A stretch of 64,000 nucleotides of DNA from Rhodosorus marinus CCMP1338. Its lineage: Eukaryota > Plantae > Rhodophyta. Positions 1 through 64,000 of the stretch are shown in pieces. Numbering within the stretch: position 1 is the first letter of the stretch; each line of letters starts with the position of its first letter. Position numbers and translations under genes: made by a program. A model generated the notes under the pieces. That model was given only the letters and a program-made list of their open reading frames with translations, searched no databases and was not told the DNA's origin. The stretch is from assembly GCA_029953675.1 (NCBI GenBank), contig JAMWBK010000008.1, positions 992,001 through 1,056,000 of the forward strand, in the 5' to 3' direction.

Positions 1-1270
1 GCTTGGGATGTTGGGAGTGGTACGTCTCCTTTTGCTGGACCCTTTAGGGTTTCGACGCTCAGGCCTTGGACTCTGTTCTACCCCGTTTTGACCGTGCTCT
101 ACAGAGTCCTCGGTTCTTTCTCTACAGACTCTGCCGTTCTTGTTTCAATGCATCTGGAAAAAGTTTTCATGACGCCTTCATGCAGAGGCAAACAATCAAG
201 GCGGAGCTTGTATGACAGGCAAGCGCTAGGTATATCCCTTGGAGACTTTGGGCCGGTTCCCCGCGTAGCGTTCATTACCAGCCAGTACGCACGTGTTTTG
301 AACTGCTTAGACCCCCCTTTGAAACGCATTCCTCAAGAACGGGAACATTTCCAGGGAAAAGGAACGTTCAGTAGATTGCAAATCCCGTCGCTGGCAGAAC
401 CTCTACAGAAGTATTGTAGATATCAAGAACACAATAATTATCATTATACAAGATTTATAAGGACACGTTCTTTCGAATAATTGGATAAGTTTTCATACAT
501 CTCCCAGTGCAAGAACACGCGCCGATTTGTGATTGGTAGACTATTTGCCAAGTTGGAACTGGGGAGTGCTAAAATTTCTTCTGAAAATAGATAAGGTTGT
601 TTCCGAGCATGGAGCATCGCCGAAAAAACTAAAACTATATTAATACACTCTTGTTCCCGGGGACCTCAAGGCGTTGTCCAATGATATTTGGAAGTTGAAA
701 AACATTTCTGTGGACTCTTCATAAAAGGCTGTTGGAAGCCCTATAGAAAGGGGGTGAAGTTTCATTTTCTTCTACGGGAGGGGGGGGGGAAATCCAAGTA
801 GAGTTTATTCCAGAATTCCAGCCGAGAATGCTGTGACTATGTTTGAACTTTCTACTACCCGTTGAAAAGCTCATGATATATTACATAATGCGACTAATTT
901 AAATATAATACTTATATAGGATGTTTTTGCAAAGTGGGGTGATATATTCCATGGGAATTTTTCATTGCTCGACTGCTTGAGGAGCTACGATTTTTGGGGA
1001 TTTATGAGGGGGGGTGTGTAGGGGGTTCTTCCGTGGACTATATTTTTAGAAAAAAAATACTGTCCATGTTTGGGATTTTGCCTCTTGAGGTTCGATTTTG
1101 GGCGTCTAGAAGGCACTGGCTCATATATATATATCACGCGGATGACCTGTTCCGACTGGGAAGGTGATGGTAGGAACAAGTAAGCAAAGGAGAATGTGAG
1201 GTCTGTGGGGCATAGAGGGGTGTTTCCGGTTTGAGTTTTGGAGTGCAACTCGCTCTCAGTGAACAGAAAA

Positions 1271-2143
1271 ATGGCTTGCGATGTCAGAGAGTCGATGAGG
1301 AGCATGCTGGAGAGTGAGGATATGTTGGAAATCGTCACTGCTCTGGAGGAGGTCTGCGCTTTCGAGGAGGGGGGAGCCCCGGCGTTCTTGGAAACGGACG
1401 TTTGGGAGCTGGAGTCCATGCTGAGCGAGTCTGGTCTGCTGCGTCTGCAGGGTTGTATGAACCGCGTTAAGCAGTACGACTTCCGTCAGTATCCGGAATC
1501 GGACCACTTCACGCTTTGCAAGTATCGTGTAGAGATCGTGTGCAATGCGCTCATGCGTCTCCTTACGTCCTGGAAAGGTGAGAGGGCTGCAAAACTGCCG
1601 AAGTTGGAGCAAGATAGAAGAAACAAGAAGATCAATGCAGCATCAAGCGAAGTATCGCGGTTGAGGAGCTCTCTGATTCTGCCCGTAGCTCAGACTGAGG
1701 TTGAGCGCTTGGAGATGCTGGGTGAGCAGGCTTTGTCAGCGACAGCTCCGGAGCTGGCCCCGAATGACAGCGTAGATATCACAGAACCCGTCAGTGTGGA
1801 TACCCAAGGTGTTTTCCATACTGACAACCGGTTCAAGATTGACGGTGGCGGAATGTGGGTCGACGGTTATCAAGGTGTTCAGGGTTCCGAGTATCAAGGA
1901 GTTGATGAGCTAGCAGCACAGAAGCTTGATATGACCGACGCAGACCTGGCTGCTCTGGATTTTGCTTTCGGTACTTGTGCGAAGGAAACCGTGCAGACTG
2001 TTCATTCCACGCAGCCTTTGCCTTTGAATTACATGTTCGAGCAGTATATCTCAGAGAATCCGGATGCACTTGACAACCTGTACTCTCAGACGTCAACCGC
2101 AAAAAGCGAGCTAATGGATTCGTTAATGGACGAAGAAGCGTGA
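1271..2143 (+). CDS. Hypothetical protein, single exon (~290 aa), acidic C-terminal half
   Basis: Long stop-free ORF (track 1238-2143) with ATG at 1271, downstream of a G/T-rich leader like other gene starts in the window; no family recognised. Confidence 0.6.
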   Translation: MACDVRESMRSMLESEDMLEIVTALEEVCAFEEGGAPAFLETDVWELESMLSESGLLRLQGCMNRVKQYDFRQYPESDHFTLCKYRVEIVCNALMRLLTSWKGERAAKLPKLEQDRRNKKINAASSEVSRLRSSLILPVAQTEVERLEMLGEQALSATAPELAPNDSVDITEPVSVDTQGVFHTDNRFKIDGGGMWVDGYQGVQGSEYQGVDELAAQKLDMTDADLAALDFAFGTCAKETVQTVHSTQPLPLNYMFEQYISENPDALDNLYSQTSTAKSELMDSLMDEEA

Positions 2144-2399
2144 GGGAGCACCCTTGCTTGTTGTACTTGTTATGTGTGCTCTGTATGCTGAGGATTGAGC
2201 ACATTGTTGCCGGGATGCTTGAGCAGGGCAATCGTATCAGGTTCAGTTCCTGTCGGTTGCTGTGTATAGTTGGCGGGTGAAGTTCTCATATGGATATGAC
2301 TACCTTCTGAACATGTATATTTGAGGATTGAATTATTACTGCTGGCAAATTGACATCATTTACTTACTTGACTAACGTAACCACAGTCAATTTGTGTAT

Positions 2400-4143
2400 C
2401 ACTATCATTCTTAATAAAAAAAAAGCCATATGGCCCCCAAAGAAACGTGACATGTACGCAGGTGCTTGTCAGCACCCAACGCACCGACTGTCGTGGAGGA
2501 GGGCTTGTCTGTTCAGAATGTTCAACACCTAAAGCAACGACGCTCCTACTGCGAGGAACGCTTTTGTCCTTTCAGAATGTTCCATGAGTCATTTTGCAAT
2601 CGCTATCCCGACCTGTTTATGCGGCCGCGAACAAGACAACATTACTTGACCGATGGTTGCAGTTGTCGGTGCTCGTGATGCAAATCCCTATTGATGAAAC
2701 CACCGCCCGAGCTCCGCACAATCGTATTATCATTGTCTGGACTCTGCCTTGCTGTGGCAGGGACGCCATGACGCGATTTCCATCACGAGCCCACGCACAA
2801 CCTTGAGAACAGCAACCTACCAACATACGCCGCGCCCACCCACCCAACGGTTAGCGATCGATGTTTACGGTGGTATCACCGGGAATACAGCGGCTACGCA
2901 GCGACGCGTGATGAGCGATCCCAACCTGCCCAATACAAAAAAGCAACGGCAGCTTACCCCAATCGTCATCCACCCGGGAGCAGGACAACAGTACGCGATC
3001 GATGAGCCTCCAGGTGCTCTCGTTCGACACTTTGACAAACTCACTAGCTCTCCATCAAGGAGGGTTTCCCCCGTGGAAAATCTGCGGAACTGTCGCGTTC
3101 TTGGGGAACTCTTTTCAGCGTTTGACACGGATTCAACGTCGAGGATGTTTTTTGCTGTGGTCAATGCTGACCGACGCATGAATAGGTTCAGCGGACATTG
3201 CATATGGACTCATGCTACAGGGACATGGGAAGAGGGTCCGACGAAAGACACCAGAGGTAAAGACCATGTCGATTCTCCGGAACTTTCCAGCGAGGCATGC
3301 CTCGCTGGAAAGTTCCGGAGAATCGACTCATGGCTTTTGCCAAAAACACAAGCAGTCATAATTCTATCCCAATCATCAAAAAACTTGGGTGGATCCGCAA
3401 GGACAAGCTTTTTAAAGGGAATCCTTCCAAAAAGCAACGGTGCACATCTGTCAGTGACATATTTGTAGGTCACCGCGGGACTGTACAAAAACTTTTGTTC
3501 AGGTATCAGTTCGACATGACATGTGCACAGTGGCACCAAGGGAAAGAATCAGATGCCTTCGAAGTGGGTCGAAACCAGAAAGAAGCGCTGGCTTCGCTGA
3601 AGCCCAGCGGCACTCGCGTTGTCACGAGTCGAAACTATATACACGGTCATTGCCTAAGCGAGTCTTAAGCCGCTGAGAAAAGAATTTCAAATTAATTGCG
3701 CTCTTAGACGAATTTCCAAAGCCATTTGAGCTTCGGTGAACACGTGGTAGTGGTTGCTCTCCTACTGATAAGGGACACATGGCCCACTTTGGTCGGATTC
3801 TAAACCCGCACGGCTGTTTGCAGACCTACCTCCACCCGCTCTACAGACGGTGACAGCACGAAATGACGTACAATCTCCACGAAACCAAGTCCCACTTTCT
3901 ATTTTTTGAAGCAAAAACACCCAGAAAACTCTTTTTCATGGCAAACTTTCTAAAATGTATCAATGACGCAGTTGAAAGGAAGCTTTTTTGTTCCGACACG
4001 TAGCTAGCCGGCATCCCCCCCCAGAAATTGAACTCAGTTCTATTCCCTCCCCGGGCAATTTCAAACTCATCATCAGGTTCCAAAAAAATACTTTTTTTTT
4101 GGCTTGTCCAGAATTCGCAGCTCCCCCTGCCACAGGTCGTCAA
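2400..4143 (-). CDS. Possible multi-exon hypothetical gene (model unresolved)
   Basis: Protein-like minus-strand segments (PAVTYKYVTDRCAPLLFGRIPFKKLVLADPPKFFDDWDRIM; ALTTAKNILDVESVSNAEK), GTAAGC/GTGAGT donor-like sites and upstream strand skew; a competing plus-strand ORF (2749-3468) overlaps. Confidence 0.3.
3268..3327. repeat. 60-bp perfect palindrome with no spacer
   Basis: GTCGATTCTCCGGAACTTTCCAGCGAGGCA is followed immediately by its exact reverse complement TGCCTCGCTGGAAAGTTCCGGAGAATCGAC. Confidence 0.97.
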
Positions 4144-4715
4144 CGGCTAATAGCTTCAGCAAATATCGCCTGACACCCTACCTCGCCCCCTGGATTGTAA
4201 TGGTAAAACAGAAATTATCGTTTGAAGATCTAAGTCACCATTAATTTTAAGAAGAAAAAACCACTAAAGGAAGAAGATAATAACCCGTTCACCAATCACA
4301 CCAGAACAAAATTTATGAATTCAACTCGAGCGTAATAGCTATATAGTTTATTGTATATTTGTATCAATATAATATTTTAAAAAAACTAGTACCCAAGCAT
4401 ATATACGTTATTCTACAAAAAACGGTTATACCAAGCGCACAGGGCTCCACCAGAAAAACAGAGAAATTAGGAGGGCCCTGGAAACTTTGTTTTTCCCGGA
4501 AAAATTGGGCGTTTTCGATTGCTTAAATATGCCCATCAGGACATATTCGAGCCTGAGGAAATAAGGATATTTTGAATGACCTACGGGTTTTTATAGCATT
4601 TTTAGAGAGTGAGGATAGTCCTCAAGAATAAGTTTTTTTTTAGGCAACAAGGGGTGACCCTGCGGACCCCCAATTTTTTTTGTTTTCTTCACATCTCACC
4701 AATACGCACTGCTTA

Positions 4716-4851
4716 TGATTGGATACAGTACTTGTCGGACTTGAATTATCCGTGCATGATTGGATAACTATTTCTATTATAATATGAAAAGATATGTTCC
4801 GTACCAAACAACCTGCTTCACAGGATAGCTTTTATTCCCTGTGATTGGATA
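4716..4851. promoter_or_regulatory. Three TGATTGGATA (reverse CCAAT-box) motifs in a divergent promoter region
   Basis: Identical 10-mers at 4716, 4757 and 4842 in AT-rich intergenic DNA; the reverse strand reads TATCCAATCA, matching the NF-Y/HAP CCAAT consensus. Confidence 0.55.
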
Positions 4852-6093
4852 AGTGACACAGAATATTGAGAAAAGTTTGATCATTTCACAAAACAGCCCA
4901 AACCACGTAACGCTGGCACACAACAAACAAAGCATAGAACATATACGGTTGGCAAGGGGAACTGGAGGGCTCGGCGATGGGGGGGGGGGGCGGGGGCCAG
5001 ATAACAATTAATCGCTGAGGTAGGGCAATATGGCTTCTATTAATCCCTCCTAACTTATTTAGATATATAATTATCAACAAGATAAAGCGGTATGTCGTGC
5101 TCGAGAATTATACTTTGAAGGGCAGGGGGGTGAGACCAGAGTGGATTTTCTTCCTTCATCGTCAAATGAAAAAGAGGTACACCACTAAATTTTATCAAAA
5201 AAGGGTTCTCCGTTTCCAAAAAGTCATTTTCCGTTGCGAGGAGTTCAATAAATTTACGATCTTTTTTTTTTTTGGTGAGTTTTCTCACTAATAGAGTAGC
5301 TTTTGGAAAGGACTAAGGGGTGGTGGAGCGCACCTATTTTGAGGGGACCGGGGGAGAAGGTCTGGACAATGAAAAGTGGAGGGAGGTGATGGAAATGGAG
5401 AAAAAAAAGACTTAAAAATTACCTTTTTAGGGTGACAGAGGGGAGGGGGGGGATGGTGGGGAGGAAAATTTTAGGATGCCATGAGGAAGCTGTTTTTCGA
5501 TATTGGGGGAAGGCCCGTCCAAAGTTGGGAGAGAGGATCTTATTTTTTGATAGATGGTTACTAGGTTGAACAAGAACAGAACAAGGATTGAGGGTTTGAC
5601 GTGAGGGAGGGAAGAGCGGTGAGTGGAAAAGGTGGGAGGGGGGGGTGGGTGGGGGAATGGTAAGGAAGTGTGTGCGTGTGTGGGGATGTTGAGCTTTGGA
5701 AGTCTGGAAAAGGAGGAGGTCGGGGACACTTGCAGAAGAGTCAGTTTTTTAATTGAAAGTTTAGATTTTCAAGATCAGGGTTACTTATGTAGTTTGGATA
5801 TTAACTGTGGTGTTGCAGGCGCTTGAAATCGTGGGGGTTTGGACGTGGACGGTGGGCGGGTTTTGGGGGAGCATTGGGTTGGATTTGGGCGTTGCGTATT
5901 ACTTGCTGCTGGTTCTCTGCAGCCTCTTGGTTGGTGCTTGGGGAGGAGTGAATCGTGGGGTCGTTTCCCGGGGGTCCGAGCTCGTCGGTAGCGACGCTGG
6001 ACAGGCGAGGTGGTTTTCTTGGGGAAGCCTGTTTGTGCTTTGTTGCTAAACATGTGCTTCTGAACGAGACTTTGCTTGCGCAAGTTGTAACTA

Positions 6094-6810
6094 GTGGGGA
6101 GTGGGAGGCGTGGCAGCAGAACGTTGCTCCCAATGGAGAGTGGTGATGGCACTGACAATGACCTCGTCTTGGTAGAGTTCATCTATCCGAGAAGGGTCAA
6201 ATCCGGGGAAGTTCGAATACATGGAGAGTGGGATGGATTCTCCGGTCAGGTTCTGGGCAGGGAAAGCGCGGAACCTGGACGAAGTATATACAGTTGTCAA
6301 GTAGAGCTGAGGAGAGGAACCTTCAGATACTATTTCATAGTGAACGGGAAGCGAAGGGTTTCCGATTACCACCCACAGACGGAGAAGGAGGCTGGGGGAG
6401 AACTCTTCAACGTGCGTGCTGTGCAGGGCCGAGTTAGCTATGAAATGAAGAGGAACGAAGTAGCTGAGCACTACGACGTCATATCAAAACAGCGGTTGAA
6501 GTTGGACCGAAAATACGCTCGTACGTTTGCCGGGAGGGATCCCAAAAAGGAGCTTTCACCCGCGTGGTCCAAATCTGCGGATAAGTTGCCTCCTGAACCA
6601 GCGCCCACCGCTGAGGCCAAAAGCATCAGCCAGATTACAGTCAGCCAGATAAAAGCCTACAACGACAGTGAGGGACAACTTGATGGGCAAAGACATGCGG
6701 TAGGTGTCTGGCAAGAAACTGAAAAGGACGCACCGCCGGTGGCTGCGAACGAAGCGAACGGAAGCGTTTCCAAGCCGTTCTTCAAGCCAATTTTTGGGAA
6801 GCGAGGATGA
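6094..6810 (+). CDS. CBM48 / AMPK-beta-type glycogen- or starch-binding domain protein
   Basis: VEFIYP..GEVRIHGEWDGF...QVELRRGTFRYYFIVNGK..VSDYHP matches the AMPK1_CBM pattern; the true start or upstream exons are uncertain. Confidence 0.82.
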   Translation: MGSGRRGSRTLLPMESGDGTDNDLVLVEFIYPRRVKSGEVRIHGEWDGFSGQVLGRESAEPGRSIYSCQVELRRGTFRYYFIVNGKRRVSDYHPQTEKEAGGELFNVRAVQGRVSYEMKRNEVAEHYDVISKQRLKLDRKYARTFAGRDPKKELSPAWSKSADKLPPEPAPTAEAKSISQITVSQIKAYNDSEGQLDGQRHAVGVWQETEKDAPPVAANEANGSVSKPFFKPIFGKRG

Positions 6811-7774
6811 GCTGCTGGAAAATGAGAGAGCGTGCAAGAGTTGTGCATGCCTTTTTTTTTCCCTGAACGGACTGGACCTGTCCTTGTTGCCCCCGAAAAA
6901 TAGCGGCCTCGGATACATTTTCGCTGCTGAATGTGTTGTAACAGTACCCCGCGGCTCGGCACGGTTAGCCCAGAAGGTACTCATCCATTGAACGTACCCG
7001 ACAGGTGGTTGCGCCTGTGCTAGAGTTGAACCAATTTCTCTGTCCGGGTGGTTCGCTAAGGCGTGCCAGGGAGAAGTTTTTAGGCTGTAATATATCTGTT
7101 ATCTGGCTTGGTATAGGTTTACCATGTGAGGACAGAGGCATGACCTTGGATCTTGGATGGACTATTATGTGATGCCGCTTGACTATGTTCGCGGGAGGGC
7201 GAGTTGACATTCCGTGTCTTGCAATTGTAGTTGGGGGTTCGGGCCACTCCGGTCGGGGCCGTTGTAGACTCGATTGTCACCACAATAGGTTCAAGCATCC
7301 TGAAGGATAGCTTGCTTCTCACGAGAGTGCTTAGCATTGATTAACATGTACAAACAAAGTTCATTTCAAACGTAATGGAGATAAGAGAAAGGAACCAACA
7401 AAAACACAAGCCTTAGAGAGCGGAGGAAATCAGATGGATGGTGGTGTCGACTGAGCTTGGCGCTCCGGTAGAGTCTCCTCGTCAGTTCTGAAGCGGAGCA
7501 ATCTCCGAGTGGTCGTTTGACGTAGCTCCTGCCCCCTGATTTGTTGAACGCAGGACTCGCAAGAGCGGTCATTCATTCTTGAAGTAGCCTCACCACCCGG
7601 AAATGCCATCTCGCCCATACGTTCATTGATTGATGTCGAACCTTTACAGACCCTCCAAGGGGCGGGAAAAGAGGAGCGACCCGGGAAAGCGAATAGGTTT
7701 AGCTGCTAAGAGATCAGCTGGTTCGCTCAAGTCTAGCACTTCGAAAACAACTACGGTTCGGCCTGTGCTGTCTC

Positions 7775-8378
7775 TCATGTAGATTCGTCGTCAGAGGATT
7801 CCACGGCTTTCTTCGGACTAGTACGAAAACGTCCCATCTTGACCATATGCTCTCTGTTTTGCTTATCCGCCTCGATACCGAGCATTATTCTCTGGCGCTC
7901 TTCTTCCCTCAGTTCGGCCTTGGTCCTACGCTCCGTAAGACTGAGCTCCAATGCCTCTCGGTTTCTCTTTAGATTTTTCTCAACAATTTCCAATCCCTGG
8001 ATAAGGTGCTGCTCAGAATCTGTATATAGTAACCACCTGATCGGCAAGCGTCGGTTTCGGATTCCAGGGTTAGTTCATGTGTGTATTTGCGAGGTTACGT
8101 CTTAGCAAAACCTACTCTTCAAAATCCTTCGCAGTTTGTCGGAAACCCAAACTCATCATGAGCTCGACACCGCCTTCCATTTTACCAATCTTTCCCTGAA
8201 ACGTCTTCCCTCGCGTTCGAATTGTGCGATACTTCTCATCTTCAGGGTTCTCGTGGATATTTATCAGGATCCTCTGGACTGTTTCCAAACCACTAACAAC
8301 CACGCTGAGAGAGTTCTTCTTCAGTACCATATCATACATAACGTCTAGGACCTTCTTCCCGTAGTCTACCTCAGCCAT
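7775..8378 (-). CDS. PUB-domain protein (p97/CDC48 cofactor type), 2 exons
   Basis: LETVQRILINIHENPEDEKYRTIR...KMEGGVELMMSLGF is a PUB signature; a GT-AG intron joins it to a coiled-coil exon ending ...ESSDDEST*. Confidence 0.85.
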
Positions 8379-8573
8379 TTCCTCTTGCCAACACACGAAC
8401 CCAAAAACAAATCCTTACTGAACCTTAACCTCTAACCTCTTGACGTTGTCCCGCTGCACCCTTCATCGCTCACCCGACCTCAGCCAAGCAGATTGATAGT
8501 TCATATAGAACCGCCCGTTCTACGCCCGTTCTACGATTCTAGGACAAGCTGACGAGGTTGTGAGAGCGGATAA

Positions 8574-9943
8574 TCAAAGCTCATCAACAGTAGGTTTTCT
8601 AATGGCAACCAAAGCGGGATGCTCCGTTCTCATCGTAATCATGTGGCTTGCCACGATCGCTCTACGAGCGCCATCTCCCAATCCCCAGCAATTCGAAAAC
8701 CCGTGTTGATTTGCTGCTTTTTTTCCCAAAGTGCTGTACGGTTGTCTTCGTAGTGCTTCACTATCTAGAGAAGATTTTGGTACTGCAATCTGATCATCGG
8801 AGCCAGTCATTTTTGTTCTCCTGCTCCCAATAATAAAGCTCTGTCCTCCGCTCTATCATATGTTCGACCTCTGACATCCTGGGAGAGGGCTCGGAGATGC
8901 CCAGCACGCTGCTAGAGGTTGTAGAACGGCAAACCTTTGCAGCAGGTTCTGAATCAGAAATCTCCGAAGCGGGACAGTCAGTTTCCTTAAGAATGATCTT
9001 GACTTCACCATTGGTGGACCGTCCAAGGAATACTTCCGTATATTTAGCATGTCAGTCCTCCCTAGAACAAAGAACGGTAGGCAAAGGACCCGCTGAGAAA
9101 ACTTAGAACCCGGATTGATTGAAGCATAGGGGCTTCATATGTTCTGAGACATATATAAAAGCCGTTCCCGCCTCATCTTTATAGTATCGTTAGAGCCGCT
9201 GTCCTCTTCGTGAAAATACTAGAATCTCAATTGAGAATGCTTCGGAAGGGTGGTCAGAAAGGTATAGTCTGGAGTCATAACCCCAAAACAGGCCAGGCAT
9301 TACAATGAGAACAACGGTGTGCCTACCAAAGCGCTGTCGTTCTCATTGAATGTATTGTAATGCTGATCCTGATCGTGAGATGGAAAACCCAGACTAGCCT
9401 TCCTCCTACACCTGATTCCTCGCAGACCGGATCAAGGTTAGGATCGAGCGCTACTAGATCCATCTTCCGTGCCGAACGCAGCGGTCCATTATCAAGATGG
9501 CAGTGTGAGTACCATTGTTATCTTGGGCAAATAGAACTGACACTATGCTACCAGATCCGATAAGGCTTCTTCGCGTCAAGCAATCTGGAGCAAGCTTTGC
9601 CCGTTTCCAGAAAGCGCAGGTTTTCCAGGCCCAATGGCAATAGTTACTCTTAAGTGCCCTTTTTTAACAAGCAAACGGATAGTTGCTCTGTACCTCCGGA
9701 AATACAAATTTCCTGGCCAAATGAAACTGGAAAAGGTTTCAAGGAATTCTCATTGCCCTGAATTAAGAATCTCACAAGCCTTTTGCTAGTTTGGACGGAG
9801 AATCTCCTTGGCCAAACGAAAATGGTCAATGTTCTTCGATAAGCGAGCAGGCTGGGTTGCAAATGTTGACAAAGGTTTTGGGGATGTGTAGAGGTTTCCT
9901 CTAGAGTGCTAGGCTCGATGAGACTAGCGGATATAGATGCCAT
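8574..9943 (-). CDS. Possible multi-exon hypothetical gene
   Basis: ATG-started ORF 9650-9943 and further open segments at 8856-9050 and 8574-8810; no homology recognised. Confidence 0.28.
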
Positions 9944-9976
9944 AATCTTCGTTTGATAGGCAGCTGTTATTTCAAT

Positions 9977-10611
9977 ATGGCTGTTGTTGATGAGGAACTT
10001 GGGGAGGCTGATGGTGAGCGCTGACGTCGCAGAGCTCTGCTTTGTGTTTATTTTTTGCTGCAGAGAGTATGCTCTGATACGACCAGCTGTACTGAATCAT
10101 TCTGTTTTATGATCATGCTTTCATTTCATGGCATTTGGTAATTGTACGCGCAGTGGAAACCACGACTTTGCTGGATCCGCCTGTTCCACGGGATGATATA
10201 AAGACCCATATGTCGAATGAGCGGACATTCTTCAAATGGCTATGGTCTGGCCTTAGGCTTGGTAGTGTTGGCACGTTTGTCCTCGCGTTCTTTGACAGAG
10301 GCAAGGACCCCTTTCGACTACCACTGGTCGCGTTTTGTTGGGTATGGATAAGTGCTTCAATCTAGGAAATGTGTTTGGTGATTGTGGTCTGCCCTAAGGC
10401 TCGTGCTCGTACTTTGTTATGGTTCCAGATTGTCGCGATCGGATTCATGATTTATGGGCTGGTTCAGTATGAGTCACGACGGCAGGCAATTTTTGAGGGT
10501 AGTGTTGATCGCGACAGATGGCAACATCCCGCTGGGCCAGTGGCCATAACTGTGGCGTTCACTGTGGTTGTTCTCCTCGTCATCTTCGCTACGCTTGTCG
10601 AGCGCAAGTAG
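9977..10611 (+). CDS. DUF202 membrane protein (VTC1/YidH-like), 3 exons
   Basis: Spliced product MAVVDEELGEAD|VETT...THMSNERTFFKWLWSG...FCW|IVAIG...; the (A/S)NERTF motif plus three hydrophobic helices; both introns are phase-compatible GT-AG. Confidence 0.85.
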
Positions 10612-11778
10612 CCCAAAGCGTATCGCTCTATGGAAATGCTCAGCGAGCGCTGTCCAGGTAGATGCCTCAACCCCGGACGGGAATACAATCTTCCTGTCCA
10701 TTGGGTACACGCATCGTACGAATCTATGAGAGCGTTCGGGACTGACTGCGTGCTTTCGAGCTCAAAGACGGAATCTTACTCTTCAGACGTCATTGCAGTC
10801 CAGCGCAGTATCGCCGCTTCTCTTCGGTAGACTATGCGAACTCGGCGGATAAAGCTCGTGGACACATGTACAGCTCTTCGGTAAGGAAACTCCTTTCCGT
10901 CATCGATAGTCAGAGATAGAGGAGCTCTTCTACCAGAACAGACGCACGTGCTGCCTCCTTAAAAAAGCTCGGAACTGTTTTCTCTTATGACCACCCGTGA
11001 CTGCGTGTTAACGTTGCAAATACTGACTGCTACTACTTTCAAGGACTCTATAAGTCGTCCCGACCACAGTACGAGAACGGTTCATGCAGTCAATAAGATC
11101 ATCAGCAACGCGAGAAGCCCCGCAAAATCTCCATCAGATCAGATCAGATCAAACCTGTTCCAGAGCTAGCTATTCCGGAGCAGGCGGTGAAACTAACAAG
11201 TAACTCTAGTACAACTAAAAATCTGCAAGGCGCGGGCTTCCAAGAACAGTGCACCATTCGTCCGACCAGAGCAGATAATTAGAGCTGGGACACCGAGTTT
11301 CGGAGACCAAGAGGTTTAGCGGCGAAAGATTGGGCCAGATCATGTGACTTCTCCATCAACGACATTCCACCTACCCCAAAACCCTTAAACCAACGGTTCT
11401 TACTGACTAGTACGAACGGCGCTCAGCAAACATCTAAATCTTATTACAAAGAAGGCAAATTGTACTAAGTAAAAAAATTCCGTACTAAGAATATACAATG
11501 GAGTACTGAGATGGAATAGTCGCCAAAAAATTCATTTTTCGTCGTAAAGATGGAGACGCGGAGTGCAGGAGGATATATAATACATGGCACGTTGGAATTG
11601 AAGGGGGTGGTGGGAGGGCGTGGGTTGGGTTGGGAGGGTGAGACAGACTAGGTTGGATTTTTGAAGACTAAGGATTATTTGTGAAGTTGAATTTATAGGA
11701 TTCCTCTTTTTTTGTTGTTTAGTGGTTTTTGAGTCTTGCGAGTGTGACTTGATCTTGTGAAAGTTTTTTTTTGGCGCG

Positions 11779-12522
11779 ATGGAGGTGAAGAGTTTAGGTG
11801 ATATTGTTGGGATGAGAGGGTTTGACGGGGGGGATGTTGTGGTTGAGATGGTGGTTGAGCCGGAGTTTAGTGTGGATTTTCTTGAGAGGGTTGTCAAGTC
11901 GCTCGGCTCGCGAGGTGTTTTAAGAATTGAGCGCGTGGAGGGCGACCGGCAGCGGCTGGTGGATAAGATGACTTTGGCGGGATTTCTGGGTGTGGTAGAT
12001 GACGGTGTTATTAGAGCAAGGAGTCCTGCGGTGGACAGGGATGTTAAGGTCTCGTTGAACCGGAAGAAGGTGTCCCTCTCCTGGGCTGCGGCCGCAGGGG
12101 ATGCTGACGGTGATGGCGACGAAATCTTGGATGAGAATGAGCTTTTGGAAGGCGAAGAGTTTGCTCGTCGAGACAAGGAAAATAAGAAAACTCAAGCGAC
12201 TAGGAAGCCATGCGCGAACTGTACATGTGGAAGAAAGGAGGAATTCGAAGCATCTCAACCCCAAAAGGAGGACCACAGCTCGTCATGCGGAAAGGTAAGA
12301 ACGCAGCACTCCGCTCTTGCCCTGTGAAGACAGTCGTGAGAGCTTTTTTTGGTTTCACCTCGATTCCACTCTAACAAGTCTTTCCTCGATGCCGTTTCGC
12401 TCGCTCAGTGTCATCTCGGCGATGCCTTTCGGTGTGGAAGCTGTCCGTACCTTGGCCTACCACCTTTTGAAGCCGGCGAGAAGGTTACCATCAGCTCCAA
12501 CCTAATGGCCAGCGACCTGTAA
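11779..12522 (+). CDS. DRE2: Anamorsin / DRE2 / CIAPIN1 Fe-S assembly protein, 2 exons
   Basis: [10 protein letters not shown] linker, KPCANCTCG and SSCGK|[26 protein letters not shown]; intron GTAAGA...CTCAG. Confidence 0.95.
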
Positions 12523-12833
12523 ATCACTTTCAAATACCTGGGCAGCTATCCCTGAATAAATAGAGAACAAGCCCGTCGTTGACCCGCAGACGCACCCCAT
12601 TAACTCGTTATCGTTTAGTCATGGTTCATCTCCCTTCTGCTTTGATCCAATTTAGATTCTTTTTTTTAGATCTTGCAAACCAGTTGCTCTTTTCCCTGCG
12701 GATAGCAGCTCGCCCAAGAGCATCCCCTTGGAAAAGGGGTCTACCCTTCATCCCCCTTCCCTAATATGTGTATCCTACTACCTTCTACAGTACAAACCTC
12801 CAGAAGCGAGTGGCTGGTGGACGCATTTTCGAA

Positions 12834-13960
12834 TTAATTGCAGTGTGTTATATGTTTTCTACAGTTCGGAGGCCACACCGCAATGCCGCACTGCTTGCAC
12901 GTGACCCATCCTTTTCGTTCCGGATGGGCAGTGAAAAGATCCGAAACGTTAACTTCTACTCCATTTTCGAGGTGTCTATTTCGGTGATCGGAAGGTCCAG
13001 TACGACTTCTAAGTCTACCTTTCAGAGAGGCGTCCGCCTGGATTGGTTTACAACAAAAGAAAGTCAGGTCAGCACGGGCCTATCGTAAGTAACTATTGCG
13101 AGCCCATTCCGAGGCTGGAGACCGCAGACCGTGAAAGAGGTCTCTCGTGGTGGAAATGGGGTGCTGCTGTTTACCGATTGACTTTGGGGAGCAATCTCAA
13201 TGCACAGAGTGTCCAAGTCGCTTCGAACTTCGTCACTTTCCAGAGATAAACTGACCATTTTCCGATGGTTTATGTTCCAAAACGGAATCTCCCTTACGGG
13301 AGCCTCCCTTCTCTTCTGCTGGGCATGTGCACTACTGCTGGATGAGCTGCTATTGCCTGAGACGGTTGAATTCAGGCTCTGCAAACAATCATTGCAAAAA
13401 AAAATAATGAACAGGAACACGCAACATGAGAGATCCGATCTTGCTGGAGGTTCCACGGGATGATCACAACCTACTCCATTGTTAGCGCTCAGTTCCTTCT
13501 CAGATTTGGTCCGAAACAGTACCCCGACCTGTTCGTACAGTTCTTCCTCCTCATCTGAGAGCAGCTCGGCATTTCCAGACCAGGATTTCGGAAACATCAT
13601 AGTGTGCTGACTGGGTGGCTTGGGATCCAGGAGTTTTCTGGAATCCCGACGCTGGCGCTTACCCGCGGTTGCTGCTGACATACTCAGAGCCTGCCTCAAT
13701 GACAACCTCAAAAATCAGTACACGCCAATACCATCTCCTCTACACAGAGAGAGAGATACAAGTCAAACTTGTCAGCCAGTGTCTCAGCCATCCATTACCT
13801 GATAATGACGTCACTGGGATTTAAACCTTTCCCACCAGAAGGTAGAAGGAAAGCTTCCCCGTCACGACGACCAACAGCGAAAAAAAACTTCCACGAAGCG
13901 GCCGGAGAACAATCCCACGGCCAGCTTCGTCAACTTTTAACGCCCTCGCTAAAAATTGCT
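12834..13960 (-). CDS. Multi-exon protein with a C-terminal C2HC zinc finger
   Basis: The last exon reads ...GWVTCKQCGIAVWPPNCRKHITHCN* (C-x2-C-x11-H-x3-C); upstream open segments include ORF 13064-13711; the 5' end is uncertain. Confidence 0.55.
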
Positions 13961-16444
13961 CTGGAAACACAAAACTCAGATCTCCTTGTCCTTGGCTGGT
14001 CAACAGCTCTCGCTCCGAGTTAACAGAACTCGTCCCTTCTAAAAACCTTCAGACTCGACTCCGAAAGATCGAAAATCAGACTCCCTTCCCCAAACGCCCC
14101 TCCCCGAAAACACAAAACCAATCACAAACCAAACCGCAAACACACCTCCAACAGAGGTTGAAATCAGAGGAGAGAAACAAGTGGGGGTCGATCTCTCATT
14201 CCTCCCCCCCTACTCCGAACTACTCGCCTCATACAAACCCTCCAAACAGCAACAGTGCTTCTTCTTCAAACACCTCACCTCCAATACCTATCGTCACCAA
14301 AATACAGGACTCTCCAAATCCAATAGAAAAACCAATACCCATACTGCTACCCTCCTACCCACCCCCACCCCCCTCAAAAACACAAATCCACGTCCCTTTC
14401 AGTTTTTTTAAAGCTTTTTCAAGGTAATCCAATATATTTGATGAAAAGGAAACTTGCTCCGATCCTCTTCCCGAAAAAAAAAAAAAGGTGTTTCCCTTTC
14501 TATGCTCTCCGCCTCTGTCTCTCTCGCTCTCTCTCTCTCCTATCCGCTCGACCATTGCTTTGGCCTCTGGACTCCCACTACCCCCACTTTCCAGGTCTAA
14601 AAACTAACAAAAAAAATTATTTACCCCCCTCCCCCCGCTCCCCCCCCCAAACCTGCCTATAAATAAAAGAAGTGAACATTTTTTAACATTCAATAAAACC
14701 CACCTCACCCCTCTCGTTTTTCTTTCTTTTTGAACCGCGTCATGCGCCCGGCATGGATTTGTAAAATAGTAATTTAATAATCCGCTCCTCGGCAGTTTAG
14801 TTTTTTAAGGAACTTCCCCTGCCAAGCCCTCCCCCTCTCACTCTCTCTATTCAAAGAAATAATTGGTTTATTGGCATTTCGTACATCATGGACATTTCAC
14901 GGTGTTACCATTATAGCCCCCCCCTGGAACGTTTGTATCTGCACGTGTTCGCAATAATTCTCTACCCCTTTCGATGGAAGGAAAATAGTTCGTATTTTCT
15001 TCCGTTTAAAAATATGTTACGGAATTTCACCCGTTGCGTTGGGCAGCGCATACTGGCGGTGAACTGCTGGAGATGGTCCTAGTTACCCCTCAACGGAAAT
15101 TACTTTGAATGTATATCCGGTTTTTTGTTGTTTCACCACCTTTTTCAATGGGTTAAAAAGCAGGAAGACGGCTTGGAATTTTTCAGGAATCGCGTCATTC
15201 CAGAGCGCGTCTCTTGTCACACACCATCGAAAAAGTACTAAAATTTGATATGATAATTTTTCATGGGGTTGATTTCTTCTCTTCTTCTCTTGGGAAGGGG
15301 GGGAGGTAGGAAACCGATGAAAAGAAGTTCTCGATCGCTCGGGGGTAATGTACGACCTTACTTATGAATCAAAATATTTGTGAATTATAACATTAGGAAC
15401 TTTACGAGGGGGTTGGCAAATTTCTGATCAGTTGTCCGGTGCGGAATGAGAATAGGAATCATAGGGGTAGGATCCCCAACAATTCACAAATTAAGTAACC
15501 CCCCCCAACCGACCCTTGGAAGAAAAGTTCATGTTGATTTCTGAAAAATCGAGTGTGATATTTTTTTTTGCCGCGGCCTGCTTTGCATGGATAATTCTAA
15601 ATGGGTATATTTTGGCCACCTCTTCGGAAATGGAATGACTTATTTTTTATTGAATAATCATAGTCTCAACGGAATATGTATGAATGGAAAGGGGTGAGCA
15701 AAGAGCGAACGAGTTACAGACCAGGATTCGTCATGTTCAATCAGAATGGATCCATTTACATTTCGGAGTTTCCGGATTACCATTCATTCTGAGTGGCTTT
15801 GTGTGTGGACTGGATGAATACGTTGACTCAGTCTGGACGGGGATGTGTAGGGTTTTACAGACACGGCATGTGATGTCCAGTAAACCAATTTGGGTATCGG
15901 AAAAGTGGTTTTGGACAGACTCTTTTTGTGCAATGTTTAGTAAGCTCAACTTAAAAGTAGGGGCTGGAGTAGAAAGAAGTGTTGTTCTACTGAAATCAAC
16001 TCGGTGGCAGAATCAGTAAATTTCTTGTAGGAGCCCGCATCGTCTGCATGTAAAGCACTTCTTTCCATTCCAGCACGCGTGCAAGAGGAAACGATTTTTA
16101 GGGAAGCTTGGATGCACTGCCTGCAATTGTGTTGTGGTTGTAGTAGTTGGAGTGGGCTGTGCGTGCAGATCGGCCTTGAGTCAGGAGAGCTTTAGGGCTC
16201 TTCACTGATCCTTGCTGATACGCTAAGCATCCTGCATGAACGATCGAGGTGCTTGGCTAGTCGATATGAATGGCTGTGCGAACGCTGACATTTACTGGTT
16301 TACTGCAAGACCTGATGCCGACTCCAGTTCTGACGGGATGGCGAACCTCTCAGAAGAGGAGACGAGTTAGTCGCGCTATAGTTGCCCGAGAACTTTTCAA
16401 ACCGTGACCCCAGAATTTCATTTCTGCAAGTCCGTTGAAACCGA

Positions 16445-17340
16445 CTACTTACTGCTGCATCCCCTCTGGTTCCTCTGCAGCAAATGAAATGCTTTGGCTC
16501 CCTTCAAAAAGAATTCGATTTCAAATGGTATCGGTTTGATCGGGATTCGTTGTCCCATCGGCATAGGGATCCCTAAATAGTCTAGCTCAATGCGAACAGC
16601 GGTTCTCACGCATGATAAAAACTGTACTGTCATGTACTGTCGAGGGGACGAGGAATCTGGATCAAACCCATGCTGGTTGGGGTCACAAGACCGGCCCAGT
16701 CTGGAGAGTCCTGTGCCAGTATCGAGGGACGTGGCAGCCCGGAGCCTGGTTGAGGTGCAGCCCCGCTGTAGCCATCAACGGCTTCGTCGCTGCAAATGGA
16801 TATGAGACCAAATCACCTTCTGGTTCATCATATCCTTCCTCGAGCGCCCCAGTCAACCACCCCTCTTTTTCACTCATATCAAATCCCAAGTCCGAGCTGT
16901 TTGTGGAGTAGCACGCCTCTAGTAGACCGCCTGCTGGGTTGTCATTAGGAGGTTTGACTTGAATCCGTTTCCCAATCTTGGTCACTTAACCTTCCATGGA
17001 TTCTACGAGAGGCACAGCTCAGCGTGAGTTCACATAGAACGTCGGGCTCGGACACAGGGAGAGCTGAAGAATCCAAGGAAATACGGGCGAGTTCATTTAT
17101 GCGTACACGCGACCCGCTTTACGACAACGTTTTTGTTGTAACGCACATTCCGGGCTCCAGAAGCCCGAGACTTAATCAATCATCCACAGCGACGACGCGT
17201 GCGAACAGCTCTTCATCCACAAGCTGTGCATGAACAGAAAGCTAGTTGGAGTCTTCGGTTTACGCGTTATTCTCGCAACCAGATAGTCCAAACCGGGCGG
17301 ATCCGTCTCTTTCGCGATGCTATACAACAGTAGCGCCACA
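16445..17340 (-). CDS. Possible multi-exon hypothetical gene
   Basis: Protein-like open segments (SDLGFDMSEKEGWLTGALEEGYDEPEG; VRTAVRIELDYLGIPMPMGQRIPIKPIPFEIEFFLKG); junctions not resolved. Confidence 0.33.
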
Positions 17341-17642
17341 AAAACAAGAGGTGGCAGGCGCTGCTCTAGACCTCGAAGATCACCCCTTCAGTTCCAACGG
17401 CTTCAAGGGGAGATGACGATCAGCGGAGATGTGTCTTCTAGCTCGGTGATCTTTATTGGACACGTATCAAGACGGCTTGTTTAAGTACTAATTACTAGCG
17501 CCGCAGACAGGTTTTTGTTTCTAACTCTTTCCTGCAACACCAAGCAGCAGCTGACAACGGCGGCCTGGCTAGATTCAGCTGCGATCACCCGGGCATAAAG
17601 CACTCAGGCCGAAAACATCATATAGGGAAAACAAGTTCAGGG

Positions 17643-17786
17643 TCATGAAGCTCGGCTCGCTCGATACGCCTGTACTGCACTTGCAACGAAACCCGACAGC
17701 ACTCCGCTCAGAAAAGGTATGAGGACCAATTCACGCGCTTTTGTGTATTTCTGCAACTCCGTCCCTTGCTCTGCCGGGCTCTCCAT
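17643..17786 (-). CDS. 47-aa single-pass membrane microprotein
   Basis: MESPAEQGTELQKYTKARELVLIPFLSGVLSGFVASAVQAYRASRAS*; ATG start, one TM helix with GxxxG, and a G/T-rich leader upstream. Confidence 0.45.
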   Translation of the reverse strand: MESPAEQGTELQKYTKARELVLIPFLSGVLSGFVASAVQAYRASRAS

Positions 17787-18417
17787 ACTTGCCACGATTC
17801 CAGTCAATCCTATGTTCACTCTCTGCCTCAATTGTATCGGAGCTGCCTCAGATTAAGCAAAGACTTGGAGTCTTCAACTATAAACACCCTCAACCTCCAC
17901 CTCTTCTTCCCCAACCCCAAAAAGTCACCTTTGCAAAGGCGAGGCCTTCCTGAACACGCAAACGACGAAAGAGGATTAGGGCCTGAAGTCGCCACTCCAA
18001 GAATGGTTCACTTCTGATTTTCTTTAATGCTTCAGAGGTACTTGAGAATTTCGTATTAGAACTGGAGCCCTGGATTGTGGAAAATGTCTGAAAACGATTC
18101 GGTCTAGACGTGCAGTCTTGTGTTTTCAGATCGGTTTCTTTACGAATCGACTGTTTCTTTTTGACCCCAATCCTCTGAAGTTCTTGTTGTTTACTGCAAA
18201 TATTGGGGACGAACTTGCTTCTCGCAGCGGGTTCCTAGCAATGCTGGTACTCTCCGAGCTGAATCTCGATTCTCATGAAGATAAACCAACCGCATTGCAA
18301 ATCTTCAGACAACTTTTTCAGGTGTAAGTCGATTCCCAAGTAATTTGACCTTCTGAATCACTGATGTCGGTTATCTCGAACATGGTAGATGTTTGCTAGT
18401 CGAAAGCTGGAGGGATT

Positions 18418-19014
18418 GTGGATGAAGCCCAGGTTTACTCAAGCACGCGTAGAAGGACAGGAAACCTGGGATGGGACGACAGGACACAACATTCCTGGAA
18501 TGTACAGACGCTAAAGCGCATGGCTTGCTCACTTGCGGGAAAACGCGGAAAACGGCTGACTGATAGCCAGCCTACCTGCAAGGCATTGGCGCCTTTCACA
18601 TTCAGCAGCCACAGTACGGCTTCCGATAAGGCATTTGCTGAAAAGCGGCTCTTTTTTATATACCAAAATCAATCTCAATATGCGCTGATGCCAGCAAACC
18701 AATCTGCCAGGCAGGCCCGCCTGAGCTAACATTCCAGTTCGCTCGTTCAAATGGAAACCGAACACTACATCCGAGAACAATATGGCCACCACGAATTGGC
18801 CACGGACAATGGAAGCAAGGCTCAAAACACGTTCGTAGGTATGACGCTGCTGCCAACGCTTCTCTGGTCGGTTCCCCAATCGTACAAGTCTGGCGACGAT
18901 TTGACCCGCCCTTCGCGTGCCACCCCATGTGGGAGCCTTCAGAACAGCTTGAGATCTGCATGGGCAGCCGCTCACGTACATTTTTTCGCGCGGGTTTGGC
19001 AAGACAAAGAATAA
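18418..19014 (+). CDS. Possible multi-exon hypothetical gene convergent with the HDAC
   Basis: Branch-point/acceptor-like GCTGACTGATAG and GCTAACATTCCAG lie between open segments; reading frame ambiguous. Confidence 0.25.
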
Positions 19015-19029
19015 CTTATAAGACACTTC

Positions 19030-21074
19030 CTAAAGGCCATCATAAAGATTCACAACTGGGCCATCAACGGGTGCTAGATTCGTTGGCACCTCCATCTTCT
19101 GAACTCCAGGAGCTGGCTCGATGGTCTTCAGATTCTCCAACACGCGAGATAGAACCTTGTTAATGTATGCTGGTGTGTTCTGGTTGTTAAGGTCCGGTCT
19201 CGGTGGGTAGTGCAGTCTGTAACTCGGAGCAAAATAGTCCCAGTAATCCTGCATGGAGAATTACGACAGAATTCGTTCAGAACATTGACTTCTCGATTAG
19301 GTAACACCCCGACTCTCCCGAATTCAGATCCCTTGCGTCGGTCGCAGAAAAAACCTTTGCTGCTTACGTTGTATGGTAGCTCGTCGCTTATTTGTCGTTT
19401 CAATAAAACGGAAGTTTCATAGACCCAACAGCGCGCAACGTTTCTGATGTTATACCCGCCTCCTCCAAGAACCAGCATGGGCAGACCTAGACTGCGTATG
19501 TGATCAACGCACTACTCGATTGGAAGTAAAGCGCAGCCAGATCTTAGCCTCCACGAAAGTATCGCTCGTGCTCAAGGGAAACCGCTGAAAGGTTTCGATT
19601 GCACCTACCTTTCCGTGGCCTTCCACTGTTAAATTGAAAACTCCTAGCTTATCATATGCCAACGAATCTGCTCCACACTGTAAGACCACTGCCTCCGGCT
19701 GGAAGTGCTCAACGATCTTCTGAATGACTGGTTTAAATGTATTCTCGTAGCTTATGTCGTCCATCCCATCGAGAAGAGGGAAGTTTACTGAGTAGCCTTT
19801 TCCCGAGTCTTCTCCCATTTCATCCAGGTTTCCTGTCCCCGGGAAGAAACCTTCTCCGTACTTGTGGAACGAGCAAGTCATTACCCTAGTCCAATTCAGG
19901 TCGGAGGTAGGCATCAGATTAGCAACCGAACGAGGAGCAGTGGTACCTTGCCCTTCGAGTAGTGCTGCAAGAACCTCCAGTCGAGTGGAGTGAAAGTCTC
20001 CATAGCCCTCAGAGCTAGCTTGCGGTGCAGCGGTCGAGTTGAACCTGTTGCAGTCACTTCCCGTTGTGGCTCCATGTCCTTGCTTCGTTTGAAAATTTAC
20101 CTGTTAGTACAGAAGAAGGCCTCCTCAACGCCATCGCCATGATGCACGTCGATGTCGATGTAGAGGACTCTTGTGAAGAAGCGAAGGAGCTCGAGGATCG
20201 AGAGGACGATATCATTGACGTAACAGAATCCAGAGGCCTCTGATGCCTTGGCGTGATGCAAACCACCAGCCCAGTTTATCGCTATGTCAGTTCGACCACT
20301 CCCAAGAAGCCGCGCGCCATCGACAGAACCTCCTACGGACGATTTCCAACGTATGTGAGATGATCCAAAGGATTGGTAGATGGCGCAGTACGGTGGAAGA
20401 GGGAATGTCACGTCCAGTAGCAGCACTTGGTCCGCGGCTCGACGGACACCGTTCGTCAGGTTGTTGAAGGGTCTGTTCTCCTACCTGAAGTGAGGCGGCA
20501 ATAGTTGTAAAGGTTGTCAAAAAGTGGACAATCGCCTTCTTCTCTTCCGACGTTGAACTTTTGGCCTTCTTTTGCATGAACTTTCATCAAGGACGCGTGT
20601 TTAACGTTACACTTTGAGAGGAAATCGACATATTCCAGCGTATGGAATTCCAACAGCTCTTCAGGAGTCGCCTTTCTTGGACGATAGACTTCCTAAAGAT
20701 GTTGTTTCGTTTTCAATATCAGACTAAACAGGACGAGAACAGCAGGGACTACAGAACGACTGGAAAGCATCATGAATCAGTCTTCGTTTGCTTTAAGTTT
20801 AAACGTACGGCATGGCGATAAAGATCTGTTTTACACATCGACATAAACAAAAGGAGACACGTAAGTATATAGAACCAGCAAAAGAGTTGGTTCAAGTAAC
20901 CTCTTCAAGAGATAGATACCGAGCGAAAACCAGTAGGTTCAACAACATACCATAAGCGAGGAACAAGTTATGTGTCATGCTCAACCGATGAGGCTTCATC
21001 GGATGCTTTGGTCCATAATAATACCCGCCAAGTGAATCGTCCAAGAAATACGACACTCGTTTCGATCCAGTCAT
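19030..21074 (-). CDS. Class I histone deacetylase (RPD3 family, HDAC3/HDA9-like), about 7 exons
   Basis: [72 protein letters not shown] and LGGGGY motifs, in order and split by GT-AG introns. Confidence 0.97.
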
Positions 21075-21517
21075 CGTCTTCGCGGCATCAACGTTCTTGT
21101 AAACTCAATATGCTCTGCATGCATAGACAAAACGCTGCTATTCACTCCGCCGATGAGGTGGCCTCTTCTCTGAATCCAAGAAGAATTCCTTTTTACTTCA
21201 GCGGACAATCCCTTCTCCAACTCTATACCTTTCCAACGTCGTTGTTTCTCTTCAGAGCAGGACGGTTTAGCCGATACCAATCGCACGCTGAACAATGTGG
21301 CACGGATGGGATTCAGGGCATGATGAACAAAATCGCAGACTGGCGGATCCTGCTTAGTCGTTCCTGGAGCAAGCTACGACGTGATCAAACGATACGTTGT
21401 TCCATCTTCTAGAGGACCGAATAAATTAACGATCCCCGGGGTGGGTGTCCCATTAGAGGGAAAGGGGAGTCACAGGTGTGCTACTACTAGCTAGTGCTCA
21501 TCATTAAATAATAACTA

Positions 21518-22640
21518 CTAATACCTAATGGCACTGTCATAACTACGAAGTGCAATCGGAGGATTGCCTCTCCATAGCATGCGGTTCATCGCGACAAGAG
21601 CTTTGCCCAAGACCGTGGGATCGGAAGACCAAGTGCCGAGTGAGGCGGAAAGGTCGGCCATTGTGTGCGGGCGATCGGTATGGAGCGTGTGAAAATGGCC
21701 TTTTTGGAATATACCAGGATGGGTGAATTTAGTAGTAGGAAGAGGGCACAAGACGAGCGTGCTTTGGGTGGAGGACAGCGAGACCCAAGATAACCAGCCA
21801 AGCCGTCTCGATACGCCAGGGCTGATTGCCGGGTCCAAAGACTTGGGCAGGATGAATACGAGAGGCATTGAAATGCTTGGTGCGATCCGATGACCTTTTC
21901 AGATAGTTGCAATCGAGCTTGTGTTGTGATATTTATTATCAAATTTGCCCATGTTTCCGTGGTGATCCCTCAGAGGAGGTGAACTTGGCGGCTCATTTCC
22001 GTGCGAGAATGGCTGAGCTTCAGGCGCCTTCCTCACGAGCGAAGATGCTTCTAGCATAGGAGCGCTCTAGTTGAGATGGGCGCTCGATACAATCTTGGGG
22101 CCTGACGCGTGCCTTCCGAAAGGTCGAACAGTCGGCTGCGAGGGTCGTGGATTCTGGTACAAGCAGTGAAGTGGATGTGGTCTCTGTGACTTTGCCCTTC
22201 ACATCGTACAACTGCTTCACAAGGCTGGTAAGACGCAATATGATGAGGGAAGTACGGTGTAAGGAGCTTCGATGTTTCCTGGTTGCACTCTCTTGCGTCG
22301 TGAATTTGAGACGGAATGTCGTGAGTCAGTATTCGGGCAAAACCCGGTTTCTAAAAACGTTGTGTTGCTGACTCCAAGGCTTACACTCTCCGGATCTGCG
22401 CAAACTTGTCCGAGTATGAGTAGCCCGGCAAGTGTATCGGCCGAGATTCACTGAACTCGTAAATGCATTTTTATTATTACCAACCATCTTTAAAAGCGAA
22501 AACGAGCCATATTTTTTTATACCATTTGGAAAGAATAGCCCACCGGGAATATACGTGTTTAGAGACTTTTGTCCTCTCGGAGGGGAGCCAACTAAAACAG
22601 ACGTAGAAAGAAAAAGCCATGCCGGTCGGGAGGCTATCAT
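21518..22640 (-). CDS. Possible multi-exon hypothetical gene
   Basis: Open protein-like segments 22326-22640 (hydrophobic N-terminus), 22020-22320 and 21518-21868; no family recognised. Confidence 0.38.
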
Positions 22641-23165
22641 GAGGGGTGTTTGGGTAGTCTCCGAAGGACCGACCTTGGCTTGGACGATTGCTAATCGATC
22701 GCATGGCCATCATGTGGGAAACGCATCTTGTTCCTGGCCCGGGCAACAATCACGTAATTAGACCTGCGCAACCGCGCCATTAGATGAGCTTCAGGAATCC
22801 CTGTTCCATGGCATGTTTCAAGACTCCGCGTTTAGTGCCAGCCTTTCCTCATCCAGTCGTTCAAGAATCATGCGCCTTTCATTTTTTTTTTTAACGAGTT
22901 TGATAATCAGTCGCCGCACAATCTTCATAAAGGGGGACGGGGTGGGGAACTAACTCCAGTAAAAGGTCAATGCGGATGCAAACTTGCCTCTGCACTGAAC
23001 GGTGATACCTGCGTGTTGAAAGTGAATGCCATACGCAACGTGTACGGTAAGATCATGATTTTGTCACAGCGAATGAGGGAATAATTTCATCGCCAATGTC
23101 CACGCATTTGTCAGTTTGAACGGCCATGTTCAAGCACGAGACCAGAAGAAACCCACAGACACCCA

Positions 23166-23336
23166 ACAAGATCAGCCCTCAGCTACTTCCTGGAGTGTTA
23201 CAGGTCCGTAGCCGGCTCTATTCGTGGTGGGAAAAAAACGTGAATGTAAGCAAAGAGCCGGCTCTTTCCTTACATTCACGTTTTTGCCGGCTACCGACCT
23301 GCAAAACTCTCGGAAGTAGCTAAGGGCTGATCTTGT
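23166..23336. repeat. ~170-nt foldback (nested inverted repeats)
   Basis: Outer ~51-bp arms (ACAAGATCAGCCCT...GTAGCCGGC and GCCGGCTAC...AGGGCTGATCTTGT, 6 mismatches) enclose a loop-less inner palindrome AAAAACGTGAATGTAAG-C-AAAGAGCC|GGCTCTTT-C-CTTACATTCACGTTTTT. Confidence 0.95.
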
Positions 23337-23619
23337 CCGTTTCCCCTGGGTTTCTTACTGGTCTGCCTGCAATCCACAGCTCAGCTCCTCTTGTAAGGAT
23401 TCCATTCAATAACGACATACTAGACAGCGGGGAGACCGGCGAGAGCGCCCCACACACGATTCGCCCCACCCCCCCCTTTACACGCAACACCAGATTCCGA
23501 GTCTCCTCAATTAATCATTCCCGATGCTTTTTTTTGTCTAAGTTATTTACCAATAATGTTTCAGGATTAAATACTGTCCCTTGAGGAAAACGGAGATTGG
23601 ACCGAATAAGAAATTAAAA

Positions 23620-23796
23620 AAATACAGAACCGTTGGAAGTCGAGGCTGAAGAGAAACCAAACCTGTTGCGTGTTCTTCGACTTGGAATCGAAGCTTTTGA
23701 GTTTTGTAGGAGAAAACTTCTTGTTAGTGGCTCTGATTGAAATGGTGCGGATGAACAACTGAAGGCTCTCTTTATGATGTGTTGGACAAGAAGCAT
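23620..23796 (-). CDS. Possible first exon of an organelle-targeted protein (rest unresolved)
   Basis: MLLVQHIIKRAFSCSSAPFQSEPLTRSFLLQNSKASIPSRRTRNRFGFSSASTSN is Arg/Ser-rich with almost no acidic residues, like a mitochondrial presequence. Confidence 0.3.
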
Positions 23797-24047
23797 TCTC
23801 GGGGTTGTTTTTTTGTGTCGAGGTGAAAGGCTGGTGGGAGGTTGATGAGTGGGAATTGTGGAAATTAGGTTGCTAGATTTTAGGTATGAACGCTGTGAAA
23901 TCTGTCGTTCCTCACTTGAACTTGGCTTGCTCCCACACAGGATAAAACGCTGTAGCGGAAGCCAGCAGCAACATAGACACACGCGCAACTTTGTGAGATA
24001 GCCCCGCTTCTTTTTTCAAAAATGACTCGCTATACTGCATTCTACGC

Positions 24048-24152
24048 GAGTTGCTTCGGAAGAGCACAGTTCCGCCGCGCTCAAGCCTTTCTTTACCACG
24101 AGTCGCTTCGGAAGAGCACAGTTCCGCCTGCGCTCAACCCCTTTCTTTACTA
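24048..24152. repeat. Tandem duplication of a ~52-bp unit
   Basis: GAGT(T/C)GCTTCGGAAGAGCACAGTTCCGCC(T)GCGCTCAA(G/C)CCTTTCTTTAC(C/T)AC occurs twice, at 24048 and 24100. Confidence 0.92.
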
Positions 24153-25210
24153 CTAGGAAGCAAAGGAACCGCACCACCAACAAACAACACATCAGCGTTC
24201 CTCAATTTTCCTCCGTCTCGTTCAACCGTTTGTAGTTCGTAAGCTAACGACAAAGCGTCTATCTGTCACCTTGAAAATCAGAAGAAAACCTACGTATCCA
24301 TCGAAACTGTTCCTCCAGCAAATCATCATTGTATCCAGTTGTTTCTCCCTAGATCAATCGAATAACAATACAAACTTCAAATTTTCAGATTCTGATACAT
24401 CATTTATTACGAGTTTTTTCAGTCCCATAAGGAAATAGTATTGAAAATGATGGTCGCTGGACTTTCATTGAATCTTCGAATCTGACAACAAGATTCGACC
24501 TTAGCCTTCTATGAACCAGAATCCACCAACTATGAAACCAGAATCTGTTCCTTTTTTGTCAAGTGGAAACCGAGCCTTTGCAAAAAAACAAACATTTTTA
24601 AGTCATTTTTTTGGTTTCCCGCGTCTTCCAGATTGCAATTATCCCTATCGATATTTGGAATCTGGTACCTGGTTTTCTCAACACTCGTTTTTGAAGATGC
24701 CCAGTATGGAATACCGGGTTGGCAAGGGGTTCAGTAACGGAAAACAAAGCTTTTCGCTTAGTTCGTGCGCTTCCAGTGTTTGGTATTTTTAGGAAAACCA
24801 ACTAGTGCCTTGTTGCAACAAGCTCTCATTGGCCCCACACGCCGGCCAAACGGATGTTGGATGTTTATAATTCGCCGGTTTTCCTATGAGGAAACTTTGC
24901 AGCGGCTTCTCCTACTAGTCGGTGATGACGATCACGCTGCTACAATCAAACACTTGGTGCTCATGGACGACTTATTGAGGGTGCAGAAGGTTTGATGCCA
25001 TCGGCCCAGGAAACACGTAAAGCCGATTCCGGCTCACCCTCCTTCCCCCCCACCCCAACCACAAACCTCGTTCTTGATCGTTCCGTGGCAGCCTGACATG
25101 TGCTCGCCACCGGTGGTGGGTGGTAAGCATGTTTATCCCGTCAATGCGGAGGGTTCCCCGATCCAGAATTCACCCTGACACCACTCCTTCACTACTTTGC
25201 AATTCCGCTA

Positions 25211-25502
25211 GTTTCAAATGCTACGGACGAGGTGGAACTTGAAGAATCTGCAGGGAGGGATCATCGCTGCGTCGAAGCCTTCATTAGTAACCCCTAACTC
25301 CATCCTTTCTTCGCCTCGCTGCAGATTCTTCAAGGTACCCCTCGTCGGCCGTATTTGAAACGAATGGAACGACAAAGCCGGGGAAGAGCTGTGACTTGCA
25401 TATTCAATAGTTTCAAATACGACCGAGGAGGAGTAACTTGAAGAATCTGCAAAGGGAGGCGTAGAAACGATCGAAGGCTTCGAGGCTGCGATGATCGCTC
25501 CC
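25211..25502. repeat. Cluster of three 43-bp repeats in +/-/+ orientation plus a 30-bp inverted pair
   Basis: Copies at 25211-25253 (+), 25319-25361 (-) and 25410-25452 (+), with invariant GTTTCAAAT and CTTGAAGAATCTGCA ends; a second pair at 25253-25282 and 25473-25502 is inverted with 27/30 identity. Confidence 0.92.
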
Positions 25503-26014
25503 AACCGATTCGAAAGATTCCCCCAATCTTTTCTAAAAAAACAAAAACCCACAATCTACTAATGGGACGGTATTCAGCGGAAAAGATCTATTTTTGGGTG
25601 AGAGGACGTCGCTTATTGCCTCTTAGCGTCACCTCCAGCATTTTGTTTCGATGAAGTTAGCCTTTTCAACGGCAAAAATGGGAGTTTGACCCTGCCAACA
25701 GGGATGGGTGAATTGAAGTCCTTTATCCGAAGCATGATCCTTCTTTGCTATAAATTTATTCGATAAAATTAGAAACTGTTTTTCGTTCTTCTGAATGCGA
25801 GACTGGATACTGAAGATTGGATCGGGAGCAGATGGAGATGGAGTGTATATGATATAATGTGAGCGGCTTTCCAGTCGCGGGGCTATCGCGATGATCGCTG
25901 AGGTATAGGTTGGGGAAGGAATCGTGCCCGTACCAAACAGTATTGCTAGTCGACGGCGTGAAGTGGTGGAGGAGAAGGAGGAGTTTGGGAGAGTCTCGCG
26001 CGCGTTTGAGAATC

Positions 26015-27853
26015 ATGTCTTTCCAGGAGCTTCCGTTTGGGCCGATCACCATCGACCCGGTTGTGTCGTCGTATGTACTGCTGCCATTCACTTGGATCCT
26101 GGCCGTCTCCCTGGTGGTAACGTTCTGGCAAGGTGGCTCTATGGGAGCAAACGACGTGTCTAATAGCTTCGGTACTTCTGTCGGTTCCCGGGTGCTGACA
26201 GTGAATATGGCCTGTATTCTTGCAGCCATCTTCATCACCCTTGGGGCTCTGGCCCTTGGCGGTCAAGTGGCAAAGACTGTGGGAAAGGGTATTGTTAACT
26301 ATGATGCTTTCAAACCTATCCCGGGGCTGTACATGCTTGGAATGATGACTTCCTCCATGGCCACTGGACTTTGGGTGTCGATAGCAACAGTATTGTCACT
26401 GCCAGTCAGTACTACTCACTCCATTGTGGGTGCGACCATTGGGTTTGGCCTAGTGCAGCTGGGAGCGAATGGTATTGACTGGTGGCCAGGAGTTGGTAAG
26501 ATTGTCATCTCCTGGATTGCATCACCACTGCTGTCCGGAGTCTTCTCGTCTGTCTTCTACGTGATCGCAAAGTATTGGATTGTGAAGCCGTTTAGGGATA
26601 CCCACAACTACGATCCAGAGTGGAGGCCGATTGCGCTGCGCAGGCAGAAAATCTATGTCTGCGTCGTTTGGTTCTTGGTGACTTTTACGGTGGTTATGTT
26701 CATCTGTACCACTGTGCGCGACGATTGGTATGGTCCCGCGGCCGGAATTGCGATCGGAGCCGCAGTTGGCGTAGCCCTGGTGGGATATTTCTTCCTTATT
26801 GATTTCACGAACCGGAGGCTAGACAACATGGAACTTCGAGGAGGATTTATTGAGGACGAAAAGGAGCAGCTGATTGATGAAATATTGAGAAACGAAGAGG
26901 ACGATGCCTTTGACTTGGTGAAGAACAATGATAGCGGAATGGCCACCACCGATGGAGCGAACATCATTGATGCCGGAGTTAAGAACTTTGACGATGAAGA
27001 TGCGGAGGCCCAGCCGCATGACGCCGGAAAATTCAGCTCGATGCCTGTCGATGAGGTATACCTCTCACGTAATGGCAGCACGATAACTATCGCCAGATTG
27101 AAGGAGGAGCGCAAGCCGAATATGTTGCAGAAGGTCGGAGGTTGGATCACGAAGTACCTTGGAGGGGGGGGAAACAAGAAGGATGTCTCTATGTATGCTC
27201 CTGATGACATCTGGGACCTGCAGCTGGAGAAGCGTTTTGCTGGTGGTCAGGTCATGTCTGCATGCTACGAAGCATTTGCTGCCGGGGCCAACGATATTTC
27301 CAACGCAGCCGGTACTCTGATGGCAGTCTACCAGACGCTCCAGACGGGTAATCTGGTGGACAAACCGGATCCTGTGTATTGGGCTCTGGCATACAGTTGC
27401 GTCGGTATTATCTTCGGTTTGTATTTTTTCGGGACCAGAGTTATGCACACCATTGGAGAGAACCTGACTGTCCTAACTCCCCTGCGAGGTCTTTGTGCGG
27501 AATTGGCCACCGCTTTCACCGTGCTAATTGCGTCGTACATTGGTATCCCGGTGTCCACGACGCATTGTTCGATAGGAGCCGTTTTGGCCGTCGGCTTCTT
27601 CGAGCCGGATGGGTTTAAGAAGGCGAATTATGGCTTGGTTGGAAAGATCATCTTGTCTTGGATCGTCACTCTCCCAATCGCCGGAGGGGTGTCGGCTTTG
27701 ATCTACGTGATTTGCCAAGGCGCGGTGACTGCTGCGCTTGGTTTCTACCCGAACGTCCTGCCGGGTGAGGAACAGTTGCCTTTCGCGATGACTTGCGATC
27801 CAGTTTTCCTCGAGAGTGCCACCTGCTCGTATTCGGAGTCAACCTCTACATAA
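26015..27853 (+). CDS. PiT / PHO4-family inorganic phosphate transporter, single exon (612 aa)
   Basis: Both PiT signatures (GANDVSNSFGTSVGS and GANDISNAAG), LPVSTTHSIVG / IPVSTTHCSIG, multiple TM helices and a central acidic loop. Confidence 0.97.
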   Translation: MSFQELPFGPITIDPVVSSYVLLPFTWILAVSLVVTFWQGGSMGANDVSNSFGTSVGSRVLTVNMACILAAIFITLGALALGGQVAKTVGKGIVNYDAFKPIPGLYMLGMMTSSMATGLWVSIATVLSLPVSTTHSIVGATIGFGLVQLGANGIDWWPGVGKIVISWIASPLLSGVFSSVFYVIAKYWIVKPFRDTHNYDPEWRPIALRRQKIYVCVVWFLVTFTVVMFICTTVRDDWYGPAAGIAIGAAVGVALVGYFFLIDFTNRRLDNMELRGGFIEDEKEQLIDEILRNEEDDAFDLVKNNDSGMATTDGANIIDAGVKNFDDEDAEAQPHDAGKFSSMPVDEVYLSRNGSTITIARLKEERKPNMLQKVGGWITKYLGGGGNKKDVSMYAPDDIWDLQLEKRFAGGQVMSACYEAFAAGANDISNAAGTLMAVYQTLQTGNLVDKPDPVYWALAYSCVGIIFGLYFFGTRVMHTIGENLTVLTPLRGLCAELATAFTVLIASYIGIPVSTTHCSIGAVLAVGFFEPDGFKKANYGLVGKIILSWIVTLPIAGGVSALIYVICQGAVTAALGFYPNVLPGEEQLPFAMTCDPVFLESATCSYSESTST

Positions 27854-27988
27854 GGATGGGAAACAGTCGTGTAGGACCACCGCCTTCATGAATGACCTGC
27901 CTTTGCTTAGCAAACTGAAGCAGTGAGAAGGGCTTCACAGATGGACTTGTTTTTGTCGGTGGTGTGCGCTTGGTACACCTTGCGCTTG

Positions 27989-28019
27989 TTGCGATATTTG
28001 CGATATTTGCGATATTTGC
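27989..28019. repeat. 9-bp tandem repeat (TTGCGATAT) x3.4
   Basis: Read directly in the sequence. Confidence 0.9.
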
Positions 28020-29035
28020 TTCTTAGACCAGTACTTGTTGAAGTTGAAGACACTGCGCGGTTGCAGTGTGGTATGCAACTAGTAGCATCCTGTCCCTGAT
28101 TTGGGATGTGCAAGTACATTGCAGGCATGACAACCACGAGTGACTGCTATTGAGGAAATCCGTCCTCGGTTGCGACAAAGGGTACGCTGTGGAGGACGCG
28201 CTCTCTTACTGGTAGTCGCTTCCAGCGCTAGCGGGTGGTCCATGACCCTGTCTTCAAGAGTTAGACAATGTGTGGGCGGATGGATGATACTGGGACAGCG
28301 TGAACTTGGCAGTGGTGCGAAGCTGCAATGCAGACAGGGCCTCAAAGGATCGAAGCTCGTCTCAGGTACACTTCTCGCACTTGAGCCGGTAACGCATCTA
28401 CCGGTAACGTGGATTTACCCTCGTTTATGGTCGTGCTCAGGGATTACCTGAGTCTTCACGCACTCAGGTTCTCCACTTGCAGAAATTCGCTTCCTCGCCA
28501 ATCAAGAGGCTGGCATGAGTCATCAAGCTCCGATCAAAATGGGTTTTTGATTAGGGGTGTTCGTACTAGTTGTCCGTGCCACGCGCATATGAGTAAAGCA
28601 TCAGTTCTCACAGGTTTGCGTATTGTCGTACTGCTTTGAAACGGGTCAATAAAGTTTAAGTAGCAACGCATTCAGACCACCACTGCGCGACGACGAAGGG
28701 CGCGGTACCCTCAGACCATCGAATCTGACCAGATTTGCAAGCGGGGACTGAGCGGTCGCCAGAAGCTTTCAGCTCTGGTACACTCACGCACAACGGCGGC
28801 AAAGCGATCGCGGATTTTGGAAGCCTCTAACCAAGGCATGTCGACGCATAAGATCTTTTGAACCTTATGGGTTATTCACATAGACCAGTGTCGCTTTCAA
28901 CGTATCCTAACGTGGGCGTGCTCTTCGAGTGTTATGTCATATATTGTAAACGAAAATTACTCTCGTTGTGGTGCGGTCACGTTAGTCTGGGGCAGCAACC
29001 GCCTTTCCCTCAGGTTGAGACGCAAAATCAGGTCC

Positions 29036-30874
29036 TTAGGTAAGCTTTGCATCCCACGTCCGTAGGTGAGAGTTGAGCAAGTGGATGGTCAGTTTCTTCG
29101 CTCTCGCGTCCTCGCTCGAGAGATCCTTCGCGCTGATGCTGTGCACGATCTGAACCGTTTCCTTTAAAGACGTGAGCTCCTCGCGCGATATTGGAGTTTC
29201 GTTCCCTTCTTCCTCCTCAATATCCACTTCATCTGCGAAGAGAACGCTCAAGTCCGAAAGCCATCGAAGTCTACGTGGCATCTGGGAAGTGTCGTTCTTC
29301 GCTAACACGTTCAGGACCTGATCAACCACAGCGCAAAAGAAAGGTCAACAAGAGCCTCTTCCACAAACCAGCAAGAAGCTCCAACGGCTCTGAAAGTGAG
29401 ATTTCATTTGTCATGGAGCTTACCAGCACAGTATCGTGATAGTTCAGTTTCGACGAAGATTGACCGGGCTCTACATCATCCGCCAGAGTAGCTTCCACCG
29501 TTGTACTAAGGATATCTGCATCCTTGAGCCCACAAGCCAGCTTCAGTGCACCACCATAGTCTCCGGCCACTAACATCTGTTTTACTTGGGCCAGCCGGGA
29601 ACTCGCATCGGCCATGGACGTTTGACCCGCTTCTCGGGAGGCGGAGTTTGCAGCAAGCGCCTCGCTTACTGCGTTTTGGGCTTTCTTCAGATCCGCAAGA
29701 TCGCCGGAGAGCCCTCCAGAGCCTTGGCGTAATGGGATCGTTATTTTCTGCTCAACTTCATTTCCAATCGCCCTGAAAATCGGGAAAGATGAACAAAAGG
29801 AGATCAAACCCTCGGTGAGGCCCACATCTCGGCTGATTGGAGCAAGTCCGTTGCAAGCGCTCTGTCGTACACTGAAAAGCTCGAAAGGAAAGATCTTGTG
29901 GAATCTTCAAAACTTGGAAGGAGAACCTTGATGAAAGCCGCGCCGAAAGCTTCGCGCACCTACTCCAACACGAAATGGATACAAGGCTGTTAGAGGCGAA
30001 TTTGGAAGCTGGCAATCGATTCCTGGTTGGCTTGAATACCTTGGCTGATGTGGCTACTTTCTGGAGCGCTTCTGCAGTTGCACCGGAAACTTCTTCCTTT
30101 GTACTAGCAATCGCTGCTTCAATGGCAGTTTTAAAGGGGCTCTCAGTTGATTCTCGAATCGATTTGTTCAATGTCGCACTAACGTCCTCGGCTACTTTCG
30201 CGATTTCTTCCGCTATCTTCGCTTTGATGACCTCCGGTAGGTATTCATTAATGGTGCTCGACATAGATCGAAGTAAATTCTTCTGCATCTCACTGGGTCC
30301 AGGGCACAAACAATCTCGAGGTAAGCGGAAAACGTGCTGCGTGGTGATAATTCTGCGAGCTCTCTCCGCACAACTAACCTATAGGATTCGTCCAGTCGAG
30401 ACTGCTCCGCTTCCACAAGTGCACACATCTGTGATTCCATTTCAGCTCCAGCTTCAGAAGCCAATGAACTCATGGAGCTAAGCAATTCTTGATACTCCGG
30501 TGGTACATCTTTGAGCTCTTCGAAGAGGCGAATCCATAACAAAGTAGAGTTTTCACAGATGGCAATGATTAATCATTCGAAAACGACATCCGCAAATCGC
30601 TTCCAAGGTAGAGCAATAAAGATCAGGGAGTAGCTCTGCTGGATCGCGAAGATCACACAAGTACGTGCTCACACACAAGGCTACGAGCCAACAACACTCT
30701 CATTCAGAGATGACTACAGACCCACTTACCTACAGGCTTCGGGGGAGGAACGGCGCTGCTGGATCTCGGTGATTCAGTATCAGGCCTTCTCAGTAACGTC
30801 TTGTGTTCCACACTTCCACCACCAGAAGCTGGCGGAATCGGTCCAGATCGTTTCAATATCTTAACATTCTGCAT
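29036..30874 (-). CDS. EDC4 / Ge-1 / VARICOSE-like protein (coiled-coil plus C-terminal domain), multi-exon
   Basis: VKQMLVAGDYGGALKLACGLKDADIL, RRLRWLSDLSVL and terminal KLTIHLLNSHL resemble the Ge-1/VCS C-terminal domain, preceded by long coiled-coil exons; the start codon is tentative. Confidence 0.72.
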
Positions 30875-33578
30875 TCTTCGACTCTGTCTCCTCACCCTTG
30901 CACGTTTTGAAATTCTACAATTCTCTATCGAAGGTGCTATACTTCTCCGCGATTCGCATTAATATGTTCCTATTGAACCACGTTCAACGTTTACACCTTC
31001 ACTCTAAACCCAACAATCCATCCACCACCAAATCGTACAAGCCGAGCTCATCTTCTTCAGCTCGTTGGATCTTAGCAGATTTGATGCATTGACTCGCTAG
31101 TACGGGGGGCTAGTCTCGAAGATATGGGATGGTCACTGAGAAAAGGCTCAGGTTTGGTGTTCATTTCATTCGCTTTCGACTATGGACCATCCAAAGCTGC
31201 TGAAAAGGGGGTTGGCGTGGCCGAGATTGCGGCGTATGGGCGAAAACATGGAAAACGTGAAGATGAGTCCTAATTTAGGACATATTATTCCTTTATACCT
31301 TAATCTATGTGTTTTTGAGAAGTATGTCCTTGATTTAGAACTTTTGTGCTGCGCTTATGAATTGTTTGTATAGCTTTCAGACTGCTGGTGAGGGTAGGTG
31401 CGTCTCTAGATCGGTTCCTGAGCACCCCTCCCCTCAAAGTTGCGAAGCTTGAAATTTTGTGCAGAGGCGTGCAGATGCGAAGCAGCGGTACAGGGAGAGG
31501 CTTCGTCTCTCGCGAATAGGATGCTTAAATTTCAAGGGCGACAGGGTGAGATCGGTGCTCAGGCACGGCGTGAAGCAGCCTCGGCAAGTGCTGGGCTATT
31601 TGTGCAATAGAGTGGCGTAGGAGTGGGCAACATTCTGCACCGCAGGAGTTATGCCCCGCCTGACCAGCTGGAAGTAGCGTTTCAAGGAACTTGACTCTTG
31701 GAGAATTTTTCCTCTAGTGCTCTTTCTCTTTCGCGGAGAAAACTTTTCAGTGCTCAACCATGTTGAAGATCCTATGTTCTGGAACAAATTGGTTAATCTC
31801 GGTTCATGGTGCCCATGTGCTGGTCGAGCTGAAGCCACTACTTCAATGGTAACCGAGTGTACAGCCATACCATTGCCATAGCCCCAGACTCATGGACCCA
31901 TGTCTGGCGCTCAAAGGATCGGGCGCTCTAACCTATGGAGGAGGCACACAACTCGTTCACCAGCTCCGTGAGCTGGAAGAACTGGGAGCAATGTCTTTGA
32001 AACTGTAAAGGGGCACACCAGAACTCCCGAAAATCAGAGCACGCCCAATCTGTGCTCCCCACCTCGAGGAAAGATACCAGGCTGGTGAAGCGTGGGTTGT
32101 CAAAGGCGTCAAATACGCATTCATGGTTGGGACTCCTCCGCGTCATGGATTGCTCCCGTCTGCTTCATGCGAAGCTACTGCGATTCCCAGCCAGTCCTTT
32201 ACATAGTGCCCTCGGCCTGGGTTCCCGTGTGCCAGATCCACGGGGTGAGCAAAACGATCCTGATATTAAAAATAAAATCCAACAAATCAGTATGATTGGG
32301 ACAAAAAAACACACGCTTGGACATTGGGACAGTTGTTTTAATAGACTGTATTTATAACACAAGAAAATAAAACAGAGACAGTCTTAGAGTACTGAATAAG
32401 CAGTCAGGTTGATGATTCAAGATTCTGACAGATTAGATTAGAAATTAAAGGATCACCGCAAAATTTAAGCCGAGTATTCTGCAGATAGTAATATTTTATG
32501 AAATCGTGATGCGGAGCCTTTTTCTATCGCTAAACTATAAATTCCACTGACGGCTACAAATCCCTCTTTATCGCTATATTTTAGGGTAACTCCAACTTCA
32601 ATACAACTATTGGTCCTTAGCTTCGATTTTCCATGCAAAACCCATTCTCCATTGGACAAAATCAAAAAACACAATCAAAACCCGATATGTATTTTGATAA
32701 CAATTTTATCGATAGCATCTATTCGTTTATAACAAGAAAGAATTTTCGATTATATATACCGACATATCCTTTTCTCAACCAGACACCCATCGATCATCTA
32801 CACCTGACAATGTGCTTCAATTTATACCTTCCTTTCCCCCCCTGCTCCAGCGCACCCCACCACTCTGATTTCTAATCTTAAAAGTTACCACAAAACTCAG
32901 ATATTTTTTCTTCGACGCTGCATGCCAAATTCCACCGAAATATTTTACATAATACGAATAAATGATTTTTGCGCTAAGGATTAGGAGGGGTAAAATACTT
33001 CAAAGGAGGGAATGGAGAAAACGTTTAGGTAAAAAGACCGACAAGGCCGTTTAAAATTGAATTGGCATTTTTGAATGGAATCGGAGAGGAGGAGAGGAGG
33101 CGGGGAAAGGAGGGGGGGGTGGGAGGCCGGGTTGAGGGTGGTTGGGGGGGGACCGTGTTACCAGTAACTTGGCTTTTTTTTGTAGAATTGTTGAAAGGGA
33201 TGATGGTGTTTGTATTTTATTTTTTTTGCTTTGCGCATTGAGGATGGGGTCCTGTGAGCGGGGTTTTTGGTAATTGAGAGAGTAGGGAGTGTAGACCTAC
33301 GTCTGTCTGATGGGGGAAGGGAGGAATGTATATAAGAAAGATCTTCGTCAGTTGGAGGAGGGGGGTGGTGGGTTTAGTAGGTGGATGGAATGAATATGGG
33401 TGGAAGGGTTTAGTAAGACGATTAGCCTGTGAGTTTTTTTAGTTTTTTCTTTCTCTCGGTTGCCCTGGGGGATTTTTTGGTGAGGGGAAGTTTTGGACGG
33501 AGTGTTTTTGGTTGGGTTGGATAGTCAAGAGACGGGAGAGCAGTGTTGGGAAGCCTTTTTGAGGGTAGTTGGGTCGTT

Positions 33579-35623
33579 ATGTTTTTATTGACTGATCAGA
33601 CCAATTTTGGTGTGGACGCGGTGTCCGGGATCTTTGAAGATGGCTATTTGGACTTCGTGCTGAAGGGCCTGACGATCCTTGCTGCTTTTGTCGTCTGGTG
33701 TGCTGTGCTGGAACAAGTGCGATATTATAAGCATGGATCGAGTCAGTTTCCTGGACCAGTCACTGTCGTTCCTTTTGTAAACTCGCTGTTGGAAATGGTA
33801 CTGCTGTTCCTCTGACTTTCGGTATTTGCATCGGAGTACTGTTGTCTCGGGTTCTATGTGCTGGTTTCTTTGTCTAACCCTTCAGCACGATCCTCTCCTT
33901 GGTTGTAGGTAAATGATCCAGAGGAATTCTGGAAAAGACAACACGCCTATGACGAGGAAGGAATATCGTGGAACGCTTTGCTGGGACGCCTCTCACTTGT
34001 AGCTACTGATGGCGATCTCGTCCGTAAGGTTCGTCTGTACCATAAGCTTATTATCGAAAGAGCCTCCAGGGAGAGCTGTTCTCTTGTTTCTGAAACGTCA
34101 ATTGCAATAATGTGAACAGATCCTGTCAAGCAACGGCCCGGACTCCTTCTTCATGGAGATTCACCCAAACGCGAAGCAGATTTTCTCGAGCGGCAACATT
34201 GCCTTGCTCTGGGGAGACGTACATAAGGCCTTGAGGAGATCTTTCTTGAACCTCTTTTCAAGAAAGGCAATGAACACGTATCTCCCGATACAGGTGCGTT
34301 TTAGCCGACCTCGGTGTTCGTGTGCCTCAAGTAGGTAGTGACTTAGTTGCTATTTCCTGATCGTTTTACAGGAGGGAACTTCCCGGGAGACAATCAAGGA
34401 GTGGATGGAAACTGTTCAAGGTGATGAAATAGACATCAGGCACCTTATCCGGCCGTTGACCCTGACGGTGTCGCAGAGGCTTCTGGTTGGAAACTACCTT
34501 GAGGACCCGAAAAGGTTTGGTAAGAAGCCATTCGAGAACTCCACACACTTTTGCCAAACAGCACTAGGCGGCTGCCCATCAAGGTTATGGTTATGTTTGG
34601 ACGTCACGAGGCTCGAAGAAGATCCATGCTGATAGTTGCCGTCCCATGGTTTTTGGTTTCCAGGGGATGACTACCAATATATCAACGATGGAATGCTGTG
34701 TTTACCGATTAATTTCCCCGGTACAACGTTGTACAAAGCTTGCCAGGCCAGAGTCCGTCTGGAGGATGAGCTGGAGAAAATTTCTGCCAAGTCGAAAAGC
34801 CTTGTGGCCGCTGGCAAGGAGCCGGACTGCTTGCTCGACTACTGGGCGGAGAAAATCATACAGGAGTGCAAAGAAGCCGAGAAATTGGGAGTCGAAGGAC
34901 CTGAATATGCGGCACCCAGGCGAATGGCTGAGACCATGATCGACTTCCTTTTTGCTTCCCAAGATGCGTCAACGGCCTCCTACACGTGGGCGGTAAAGCT
35001 TCTGGCGGACTATCCTGATGTTCTTGCCAAGGTTAGGGACGAACAGGAGAGAGTGCGCCCGGGAAATTCAGAGTTCACGGCTGAGAGAATGGAAAGTCTC
35101 ATCTACACGAGAGCGGTGGTAATGGAGATTCTGAGATACAAACCCCCAGCGATGACCATTCCTCAAGCAGCTCAGAAAACTGTCAACGTGACTGAGAAAG
35201 TGCGAATCCCTAAGGGCACTCTGATTTTCCCTTCGCTCTGGGCTGCCAGGAATCACGGGTGGACTAATCCTGACTGCTTTGATCCCGAGCGAATGATGCC
35301 TCATCGGGACGAGATGTTGAAGGTATGCTTGTCAATGGGTAAACGCGGAGATCCTCTCACGTCTTCAGCTCCTGAACTATGTTTTGGTTGCTCTATTTCT
35401 GCAGAACCGTGCCAACTTCTTGACCTTTGGAGCCGGCCCGCATTACTGCCCTGGAAAGGAGCTTGCGATCAGCAATTTGATCGTGTTCATCTCGTTGTTC
35501 TCAGTCCTCGCAGACTGGACACGGAGAGATACAATCGACTCTGATCGAATTTGCTATTTGCCGACCACGTATCCATATGATTGTCTGGTAACGATGGAGA
35601 AACGTGCGCCCGTGTCGTCATGA
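33579..35623 (+). CDS. CYP710: Cytochrome P450 CYP710 family (sterol C-22 desaturase, ERG5/CYP61-related), multi-exon
   Basis: N-terminal TM anchor plus FPGP, I-helix DFLFASQDAST, EILRYKPPA, FDPER and heme motif FLTFGAGPHYCPG; the start is approximate. Confidence 0.95.
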
Positions 35624-36764
35624 TGGTACGCTCGGGCACACCAGCTACCGGAAATTTTGTTGCACGTTCTTTGTTTGTGGTTGAGCACGTGAATCTCGCC
35701 TTAAAAGTGCTGCGGAAAGGGAAGCGAGTGAGCTAGGCGTTTTCGAGTCCCGGATGACAAGCGTGTTGATTGCCGTCAGCCGATCTAAAGAATAGTATAG
35801 TAATCAAAGAAGCATCTAACCAAACCCTTGTTGCTTAAAGGAAGACCTAGAGGGGAGAATGGCGATACCGGAGAAATCGAAGTAGGCTTCCGCAATCCAT
35901 GTAGTCCCGAACAACGCACTCCGATCCGCGCGAGGCTTCTTCCAGTCTAAGAGGCTTGTCTAGAGCACAGTGCCATCACATGACCGACGAAAGCAGCGCA
36001 GACCCAGTCTCGGAATTCAGAATTCGAGACGAGGACTTGCAAGGTCCTGCACGTTCTTCCAAGCTCGTAACGGGTCCTGCTAACTAGCGCATCAATATAT
36101 CTTATCGACGTTCTAAAAACGAATCAGAACCGTCCAGAACGGGGTGCGTCCATCTGCCCACTGGAAACCGAAAACAAGAAAAACCAAGTCCCAAAGTAAA
36201 ATTGACTTCACGCTTAGAGATACATTGACTCCGTAACTAGAGCCGCTTCAATACCAGTGACCAGCTACCCAAACGTGCTCTTTCAACGTCCGCCTTCCAA
36301 TGCTGTCCATATACCGTCAAGTTGTACCTAGCTCCAACCCACCTCCCACAATCAAACCGCAAAAGCAAGCCACTAAAACCAATCCAACTAGACTTGTCCA
36401 AATTCCCGCCAAAATATTTCAATCAATGTGCTTTCTGTAGAGATTGAATAAAAACTCTCGTGATCCAAAAAATTGAGGTTGTCGATAACTTGAAATCCTG
36501 TTGCGGCATTGGTTGCGAGCATGAAGCTGATTGGAGCTGAGTGGGTATACTGGGGGACAGACAATGTTGGGGACAGCGATACGGCTTGAGAACAGATGAC
36601 CTAGAGAGTGCAAAATTCTTATTCTGGAGAGAATAGTCTGTCGGAGGAGCGGATTATCAGTATGGAAGTGTATATGATAGGATTGAAATAAGGAATTTGT
36701 GGGTTTGGGCGCGTGAGGGGATGGGCTTTGTTGATGAGGCGAAGGAGCGAAGGTGGTTTGTTAG

Positions 36765-37514
36765 ATGTCTGACATGGAGGTGAATGAGAGTAAGAAGAGA
36801 GTGGCAGACGGAGTTGGTTTGAAGAGTATGGTTCAGTCTCATTTGGATCTTGGACAGAGGGAGGTGGGTGAGAAGAGGTGTGGTGAGTGTGGGATGGTTT
36901 ATTCTGTAGGAGTAGATGAAGATGAGAAAACGCACCTTGTGCATCATCGGGGAGAGGTTCTGAGTAGGAAAAGGCCTAGGCTTTCTAAATTGAACAGGTT
37001 TGGTAGGACTCAGTCGTTTGATGATGGGTTCGTCGTCAAGGTACCGAGGGAGTTCCACACTGAAGTGCTCGAAAAGGTTCTGTCGCGCGGGCGGTCAAGC
37101 ACAGTTCAGTCAGGTCCCCGCGCAGGAAAGAAGGACTCGAGCTATCGTGGCAATCTGTTTGTCTACGTTCAGGATTCGACAAGTCAAGCGGCCGCTGCCA
37201 TGCTCTCCCAAGTAGTGTCAGCCGAGCAGGTGGGAAGAAACCCAGTTTGGCAGAAACAGCTAAAGAGCACTCGGAAATCCAGTGAAACGCTTGAACCCTC
37301 TTATCGAGAAGTTCTCTCGTACCTGTCGCTGGATGCTTTATGGACCGTTGATCAAGGGCACAACGTCCAAATACCAGGCCGACTGCTGACCTGTGTCCGT
37401 GCTCATAGTTCTTACGGATCCATGTTCAGGAAGGATCAGTGTTTGATTGGACCGAGCATTCATCCAGAGACTGTACCGCTGCTTCGATCGATACTCACGG
37501 GTTTCGCAAACTGA
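36765..37514 (+). CDS. ECO1/CTF7/ESCO-like protein: C2H2 finger plus degenerate acetyltransferase domain
   Basis: QSHLDLGQ (PIP-like) then CGECGMVY..GVDEDEKTHLVHH zinc finger; the C-terminus LDALWT...RLLTCVRAHSSYG aligns to the Eco1 ISRIWV...KLIDVARENIVYG segment as I recall it. Confidence 0.8.
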   Translation: MSDMEVNESKKRVADGVGLKSMVQSHLDLGQREVGEKRCGECGMVYSVGVDEDEKTHLVHHRGEVLSRKRPRLSKLNRFGRTQSFDDGFVVKVPREFHTEVLEKVLSRGRSSTVQSGPRAGKKDSSYRGNLFVYVQDSTSQAAAAMLSQVVSAEQVGRNPVWQKQLKSTRKSSETLEPSYREVLSYLSLDALWTVDQGHNVQIPGRLLTCVRAHSSYGSMFRKDQCLIGPSIHPETVPLLRSILTGFAN

Positions 37515-37951
37515 GGTTTTGGACTTTTTAGGCTTACACTGTTTTGCTGTGTCATGAACTCTAATGGACATGAATTGAAGCGGGGCGGGCCCGCGGATCT
37601 TTCTTGGGAAGCGAAGCCTAAGAATCGTTTTCGAAGAACATCGCGACAACCGTGCATCAAAATTTCCTACCAATGGACTCAATAGAGCTCGGCATGATTA
37701 ACTAGATTCTTTTCAAATCCAAAATATTTCACCGATGCTTCTGCAGTTCGGGCGCGCAAGCAGTTTTCACTCGAGTTTTCACGTGGCGGTAAACTTCTCG
37801 CTGAACAAAACTCTTTTTACCTATGGCGACGGAGCTTCTTCGGCTGCCGCCCATGAGATGAGCTTTGGTCTCAACACGGTTTCCACTATCTATTAATATT
37901 TGCTCTATGAAAAATTGCGTTTGAAAATCAATCATGGTTCAATTAAACAAC

Positions 37952-40051
37952 CTACTCCTCCAGGCTCGCGAACGTCTCTGCAGGATGTCTCTTGTTCGAA
38001 TCAAAGTCGTAAACTTCTCTAGGGTCCGTCACGTAGCCGGTGATCGCGCTGGCGGCTGCAGTGTACGGAGATGCCAAGTACACCTGACCCTCTTTCGATC
38101 CCATTCGCCCTGGGAAGTTCCTGTTCGTAGTTGAAACACAAACCTCGGCACTATTGATTCTTGCGAACGTATCCTGGATTTCAATAACGTTGGGTAGAGT
38201 ATGGTAAGCCTCTCGTTAGTACAAATCATGACCTAAGGACGATGTCACTCACCTTCGGCCCTCCTAGACACGCGGCGCATGAGGGGCTGGCGGGGTCAAT
38301 GCAACCAGCAGAATTAAAAATTTCCGCCAAGGTTTGCCCGTTGATCTTATACTGATGGAGATCATCGTAGACTCTTCGGGTAGCAGGCACAAGGAACGTA
38401 GGTACTCGTACCTTCTGGTACTGTAGAACTCTTGCAGCCGCAACGAAGTCCTCAATCTTGCCGCCCGTGCATGATCCAATGTAGGTACGTGTGATTTTCA
38501 CATCACGACAATTCTTGGCAAGGTCCCTGTTGTCAGGCGAGTGTGGCTTGGCGACAACCTAGCAGGGGTACGGAAAGTAAAAAAGCATGAGACCAGGTGG
38601 ATTCAAACGGCTATTTGGCAGGTGCTTTGCGGGTGTGCGGCGTACAGGTTCCAGATCCGCTAGATTGTACGTTCGGTCAGCATAGAAGCTTGCTTTGGAG
38701 TCCGTGCTGAATTTTTCGTAGGGCTTGCTTGTTCTGGCATCAACGTATTCGGAGGTAATGGCGTCTGGCGCGATAATTCCGTTCTTTCCTCCAGCTTCAA
38801 TTGCCATGTTGCAAAGTGTTTGCCTCTCCTCCATCGACAACTGCGGAATAACCTCACCCGCAAACTCAAGACTTCTATAGGTCGCTCCTGTTGACAATAC
38901 GATCAGTGGATAAGATGAATACGGAGTACGACGCGGAAGACCACCAACAACATCTTCTATTAGTATTGGACCTGTCTCATACCTGCAACTCCGATGTCCC
39001 CAATAATGTTCAGAATGAGATCCTTTGCCAGCAGGTAATCGGGCATCTGTCCGTTCATTTCAAACCTCATGGTTGCAGGGACTTTCACGAGCAACTTTCC
39101 AGTTCCCAGGATGAATCCAGCGTCCGTGTTACCAATACCCGTCGCAAATTGCCCGAACGCTCCGGCATTGCATGTGTGAGAATCCGTTCCAAACATAACT
39201 TCCCCAGGCCTCGTGTGTCCTTCCTGGGCCAGGGCAACATGGCAAACTCCCTTGTAGTCCGGGTTGGCCTTGAAATTGGACCTGCAAGTTAGAAGCGGAC
39301 TCTTGTTTCAGAGCCCGAGACCGAAAGAAAGCACCTGCAACTCCCCTCATTGCTTACCTGTCCTTGATATCATAGAAATACTTGATGTCTTGCTCCTCAA
39401 CGAAATCCCTCAGAATATCAACGTTCCTGTTTGCACGTTCATCTGCAGTAAAAATATAGTGATCCGGGATGATGACAACCTTCTCTTTGTCAAAGACCTG
39501 TGAGGGCGAAGGTCGAACACGCGAGTGAGTTATCTTCAAGGAGAAATCGATCTTGGTAGAGAATTGCAGGTGGAGAATGGCATCCTGATCTTAAGTAGGC
39601 AAACAAAAAAACAAATCATACCTTCGCATCTTGACCAAATTCTCTCTTGAAGACGCCAATAGTTCCAGGACCGCAAACATCGTGCGTCATCAGTACGTCG
39701 ACATTGACCCATATATTGTCACCAGGCACTACAAAGTCCTTGTCCGCAGCCTTCGCGAGAATCTTCTCTGTTATTGTCATCGGTTGCTGAACTTTAATCA
39801 GCGACGGTGCATCTATTCTCTGCGGAGCTGAAACGGCGACAGGTGCACCTCTGGAAAAGCCATTCCCGCAAGTCTCCCGGGAAGAGGCCGCGGACCTACA
39901 CACCGACAAAAGCGAAAAAATCCTTTAGATGCCTCAAATCCGAAGCAAATACAAAAAATCCACTAATTCAACAGAACACCAAGGACAAAAAAGACAAAAC
40001 CCACCTCTTCAACAACCCGGCTACCCCCACTCCACTCACAAAACCGAACAT
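37952..40051 (-). CDS. leuC: 3-isopropylmalate dehydratase large subunit, plastid-targeted, multi-exon
   Basis: [69 protein letters not shown] and [12 protein letters not shown]; exon 1 (40005-40051) encodes [15 protein letters not shown], a red-algal-type transit peptide. Confidence 0.97.
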
Positions 40052-41375
40052 CTTCAAACGACAACCCACTTACAATGCACACCAAACAGTTACAAGGAAA
40101 GTCCCCCTCGTCCGAAAACTCCGTCTACCCAACACAGAAGACCCTCACTACCCCAACTCAAAACAGAAAAAAGGTCCAATTTCCAACCTTTATATACTCG
40201 CTCCCTCCCTCATCGAAAATTTTATCCACTCCTTCACCCCTTATCCTAAATCGTTTTCTAAACAACACAAAAGTTATGAAATCTCTTTCCCTCTGGGTCA
40301 AAAACCTCCGTCCTACCTCTCTCTGTGACGGAAAACGCCTTTCAACCCCTCCTCCAACAAAAACATACAAAAAACTTGTAAAGCAACCAGCCGTCAGGAC
40401 CGAAATTATTAGCACAAAAGCAAAATCAATCGTCAACAAAACGAAAACTCGTCCAAAATGGAACTTGTCGAGCGGTTATGAGTGTCAATATTATTAAATA
40501 TATTTCGCCGATTAACCAGCGGTGGCAAGAAATATCCTCAAATATTATATGAATTCAATATAATTGTTTCTCGTCTTGATTAGAAACGTGTGTGTGGATT
40601 ACCCCCCTGAAAGAAGTTGGAAAAGTACGAAGCCATTCTCTCGCTATCAATCTGTAGGGGTATAGATCGAGCCAGGATTTACTCCTAGAACCCATGAAAA
40701 TGTCTAACGTGACGATTTAGTTTCTTTTGCTTGGGACCCAAAAAGGGTTGTAAGAATATTTCTTCCAGTTTCTTTTTCGTCTCAGATGGAAAAAATCAAC
40801 TCTCAGATAATTGGCCAGAATAGTAGTTGGCCGGAGCGGGGGTGGTAATAGATACATCAAATGACATAAACTGGGCTCCATTTTTTGTATAAATATTTTC
40901 CTGGATTCTTTTTTTCCGGCGATGGGCGTTTCGTGGCGTTGATCAAGATATCTATTGAATCATTTAAATTCTGAATCCATATGCTAGGATAAATTATTCC
41001 GAGGGAAGTCAAATAGGGTTAATTTCAGACCATAAGAAGGGTTTTGTCCATGATATGGGAATATAGATTCTTGTTTTAGAAACCCCCGGCCGTGAGATCT
41101 GGATGCCCTTTTTTGCGGCATTTTTTTTAAATGACATGATGAAATGGAAGCCGAACGGTGACCAATCTGACGAAATGGATTCGCTCGCTTGACCACCTTT
41201 GTAACGAACTGGCAAAGTCCGGTTAGCCTGTGGGTGTTTAGTTATGATGGCTTTGGAAGGGGATGAGTTTACTGGGGCAGTTTCGGAATTACTTTTTGCT
41301 TTGACGTGACGGAATACGCTCATTGTGAGAATGGGGAGAGCTGAGTGAATTTCTTGGAAGTTGGAATATCAGAAC

Positions 41376-43151
41376 ATGGTGGTTGGGTTTGCTCAGGGTT
41401 TGTGGCTCACAAGCTGTGCTGGACGGCATGTGGCACAGTGTAGCTTGAATAGAGTAGTTGGGGCGTGGCCCCTGGCTGTGTCCAGGCGCGGGTATGGCTT
41501 ACGGATGGCACTGAGTTCAGACGAAGATCACGCTGCCGCTGTTGAAGAAAAAAAGCAGCGTGCATTGACGAACCCAATGCCTGTGGTTAAGCTCAAGAAA
41601 GGGAAATCGAAGATCTTCTACGATGGCAACGCGATTGTTCTGGAGGGTGCTATCGACTGCGTCCTGGGTCCAGAAAGCAAGCTCGTGCCCGCCGCCATCT
41701 TGCCTCTGGTAGATCACAATTTTAGTGTGATTGGTACGTTGACTTTCCTGAAGATGTCTTACGCCAGTCCTGTGTCAGCCGCTCTAAACACCCGCATTTC
41801 ACACGTTATCAGGATGGGGAGTTTACAACCCTTCATCGAAGTTCCGATTTCGTATCCTGCATCACGTCATTCAAGATGGAGAGTTTGACATATCTCATCA
41901 GATCGACATGGTACATACGCTGACCTCGAAATTGAAGAGATCGATGCAGCTTCGACAGACGCTGAAGCTTCCCAGCGAGGTATTCAACCACTGTATCAGA
42001 CGTGTGTTTTTCTCGCTCTTTTGTGGTCTTGAAATTCACACGGATCGCTGCTTACGTCCTTTTCTCAAAGGAAACTGATGCGTTCAGACTTACGAACAGT
42101 GAAGGAGACTCTATCAGCGGGCTGATTGTTGACATTTATCGGAACGTTGCAGTGGTCGAGTCCTCTGCACTGTGGGTTGAGGTGCATCGGGAGCAAGTGG
42201 AAAGAGCGCTTCGTGCGACTCTACAAGACGATGTAGAGATTTTCTGGAGGCAGAGCAAGGATAAGCTTGTTCAGGAGGGAATGAGCAAAGAGGAATTGGA
42301 AACCGGTCCAAATCCATCGGAGGCAAAGCAGCAAATGGTGAAGGAAAACTGTGTTGAGTTTGAAGTCGCGCTTGGAGCAGGGAGCCAGAAAACCGGATTC
42401 TTTTGCGATCAGCGTGACAATCGCGCTCGGATTGCACAGCTGGCAGAGCAAAAGGATGTTTTGGACTGCTTCTCCTACACAGGAGGTTTTGCACTCCACG
42501 CTGCGGCCCATGGCGCAAAGAGCGTCACCGCAGTTGAATCATCGACAGCAGCGCTTAGCGTTGCGCAGAGAAATGCATCAAGGAATAGCGTCAATGTAGA
42601 CTTCAAAGAAGCTGACGTCTTCGACTTTTTGAAAGGTAGGCCCGTTGCGAAGAATCTCGTTGCAGTACATCGTCTCTCCATGCTGAACATTTAAGATCTC
42701 GTCTATAGGAGCCATCGAAAACGGCCAGAAGTGGGACATAGTTGTGATCGATCCTCCAAAGTACGCTCCCACGCAGAAAAGCCTCGAGCGGGCAAGAAGA
42801 AAATACCATGGTCTGAACAAGAGGGCTTTATCAGTGACGCGATCTGGTGGGCTCCTTTTGAGCTGCTCATGCAGTCGCGCTATGACAGGCAGTGGGAAGT
42901 GAGTTCGCGTCTTTGTCACATTCTGCCAAAAGGGACTGCGGACGTGCGTTTCGGAATCGAGGAGCTGACACCACCACTCGACTTTCAATTCGTTCAGGTT
43001 CGAAGATATGATTGCGTCAGCCGCTCAGGACGCCGGGAAACGTGTCACCTTCCTAGCCACCTTTGGAGCCTCTCCCGACCATCCAAACCACCCGTCGATG
43101 CCGGAAACCAAGTACTTGACAGCCACCCTAGTGGCCGTGTTTGACACTTAG
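41376..43151 (+). CDS. RlmI/YccW-like SAM-dependent rRNA methyltransferase (PUA domain), probably plastid-targeted
   Basis: Transit-like MVVGFAQGLW..., NSEGDSISGLIVD, QKTGFFCDQRDNR, VLDCFSYTGGFAL, DIVVIDPPK and GASPDHP...PETKYL. Confidence 0.9.
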
Positions 43152-43676
43152 CGCGTGAGGACTAATTTAATTTAATTTCCTCTTTCAGAAGTCAGGTGAC
43201 ATCACATCGCGATGCTTTGAGGTTGACTCGCCGCGACGCACTCCACCACGGACGAAGGTGTCACCTATAGGCATTTAAATTATTTTCCGGATGGCTTTCT
43301 TCGACCACAGCCTCGTTTCTGTAGGGGGGGTCCTGGGTTTACTCGAGGACCTGGAGAACTCGTGAAACGTATACACAACTGCGAAAGAAAATTTTGTTCT
43401 CCTCAGCAAGAATTTTCTCAGCGTACACTGAAGACAAAAGCCAGGTGCTGATGCCCTTCGTCCTCAAGGCCCGTTCTCGTTTCTATCCGAGCTTCAGAAG
43501 AGCGATATTGTTACATGATGTGATGGCGAGGAAAGCTGTTCCTGCTTGTTGCGAGTTTTCTGCTTTGATTAAGGTACACTGTTTCAGGAGTTCGACACAT
43601 GAGCCTTGCAGACGTGGTCCACGGCCTCGTTGCTCGAAGAACAGCTTTGCTCCTGGTGCAAGTTTGCTCATCCGTG

Positions 43677-46226
43677 CTACTCGCGTGGCGTCAGAGTATA
43701 GAATCTATTCGGCTTTCGCAAAGCCGTTTGACTAACCGGCGGCTTATCATCGCGAATTGCAGCCGCTATCCTTAGCTGTGCTTCAGTACAAAGCTTAAGC
43801 CTTCGCTTTTGATCTCCACTCAGTTGTCCCGTGGCGCAAACGTCGTCGAAGTCTTTAAACAGTCGATCAAAGGAGATCGAACTTGGCATCTCAGTCAAAG
43901 CGTCGTTTCCGTTGAGATCCTCCATTGCCAGATCATCTTCTCCGTAAGCCCAGTAGGTAACTACTTCGATTCCCTAGAAACATCCGTGAAGCTTCAACTG
44001 TTTAGAAAATGAACAGTACCTCCCTAGCAAAGAGATTGCTGTGAGAGCATGCCATACTTCGCGGTGTCTGGGCTCGCCAAGTACACTCATCGGACTAGTC
44101 TGAACCAAAAAGTCAGGAGGGACTAGTGAGCCTTTCTCCAGATTCAGATCAGTCAATGCTCGTTCTATCTGAGCCATAAAATAGGCGCAGTCGAGAAGTT
44201 CCTTTTCCTCGGGATCGCGACCCAGACAAACACCTTTCAAACCTATCGTGTCGTGGAGACTCCGAATGCTCGCGTGCTGGAGACCAAAGCACGACCACCC
44301 CACGGCATGCGAGAACCAACCTACGTTTCGTAGCAGCAGAAGCAAAGAGATACACTTTTGATAAGCGGGCATTTCCAATAACCAGGCCTCAAGTACCGCA
44401 AACGGTAACAAGCAAAATAGCTGCACTCTAGTACCATCAATTAACCCTGGATTGCTCAAATATAAATAGAGGTCATAAGCCTGAGCCGCACGATTGAGCT
44501 GCGGATCAGCCGCTTGCTCGAGAAGGACTGGCTTATGTTCTCCAGACAGCGTTTGCTTCACTTCCCCGAACAAGGCCTTTAGAAATGCCCGCCTCGCAAC
44601 CAAAACTGGGTGTTCGCTGACGGGAGGTTGCCCGACCCTTCCATGGCTGAGCGAAATCACTCGGCTCTCGCCAGTGTCTGCATGCACTTGTACGAACGCC
44701 GTGAGCACCTTCGAGAACAAACGTGGTTCAAAATTAGGTTTTCTTCACATGACGATACGACGACTAGTTACAGTGTTTCATATCTCGGTGCTGTAATAAC
44801 TCACTTCGTCACCCCTCAGCTGCTCATCTGCTCCAAGTAGTTCACTGAAGCGTGAGCAAACTGCTGAGGCAACAAAGTCCGGAATCTTAGACGCCTTGGA
44901 ATTTGAATTGCCTGCATTTGGAGTCCCCTCCTGGAGTTTCCCTGCACCCGCCAGCTTGAGCGCCGTTAGAGCGTTGCCGGCCGCTATTCGTCTAGCCAGC
45001 TTCTTGCTCTGACCAAGACCAGCCTCGTACTGTACACCATTAACTTCCACCGCCATCGTGAATGGAGGATTAACTCTACTACCGCTCAACTCTCTCCACC
45101 GCAGCTTCAGCTTTTTCTTATCCACGTACTCATGTAACTTGGAAACGGACTCAACGGACTGCTCTTTCGCCGGTAGAGTTTCATTCACTCTCGCATTGGC
45201 GGAGGACTCGGCAATGTCTGGCCCTCCAGATGGGAGGCTTACGGGTTCTGAACTGATCGCATTGTCTGCCAGGAGCTTTTCAATCGCCAGGTGCGACGCG
45301 TTTTGTTTCGCAAGCTTCTTTGACGTATCTCTTGCCGACGCAAGAGGCAACCCGTCCAACTCGATTGTGACAACAAAACAGCCCGTTGAAGCCTTCAATA
45401 GAACAATCATCCGTCTGAGAGCGTTTCCTTGGGATTTCTAGTATTGGTGCAGGCTTCTACCGTGTCTTTCACCTCCTCAAACTTGAAACTAAGCTTCTTC
45501 TTCGTTTTCTGTGAAAACTCGTTCAGAGCAGAGGTTGGATTCGCGTGTCTACAAGTCGAACAGAAGAACGCGCAAGTCAGTGCTGATTCGTGTGGACGGT
45601 ATGATTCCATCAGACGGAGCTTAACGACCATACTTTGAGAACGTTTCTCCCAGAATTGCTTGCGTAGTCTTCACGGGAGGATACTTCTTCTTGCGTATTG
45701 TTCGGCGCTGGTCCGTCGCTGCTGTAGGATGCTCCTCAGCGTCGTCTCCTGCTGAGGGTACTTGAACCACCACCTCTTCAAGTGAAAATTCGAAGGGGTG
45801 CTATTAGACTCCCCATCACGCACGATTAGCGTCTTCAAATGAAGTGTAGAGTAGAAAATTTCAACAACTCATAATGGTCTCGATTCGTACTTTTTGGATC
45901 GCTCCTGGGCCTCTTTCTCCCTGAATTTTTGAGAGTAGTTCCTGTATAACTTGGTACCTACTCACATAGATCCAATTCGAGGTAGTGCTGTCAACATCAT
46001 GGGCTCATGGAAGTCCCTTGATCCATACCACCTGGGTGCTACGAACCTGAGCAGGAACATCAAATGATTTGTTGTCCTCGCTTGCGACAGGTATCCCGGG
46101 ATCTTGGAAGAGAACTTCTGCTCTCAGATCTTGCGCTGTCTGCACCGTGGCAGGTAGGTGCAACACCTCGACGTCCTCTCCGCTTGTGATCATGCTCTCA
46201 CCTGCGGCAGGCTCTGATTCCATCAC
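43677..46226 (-). CDS. ADAR/ADAD-like protein: two dsRBDs plus an apparently inactive adenosine-deaminase (A_deamin) domain, multi-exon
   Basis: dsRBD1 NPTSALNEFSQK...|...FVVTIELDG...SKKLAKQNAS; dsRBD2 VSKLHEY...FTMAVEVNG...GQSKKLARRIAA; deaminase segments IPDFVASAVCSRF, VLTAFV, VISLSHG, EHPVLVARRAFLKAL, LYLYLSNP, WSCFGLQ, TYWAYGE, PSSIS..LF and DKP, in ADAR order and joined by phase-compatible GT-AG introns. The 5' end may extend to ~46.8 kb. Confidence 0.85.
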
Positions 46227-47931
46227 CAGCTTCTCGATATGTTTCAGAGCTCCTACGCAGCGCTTGTATCCTTAAGACTCTTCCGTTGGTGATTCCGCAA
46301 ACCTGTTCAAGCATCGAATCACTGTGCTTACCAACTCAAGCCTTTTCACGCACACAAATCACTGAAGACCTGGTATAGTTGACCTCATACCAAAAACTCC
46401 CCGCAGCTGAAGAGCCCTATCAGGTATATTCCATAAGCTCAAGTCAAACATACGCCTTGTTCAATCCTTCGAATAAGCTGGAACAGCTTCTCGTCAGGAT
46501 TCAGGTGCTCGGATGTCCAGTCAATAGGGAACCCGCTACGGCTCAGTCCGACGAACAGAGAAGAAAAGAGTCCATAAAACAGTTCCTTGAGAAATCCAAT
46601 GTACCGATAGAGCCCTTTTACATGGTACTCCCAGTCACGGAACTCCCTAAAGGATACTCTACCGAGCTAGCCAACTACATCCCCCCTACCCCCCACCCCC
46701 CTTGGCAAAAAGAACCTCGTCTTGAGCAGTTGGTCCAGAAGAGGAAGCAAATTTACTTTGAGAAAAGCATCACAGTCCCAACGAGCAGTCCATTTACGAT
46801 TTTACGCTAAAGGCGAAGGAACACAACAAAAAATTCTCTAATCGCCTGTTGAGCGGTGCATCTGAAATCGGCCAATACTATTCAATACAAAGAATTCAAT
46901 CAACATATAATTGATTGTTTTACGGATTTATGTATTTTCAAAATAATTCTAAATCTTTTTTTTTGTGAAATATGGTGAACTGTAAAAATGTGGTACACAT
47001 ATTTTTTAAGGGTTTTTCGGAGGAGTGGGAGCGGAAATCTAAAAAAGAGTTTGGAATTCTTGTTATTTGTATTTAGGAAGAAATTATATTGATATTGGAT
47101 TGCGTTTCCACTGACGTAGGTGAGATTGGGGAAATTGGTTGGTCCTGGGACAAACTGAAATGTTGTTGTGGCAGGTGGTGTGGGACGAAACCGCTTCTGG
47201 ATGTAGGTTGGGAGAAACGGGTATGAGGTTCTCATTTAAGCTCCGGACTACTCACAAAAACGCGGCTCCGCCGACTCACCTCACTGGGTTTTCAATGGTG
47301 GTGGGTAGCTTTCACCAATAGTGGAGGCTATAGTTTCCCAGAAAGTCCGGCGAACGGTTGAACAAGGGTCGGGTTCATATCGGCGAGCTCCACCGTGTGA
47401 GAGATGAGTTAGACAGCCCGGAACTCATGTTGGAGCTTCATTCAGAAGCGCGTTTGGGTTCACAAAGAAAAATCGCTTTTTGAGCAGAGAATCAGGTACA
47501 TGCGAGTCTTCAAAGCTGTTCGTTTTTTTGTACACAGGTTTACACATCTCAAGTTGTAGCTTCAGAAATATGAGGAAACTGTGTAGGGACCTATTACAAC
47601 CTTCAGAGCGTTTCTCCCTTTACAGTATGATCGTTTCAAAATGCAACGACAGATACTGACGCTCGAAGATAGCTGGTGCTCACTCATGACAGCTCCAGAT
47701 CGTGCTACCGTCGCCTCGCTCGTTTCCTCATTCACTACTGTGACCGCGATTTAAGTATTACCGTAGTTGGAACCAGAATATGCAACTGCAGTTTCATTGG
47801 TCGCAAAAAGCAGGTCTTGTCTTGCTTCACAATCTGCCGTTACACTTTCAACAATCGCAATGACCAATTTGTTTTTTGCTGAGAACACGGTTTGACCGTC
47901 GTTACGCACTCCATTACCCGGAAACCCGTAA

Positions 47932-47975
47932 ACAATCACAAGCAAGACTTGTGACAATCACAAGCAAGACTTGTG
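47932..47975. repeat. Exact 22-bp tandem duplication, each copy with an internal CACAAG/CTTGTG palindrome
   Basis: ACAATCACAAGCAAGACTTGTG twice in succession. Confidence 0.92.
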
Positions 47976-49140
47976 GCGAGGCGCCTTGCCTGACATGCAT
48001 GAAAGATACTTTCCGAGCACAATTTTGGAAACCACCCCCCTTTAATTTTAGTGGTCGAGGAAAACATTCCTTTTTAAACCGATTTTATTCTTGAAGTGAC
48101 TCTTGGCAAAGCACTTTCCCCTCCTTCGTGAGGTGGGTGTGAAAATTGAGACCTTCTCTCAACGGATCAGATATTCATCTTATTCAAACTTTTACGACGA
48201 AATGGCTTATAATAAATCTATATATAGGACTAGGCTTTTTCAGTAGTTTTGAATCTTCAAAAGCAACTAACAGACTTCGAAAGTCTTGAGTTATGCACAA
48301 TCTGCGCAAACTAGAACAATTATTGTTCTAGAAGAAATCCTCGCTAAAAGCGTTTGACATTGAAAATTCAACTAAAATACACGCAATCTCCTAACACCTT
48401 TCGTTGAGATTTAGAGAATTCAGCTTGCCACACAAAAGTAAACGCTTCAGCTACTGGTTCGAATATTTGGCTTTTGCACTACTAGCCAATCATGATCCAC
48501 GATTCGTCGATCTCGTTCATATTTTCTATAAATTCTTTCATCCCAAACTGAGAATATCGAGCGTACCTAAAATCCAATAAAAATATGTTCGTTTCTTAGT
48601 TTTTTCCGGAAATGTTTTTTTGTTCTTTTTAGATGGTGAGGACGTTTTTTCATGGTTTCGGTTGAATTTTAGACTGGATATTTTTGGGAAATCGTGTTTT
48701 GTTTTAATAATTTGAAGGGCTTGGGGTTGCTGGGGGGCTTGGCGAGATTGGTTAAAAGAGAGAGACTTAAAAGGGCGTCGCCAGTTCGGAGTGAAATGGA
48801 TATTGCGATTTTGGTTTGTTGAGGATGGATTTGGGAAAAATATGGAGATTTTGAGGTTGGAGGAAGGGCTTTGGATATTGAGAGATTGGTGAATATCCGA
48901 AATAGGTTTTTAGGGTAAGGGAAGTATTTATGAAAGGTTTGTGGAGAAGGTTTAGGGAGGAGAAAGATGAGCGGGTCTGAATCCTAATTTGTTAGGATCA
49001 GGATCGGGGAGGGGGAAGGAGGCGATCGATCCTGTAAGCGCTTTTTTTATCCTTGGAAAGTGTTTGGGTAGGAGGGGGTTGATGCTCAAGGATTTGAGGG
49101 ACTTGGCTCTGAGGTTGGTGGTGGGTTTATTTGTGTAGGA

Positions 49141-49979
49141 ATGGGTTTGCTTCCGAGGGATGAGGAGGCGGGAAACTTGGAACCGTTTTGTAGGATTTGT
49201 TTGGGTGGAGATGACGAGGATGACTGTGGTCATTTGATGACTCCGTGCAACTGTACTGGAAGCTGTGAGTTTGGCTTTCGAAAAGTATCTATGCTTGTTC
49301 TCGCGTTTTTCACTGATACAGGGCTGCCCCATGTTCGAGGTGTCATACCAAAACACCAGCGGCAGTTCTTTCAAAGACACTACCGAGTCCATATCTTGCG
49401 TTCTTCCCGAACCATTGCTTCTGTTCCAGTGTTGTCCTTGTTGAGTGTGTTTTTTTGTTGCGCTCTCGGCTTGCAATGGTCTGAAGAAAACTTGCTTGAA
49501 AATCGTTCTCTTTCAGTGAGACATGTTCACAAGAAGTGCTTTGAGACGTGGACGAAAAACTGCCCGCCGCTACCCGAATCTGGAACTCTTGTTGGAGCTA
49601 TTCTGGGGTTACTAGCGCATGCGGGCTATTATTGGTTATGTACTCGTATTAGATGTGAACTATGTGGTGCGTCAAAGCCTTCTGAACGCTGTGGAAAGGC
49701 TGTCCCTCCATTGTATCGTCCTTGCCCGCCCTATAAAGTTTACTTACGATACTTGTCTTATCAACAGGGTCGATGTATCGTGTAAAGAGAATACGCGTGC
49801 GATGGATTCTGAGATGGATGTTTTTGCTGTTAATATCTTGTGCATTCGTTGTCGGCCTTGGGAGAATGTCTAGCGAGGGCCCGCGATTTATTTGCTTCAA
49901 GGCCCAATATCAGTGGTGGTTATTTTGTTTGGATGCTTCTGAAGAGGTCCTCATTCACAGGAGCTCGTTGATTTCATGA
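49141..49979 (+). CDS. RING-CH / RINGv (MARCH-type) E3 ubiquitin ligase with a C-terminal TM segment
   Basis: CRICL...LMTPCNCTGS|LRHVHKKCFETW...CELC after removing intron 49265-49516; the last exon encodes WILRWMFLLLISCAFVVGL. Confidence 0.85.
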
Positions 49980-50220
49980 ATAGGAAGTCCGAAAGGAATT
50001 CAAGGCACATAGCAACGGGTATTTAGAAGGCGAAGTGCGCCTTTCTCGCTTTCGACCATGTCGTATCCCGAAACTTCTTGAACGTTTGTATGCACAGGGG
50101 ATGGAAACTTTCACTGTAACATCATATTATTATATTCGATTAAATGTGAGCCATTGTACCTTCGCGAATACTGCTTAAATGGTATGAAACAAATTCGTTT
50201 TCCAATACTAGTATAGGGCG

Positions 50221-50475
50221 ATGGAATCGCCGCTACGTGTCCTTGAAGATGAGAAATCCATGGCAGTCGCAATTGAACTATTTACAGATGCGGAGGAGTC
50301 GACCATAAGGTCGTCCAAACATGGAAAGCAAGAGCTTGACTTGAAGCAGTTAAGCAAACAACGCATGGGACGTCTGTCCACTGATGAGCGAAAAATTTAC
50401 TCTGCAGACGATACGATTGCTTATATCACAGAAACTTCATGCGAAGCGGGTCCTAATCTAGGCTGCACGGTCTGA
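50221..50475 (+). CDS. Possible small hypothetical ORF (84 aa)
   Basis: ATG-started ORF only; no motif recognised. Confidence 0.22.
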   Translation: MESPLRVLEDEKSMAVAIELFTDAEESTIRSSKHGKQELDLKQLSKQRMGRLSTDERKIYSADDTIAYITETSCEAGPNLGCTV

Positions 50476-50706
50476 TTGGCCGCAGGAAGCTTGGTGAGCT
50501 CGCTGAAGACCATTTCAGGGCTGTACCACTTGCTTTTGATTCTTAGCAACCCGACAACCGTGCACTCAAGACCAAGAGTCAACCTCAGAGATCAAAGCAC
50601 GCGCGATATGTACAAACTGGTCGGGTTACAACGGGGCTGAAGCTTTGGGAACCGGAAACCCCCGTCGTAAGACCTCAGACATATTGAAATAAACTAGATG
50701 CGGAAC

Positions 50707-52377
50707 TTAGAGACCAAAATCATCCTCCCAATCGCTGTCTTCCTCGGGCTCCTCCATTTCATCGAAGGGCACCTCGTACCTATTCAGTAAAACAAAAACC
50801 AACGCAAGAAGCCACAGCCTATCAGCTCCCAACCACTCGCTTTAGGTACCTGGCTGGTTTCCACAAGTAGGGCATACCGTAAGAGGCCACCAATACCTCC
50901 GAAGCCCCTAACGAACTGACTTCCTTCCTGGCTTCGATTCGTTACAAACTCCAGCTGAGTTCCAAAGCTCCTGTAGTTCTCCGCCAACCACTCTACATAA
51001 GGTTCGCTCTCCGTGACCTCAAGCTCTGCGCCGGATTCCGGATCGATATATTGGGCCTTGTCCAGAGCCTCCTCGGGTGACAAGATTTTCACTACCTCGT
51101 CCCCAGTCTGAGTATTCTTCAAAATTAGTCTGCACAAAGGAAAAAAGATAGCCACTGTGAACAAGGCTTGAACTCATCTGGGAACGCGAGTAATTGCCCT
51201 CAAACACACGAACCTGGGGTGTTCCAAGTTCTCATATATAATCAGCGTCTCGACGGCTCCCATTTCGAGCGCTCGCATGGTATCTTTCACACCAAAGCAG
51301 ATCTTCTCCGTTCCCTTCGAAATTTCATCAAAGTACCTGTTCATACAATGTGTAAGAAACCTTGAGCTACACAGAGGACCGCGAATCGCCTCTGCAAGAA
51401 ATCGCTCTCCTGCCATCCTGCTCACCGTTGAATCAGCTTTTTCTCTTTGATAAACTTCACGTTTCCTAGGGTCTCCGCGGAAAGATCGATTGCCTGATTG
51501 AATCCATTCTCGCCTCCGTAGGATACATCAACGATCTTGATCACTTTCTGACGAAGCCTCTGATCAAACATGTCTGAGTTGGACAGATCATTCTTGAAGT
51601 CTGCTGAACCAGCTAGAACAAGTCCCGTTACGTTCACCTGTGATTTCGGTTCGACAGTTCAAGTAAGAGTCACACTCTTGAGCGCGTGAGGAAAGTTGGC
51701 GGAAGAAGAAGAATTACCCTTTGACCATCGGCGATGAAGCAGTCTACAGCGGTCTCAGCAACCTTTCTAATAAAGTTATGGCGTTTTTCGAGACGTAGTC
51801 GCTGGAAACGCAGGGCTGACTGACCTCCTCTTCCGTGCTTTTTAGGCAAATCTACAGTAAATTTGCGAATCACTCGTCTCGTATTTCCCGCCAGATCACC
51901 AAACAAAGCCCCATTACCGTCCATAACAATAAATCCAAACTTCTCATCTGACTCCAAGAGCGACGACAAAGCTTCGGTATGGAATTTGTTGTCACACAGG
52001 TAAAGCGAAGTGTTGATGGGCTTGAAGGGCTCAATATCGAAAGTTACTTGCTTTTCCTTGTTGTCATTAGTAATGATGGTTCCGCAGTAAAGTACTAGTC
52101 CATTCTCAGGTACCTTCGAGTAAAGCTTTAGCCTTTGCTGAGTTGACGTGATAGCACTTAGGACCGATTGCCTGTTGACTCTTGACTTGATGTTCGACGC
52201 CGTTCCGTACTCGTCTGCAAGCAACTTACTCACTCGCGAAATCTGATCCCTTGGAGGAATAATCAGACTGATCATCGACGTCCCATTTCCCCTCGCTGCC
52301 TCAAGAGCCTTAATCAACTTCTTAATCCTAAAAACCTCAACGGCGTGATCAGCCTCAACATCCCCATTTTCCGCCAT
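50707..52377 (-). CDS. eRF1: Eukaryotic peptide chain release factor 1, about 5 exons
   Basis: [42 protein letters not shown] and [10 protein letters not shown]|Y...DWEDDFGL*. Confidence 0.98.
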
Positions 52378-53823
52378 CTCACCAATCACTAAGGAAACAG
52401 CACACTACTCAAAAACGAAAAGAAAGTAGCAACACAAGATCTCAACAAGCCCGCGCAGCACCTTTCCCCCTCCCCCCCCCCAAAAAAACCTTACGATAAT
52501 CTCTATAAAATTCAACTTCAAGCCTTTCTCAAGTATCCCTTCAGAAATCTAAACAATGGGAGCCAAATAAAAAACAAGAAAACACCAGGCTTTTATATCC
52601 ACAAAGTAACCAGTACTTTTTCCCATACAAGCTGTCTACTCCTCTATCCCAACCCTTCCTCTTTCTGGCCAAGCCAAACCTCCTTCCGTCAACACGGCCC
52701 GTTCACTTCGCGGCGTTGTAATCAGCACCTACCCCCATCCGAACACAACTTGAAAACTACAACGACGAATGTCTTAGTAGAGAGTGATTTCTCCTAACCC
52801 CTTTTAAATATTTTTAAGTTCATATTTAACACTCCACATAAACCTTTTATTTTATTTTTTTTCTATAAAATATGTTGCTTACCCCCCTTAGAACGGTATT
52901 CTATCATTGGATTGGGTAGTCAAGGGGGGGGGGAGGGAGTGAACAAAATTTTTTCTGTTGTGGTTGAAGATTGGATTTGAATAAGGGTTAGGTGGTAGGT
53001 GAGTGTTGCTGGGAAAGGACTACAGTCAAGCCATTTCGTTTTGAACGGATGTGTAGACGTTGGTGGATAGCACTACGGATCTGCTCCGTTGTCTACTCTC
53101 GTACCCCCCAAAATTATAGCTTTGTCAGACGCTCTGACTTCGGAATGTTTCTTCCAATGGGCGCCTTTCGGGGTATGAACTGCTTTTTCTGGATGCCTGG
53201 ATTGCCCAGGAGTTTATAGGCTTGATGATGTTTGGTCTGGACGTAGCAAGCGTGAGATTGGTTTTCAGGCTCATGGGGAATCGCTGAATGAAACCACGGT
53301 GAAAGAAGCTGGTAATCGCCCCTCGGAGACGCGCGTCCTCCTACATGGAGAACAGTCTCCAGACAAATTTTTGCTTGCTACAACTCGTTCAGGAGGAATC
53401 GCGAAAAGCTACACCCCGGCTAGATACGGGAACGGATCTTTGGGAACAGCTTGTGTCCACAGGGATCCAGGCTTTCTCAGAATCATTCAAGTCCTGTTCT
53501 GTAACCCGGCATCCTAAAATTCGAACGGGTTGAACAGGTTTCCATCTTCCCATGCATATCTTTCTAGGCATATGCTCCAGGACGAGATACAACCAAGTTA
53601 CTCAAGAAAAACGACCCGCATACTTGCCCGCAAGTCCCATACCCTCTCAAAAATGATCGAGCGATGCCAAGACTTTCTTTCCATTATCGTGGTTGTCGGT
53701 AATGCCAACTTGATCTTGTTAAGGCACCACTTGCGCGTGAACGGTCTTCGACACTCGATCGGTGAGAATCTTGCTTGAGGGTGAACTGAGTTGGATGGCT
53801 CTGTAGAGGTGAAGGTTGCTGAT

Positions 53824-54661
53824 ATGGCAGTAAGAGCGTTCGTGAGACGCGCGCATTCGAGCGTGAATAGCAGCGAAATATCTCAGTTTGCTTCCCAAGC
53901 TGAGCAATGGTGGGATTTGAAAGGTCCTGCCTCGATGCTGCACCGTATGAATCCAGTCAGAGTTGCTTTCGTTCGAAGCGCCCTTGAAGAATTAAGTAAA
54001 GAAGGAAATTTCCGTCGACCACTGAAGAATTTGAGAATTCTGGATGTGGGTTGTGGCGTTGGGATTCTTTCTGAACCACTCGCACGGCTCGGAGCTGAGG
54101 TTCACGGCTGCGATGCTTCTGAAGCTTCCATTGAGGTTGCGAAAAGTCATCAACCGGACGATTTACCAAATTTGAGGTACAGCACGGCGACCGTTGAACA
54201 GCTATCCGCGAGGAAAACCCAAAACTTCGATTGTGTGATATTATCCGAAGTAATCGAGCATGTGAACGAACCCGCAAATTTCTTGGCAAATTGCGCATCC
54301 CTGGTATCTTCAGATGGGCGGCTTGTTCTTTCCACTATCAATCGTACGGTATCCTCATTCCTCGCTACTAAGGTCGTAGCGGAGCACATGGTCAGACTTT
54401 TGCCAGTCGGGACACACGACTGGAGAAAGTACGCGAAACCTGAAGAAGTCGCTGGGCAGTTGTCCTTGTTGAATATGAATGTGGATGAGGTCGCTGGCAT
54501 AGAATTCAACCCTCTGACAAGGTACGAGACCAGAAGACCTGCACGTTGAGCTGTGACCTAACTGCTTGGGTTTTGTTTTTCGTAGACGATTTCAACTGTC
54601 AAGCAATCTAAGCGTCAACTACATTCTTAGCGCGTCCAAAGAAACGCCTGCAGACACCTGA
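53824..54661 (+). CDS. COQ3: Ubiquinone biosynthesis O-methyltransferase (COQ3/UbiG), 2 exons
   Basis: Short presequence, EISQF...WWDLKGP..MLHRMNPVR, ILDVGCGVGILSEPLARLGA, SEVIEHV, STINRT and GTHDW; last exon ...SVNYILSA. Confidence 0.93.
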
Positions 54662-55339
54662 CCGCTCGCTCGAGCGTGTATTGTAAATAGTTCTGCAATG
54701 AATCTGTATTATCCGAGAAATCTTCAACGATGTTCAAGACGGTCGTTGCTGTAGTCCGAGGACCATACTGAGCAGAAGCAGCGTATCTCTCACGGATATA
54801 ACTGCTCCCACGTAACCCAATCTGTCCCGCATGGCTGTATCAAACCCCGACCATGGGAAGTCCACCCGCAACCCTGGGGCAGGCTGTCCCGGGCAAGAAC
54901 CAGCAGCCGGCTGACCTCGGCACCCAATTGAGCCTCCTCACTGCCTTGGATGCCGAAAGACTAAGAGATAGAACTTACACTGCACAGCCATATCTATTGC
55001 ACAACACCGAGCTTCACCAAAGAACCCCGAGGACAAGCTGTCCCCAATCAAGTTTCGAACCTTGCTGACAAAACCGGACAGTAGGCACGTGGAGGGTACT
55101 CTTCTCCATTGGAGACGGAGGTAGATACTGCGCTCTCATCCTGTGCAAAGCATTAAGTGCTTTTTGAGAGTTCAGTTTGACTTTTGCTGGGCTTGTGGGA
55201 AGGATGATTGGTACTTGAATACTTCTTTTCGCGAGCCAGTCATAGAGTAGAGGTGGTGCTTCGGTAGGGAGGTGTTGAAGATACGTCTTTAAGGGGTTCC
55301 ATTCGATTCGTCCTACTGCTTGCAGTAAGCGACATAGAT

Positions 55340-56448
55340 ATGGGACGCGTCGTTTTTGTTATTTTATTGTGCCTGGTGGTTGGTTGTGTTGGTTACAGCC
55401 CAGTTCAGAGGTGGTTGGACGATGCGAAGCGGGATTTCAGAATTTTGAGCAGTCCCTTGAGTCTGAAGAGTTCGCTGTCAGCTCTCCATAGGCTCCGAGG
55501 ATTGGGTAAGGGTCAGTCAGCGAAGTTCGAACTTGATATAGAGCAGGAGGGAGTAGTGGTATCACGTCAAGAAAGTCTGCAGGATGGGGGCGACGGGGAC
55601 GAATGCCTGGGGACGCTGGACTCGGACGGAAACTGTGTATGTGGTAGGTTTCAACTCGGAGAGCGATGTTCAAGAAGCGCTCGGGGAAGGTGCAGGATTT
55701 ATGTGCTGGAACCCAGTCAGGAGAGTTCTTGTTCCGGAATCAGTGCGATAGTCAGCTACAACAGCTTTCTGGATGGTGATCCTCCGTGCACTTTCGTGAA
55801 ACCTACGGAAACGTTTAATTTTGTTTTCAAGCTGGATTGCTTCCTATTTGATCCTATCGTGAGGTTACCGAACGGTAAGCACTATTCCCTTCCCAAGGGC
55901 TCCGTCACTAGAAGACGGTATCCGGAGACCTTATCAGTACGTTCTTCCATTCCTGCTGTACCTCAGGTGCAATTGACGAGGAGAGTGGACGATTGAGCAC
56001 AACGTTCCCCATCGACGAGATGGATCTTCAGTATGAGTTCCGCGCTATTAACTGGAAGAAACCATTTTCAGATCAACGCTCCTTATCTGTTCGGAAACTT
56101 TCCTTTGGTGAAACGAACAACCAGACTGAGATCGCTGTCGCCAAGTCTTTGGACCTTCTCAACAGCTGGGACGATGGCTATTCCACCGGAGGCCGCTTCT
56201 ATTTTGAAGGCACGGTCAAGCACAATCAGGACGATGCACCTGTTTCCATGAGCCAAGTATGTGCTGGCTGCACAGCTCGAGTGTTTCTGGACGTCGAAGG
56301 GTACGAGTACGTACCGCAAAGTGAAGATGCGAACACTGTTACCACGGTTATCGTAGTGGTCGCCGTCGTCGGTATTCTGTTGATTGGTTTGATTGTCCTG
56401 GCTGTATTCTGGTTCAGAAGGTCACGAGTTGGAATCAAGCTCGACTGA
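55340..56448 (+). CDS. Type I membrane protein: signal peptide, EGF-like Cys cluster, C-terminal TM helix; 2 exons
   Basis: MGRVVFVILLCLVVGCVG signal peptide; CVCGRFQLGERC; a phase-1 intron (GTAAGC...CTCAG) joins the two track ORFs; TM VIVVVAVVGILLIGLIVLAVFWF followed by RR. Confidence 0.75.
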
Positions 56449-57937
56449 AGGAAGACCTGAATGATATTTGTCCAACTCTTTGTATATCTACCCGTACATA
56501 AATAACCCGTTCCCGGACGCTGGGATGACTGCTGGGCACGCGATTGCAACCTGTCCAAGCAGAGGACGTGTATTGGAAAGTTGCAAGGGGCCCATGGCTG
56601 GGATGAACCTATTTGCTGGCTTTGCGTACAGGACGTCTCGACTAGACCGTGCTGGACAGCACCGGACCGCGTCAGTTTCGAGATTGCGGTCGCTTGTTCA
56701 CTTTGCTGCGACGTTTCTGACCCTACTGCAAGGCGGTATTTACAGGGAGGTTTTGGTATTTCGCTGGCTCACGACTGCCACAGCTTGAGAGTTGCGTGTA
56801 CCACTTGACCCCTGGTCGCCATGTCCATGAGTTTTTACGAACGAGGTTAGCAGATCGCGGACATGATCTGAAAGCACCACTCATTAGACAAGATTTGGTA
56901 GTTGACTAGCCTAGTGCTCTTAAAAACCGCAGTACAGGCGCGGTTGCGTAGATGCTTTCAGCCCGCAAGCAAGTAGTCTTGATGTGTCCGAAGTAAGTTT
57001 CTAGTTTGCAAGACACACTTACCTATGAACACCTCTTCCAGATTTTGAAGCTGCTCGGTTGCAGTTATGACCACGAAAGACTGAACGTACGTTAGAATCA
57101 TCACCTACTCAGCTCGGATCCAAATAGCCAGTTGCAACCATGTGATCCTAGCATGGCAGCTGTCTAAACACACAACTACACAACCTTGGTGCTTCCCATC
57201 CCGAAAAACTCTACAGGAGAGAAAACTCTGGCTTCAAAAGCAGCTAGTTCGAAGAAATCGACTAGGCTCCGAATCTCACGCTGCTCAGTAACTTTGTGCG
57301 GACCTCTAGACTGCTTTCGAAATACTTTCCGTTCGTATGGACGATCGGATAGATTTATTCTCGATGGGCTAGTATCTACCAGACTAGACTGTCACCCCTT
57401 CTCGTACACATTCAGCGAGCTCAAGAGAATGTCATGCCAAACACCTTCGAGTGACTATGATAAGCTTATGAGCGACTCGACCTACTTGCTTAGCCTCTTC
57501 GGTTTTCACCATGCGCTCTGAACTGATGATCGAATAGATCGATGTAGATCTGCTTGTATTTAACGAACTCCCCCAACAAGACGCAGTAGAGGGACATTGT
57601 CAATACGAAGCGCTTGCTGTTATGAACTGGGCGATGTCAGAAGAGGTTGCGATGGTTGTGAGAAAGGAAAGAGGGTCGGAGGCGGGTACTTCTTTACTAA
57701 GCTTAATGGGTACCTTCTTTTGTATGGTGTGGGCAAGGTAGATAAATCATACTGACCTGTCCAATGAAGACAGTCAGGTTGGAGTTGTAAGCACATTCAG
57801 GAGCTAAGATCGGCATTGAGGAATGTGGAATCAGATGGTTGTGGAGGTGTGGGATCAGATGAGAGAATTTTTTTGGAATTGAAAGCAGGTTTCAGTTGTA
57901 ATCTGGCTCAGTAGAGCACAGGCGTTGGAACAGTCCG

Positions 57938-59062
57938 ATGAAGGTGCTCGACGGTGGTTTTTTTGGTCTGACATGTGTTGATGATGAGGCGGAGGTTGTT
58001 TTGAAAGGTGTTGGATTTGGGGGTTCAGACGGGGATGCGTTGCAGGAGAAGGTATTGAACTTGGTCAAGTTCGACGAGCACGAAAATCTGCTGAAGTATT
58101 TAGGTTGTAGGAGCGTCGAGGGAGAGATATGGCTGGTGAAGGAGAAGCAGGAACTATGGAGTACAAGCTTGTTGTCGACAAAACTCAGTGAGCCGGCGCT
58201 CGCGTCGGTTGCCAAGCAAGTTTTGGACGGTTTGGACTGGCTCCATGCGAATGGAATTACTCACGGAGACCTACATGCCAGCAACGTCTTGGTTGACATA
58301 AATGGTACCGTGAAGCTGACCGACTACGGAATCGCGGACGAGCTTCGGTCGGGAAAGAGCGAGGACTCTGTTAACGCTCATCCGCCTTGGTGGACTGCTC
58401 CAGAACTACTTGGGGCAGGCGTTGACGGTAAATCTTCAATCGCTGCAGATCTTTGGGCTCTTGGCGCGACCTTAATAGAACTTGCAGATGGCCAAGCCCC
58501 ATATTCGGACCATCATCCCGATCGACCGCGCCCAGAAAATCCTCAAACAGACGGCGCACCGGAGACGAAAGGCTGCCCACAGTTGAAAACTGCCCCGAAT
58601 TGGTCTACCTTTATGAACGAATTCATAGCTTGTTGCTCTGCCGAGCTTCCAAGCAATCGTTCGTCTCTCAAGAAGCTTCAAAATCACCGATTTCTGGAGC
58701 AAGCAAACGCTGAAGCGCTCGTGGCACGTCTACTTGAACTTGGAGAGTCTGCTAGATACCATCAGATCGAAATCGATCCATTCGATCAACTGGAAAAATT
58801 GTATAGAACCAACCAAACCCTGCGCATTCCGTTCGTTTCATTGGATTCGTTTGCTCCTGAAGTCTTCGCTCAGGAACTTACAGATGAGAGTCGGCTAGAT
58901 GACTCCTCTAGGGAGAGACCAGCGCTGAGTATGATACCGGCTCTAACATCTGCTTTTGAATACCACGAGGAAAAAGCATCGCTCATGCCGGATGCCAAGG
59001 ACCACTACGAGAGTAGGGCAGAAGAACTCAGCTCAGTGCTAAGAAACCTTTATCGTAACTGA
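57938..59062 (+). CDS. STE20/MAP4K (plant SIK1-like) protein kinase with atypical motifs
   Basis: Kinase subdomains HGDLHASN, KLTDYG, WTAPE and DLWALG; the C-terminal YRTNQTLRIPF...AFEYHEE...LSSVLRNL resembles the plant SIK1/MAP4K3 tail as I recall it; a 5' exon is possible. Confidence 0.85.
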   Translation: MKVLDGGFFGLTCVDDEAEVVLKGVGFGGSDGDALQEKVLNLVKFDEHENLLKYLGCRSVEGEIWLVKEKQELWSTSLLSTKLSEPALASVAKQVLDGLDWLHANGITHGDLHASNVLVDINGTVKLTDYGIADELRSGKSEDSVNAHPPWWTAPELLGAGVDGKSSIAADLWALGATLIELADGQAPYSDHHPDRPRPENPQTDGAPETKGCPQLKTAPNWSTFMNEFIACCSAELPSNRSSLKKLQNHRFLEQANAEALVARLLELGESARYHQIEIDPFDQLEKLYRTNQTLRIPFVSLDSFAPEVFAQELTDESRLDDSSRERPALSMIPALTSAFEYHEEKASLMPDAKDHYESRAEELSSVLRNLYRN

Positions 59063-59223
59063 AAATTTGCGAACGGAGGGTGTCTTGTTGTAACATAAAT
59101 CTTTTCCGTTTCGTTCTATTGTAAAGATATCATCAAAGCTCTGTTCTCAAAGCGTACAAATAATACAAACAATCAAGATTGCTCATGACCGAATCGTGCA
59201 CGGTCGAGCGTCGTGTCCAAAAA

Positions 59224-59391
59224 TTACTTTAGTTTGAGGCCAATTCTTTCCGCAGCGATTTCCCGAGCACTCTTCTTCCTCATCGAGTCATCTTCAATAT
59301 CCTTCACGCCTTTTATCGCCTTTCTAGCGCTCTCAATATCCTCCACATCCTCCTGCCTGATCTCAATCTTGGTTGGTTTTCTTCTTAGCAT
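59224..59391 (-). CDS. CDC26: Anaphase-promoting complex subunit CDC26 (APC12), 55 aa, not in the ORF track
   Basis: Manual translation MLRRKPTKIEIRQEDVEDIESARKAIKGVKDIEDDSMRKKSAREIAAERIGLKLK*; MLRRKPT-x-I/L-E and a C-terminal RIG are CDC26 hallmarks. Confidence 0.9.
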   Translation of the reverse strand: MLRRKPTKIEIRQEDVEDIESARKAIKGVKDIEDDSMRKKSAREIAAERIGLKLK

Positions 59392-60449
59392 CTCGCAAAC
59401 CTTCGGATATCCAAATAATGTTGGCCCCTCTTCTACCGTGCCAGGTCTCCTTTAAAACCAGCTTGAAGTTTTCTAGCTATTGTGAGGATTTCTCAAACCA
59501 TCCCAGCCACCGCCTCCATCTGTCCGCTAATAGTACTCCACCTACTGGAGTCCCACACGGTAAAACATATCATTGACCGGCAACCCAGCCGTCACACTCC
59601 CGCCCACGTCACATGCTCTTCTGGGTCGTCGGTGATGAGCAAGGAAAGAAACTTGAGGAGCCTTGGATCATAGGACTGCAGTCATGGTAGTGGAACGAAG
59701 CAGAACCATATGAAAATTTAGAAAGAGCCAGAAGGACCCGGAAGCTGAACGTTGAGCATCGGTTTTTCCAGGGTCTGGCCCGCGGTTGCTAACAATTGGA
59801 GATGAGTCTTTGAGTCACAGCTCGTATTCCTCACCAGGCCATTCAGTAACCACCGCACCCTTTTCGTTCATACTTCTCTCGAAGATAGAGTCGGGCTTGA
59901 TACTTGATCGAGGCCGGGCTGACTCGCGCTCACTGGAGGTGTGGCACCTGAAATTCTACGAGATGGATGCCGACCATCGACCGGGTCCGGAATCAACAGC
60001 CATCAGTTCTTTATGCTGTCATTCAATGCAGGTTTCTCATTTGCAATGGACCTATTCCTAAGGGTAACTATGCAGAGCCTCCGCAGACTTCCTCGTCTCA
60101 CGCTCCAACCATCCCTTCAAAATTCCGCCTCTATTATTGGAGAGTATAGTGAATTTGATTGGAAACTACTCTATAAAAGCCAATACATTTTACTTTTAGC
60201 GACTATTCGCTGCCCCATATAGCATTCATTGCACAAGGTAGAGCTCCTTAACACTAAAAATTAAATTTTGTTTGGTTTACTAAGGAATGCTAACCAATCA
60301 ATCTCCTCGCCGCAAGGGCAGTGGAATAGGATAGTATTGCGTTATGGATAGCACTAATCTCTTGCGTGACCGAGCTACGTCTCCACGAACCGAGAGGGTG
60401 CATGCGTGACTAGGCTTAGATTATTCTTTCTCGCATGTAAGAATAACAA

Positions 60450-61922
60450 ATGTTTTACGTCACTGCGGAAGCATGTGAAGAGGACGCGAGTGTGACGGCC
60501 GGGTTACAGGCGATCTATGGTCCGAATGCTGATATTGTCGCGGCGACCTTGAGGATCTACGCGGACGCTTCTGAGGGTAGCGGTTCTTCTGCGCATGATG
60601 CTTTCTTGATTACAGCGCTTCCGGCTGATGTGCTTCCCCTCGAGATACCTACAGACGCTGAATGTATCGTCCTGGTTGATCCCAGACGTGCAGCGGCTTA
60701 CCACAGCCTGATACTGAGGAACTTGTCGACCCCTCCTTCGGCGAAAGGGAGACCGCTCAGGATCCTTCCGGTCAAGGACAGCCCTCACGTCTTAGCGTCC
60801 AACGCTCTCTTAGAACTCCCTTCATGCCCAGTGTGTTTCGAGAGACTGGACCAATCGACAATTGGATTGGAGCCTCTAGGCGCGGAGATGCGACTACCAG
60901 ACTGGCCCAATGACTCTTGTCCGGTTTGTAATTACTTGGAAGTGTGTCCATGCTGTTTCTCAACGCTCGCTCTGGAAAACGACTATACTAACAACGAACC
61001 CACCTCAACCGGCATTTATTCTTCTAGGGGAAACCAGAGCAAAGGAAAGCTGTCTGCTGCATGAAGTGCGGTACGAGAAAATCGCTTTGGTTATGCTTGC
61101 TGTGTGGATTTTCTGGATGCGGACGGTACTTCAAGAGCCATGCACGTCGTCACTATCACGAATCTAGTCATCGGTTTTCCCTGGACGTCGAATCGAGCCG
61201 AGTCTGGGACTACGTTGGGGACAAGTTTGTTCACAACGTTCGCACTGGTCTCATAGCGGACGAACAAATCCACTCGGAAGGAAAGAGGATAGAACAGGAC
61301 CACAGCGAACTGGCAGAGGAGCAGGAGGTCCTCAACGCAACGTACGAGTCTAAGCTAGACGCTATCGTAAGTGAATACAAGAATTTGCTGGAAAAGCAGC
61401 TGGAGAGCCAGCAAATGTACTACGAGGAGCAGATAGAGAGGCGGGTCACTAGGTTGTAAGCAATCCCACCTTCGCTTTCGAAAACTTATTTGCACGATTT
61501 CTGATAGTATCAACTCTGTGTTGAGAACAGGGAGACCGAAGAGGGGCCTCTTCTGAAAAAGCTGCTGGAGGCAAACACCGCTCGGAGGGAAGTAGATAGT
61601 GCGAACGCAGCTCTTGAAAAAGAGATCCGGTCACTTACCAAAACGTCCACGGACTGTGAGAAACAGTTGCAAAAGATTGAGTCCGAGCAGGAATGGCAGC
61701 ATTCTCTGAACGACATGATGATCCGAGATCAGGTGAGCATGCTACCATCAGTCGTCACGACTCTGTCTCTTCACCGACTCAGTTGCGTGGTCGTGGACGT
61801 GTGACTCGCAGGCCAAATGGAAGCAACTTGTGTCTGAAGCTGAAGCCAAATTGAAAGCGAAAGAGAGGGAGAAGGAGGAGTTGACTGAAGAGCTAGAGCA
61901 GCTGTTGTCGAAGATATCATAG
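60450..61922 (+). CDS. BRAP2/IMP/ETP1-like protein (degenerate RING, zf-UBP, coiled coil), 4 exons
   Basis: ELPSCPVCFERLD...WP..SCPVC, then CMKCG..SLWLCLLCG..GCGRY..HARRH...SRVWDYVGDKFVH, then LESQ..YYE coiled coil; introns are phase-compatible. Confidence 0.9.
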
Positions 61923-63263
61923 AGCGTCATAGTACCTTTATCTGCCCAGATACCCTTTTGTCGGGCGGCCGCAGACCGCTGTAGACCATGAACAGACTAA
62001 CGACCAATGTGGATTCGTACAGAACAGGAAATATCGATCCACCCGCGTACCTTTCCAGACACTGTCATACTTCCGAACTATCGCAGGGCTACGCGGAGCG
62101 GCTAGTTCGCCCCAAGAGCCCAGTACATTTACGAAAAAAATGTTACTGTGAACTGGGCATACTCAACAAAGGTTTAAAGACGCAATGTTAACTTAAGGTT
62201 ACGGGATGAGCAGTAGCAGCGAGCGAAGTACATATCCAGTGTACACGTCATCTCACGTCACCTTGGGCGACGTCCATTCTTATGTTGATCGCTTGCTGGT
62301 TTCACAAGGACTTGTACTCTGTTTTCTGTACTAGAGCAGATTTACAAGTCGAGTTTTTACCAGCCACTACCTCCTGATCGGAACATCCATCTCAATGGCT
62401 TCAGTCAAACTAATACCAATGTGCCGACAACTCGAGGTTAGATCAGTGGAAGATTGATCTGTCGAGGAATGAGCGACTCTATCGATGCTCTAACGGACTG
62501 AACGAACCCCAACCCCAACCCCCCCAAAATTTTCGTCTTGATCAAACCGAAATATAAAACTGAGTATCTTAGCAAAGGGTGGGTAAGTAATGGATGGATA
62601 CAGAAATGTTTTAATATGTTTGTTTTGAGTTGACCCAATACTACCGGAGGGGATCTCGATTTCGTCAATGATGGAATCTTGGGTTATCAATATCAACTTT
62701 CCAACCCCTCCAAAAAATCGTCAGTTTTTCTCGCTTTTGTGCGCCTTTCTTCACCGTGAATAATTGCAACGTTTTAAGTCCAAACCCAGTCTCTAAAATT
62801 TATCATAAACAGAATTTTCCTGAGATTTTGTATTGTTCAAGGGGTAGCCCGTGTGGATTGATATATTCTGATGGCTGTGGTTTTAATAAAAAAATCAAGT
62901 GGTTGATCGAAAGTCAATCCTGCAAAAATGGTTGTTAGCTCCTGTTAGAGTCGGGAAGTTATGCATCGGAAAAACGTGCTCACGAGTGGTGGAAGAGGTG
63001 AAATGGGAGTTGAGTCTGGTGATCGTGGAAGGGATCTGGAACATAAAAAGGATTATAAAAGAGTGGTTTGAGAGGGAGGAGTAGAGGAAGTGGTGTTCTC
63101 TACTTTTTTTGGAAACTCCCCGCGGTTGCTGGGTGAGAGACGCAGGGTTTGTTGTATTCGTCAGGGTCGGGTTTTAGAGGATCGGTGACGGAGGTTGGTT
63201 TGTGCTGGGCATAGATCGGCTTTGGATTTCGACGCTGTGTTGTTGCTCGAGAAGTGATCCGGG

Positions 63264-64000
63264 ATGGGGTCTCTGTTGAGATCCGAGGACATGACTAAGC
63301 TTCAAATTGTCTTCGATGAAGTTGCGGCTCATGATACTGTTGACGAACTGGGGAAGACAGGGATGTTCGAGTTCGAAGATCAAAACGAGGATATTTCGGA
63401 CTTCCAACGGCATTTTGCACCGAACATTCGACGATGTGAGGAGCTCCAACGCCGCCTCCGCTTCCTCGCCGAGGAAATGAAGAAGCTCGACTTGGAGCCC
63501 GATGATGACTACACTCAGGTGCCAGAGGAGGGCTTGAGGTTTGACAATTTGGAAAGCCTTTTGGAAAAGCTCGAGGCGAATATTCAAAGCCTTAACATCA
63601 ACTGTAGTCAGTTAGAAGACAATCACAACACGCTTGTAGAACAGAAGGTTGTACTTGAGAAGGGTGCAGAGTTCTTCAAGAATGCGCCGGTCGTCACCAA
63701 GTCTTCCTATGGTGCAACAGATGCAATTGTTAGTCTCTCCTCTACCATGGAGGCTTTGGGAGCTCAGAAAACATTATCCTTTCGGTTAGCGCCCAGAAAA
63801 GAATCTGATTCCCGAACCCCAGACTACGTAACCCCGAAGTTTGTTGTTGACATTGACTCGTTGTGTCTAGGCAATCTGGAAAGTCTGGAGAAGAACTGCT
63901 GCTTAATCAGCAGTCGGTCTCTGTAGGAACCCCTGATCTTCTGAACACTACTATGGGTCTTCTTACCAAGAGCAAGGTGCAAGCCTTCGATCGCTTGCTG
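63264..64000 (+). CDS. VPH1: V-type ATPase V0 subunit a (VPH1/ATP6V0A), 5' part only
   Basis: LLRSEDM, ELGKTGMFEFEDQN, FQRHF...IRRCEELQRRLRFL; the next exon reads MGLLTKSKVQAFDRLL and runs off the window. Confidence 0.93.

Follow-up and report, generated by a model that had tools for sequence, protein, structure and literature searches.

A probable non-catalytic protein of ADAR architecture in the nuclear genome of the red alga Rhodosorus marinus

Introduction

According to two broad surveys, the ADAR and ADAD proteins are a metazoan innovation in which dsRBDs were added to ADAT1 (PMC4323055, PMC9989829), and ADAT1 itself is universal in eukaryotes (PMC4323055). A sequence-only reading of the window, the whole stretch of 64,000 nucleotides analysed here, likewise regarded ADARs and ADADs as animal proteins, in line with this published view, and had proposed that a locus of the window, taken to be red-algal DNA, encodes a catalytically dead protein with two dsRBDs and an ADAR-type deaminase fold. 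This locus raises the question of whether a protein with the layout of an ADAR exists outside animals, what is left of its deaminase domain and where it came from.

The red-algal host was borne out: the window is nuclear DNA of Rhodosorus marinus CCMP1338 on a 2.1-Mb contig. In a red alga, ADAT1/Tad1, the tRNA A37 deaminase of all eukaryotes, is the only member of the A_deamin family that is expected. No description of a non-animal protein combining dsRBDs with an ADAR fold was found in a literature search, and the UniProt/public annotation of the protein studied here reads only 'DRBM domain-containing' or hypothetical.

Results

Gene structure and expression

The ADAR-like gene NDN08_006187 lies on the minus strand at 43677..46223 and consists of eight exons (46223-46047, 45957-45891, 45775-45634, 45548-45461, 45392-44805, 44708-44435, 44320-44058 and 43973-43677) encoding 631 aa. 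The introns are GT..AG throughout, with lengths of 68-115 nt, and the span of the rebuilt model is identical to the NCBI gene span. The MMETSP transcript product P0002 is equal in length to the gene model (631 aa) and colinear with it. All exons were found joined in the MMETSP transcripts P0002, P0014 and P0015 of a related/sister strain, which shows that, at least for the sister strain, NDN08_006187 is both expressed and spliced. The separation of dsRBD and deaminase exons onto different transcripts, which had been considered earlier, was not observed, as products P0002 and P0014 from the related strain each join both sets on a single transcript.

The range first given for the gene, 43677-45790, was correct in that the gene is real and located on the minus strand, but its 5' end is at 46223, with two further exons upstream. 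These exons 1-2 (45891..46223, minus strand) encode a stretch that is acidic and then basic (KRPRSD); a Pfam scan detected no domain in them, and a Z-alpha remnant was sought there and not found. The N-terminus of the 631-aa protein is disordered.

The stretch around 44300-44430 that had been suspected of being intronic corresponds to a real intron at 44321..44434 on the minus strand, 114 nt long, whose length keeps the reading frame and which contains no stop codon. This intron is removed in the spliced ortholog transcripts P0002 and P0014, is matched in position by an intron of the relative L003, and sits exactly at the ~60-residue ADAR segment that is missing here (first Zn Cys, 5' binding loop and base-flipping loop). 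For exons 6 and 7, the NCBI splice model, which keeps the intron 44434-44321 and excises the coding stretch 44320-44246 as an intron, was rejected in favour of the transcript-supported one. Intron retention was observed in some transcript isoforms.

dsRNA-binding domains

Pfam PF00035 (dsrm) matched the protein in two stretches with 83.6 bits against a gathering threshold (GA) of 23 (E 1.4e-23), and the two dsRBDs with intact KKxA(K/R) motifs that had been read from the sequence were thereby confirmed. dsRBD1 (45270..45541, minus strand, residues ~132-199) contains KKLAK at 45320-45306 and is split by the intron 45460-45393, and dsRBD2 (44949..45149, minus strand, residues ~240-306) contains KKLAR at 45005-44991; neither of them has the loop-2 His of the GPxH motif that is canonical for dsRBDs. 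In a search of PDB sequences, the best match of dsRBD1 was the dsRBD of poxvirus E3 (E 5e-8), followed by ILF3, ADAR2 and PKR. dsRBD2, which aligns to each of the two dsRBDs of ADARB2, shows the strongest constraint in the protein, with a dN/dS of 0.06.

Relationship of the C-terminal domain to ADAR deaminases

The degenerate ADAR-type deaminase domain covers 43866..44885 on the minus strand (residues ~328-569) and is interrupted by the introns 44804-44709, 44434-44321 and 44057-43974. For the single window protein, PF02137 (A_deamin) remained below threshold, with 12-15 bits against a GA of 27 and E values of 0.013-0.035. In the window protein, the partial match covered profile positions 25-80; in P0012, a relative found in a different transcriptome, it covered positions 150-279 (E 4e-4). 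Every family member was under the GA, the best score being 20.3 bits for P0012. With the single C-terminal domain as query, phmmer recovered no relevant PDB sequence, and an exhaustive single-sequence phmmer search of 1.84 billion representatives gave family members only, with no ADAR and no ADAT1, indicating that single-sequence sensitivity is insufficient and that the ADAR link needs profile or fold comparison. Word-index searches of proteins, run with the C-terminal domain on its own or with the family alignment, returned nothing or P0013 only; they are treated as unreliable, as P0001, P0002 and P0012 exist.

The sub-threshold Pfam scores, the empty phmmer search of PDB and a UniProt label that names only a DRBM-domain protein would all suit a chance resemblance to A_deamin, the dsRBDs being followed by an orphan domain of no relation to it. 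This explanation is very unlikely, since profile, profile-profile and fold searches all led to ADAR domains only, colinear over ~240 residues. With the profile of the four-member family, hmmsearch against PDB recovered Hydra ADAR (E 1e-8), ADAR1 (E 1.2e-6) and ADAR2 (E 1.9e-4), i.e., ADAR deaminase domains only, and the next match had an E of 1.1. In the HMMER check proposed earlier, dsrm was recovered and A_deamin stayed below threshold with a single sequence (14-15 bits), ADARs being reached only by the family profile. In hhalign, the comparison with ADARB2 gave a probability of 95.4% (E 1.9e-8) over 242 columns.

Two AF2 models, for which the P0013 fragment was placed in the alignment, were of modest confidence (pTM 0.67 and 0.63, mean pLDDT 58-60). 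In Foldseek, their top 22 and top 26 matches were all ADAR deaminase domains, the best E values being 1.5e-9 and 1.1e-11 and TMq lying at 0.52-0.64. APOBECs followed at an E of ~1e-2, so that, at E values of 1e-9 to 1e-11, the proposed fold check led to ADAR domains alone. The training of AlphaFold included ADAR2.

In a search with the whole protein, ADARB2 proteins were the sole non-self matches, and a single colinear BLAST HSP with animal ADARB2 extended over dsRBD2 and the linker and on into the deaminase domain (33% identity, 174 columns). Among the segments that had been described as colinear with ADAR2, VLTAFV, VISLSHG, EHPVLVARRAF, LYLYLS, WSCFGLQ, TYWAYGE and SSIS were placed at the corresponding ADAR positions by the HMMER profile search and hhalign, and DKP was not. 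The architecture of two dsRBDs and an ADAR-type deaminase fold is supported by Pfam, the family profile, hhalign and Foldseek together, and by sequence profile and predicted fold the C-terminal domain is homologous to the ADAR deaminase domain, whose scaffold it retains.

Loss of the active site, the RNA-contacting loops and the IP6 pocket

At the position of the catalytic His-Ala-Glu, the protein has His-Pro-Val (44604..44612, minus strand), and these three residues are invariant in 4/4 family members. The Zn-ligand His (44612-44610) is kept at exactly the codon named by the sequence-only reading, and the position of the proton-shuttle Glu is occupied by Val (44606-44604), also as claimed. 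Both Zn-ligand Cys are absent, in agreement with that reading. The first (PCG) falls in a deleted or replaced segment, and the second is Trp or Tyr in all members; in the window protein it is Trp447 (44318-44316), at the start of WFSHAVGWSCFGLQ (44277..44318, minus strand), where W-x-x-x-G-L-Q is the best-conserved ADAR-like motif. About 60 residues are gapped in the hhalign alignment, corresponding to a deletion of the base-flipping loop and the 5' RNA-binding loop, and the distance from YLYLS to the Trp/Tyr at the second Cys position is only 7 residues in the window protein, 10 in P0012 and 12 in L003. The losses of catalytic residues and loops are common to all family members.

A search of all frames of the locus turned up no alternative exon with HAE, PCG or C[ST]DK, so a restoration of the Glu and Cys residues by alternative splicing, which had been put forward earlier, is not supported by any exon with HAE, PCG or SCSDK. 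An HMM built from ADARB2 only detected no other deaminase over the window, which is a weak test because the same HMM barely detects NDN08_006187 itself. At the position of 'VNWTVGD...ASRLC' in ADAR2, the family has a conserved acidic motif of its own, TYWAYGEDDLAMEDLNGNDA...SSISFD (43866..43958, minus strand), which was aligned by hhalign and whose invariant columns are W216, D222, L223, E226, D227, G230, D232, A233, S239, I241 and S242.

The RRAFLK segment (44577..44594, minus strand) carries two family-invariant Arg equivalent to R400/R401 of ADAR2. With the IP6 ligands of the ADAR2 structure 1ZY7 as reference, the family retains the RR pair and the Trp, K376 is replaced by an invariant Glu, K519 by H/N/D and R522 by G/L. 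The alignment stops at domain residue 259, short of the C-terminal IP6 ligands, which P0012 and L003 do not conserve. Of the IP6 contacts claimed earlier, the RR pair was upheld, but the terminal Lys ('DKP = EKP') was aligned by no tool and is missing in the relatives; most ligand positions appear to be lost, and the comparison does not support a retained IP6 pocket.

The loss of the catalytic Glu, both Cys ligands and the loops supports the view that the deaminase domain is catalytically dead, and from its sequence the protein would be unable to deaminate. A nucleic-acid deaminase still working with a non-canonical active site could be argued from the retained and invariant His, the conserved core and a Cys of L003 near the first-ligand position (STCDE), but it would have to operate with Val at the Glu position in all members, Trp or Tyr at the second Cys position and the whole base-flipping-loop segment deleted, and is regarded as extremely improbable. 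No deaminase-fold enzyme is known to work without the Glu plus two further Zn ligands. The window protein also differs from ADAT1/Tad1, which belongs to the same deaminase-fold family (Pfam A_deamin) and is recognised as a stand-alone, catalytically intact A_deamin protein with HAE and Cys and no dsRBD, whereas two dsRBDs and no active site are present here.

Conservation of the family and its genomic neighbourhood

A dN/dS of 0.22 across 265 codons of the dead deaminase domain shows that the domain is under purifying selection. Three or more divergent lineages, 31-33% identical, have conserved the domain, and between them motifs, intron positions and synteny are also conserved, the intron positions being shared with L003. 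The gene located tail-to-tail with NDN08_006187 encodes a PUA_3 and SAM-dependent methyltransferase protein (41581..43151, plus strand). This convergent neighbour also accompanies P0012, and the pairing recurs in transcript contigs of Rhodosorus.

If the gene were a functionless artefact of annotation or a pseudogene in decay, this would account for the lost catalytic residues, the mis-spliced NCBI model and the intron-retaining isoforms. The probability of such an explanation is minimal, given an intact 631-codon ORF over eight exons, expression in the sister strain, a dN/dS of 0.22-0.30 and the conservation of motifs, intron positions and synteny at 31-33% identity, and the pseudogene reading is already largely refuted.

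The family looks small, with only three clusters among 1.84 billion representatives. Neither the JGI metagenome contigs nor the viral contigs of IMG/VR yielded relatives when scanned with family patterns, and Foldseek of the C-terminal domain against viral structures gave no match at E <= 1e-3. P0012 has an ADAR1-like layout of an N-terminal Z-alpha, two dsRBDs and a deaminase-like domain. Its Z-alpha (PF02295) scored 34.4 bits against a GA of 21 and matched the ADAR1 and E3 Z-alpha structures in PDB (E 1.4e-7), with the key Asn replaced by Met; in the window protein, neither a profile match nor a remnant of Z-alpha (PF02295) was found.

Discussion

Comparison with known proteins and origin of the family

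Among known proteins, the p150-type ADAR1 of Metazoa (Z-alpha, dsRBDs and deaminase) shares its domain order with P0012, and the window protein corresponds to two dsRBDs and the deaminase-like part. ADAR1 was matched by both the family profile and the fold search, and the Z-alpha of P0012 is most like those of ADAR1 and E3. Compared with ADAR1, the red-algal family lacks the catalytic Glu, the Cys ligands and the flipping and 5' loops, has two dsRBDs instead of three and occurs in a non-animal host; in addition, the window protein has no Z-alpha, and that of P0012 has lost its key Asn. The poxvirus E3 (Z-alpha plus dsRBD) and PKR-type proteins resemble the family as catalysis-free binders of dsRNA or Z-nucleic acid; in PDB, dsRBD1 is closest to a dsRBD of E3, and the Z-alpha of P0012 matches that of E3 as well, but E3 has no deaminase-like domain.

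The origin of the family had earlier been put down to either an independent Tad1 fusion or an ancient relic. Horizontal transfer had been omitted, and the data lean against an independent fusion because P0012 combines Z-alpha, two dsRBDs and a deaminase-like domain and because the ADARB2 HSP is colinear. In a convergent fusion, a red-algal ADAT1/Tad1 paralogue would have gained dsRBDs, joined in one lineage by Z-alpha, before losing catalysis, with no special tie to animal ADARs. The raw material would be at hand, since ADAT1 is universal (PMC4323055), dsRBDs are promiscuous domains, and the deaminase-like domain is too divergent for its nearest clade to be assigned. Against this, three ADAR1 domain types would have to be assembled in the order of ADAR1, the HSP with ADARB2 is colinear over dsRBD2, linker and deaminase, and Z-alpha and dsRBD1 are nearest to ADAR1/E3/PKR-type domains; the convergent route is accordingly rated as unlikely. 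On these sequence comparisons, a common ancestry with animal ADARs is most likely, whether it goes back to ancient descent or to horizontal transfer. A narrower proposal, in which the intron-bearing and syntenic red-algal lineage would descend vertically from a pre-metazoan ADAR and now serve as a catalysis-free dsRNA/Z-RNA binder in an undescribed dsRNA-handling pathway, is possible though doubtful.

Proposed role

Taken together, NDN08_006187 is probably a nuclear, expressed and non-catalytic member of the ADAR architecture, a dsRNA binder sharing ancestry with ADARs. The animal ADAD1/ADAD2 (Tenr), ADAR3/ADARB2 and ADR-1 of C. elegans likewise combine dsRBD(s) with a non-editing deaminase domain, and are thought to use the pseudo-deaminase as a structural, dimerisation or partner-binding module. 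The presumed common mode is the binding of RNA or partners with no catalysis, and the likeness to ADAD is one of architecture. The active site has been taken apart much more completely here, with ~60 residues deleted, than in these animal proteins; ADARB2, although the best non-self match of the whole protein, keeps HAE and both Cys. We know of no active ADAR partner in red algae.

By analogy, the most likely role suggested by the sequence is that of a non-editing dsRNA-binding protein, and a function as dsRNA sensor or scaffold, as had been proposed, is a reasonable inference. The dsRBDs would bind long A-form dsRNA, the pseudo-deaminase domain may act as a structural, dimerisation or partner-binding module, and endogenous or viral dsRNA could in this way be bound, shielded or handed over.

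Significance

The significance of the finding is tempered, as the protein is almost certainly no editor and the family looks small. A red-algal family of ADAR layout is of importance since proteins of the ADAR type are regarded as having been invented by animals. As the family is conserved and expressed, and one member (P0012) even has the Z-alpha typical of ADAR1, the architecture would be older than animals, or have moved horizontally between very distant eukaryotes, possibly via viruses, or have arisen twice. In this family, nature also offers a case in which selection has maintained an ADAR fold although its active site is completely gone, which bears on the basis of the non-catalytic functions of ADAD, ADAR3 and ADR-1. 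If pre-metazoan descent is true, the architecture of Z-alpha, two dsRBDs and ADAR fold would not be confined to animals.

Gene structure and splicing

The ADAR-like gene NDN08_006187 comprises eight exons at window 46223-43677 (-), with introns of 68-115 nt, and encodes 631 aa; the model was built by three-frame reading and GT..AG intron placement, and its upstream extension was guided by database proteins. The locus is annotated as 'hypothetical protein' by NCBI (NDN08_006187/KAJ8902867.1) and as 'DRBM domain-containing protein' in UniRef. KAJ8902867.1 keeps the in-frame, stop-free 114-nt intron 44434-44321 (-) and excises 44320-44246 (-), which codes for WFSHAVGWSCFGLQHASIRSLHDTI, and the best-conserved ADAR-like motif WSCFGLQ is thereby lost. 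The ortholog P0002 (631 aa; 84% identity to the partial window model by the search tool, 82% by codon alignment) and its isoforms P0014 and P0015, all MMETSP transcripts of a related Rhodosorus strain, were spliced as in the eight-exon model. The NCBI model is mis-spliced, and the ortholog transcripts give the correct junctions. The intron suspected at ~44300-44430 in the sequence-only reading is real, since 44434-44321 is spliced out of the related-strain transcripts, and the dsRBD and deaminase-like exons are joined on one mRNA there, as that reading had required.

Two intron-retention isoforms of the sister strain (P0014 and P0015) were also observed. In one, a 69-nt intron within dsRBD1 stays in the mRNA and is read in frame, adding 23 residues between strands; the other keeps the preceding intron, so that the protein stops after 132 aa; the corresponding window introns are 45393-45460 and 45549-45633 (-).

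Double-stranded RNA-binding domains

Both proposed dsRBDs were recovered by Pfam (dsrm x2, combined score 83.6 bits, gathering score 23), and the RNA-binding motifs KKLAK and KKLAR are both present. For dsRBD1 (window 45270-45541, -), the nearest solved structure by sequence was a poxvirus E3 dsRBD (E 5e-8), followed in the PDB ranking by ILF3, ADAR2, PKR, and ADAR1, and this match would be compatible with an ADAR1/PKR/E3-type dsRBD.

Homology of the C-terminal domain to ADAR deaminases

The expected A_deamin match was found in part: the single sequence matched profile positions 25-80 and stayed under the threshold (14-15 bits, E 0.013-0.035). A phmmer search of the single window domain against PDB sequences gave no match. 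Exhaustive phmmer of the 306-aa domain against 1.84 billion cluster representatives returned three proteins only, namely the ortholog P0002, the more distant relative P0012 (577 aa, 33% identical, E 7e-24), and the 302-aa fragment P0013 (E 6e-8). P0013 lies on the genomic Logan contig L003, whose gene was spliced by hand and is broken by introns at the same positions as the window gene. Two word-indexed searches, with the C-terminal domain and with the family alignment, did not retrieve the protein annotated in the window or its 84%-identical ortholog; because of these false negatives, the absence of the family elsewhere leans mainly on the exhaustive phmmer search. Very few members of the family are present in current databases.

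A family profile of the four C-terminal domains (alignment A1, four sequences only) was searched against all PDB sequences and matched ADAR deaminase domains, with nothing else below E 1: Hydra ADAR 9dp5 (E 1e-8), human ADAR1 (1.2e-6), and human ADAR2 (1.9e-4), every match consisting of two colinear stretches. In addition, hhalign matched 242 columns to an ADARB2 alignment, from the N-terminal helix of the domain as far as SSIS, at 95.4% probability and E 1.9e-8. AF2 models of the window and P0012 domains, with alignment input restricted to family sequences, reached modest confidence (pLDDT 58 and 60, pTM 0.67 and 0.63). In Foldseek searches of the PDB, the top 22 and top 26 matches of these models were all ADAR deaminase domains (E down to 1.5e-9 and 1.1e-11, TMq 0.52-0.64; APOBECs next, E about 1e-2), in line with the predicted deaminase fold, with the caveat that AF2 was trained on ADAR2. 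Judged from profiles and models, the homology to the ADAR deaminase is real and visible solely at the family-profile or fold level.

State of the active site

In every alignment (family-profile search, hhalign, and BLAST), EHPVLVARRAF sits on ADAR CHAEIIARRAF. The Zn-ligand His is retained exactly where it had been placed (codon 44612-44610, -), the catalytic Glu is Val (44606-44604, -), and the Ala of HAE is Pro; the resulting His-Pro-Val does not vary among the four family members. Directly past the YLYLS strand, ~60 ADAR residues are absent, a segment that in ADAR2 structures carries the 5' binding and base-flipping loops together with the first Cys ligand. The second Cys-ligand position is Trp (Tyr in P0012), followed by the well-conserved W-x-x-x-G-L-Q motif, so both Zn-ligand Cys are gone, as originally noted. 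Alternative splicing, considered earlier as a possible rescue, cannot restore the active site because HAE, PCG, and C[ST]DK are encoded in no reading frame of the locus. The ~60-residue segment may have been lost through exon loss or intronisation. Introns were seen at this site in two lineages (L003 954-1101, window 44321-44434).

Of the residues noted as IP6-contacting, the RR pair is kept; the terminal K rests on 'DKP = EKP', an equivalence that no tool aligned, in a tail of low predicted confidence that is missing from P0012 and L003. The other IP6 ligands of the ADAR2 structure 1ZY7 include a Trp, which is retained here, and K376, K519, and R522, which correspond to an invariant Glu, to H/N/D, and to G/L, respectively. 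Retained IP6 binding by the pseudo-deaminase domain is not supported by these residues.

Conservation and genomic context

Nei-Gojobori dN/dS between the window CDS and the sister-strain transcript CDS (L005) was 0.30 for the whole CDS, 0.06 for dsRBD2, and 0.22 for the dead deaminase domain (265 codons). Family-specific motifs, such as the acidic W-x-x-x-[DE]-[DE]-D-L-x-x-E-D-x-x-G-x-D-A ... S-x-I-S, persist at 31-33% identity, intron positions are kept, and a PUA_3 + SAM-methyltransferase gene lies tail to tail with the ADAR-like gene both in the window and beside P0012. A decaying pseudogene is excluded by these dN/dS values, motifs, introns, and shared neighbour. Because motifs, intron positions, and the tail-to-tail neighbour are conserved, P0012 is regarded as an ortholog from a related organism, and contamination was ruled out.

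The two convergent genes share a single transcript contig in three transcriptome assemblies (contigs L002 and L005-L007), with a stop-to-stop gap of 76 nt in L002 (2046-2121); the window intergenic region is 43152-43676. Since they sit on one transcript contig with this short gap, their 3' ends may overlap, and natural antisense dsRNA could then form at the very locus that encodes the dsRBD protein.

The host contig JAMWBK010000008.1 (2.1 Mb) belongs to the chromosome-level nuclear genome GCA_029953675.1 of Rhodosorus marinus CCMP1338, a red alga of the class Stylonematophyceae; the window's single-exon PHO4 ORF occurs on it without any difference. The neighbours are ordinary eukaryotic genes (eRF1, RINGv, aconitase, P450, ESCO-type zinc finger, kinase, V-ATPase subunit), and the contig does not come from an animal. 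The genes encoding a PHO4 phosphate transporter (single exon, 25910-27853, +), a cytochrome P450 fragment (34636-35544, +), an ESCO-type acetyltransferase zinc finger (36765-37514, +), a protein kinase (57938-59062, +), and V-ATPase subunit a (63264-63926, +) are without link to the ADAR-like gene.

A relative with a Z-alpha domain

P0012, the product of an MMETSP transcript (coding at L002 312-2045), carries an N-terminal Z-alpha at residues 13-69 (Pfam PF02295, 34.4 bits against a gathering score of 21), whose PDB matches were ADAR1 and poxvirus E3 Z-alpha domains (E down to 1.4e-7). The signature Tyr, Pro-Pro, and Trp are retained, and the key Z-DNA-contacting Asn is Met. This is a Z-alpha domain in a non-animal protein, apparently of a red-algal relative, and it may still bind Z-form nucleic acid. 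The window protein shares with P0012 a single HSP covering residues 114-567, and no Z-alpha or remnant was found in the window protein. The Z-alpha of P0012 suggests that the ancestral family protein dealt with nucleic-acid conformations of the type that ADAR1 handles.

Origin and proposed function

The sole non-self matches of the whole window protein in a word-indexed search were animal ADARB2 proteins, and the best BLAST HSP with one of them is colinear across dsRBD2, the linker, and the opening third of the deaminase domain (33% identity, 174 columns). An independent fusion lacking ADAR ancestry appears unlikely given this shared junction and the domain order of P0012, identical to that of ADAR1: Z-alpha, two dsRBDs, and deaminase domain (dead in P0012). 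For a family of ADAR ancestry, ancient descent and horizontal transfer are both candidate origins. The C-terminal domain had no viral relative among IMG/VR viral contigs or, by Foldseek, among viral structures.

Two surveys (PMC4323055, PMC9989829) describe ADAR/ADAD proteins as a metazoan innovation missing from choanoflagellates, filastereans, fungi, and plants, and a Z-alpha survey found a few non-metazoan Z-alpha proteins, none ADAR-like (PMC11298590). Our searches of the literature turned up no account of an ADAR-like protein in a red alga. The window protein is not classed as an ADAR because it lacks the catalytic Glu, Cys ligands, and loops of enzymatic members and scores below the Pfam threshold.

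These results show a conserved red-algal family of ADAR-type architecture, expressed in the sister strain, whose deaminase domain is without catalytic apparatus. The protein would work without catalysis, binding dsRNA via its dsRBDs, and the pseudo-deaminase scaffold may have a structural role, mediate dimerisation, or bind partners, the same non-catalytic mode as proposed for ADAD1/2, ADAR3, and ADR-1. What is new is a non-animal, non-catalytic version of the ADAR-type architecture.
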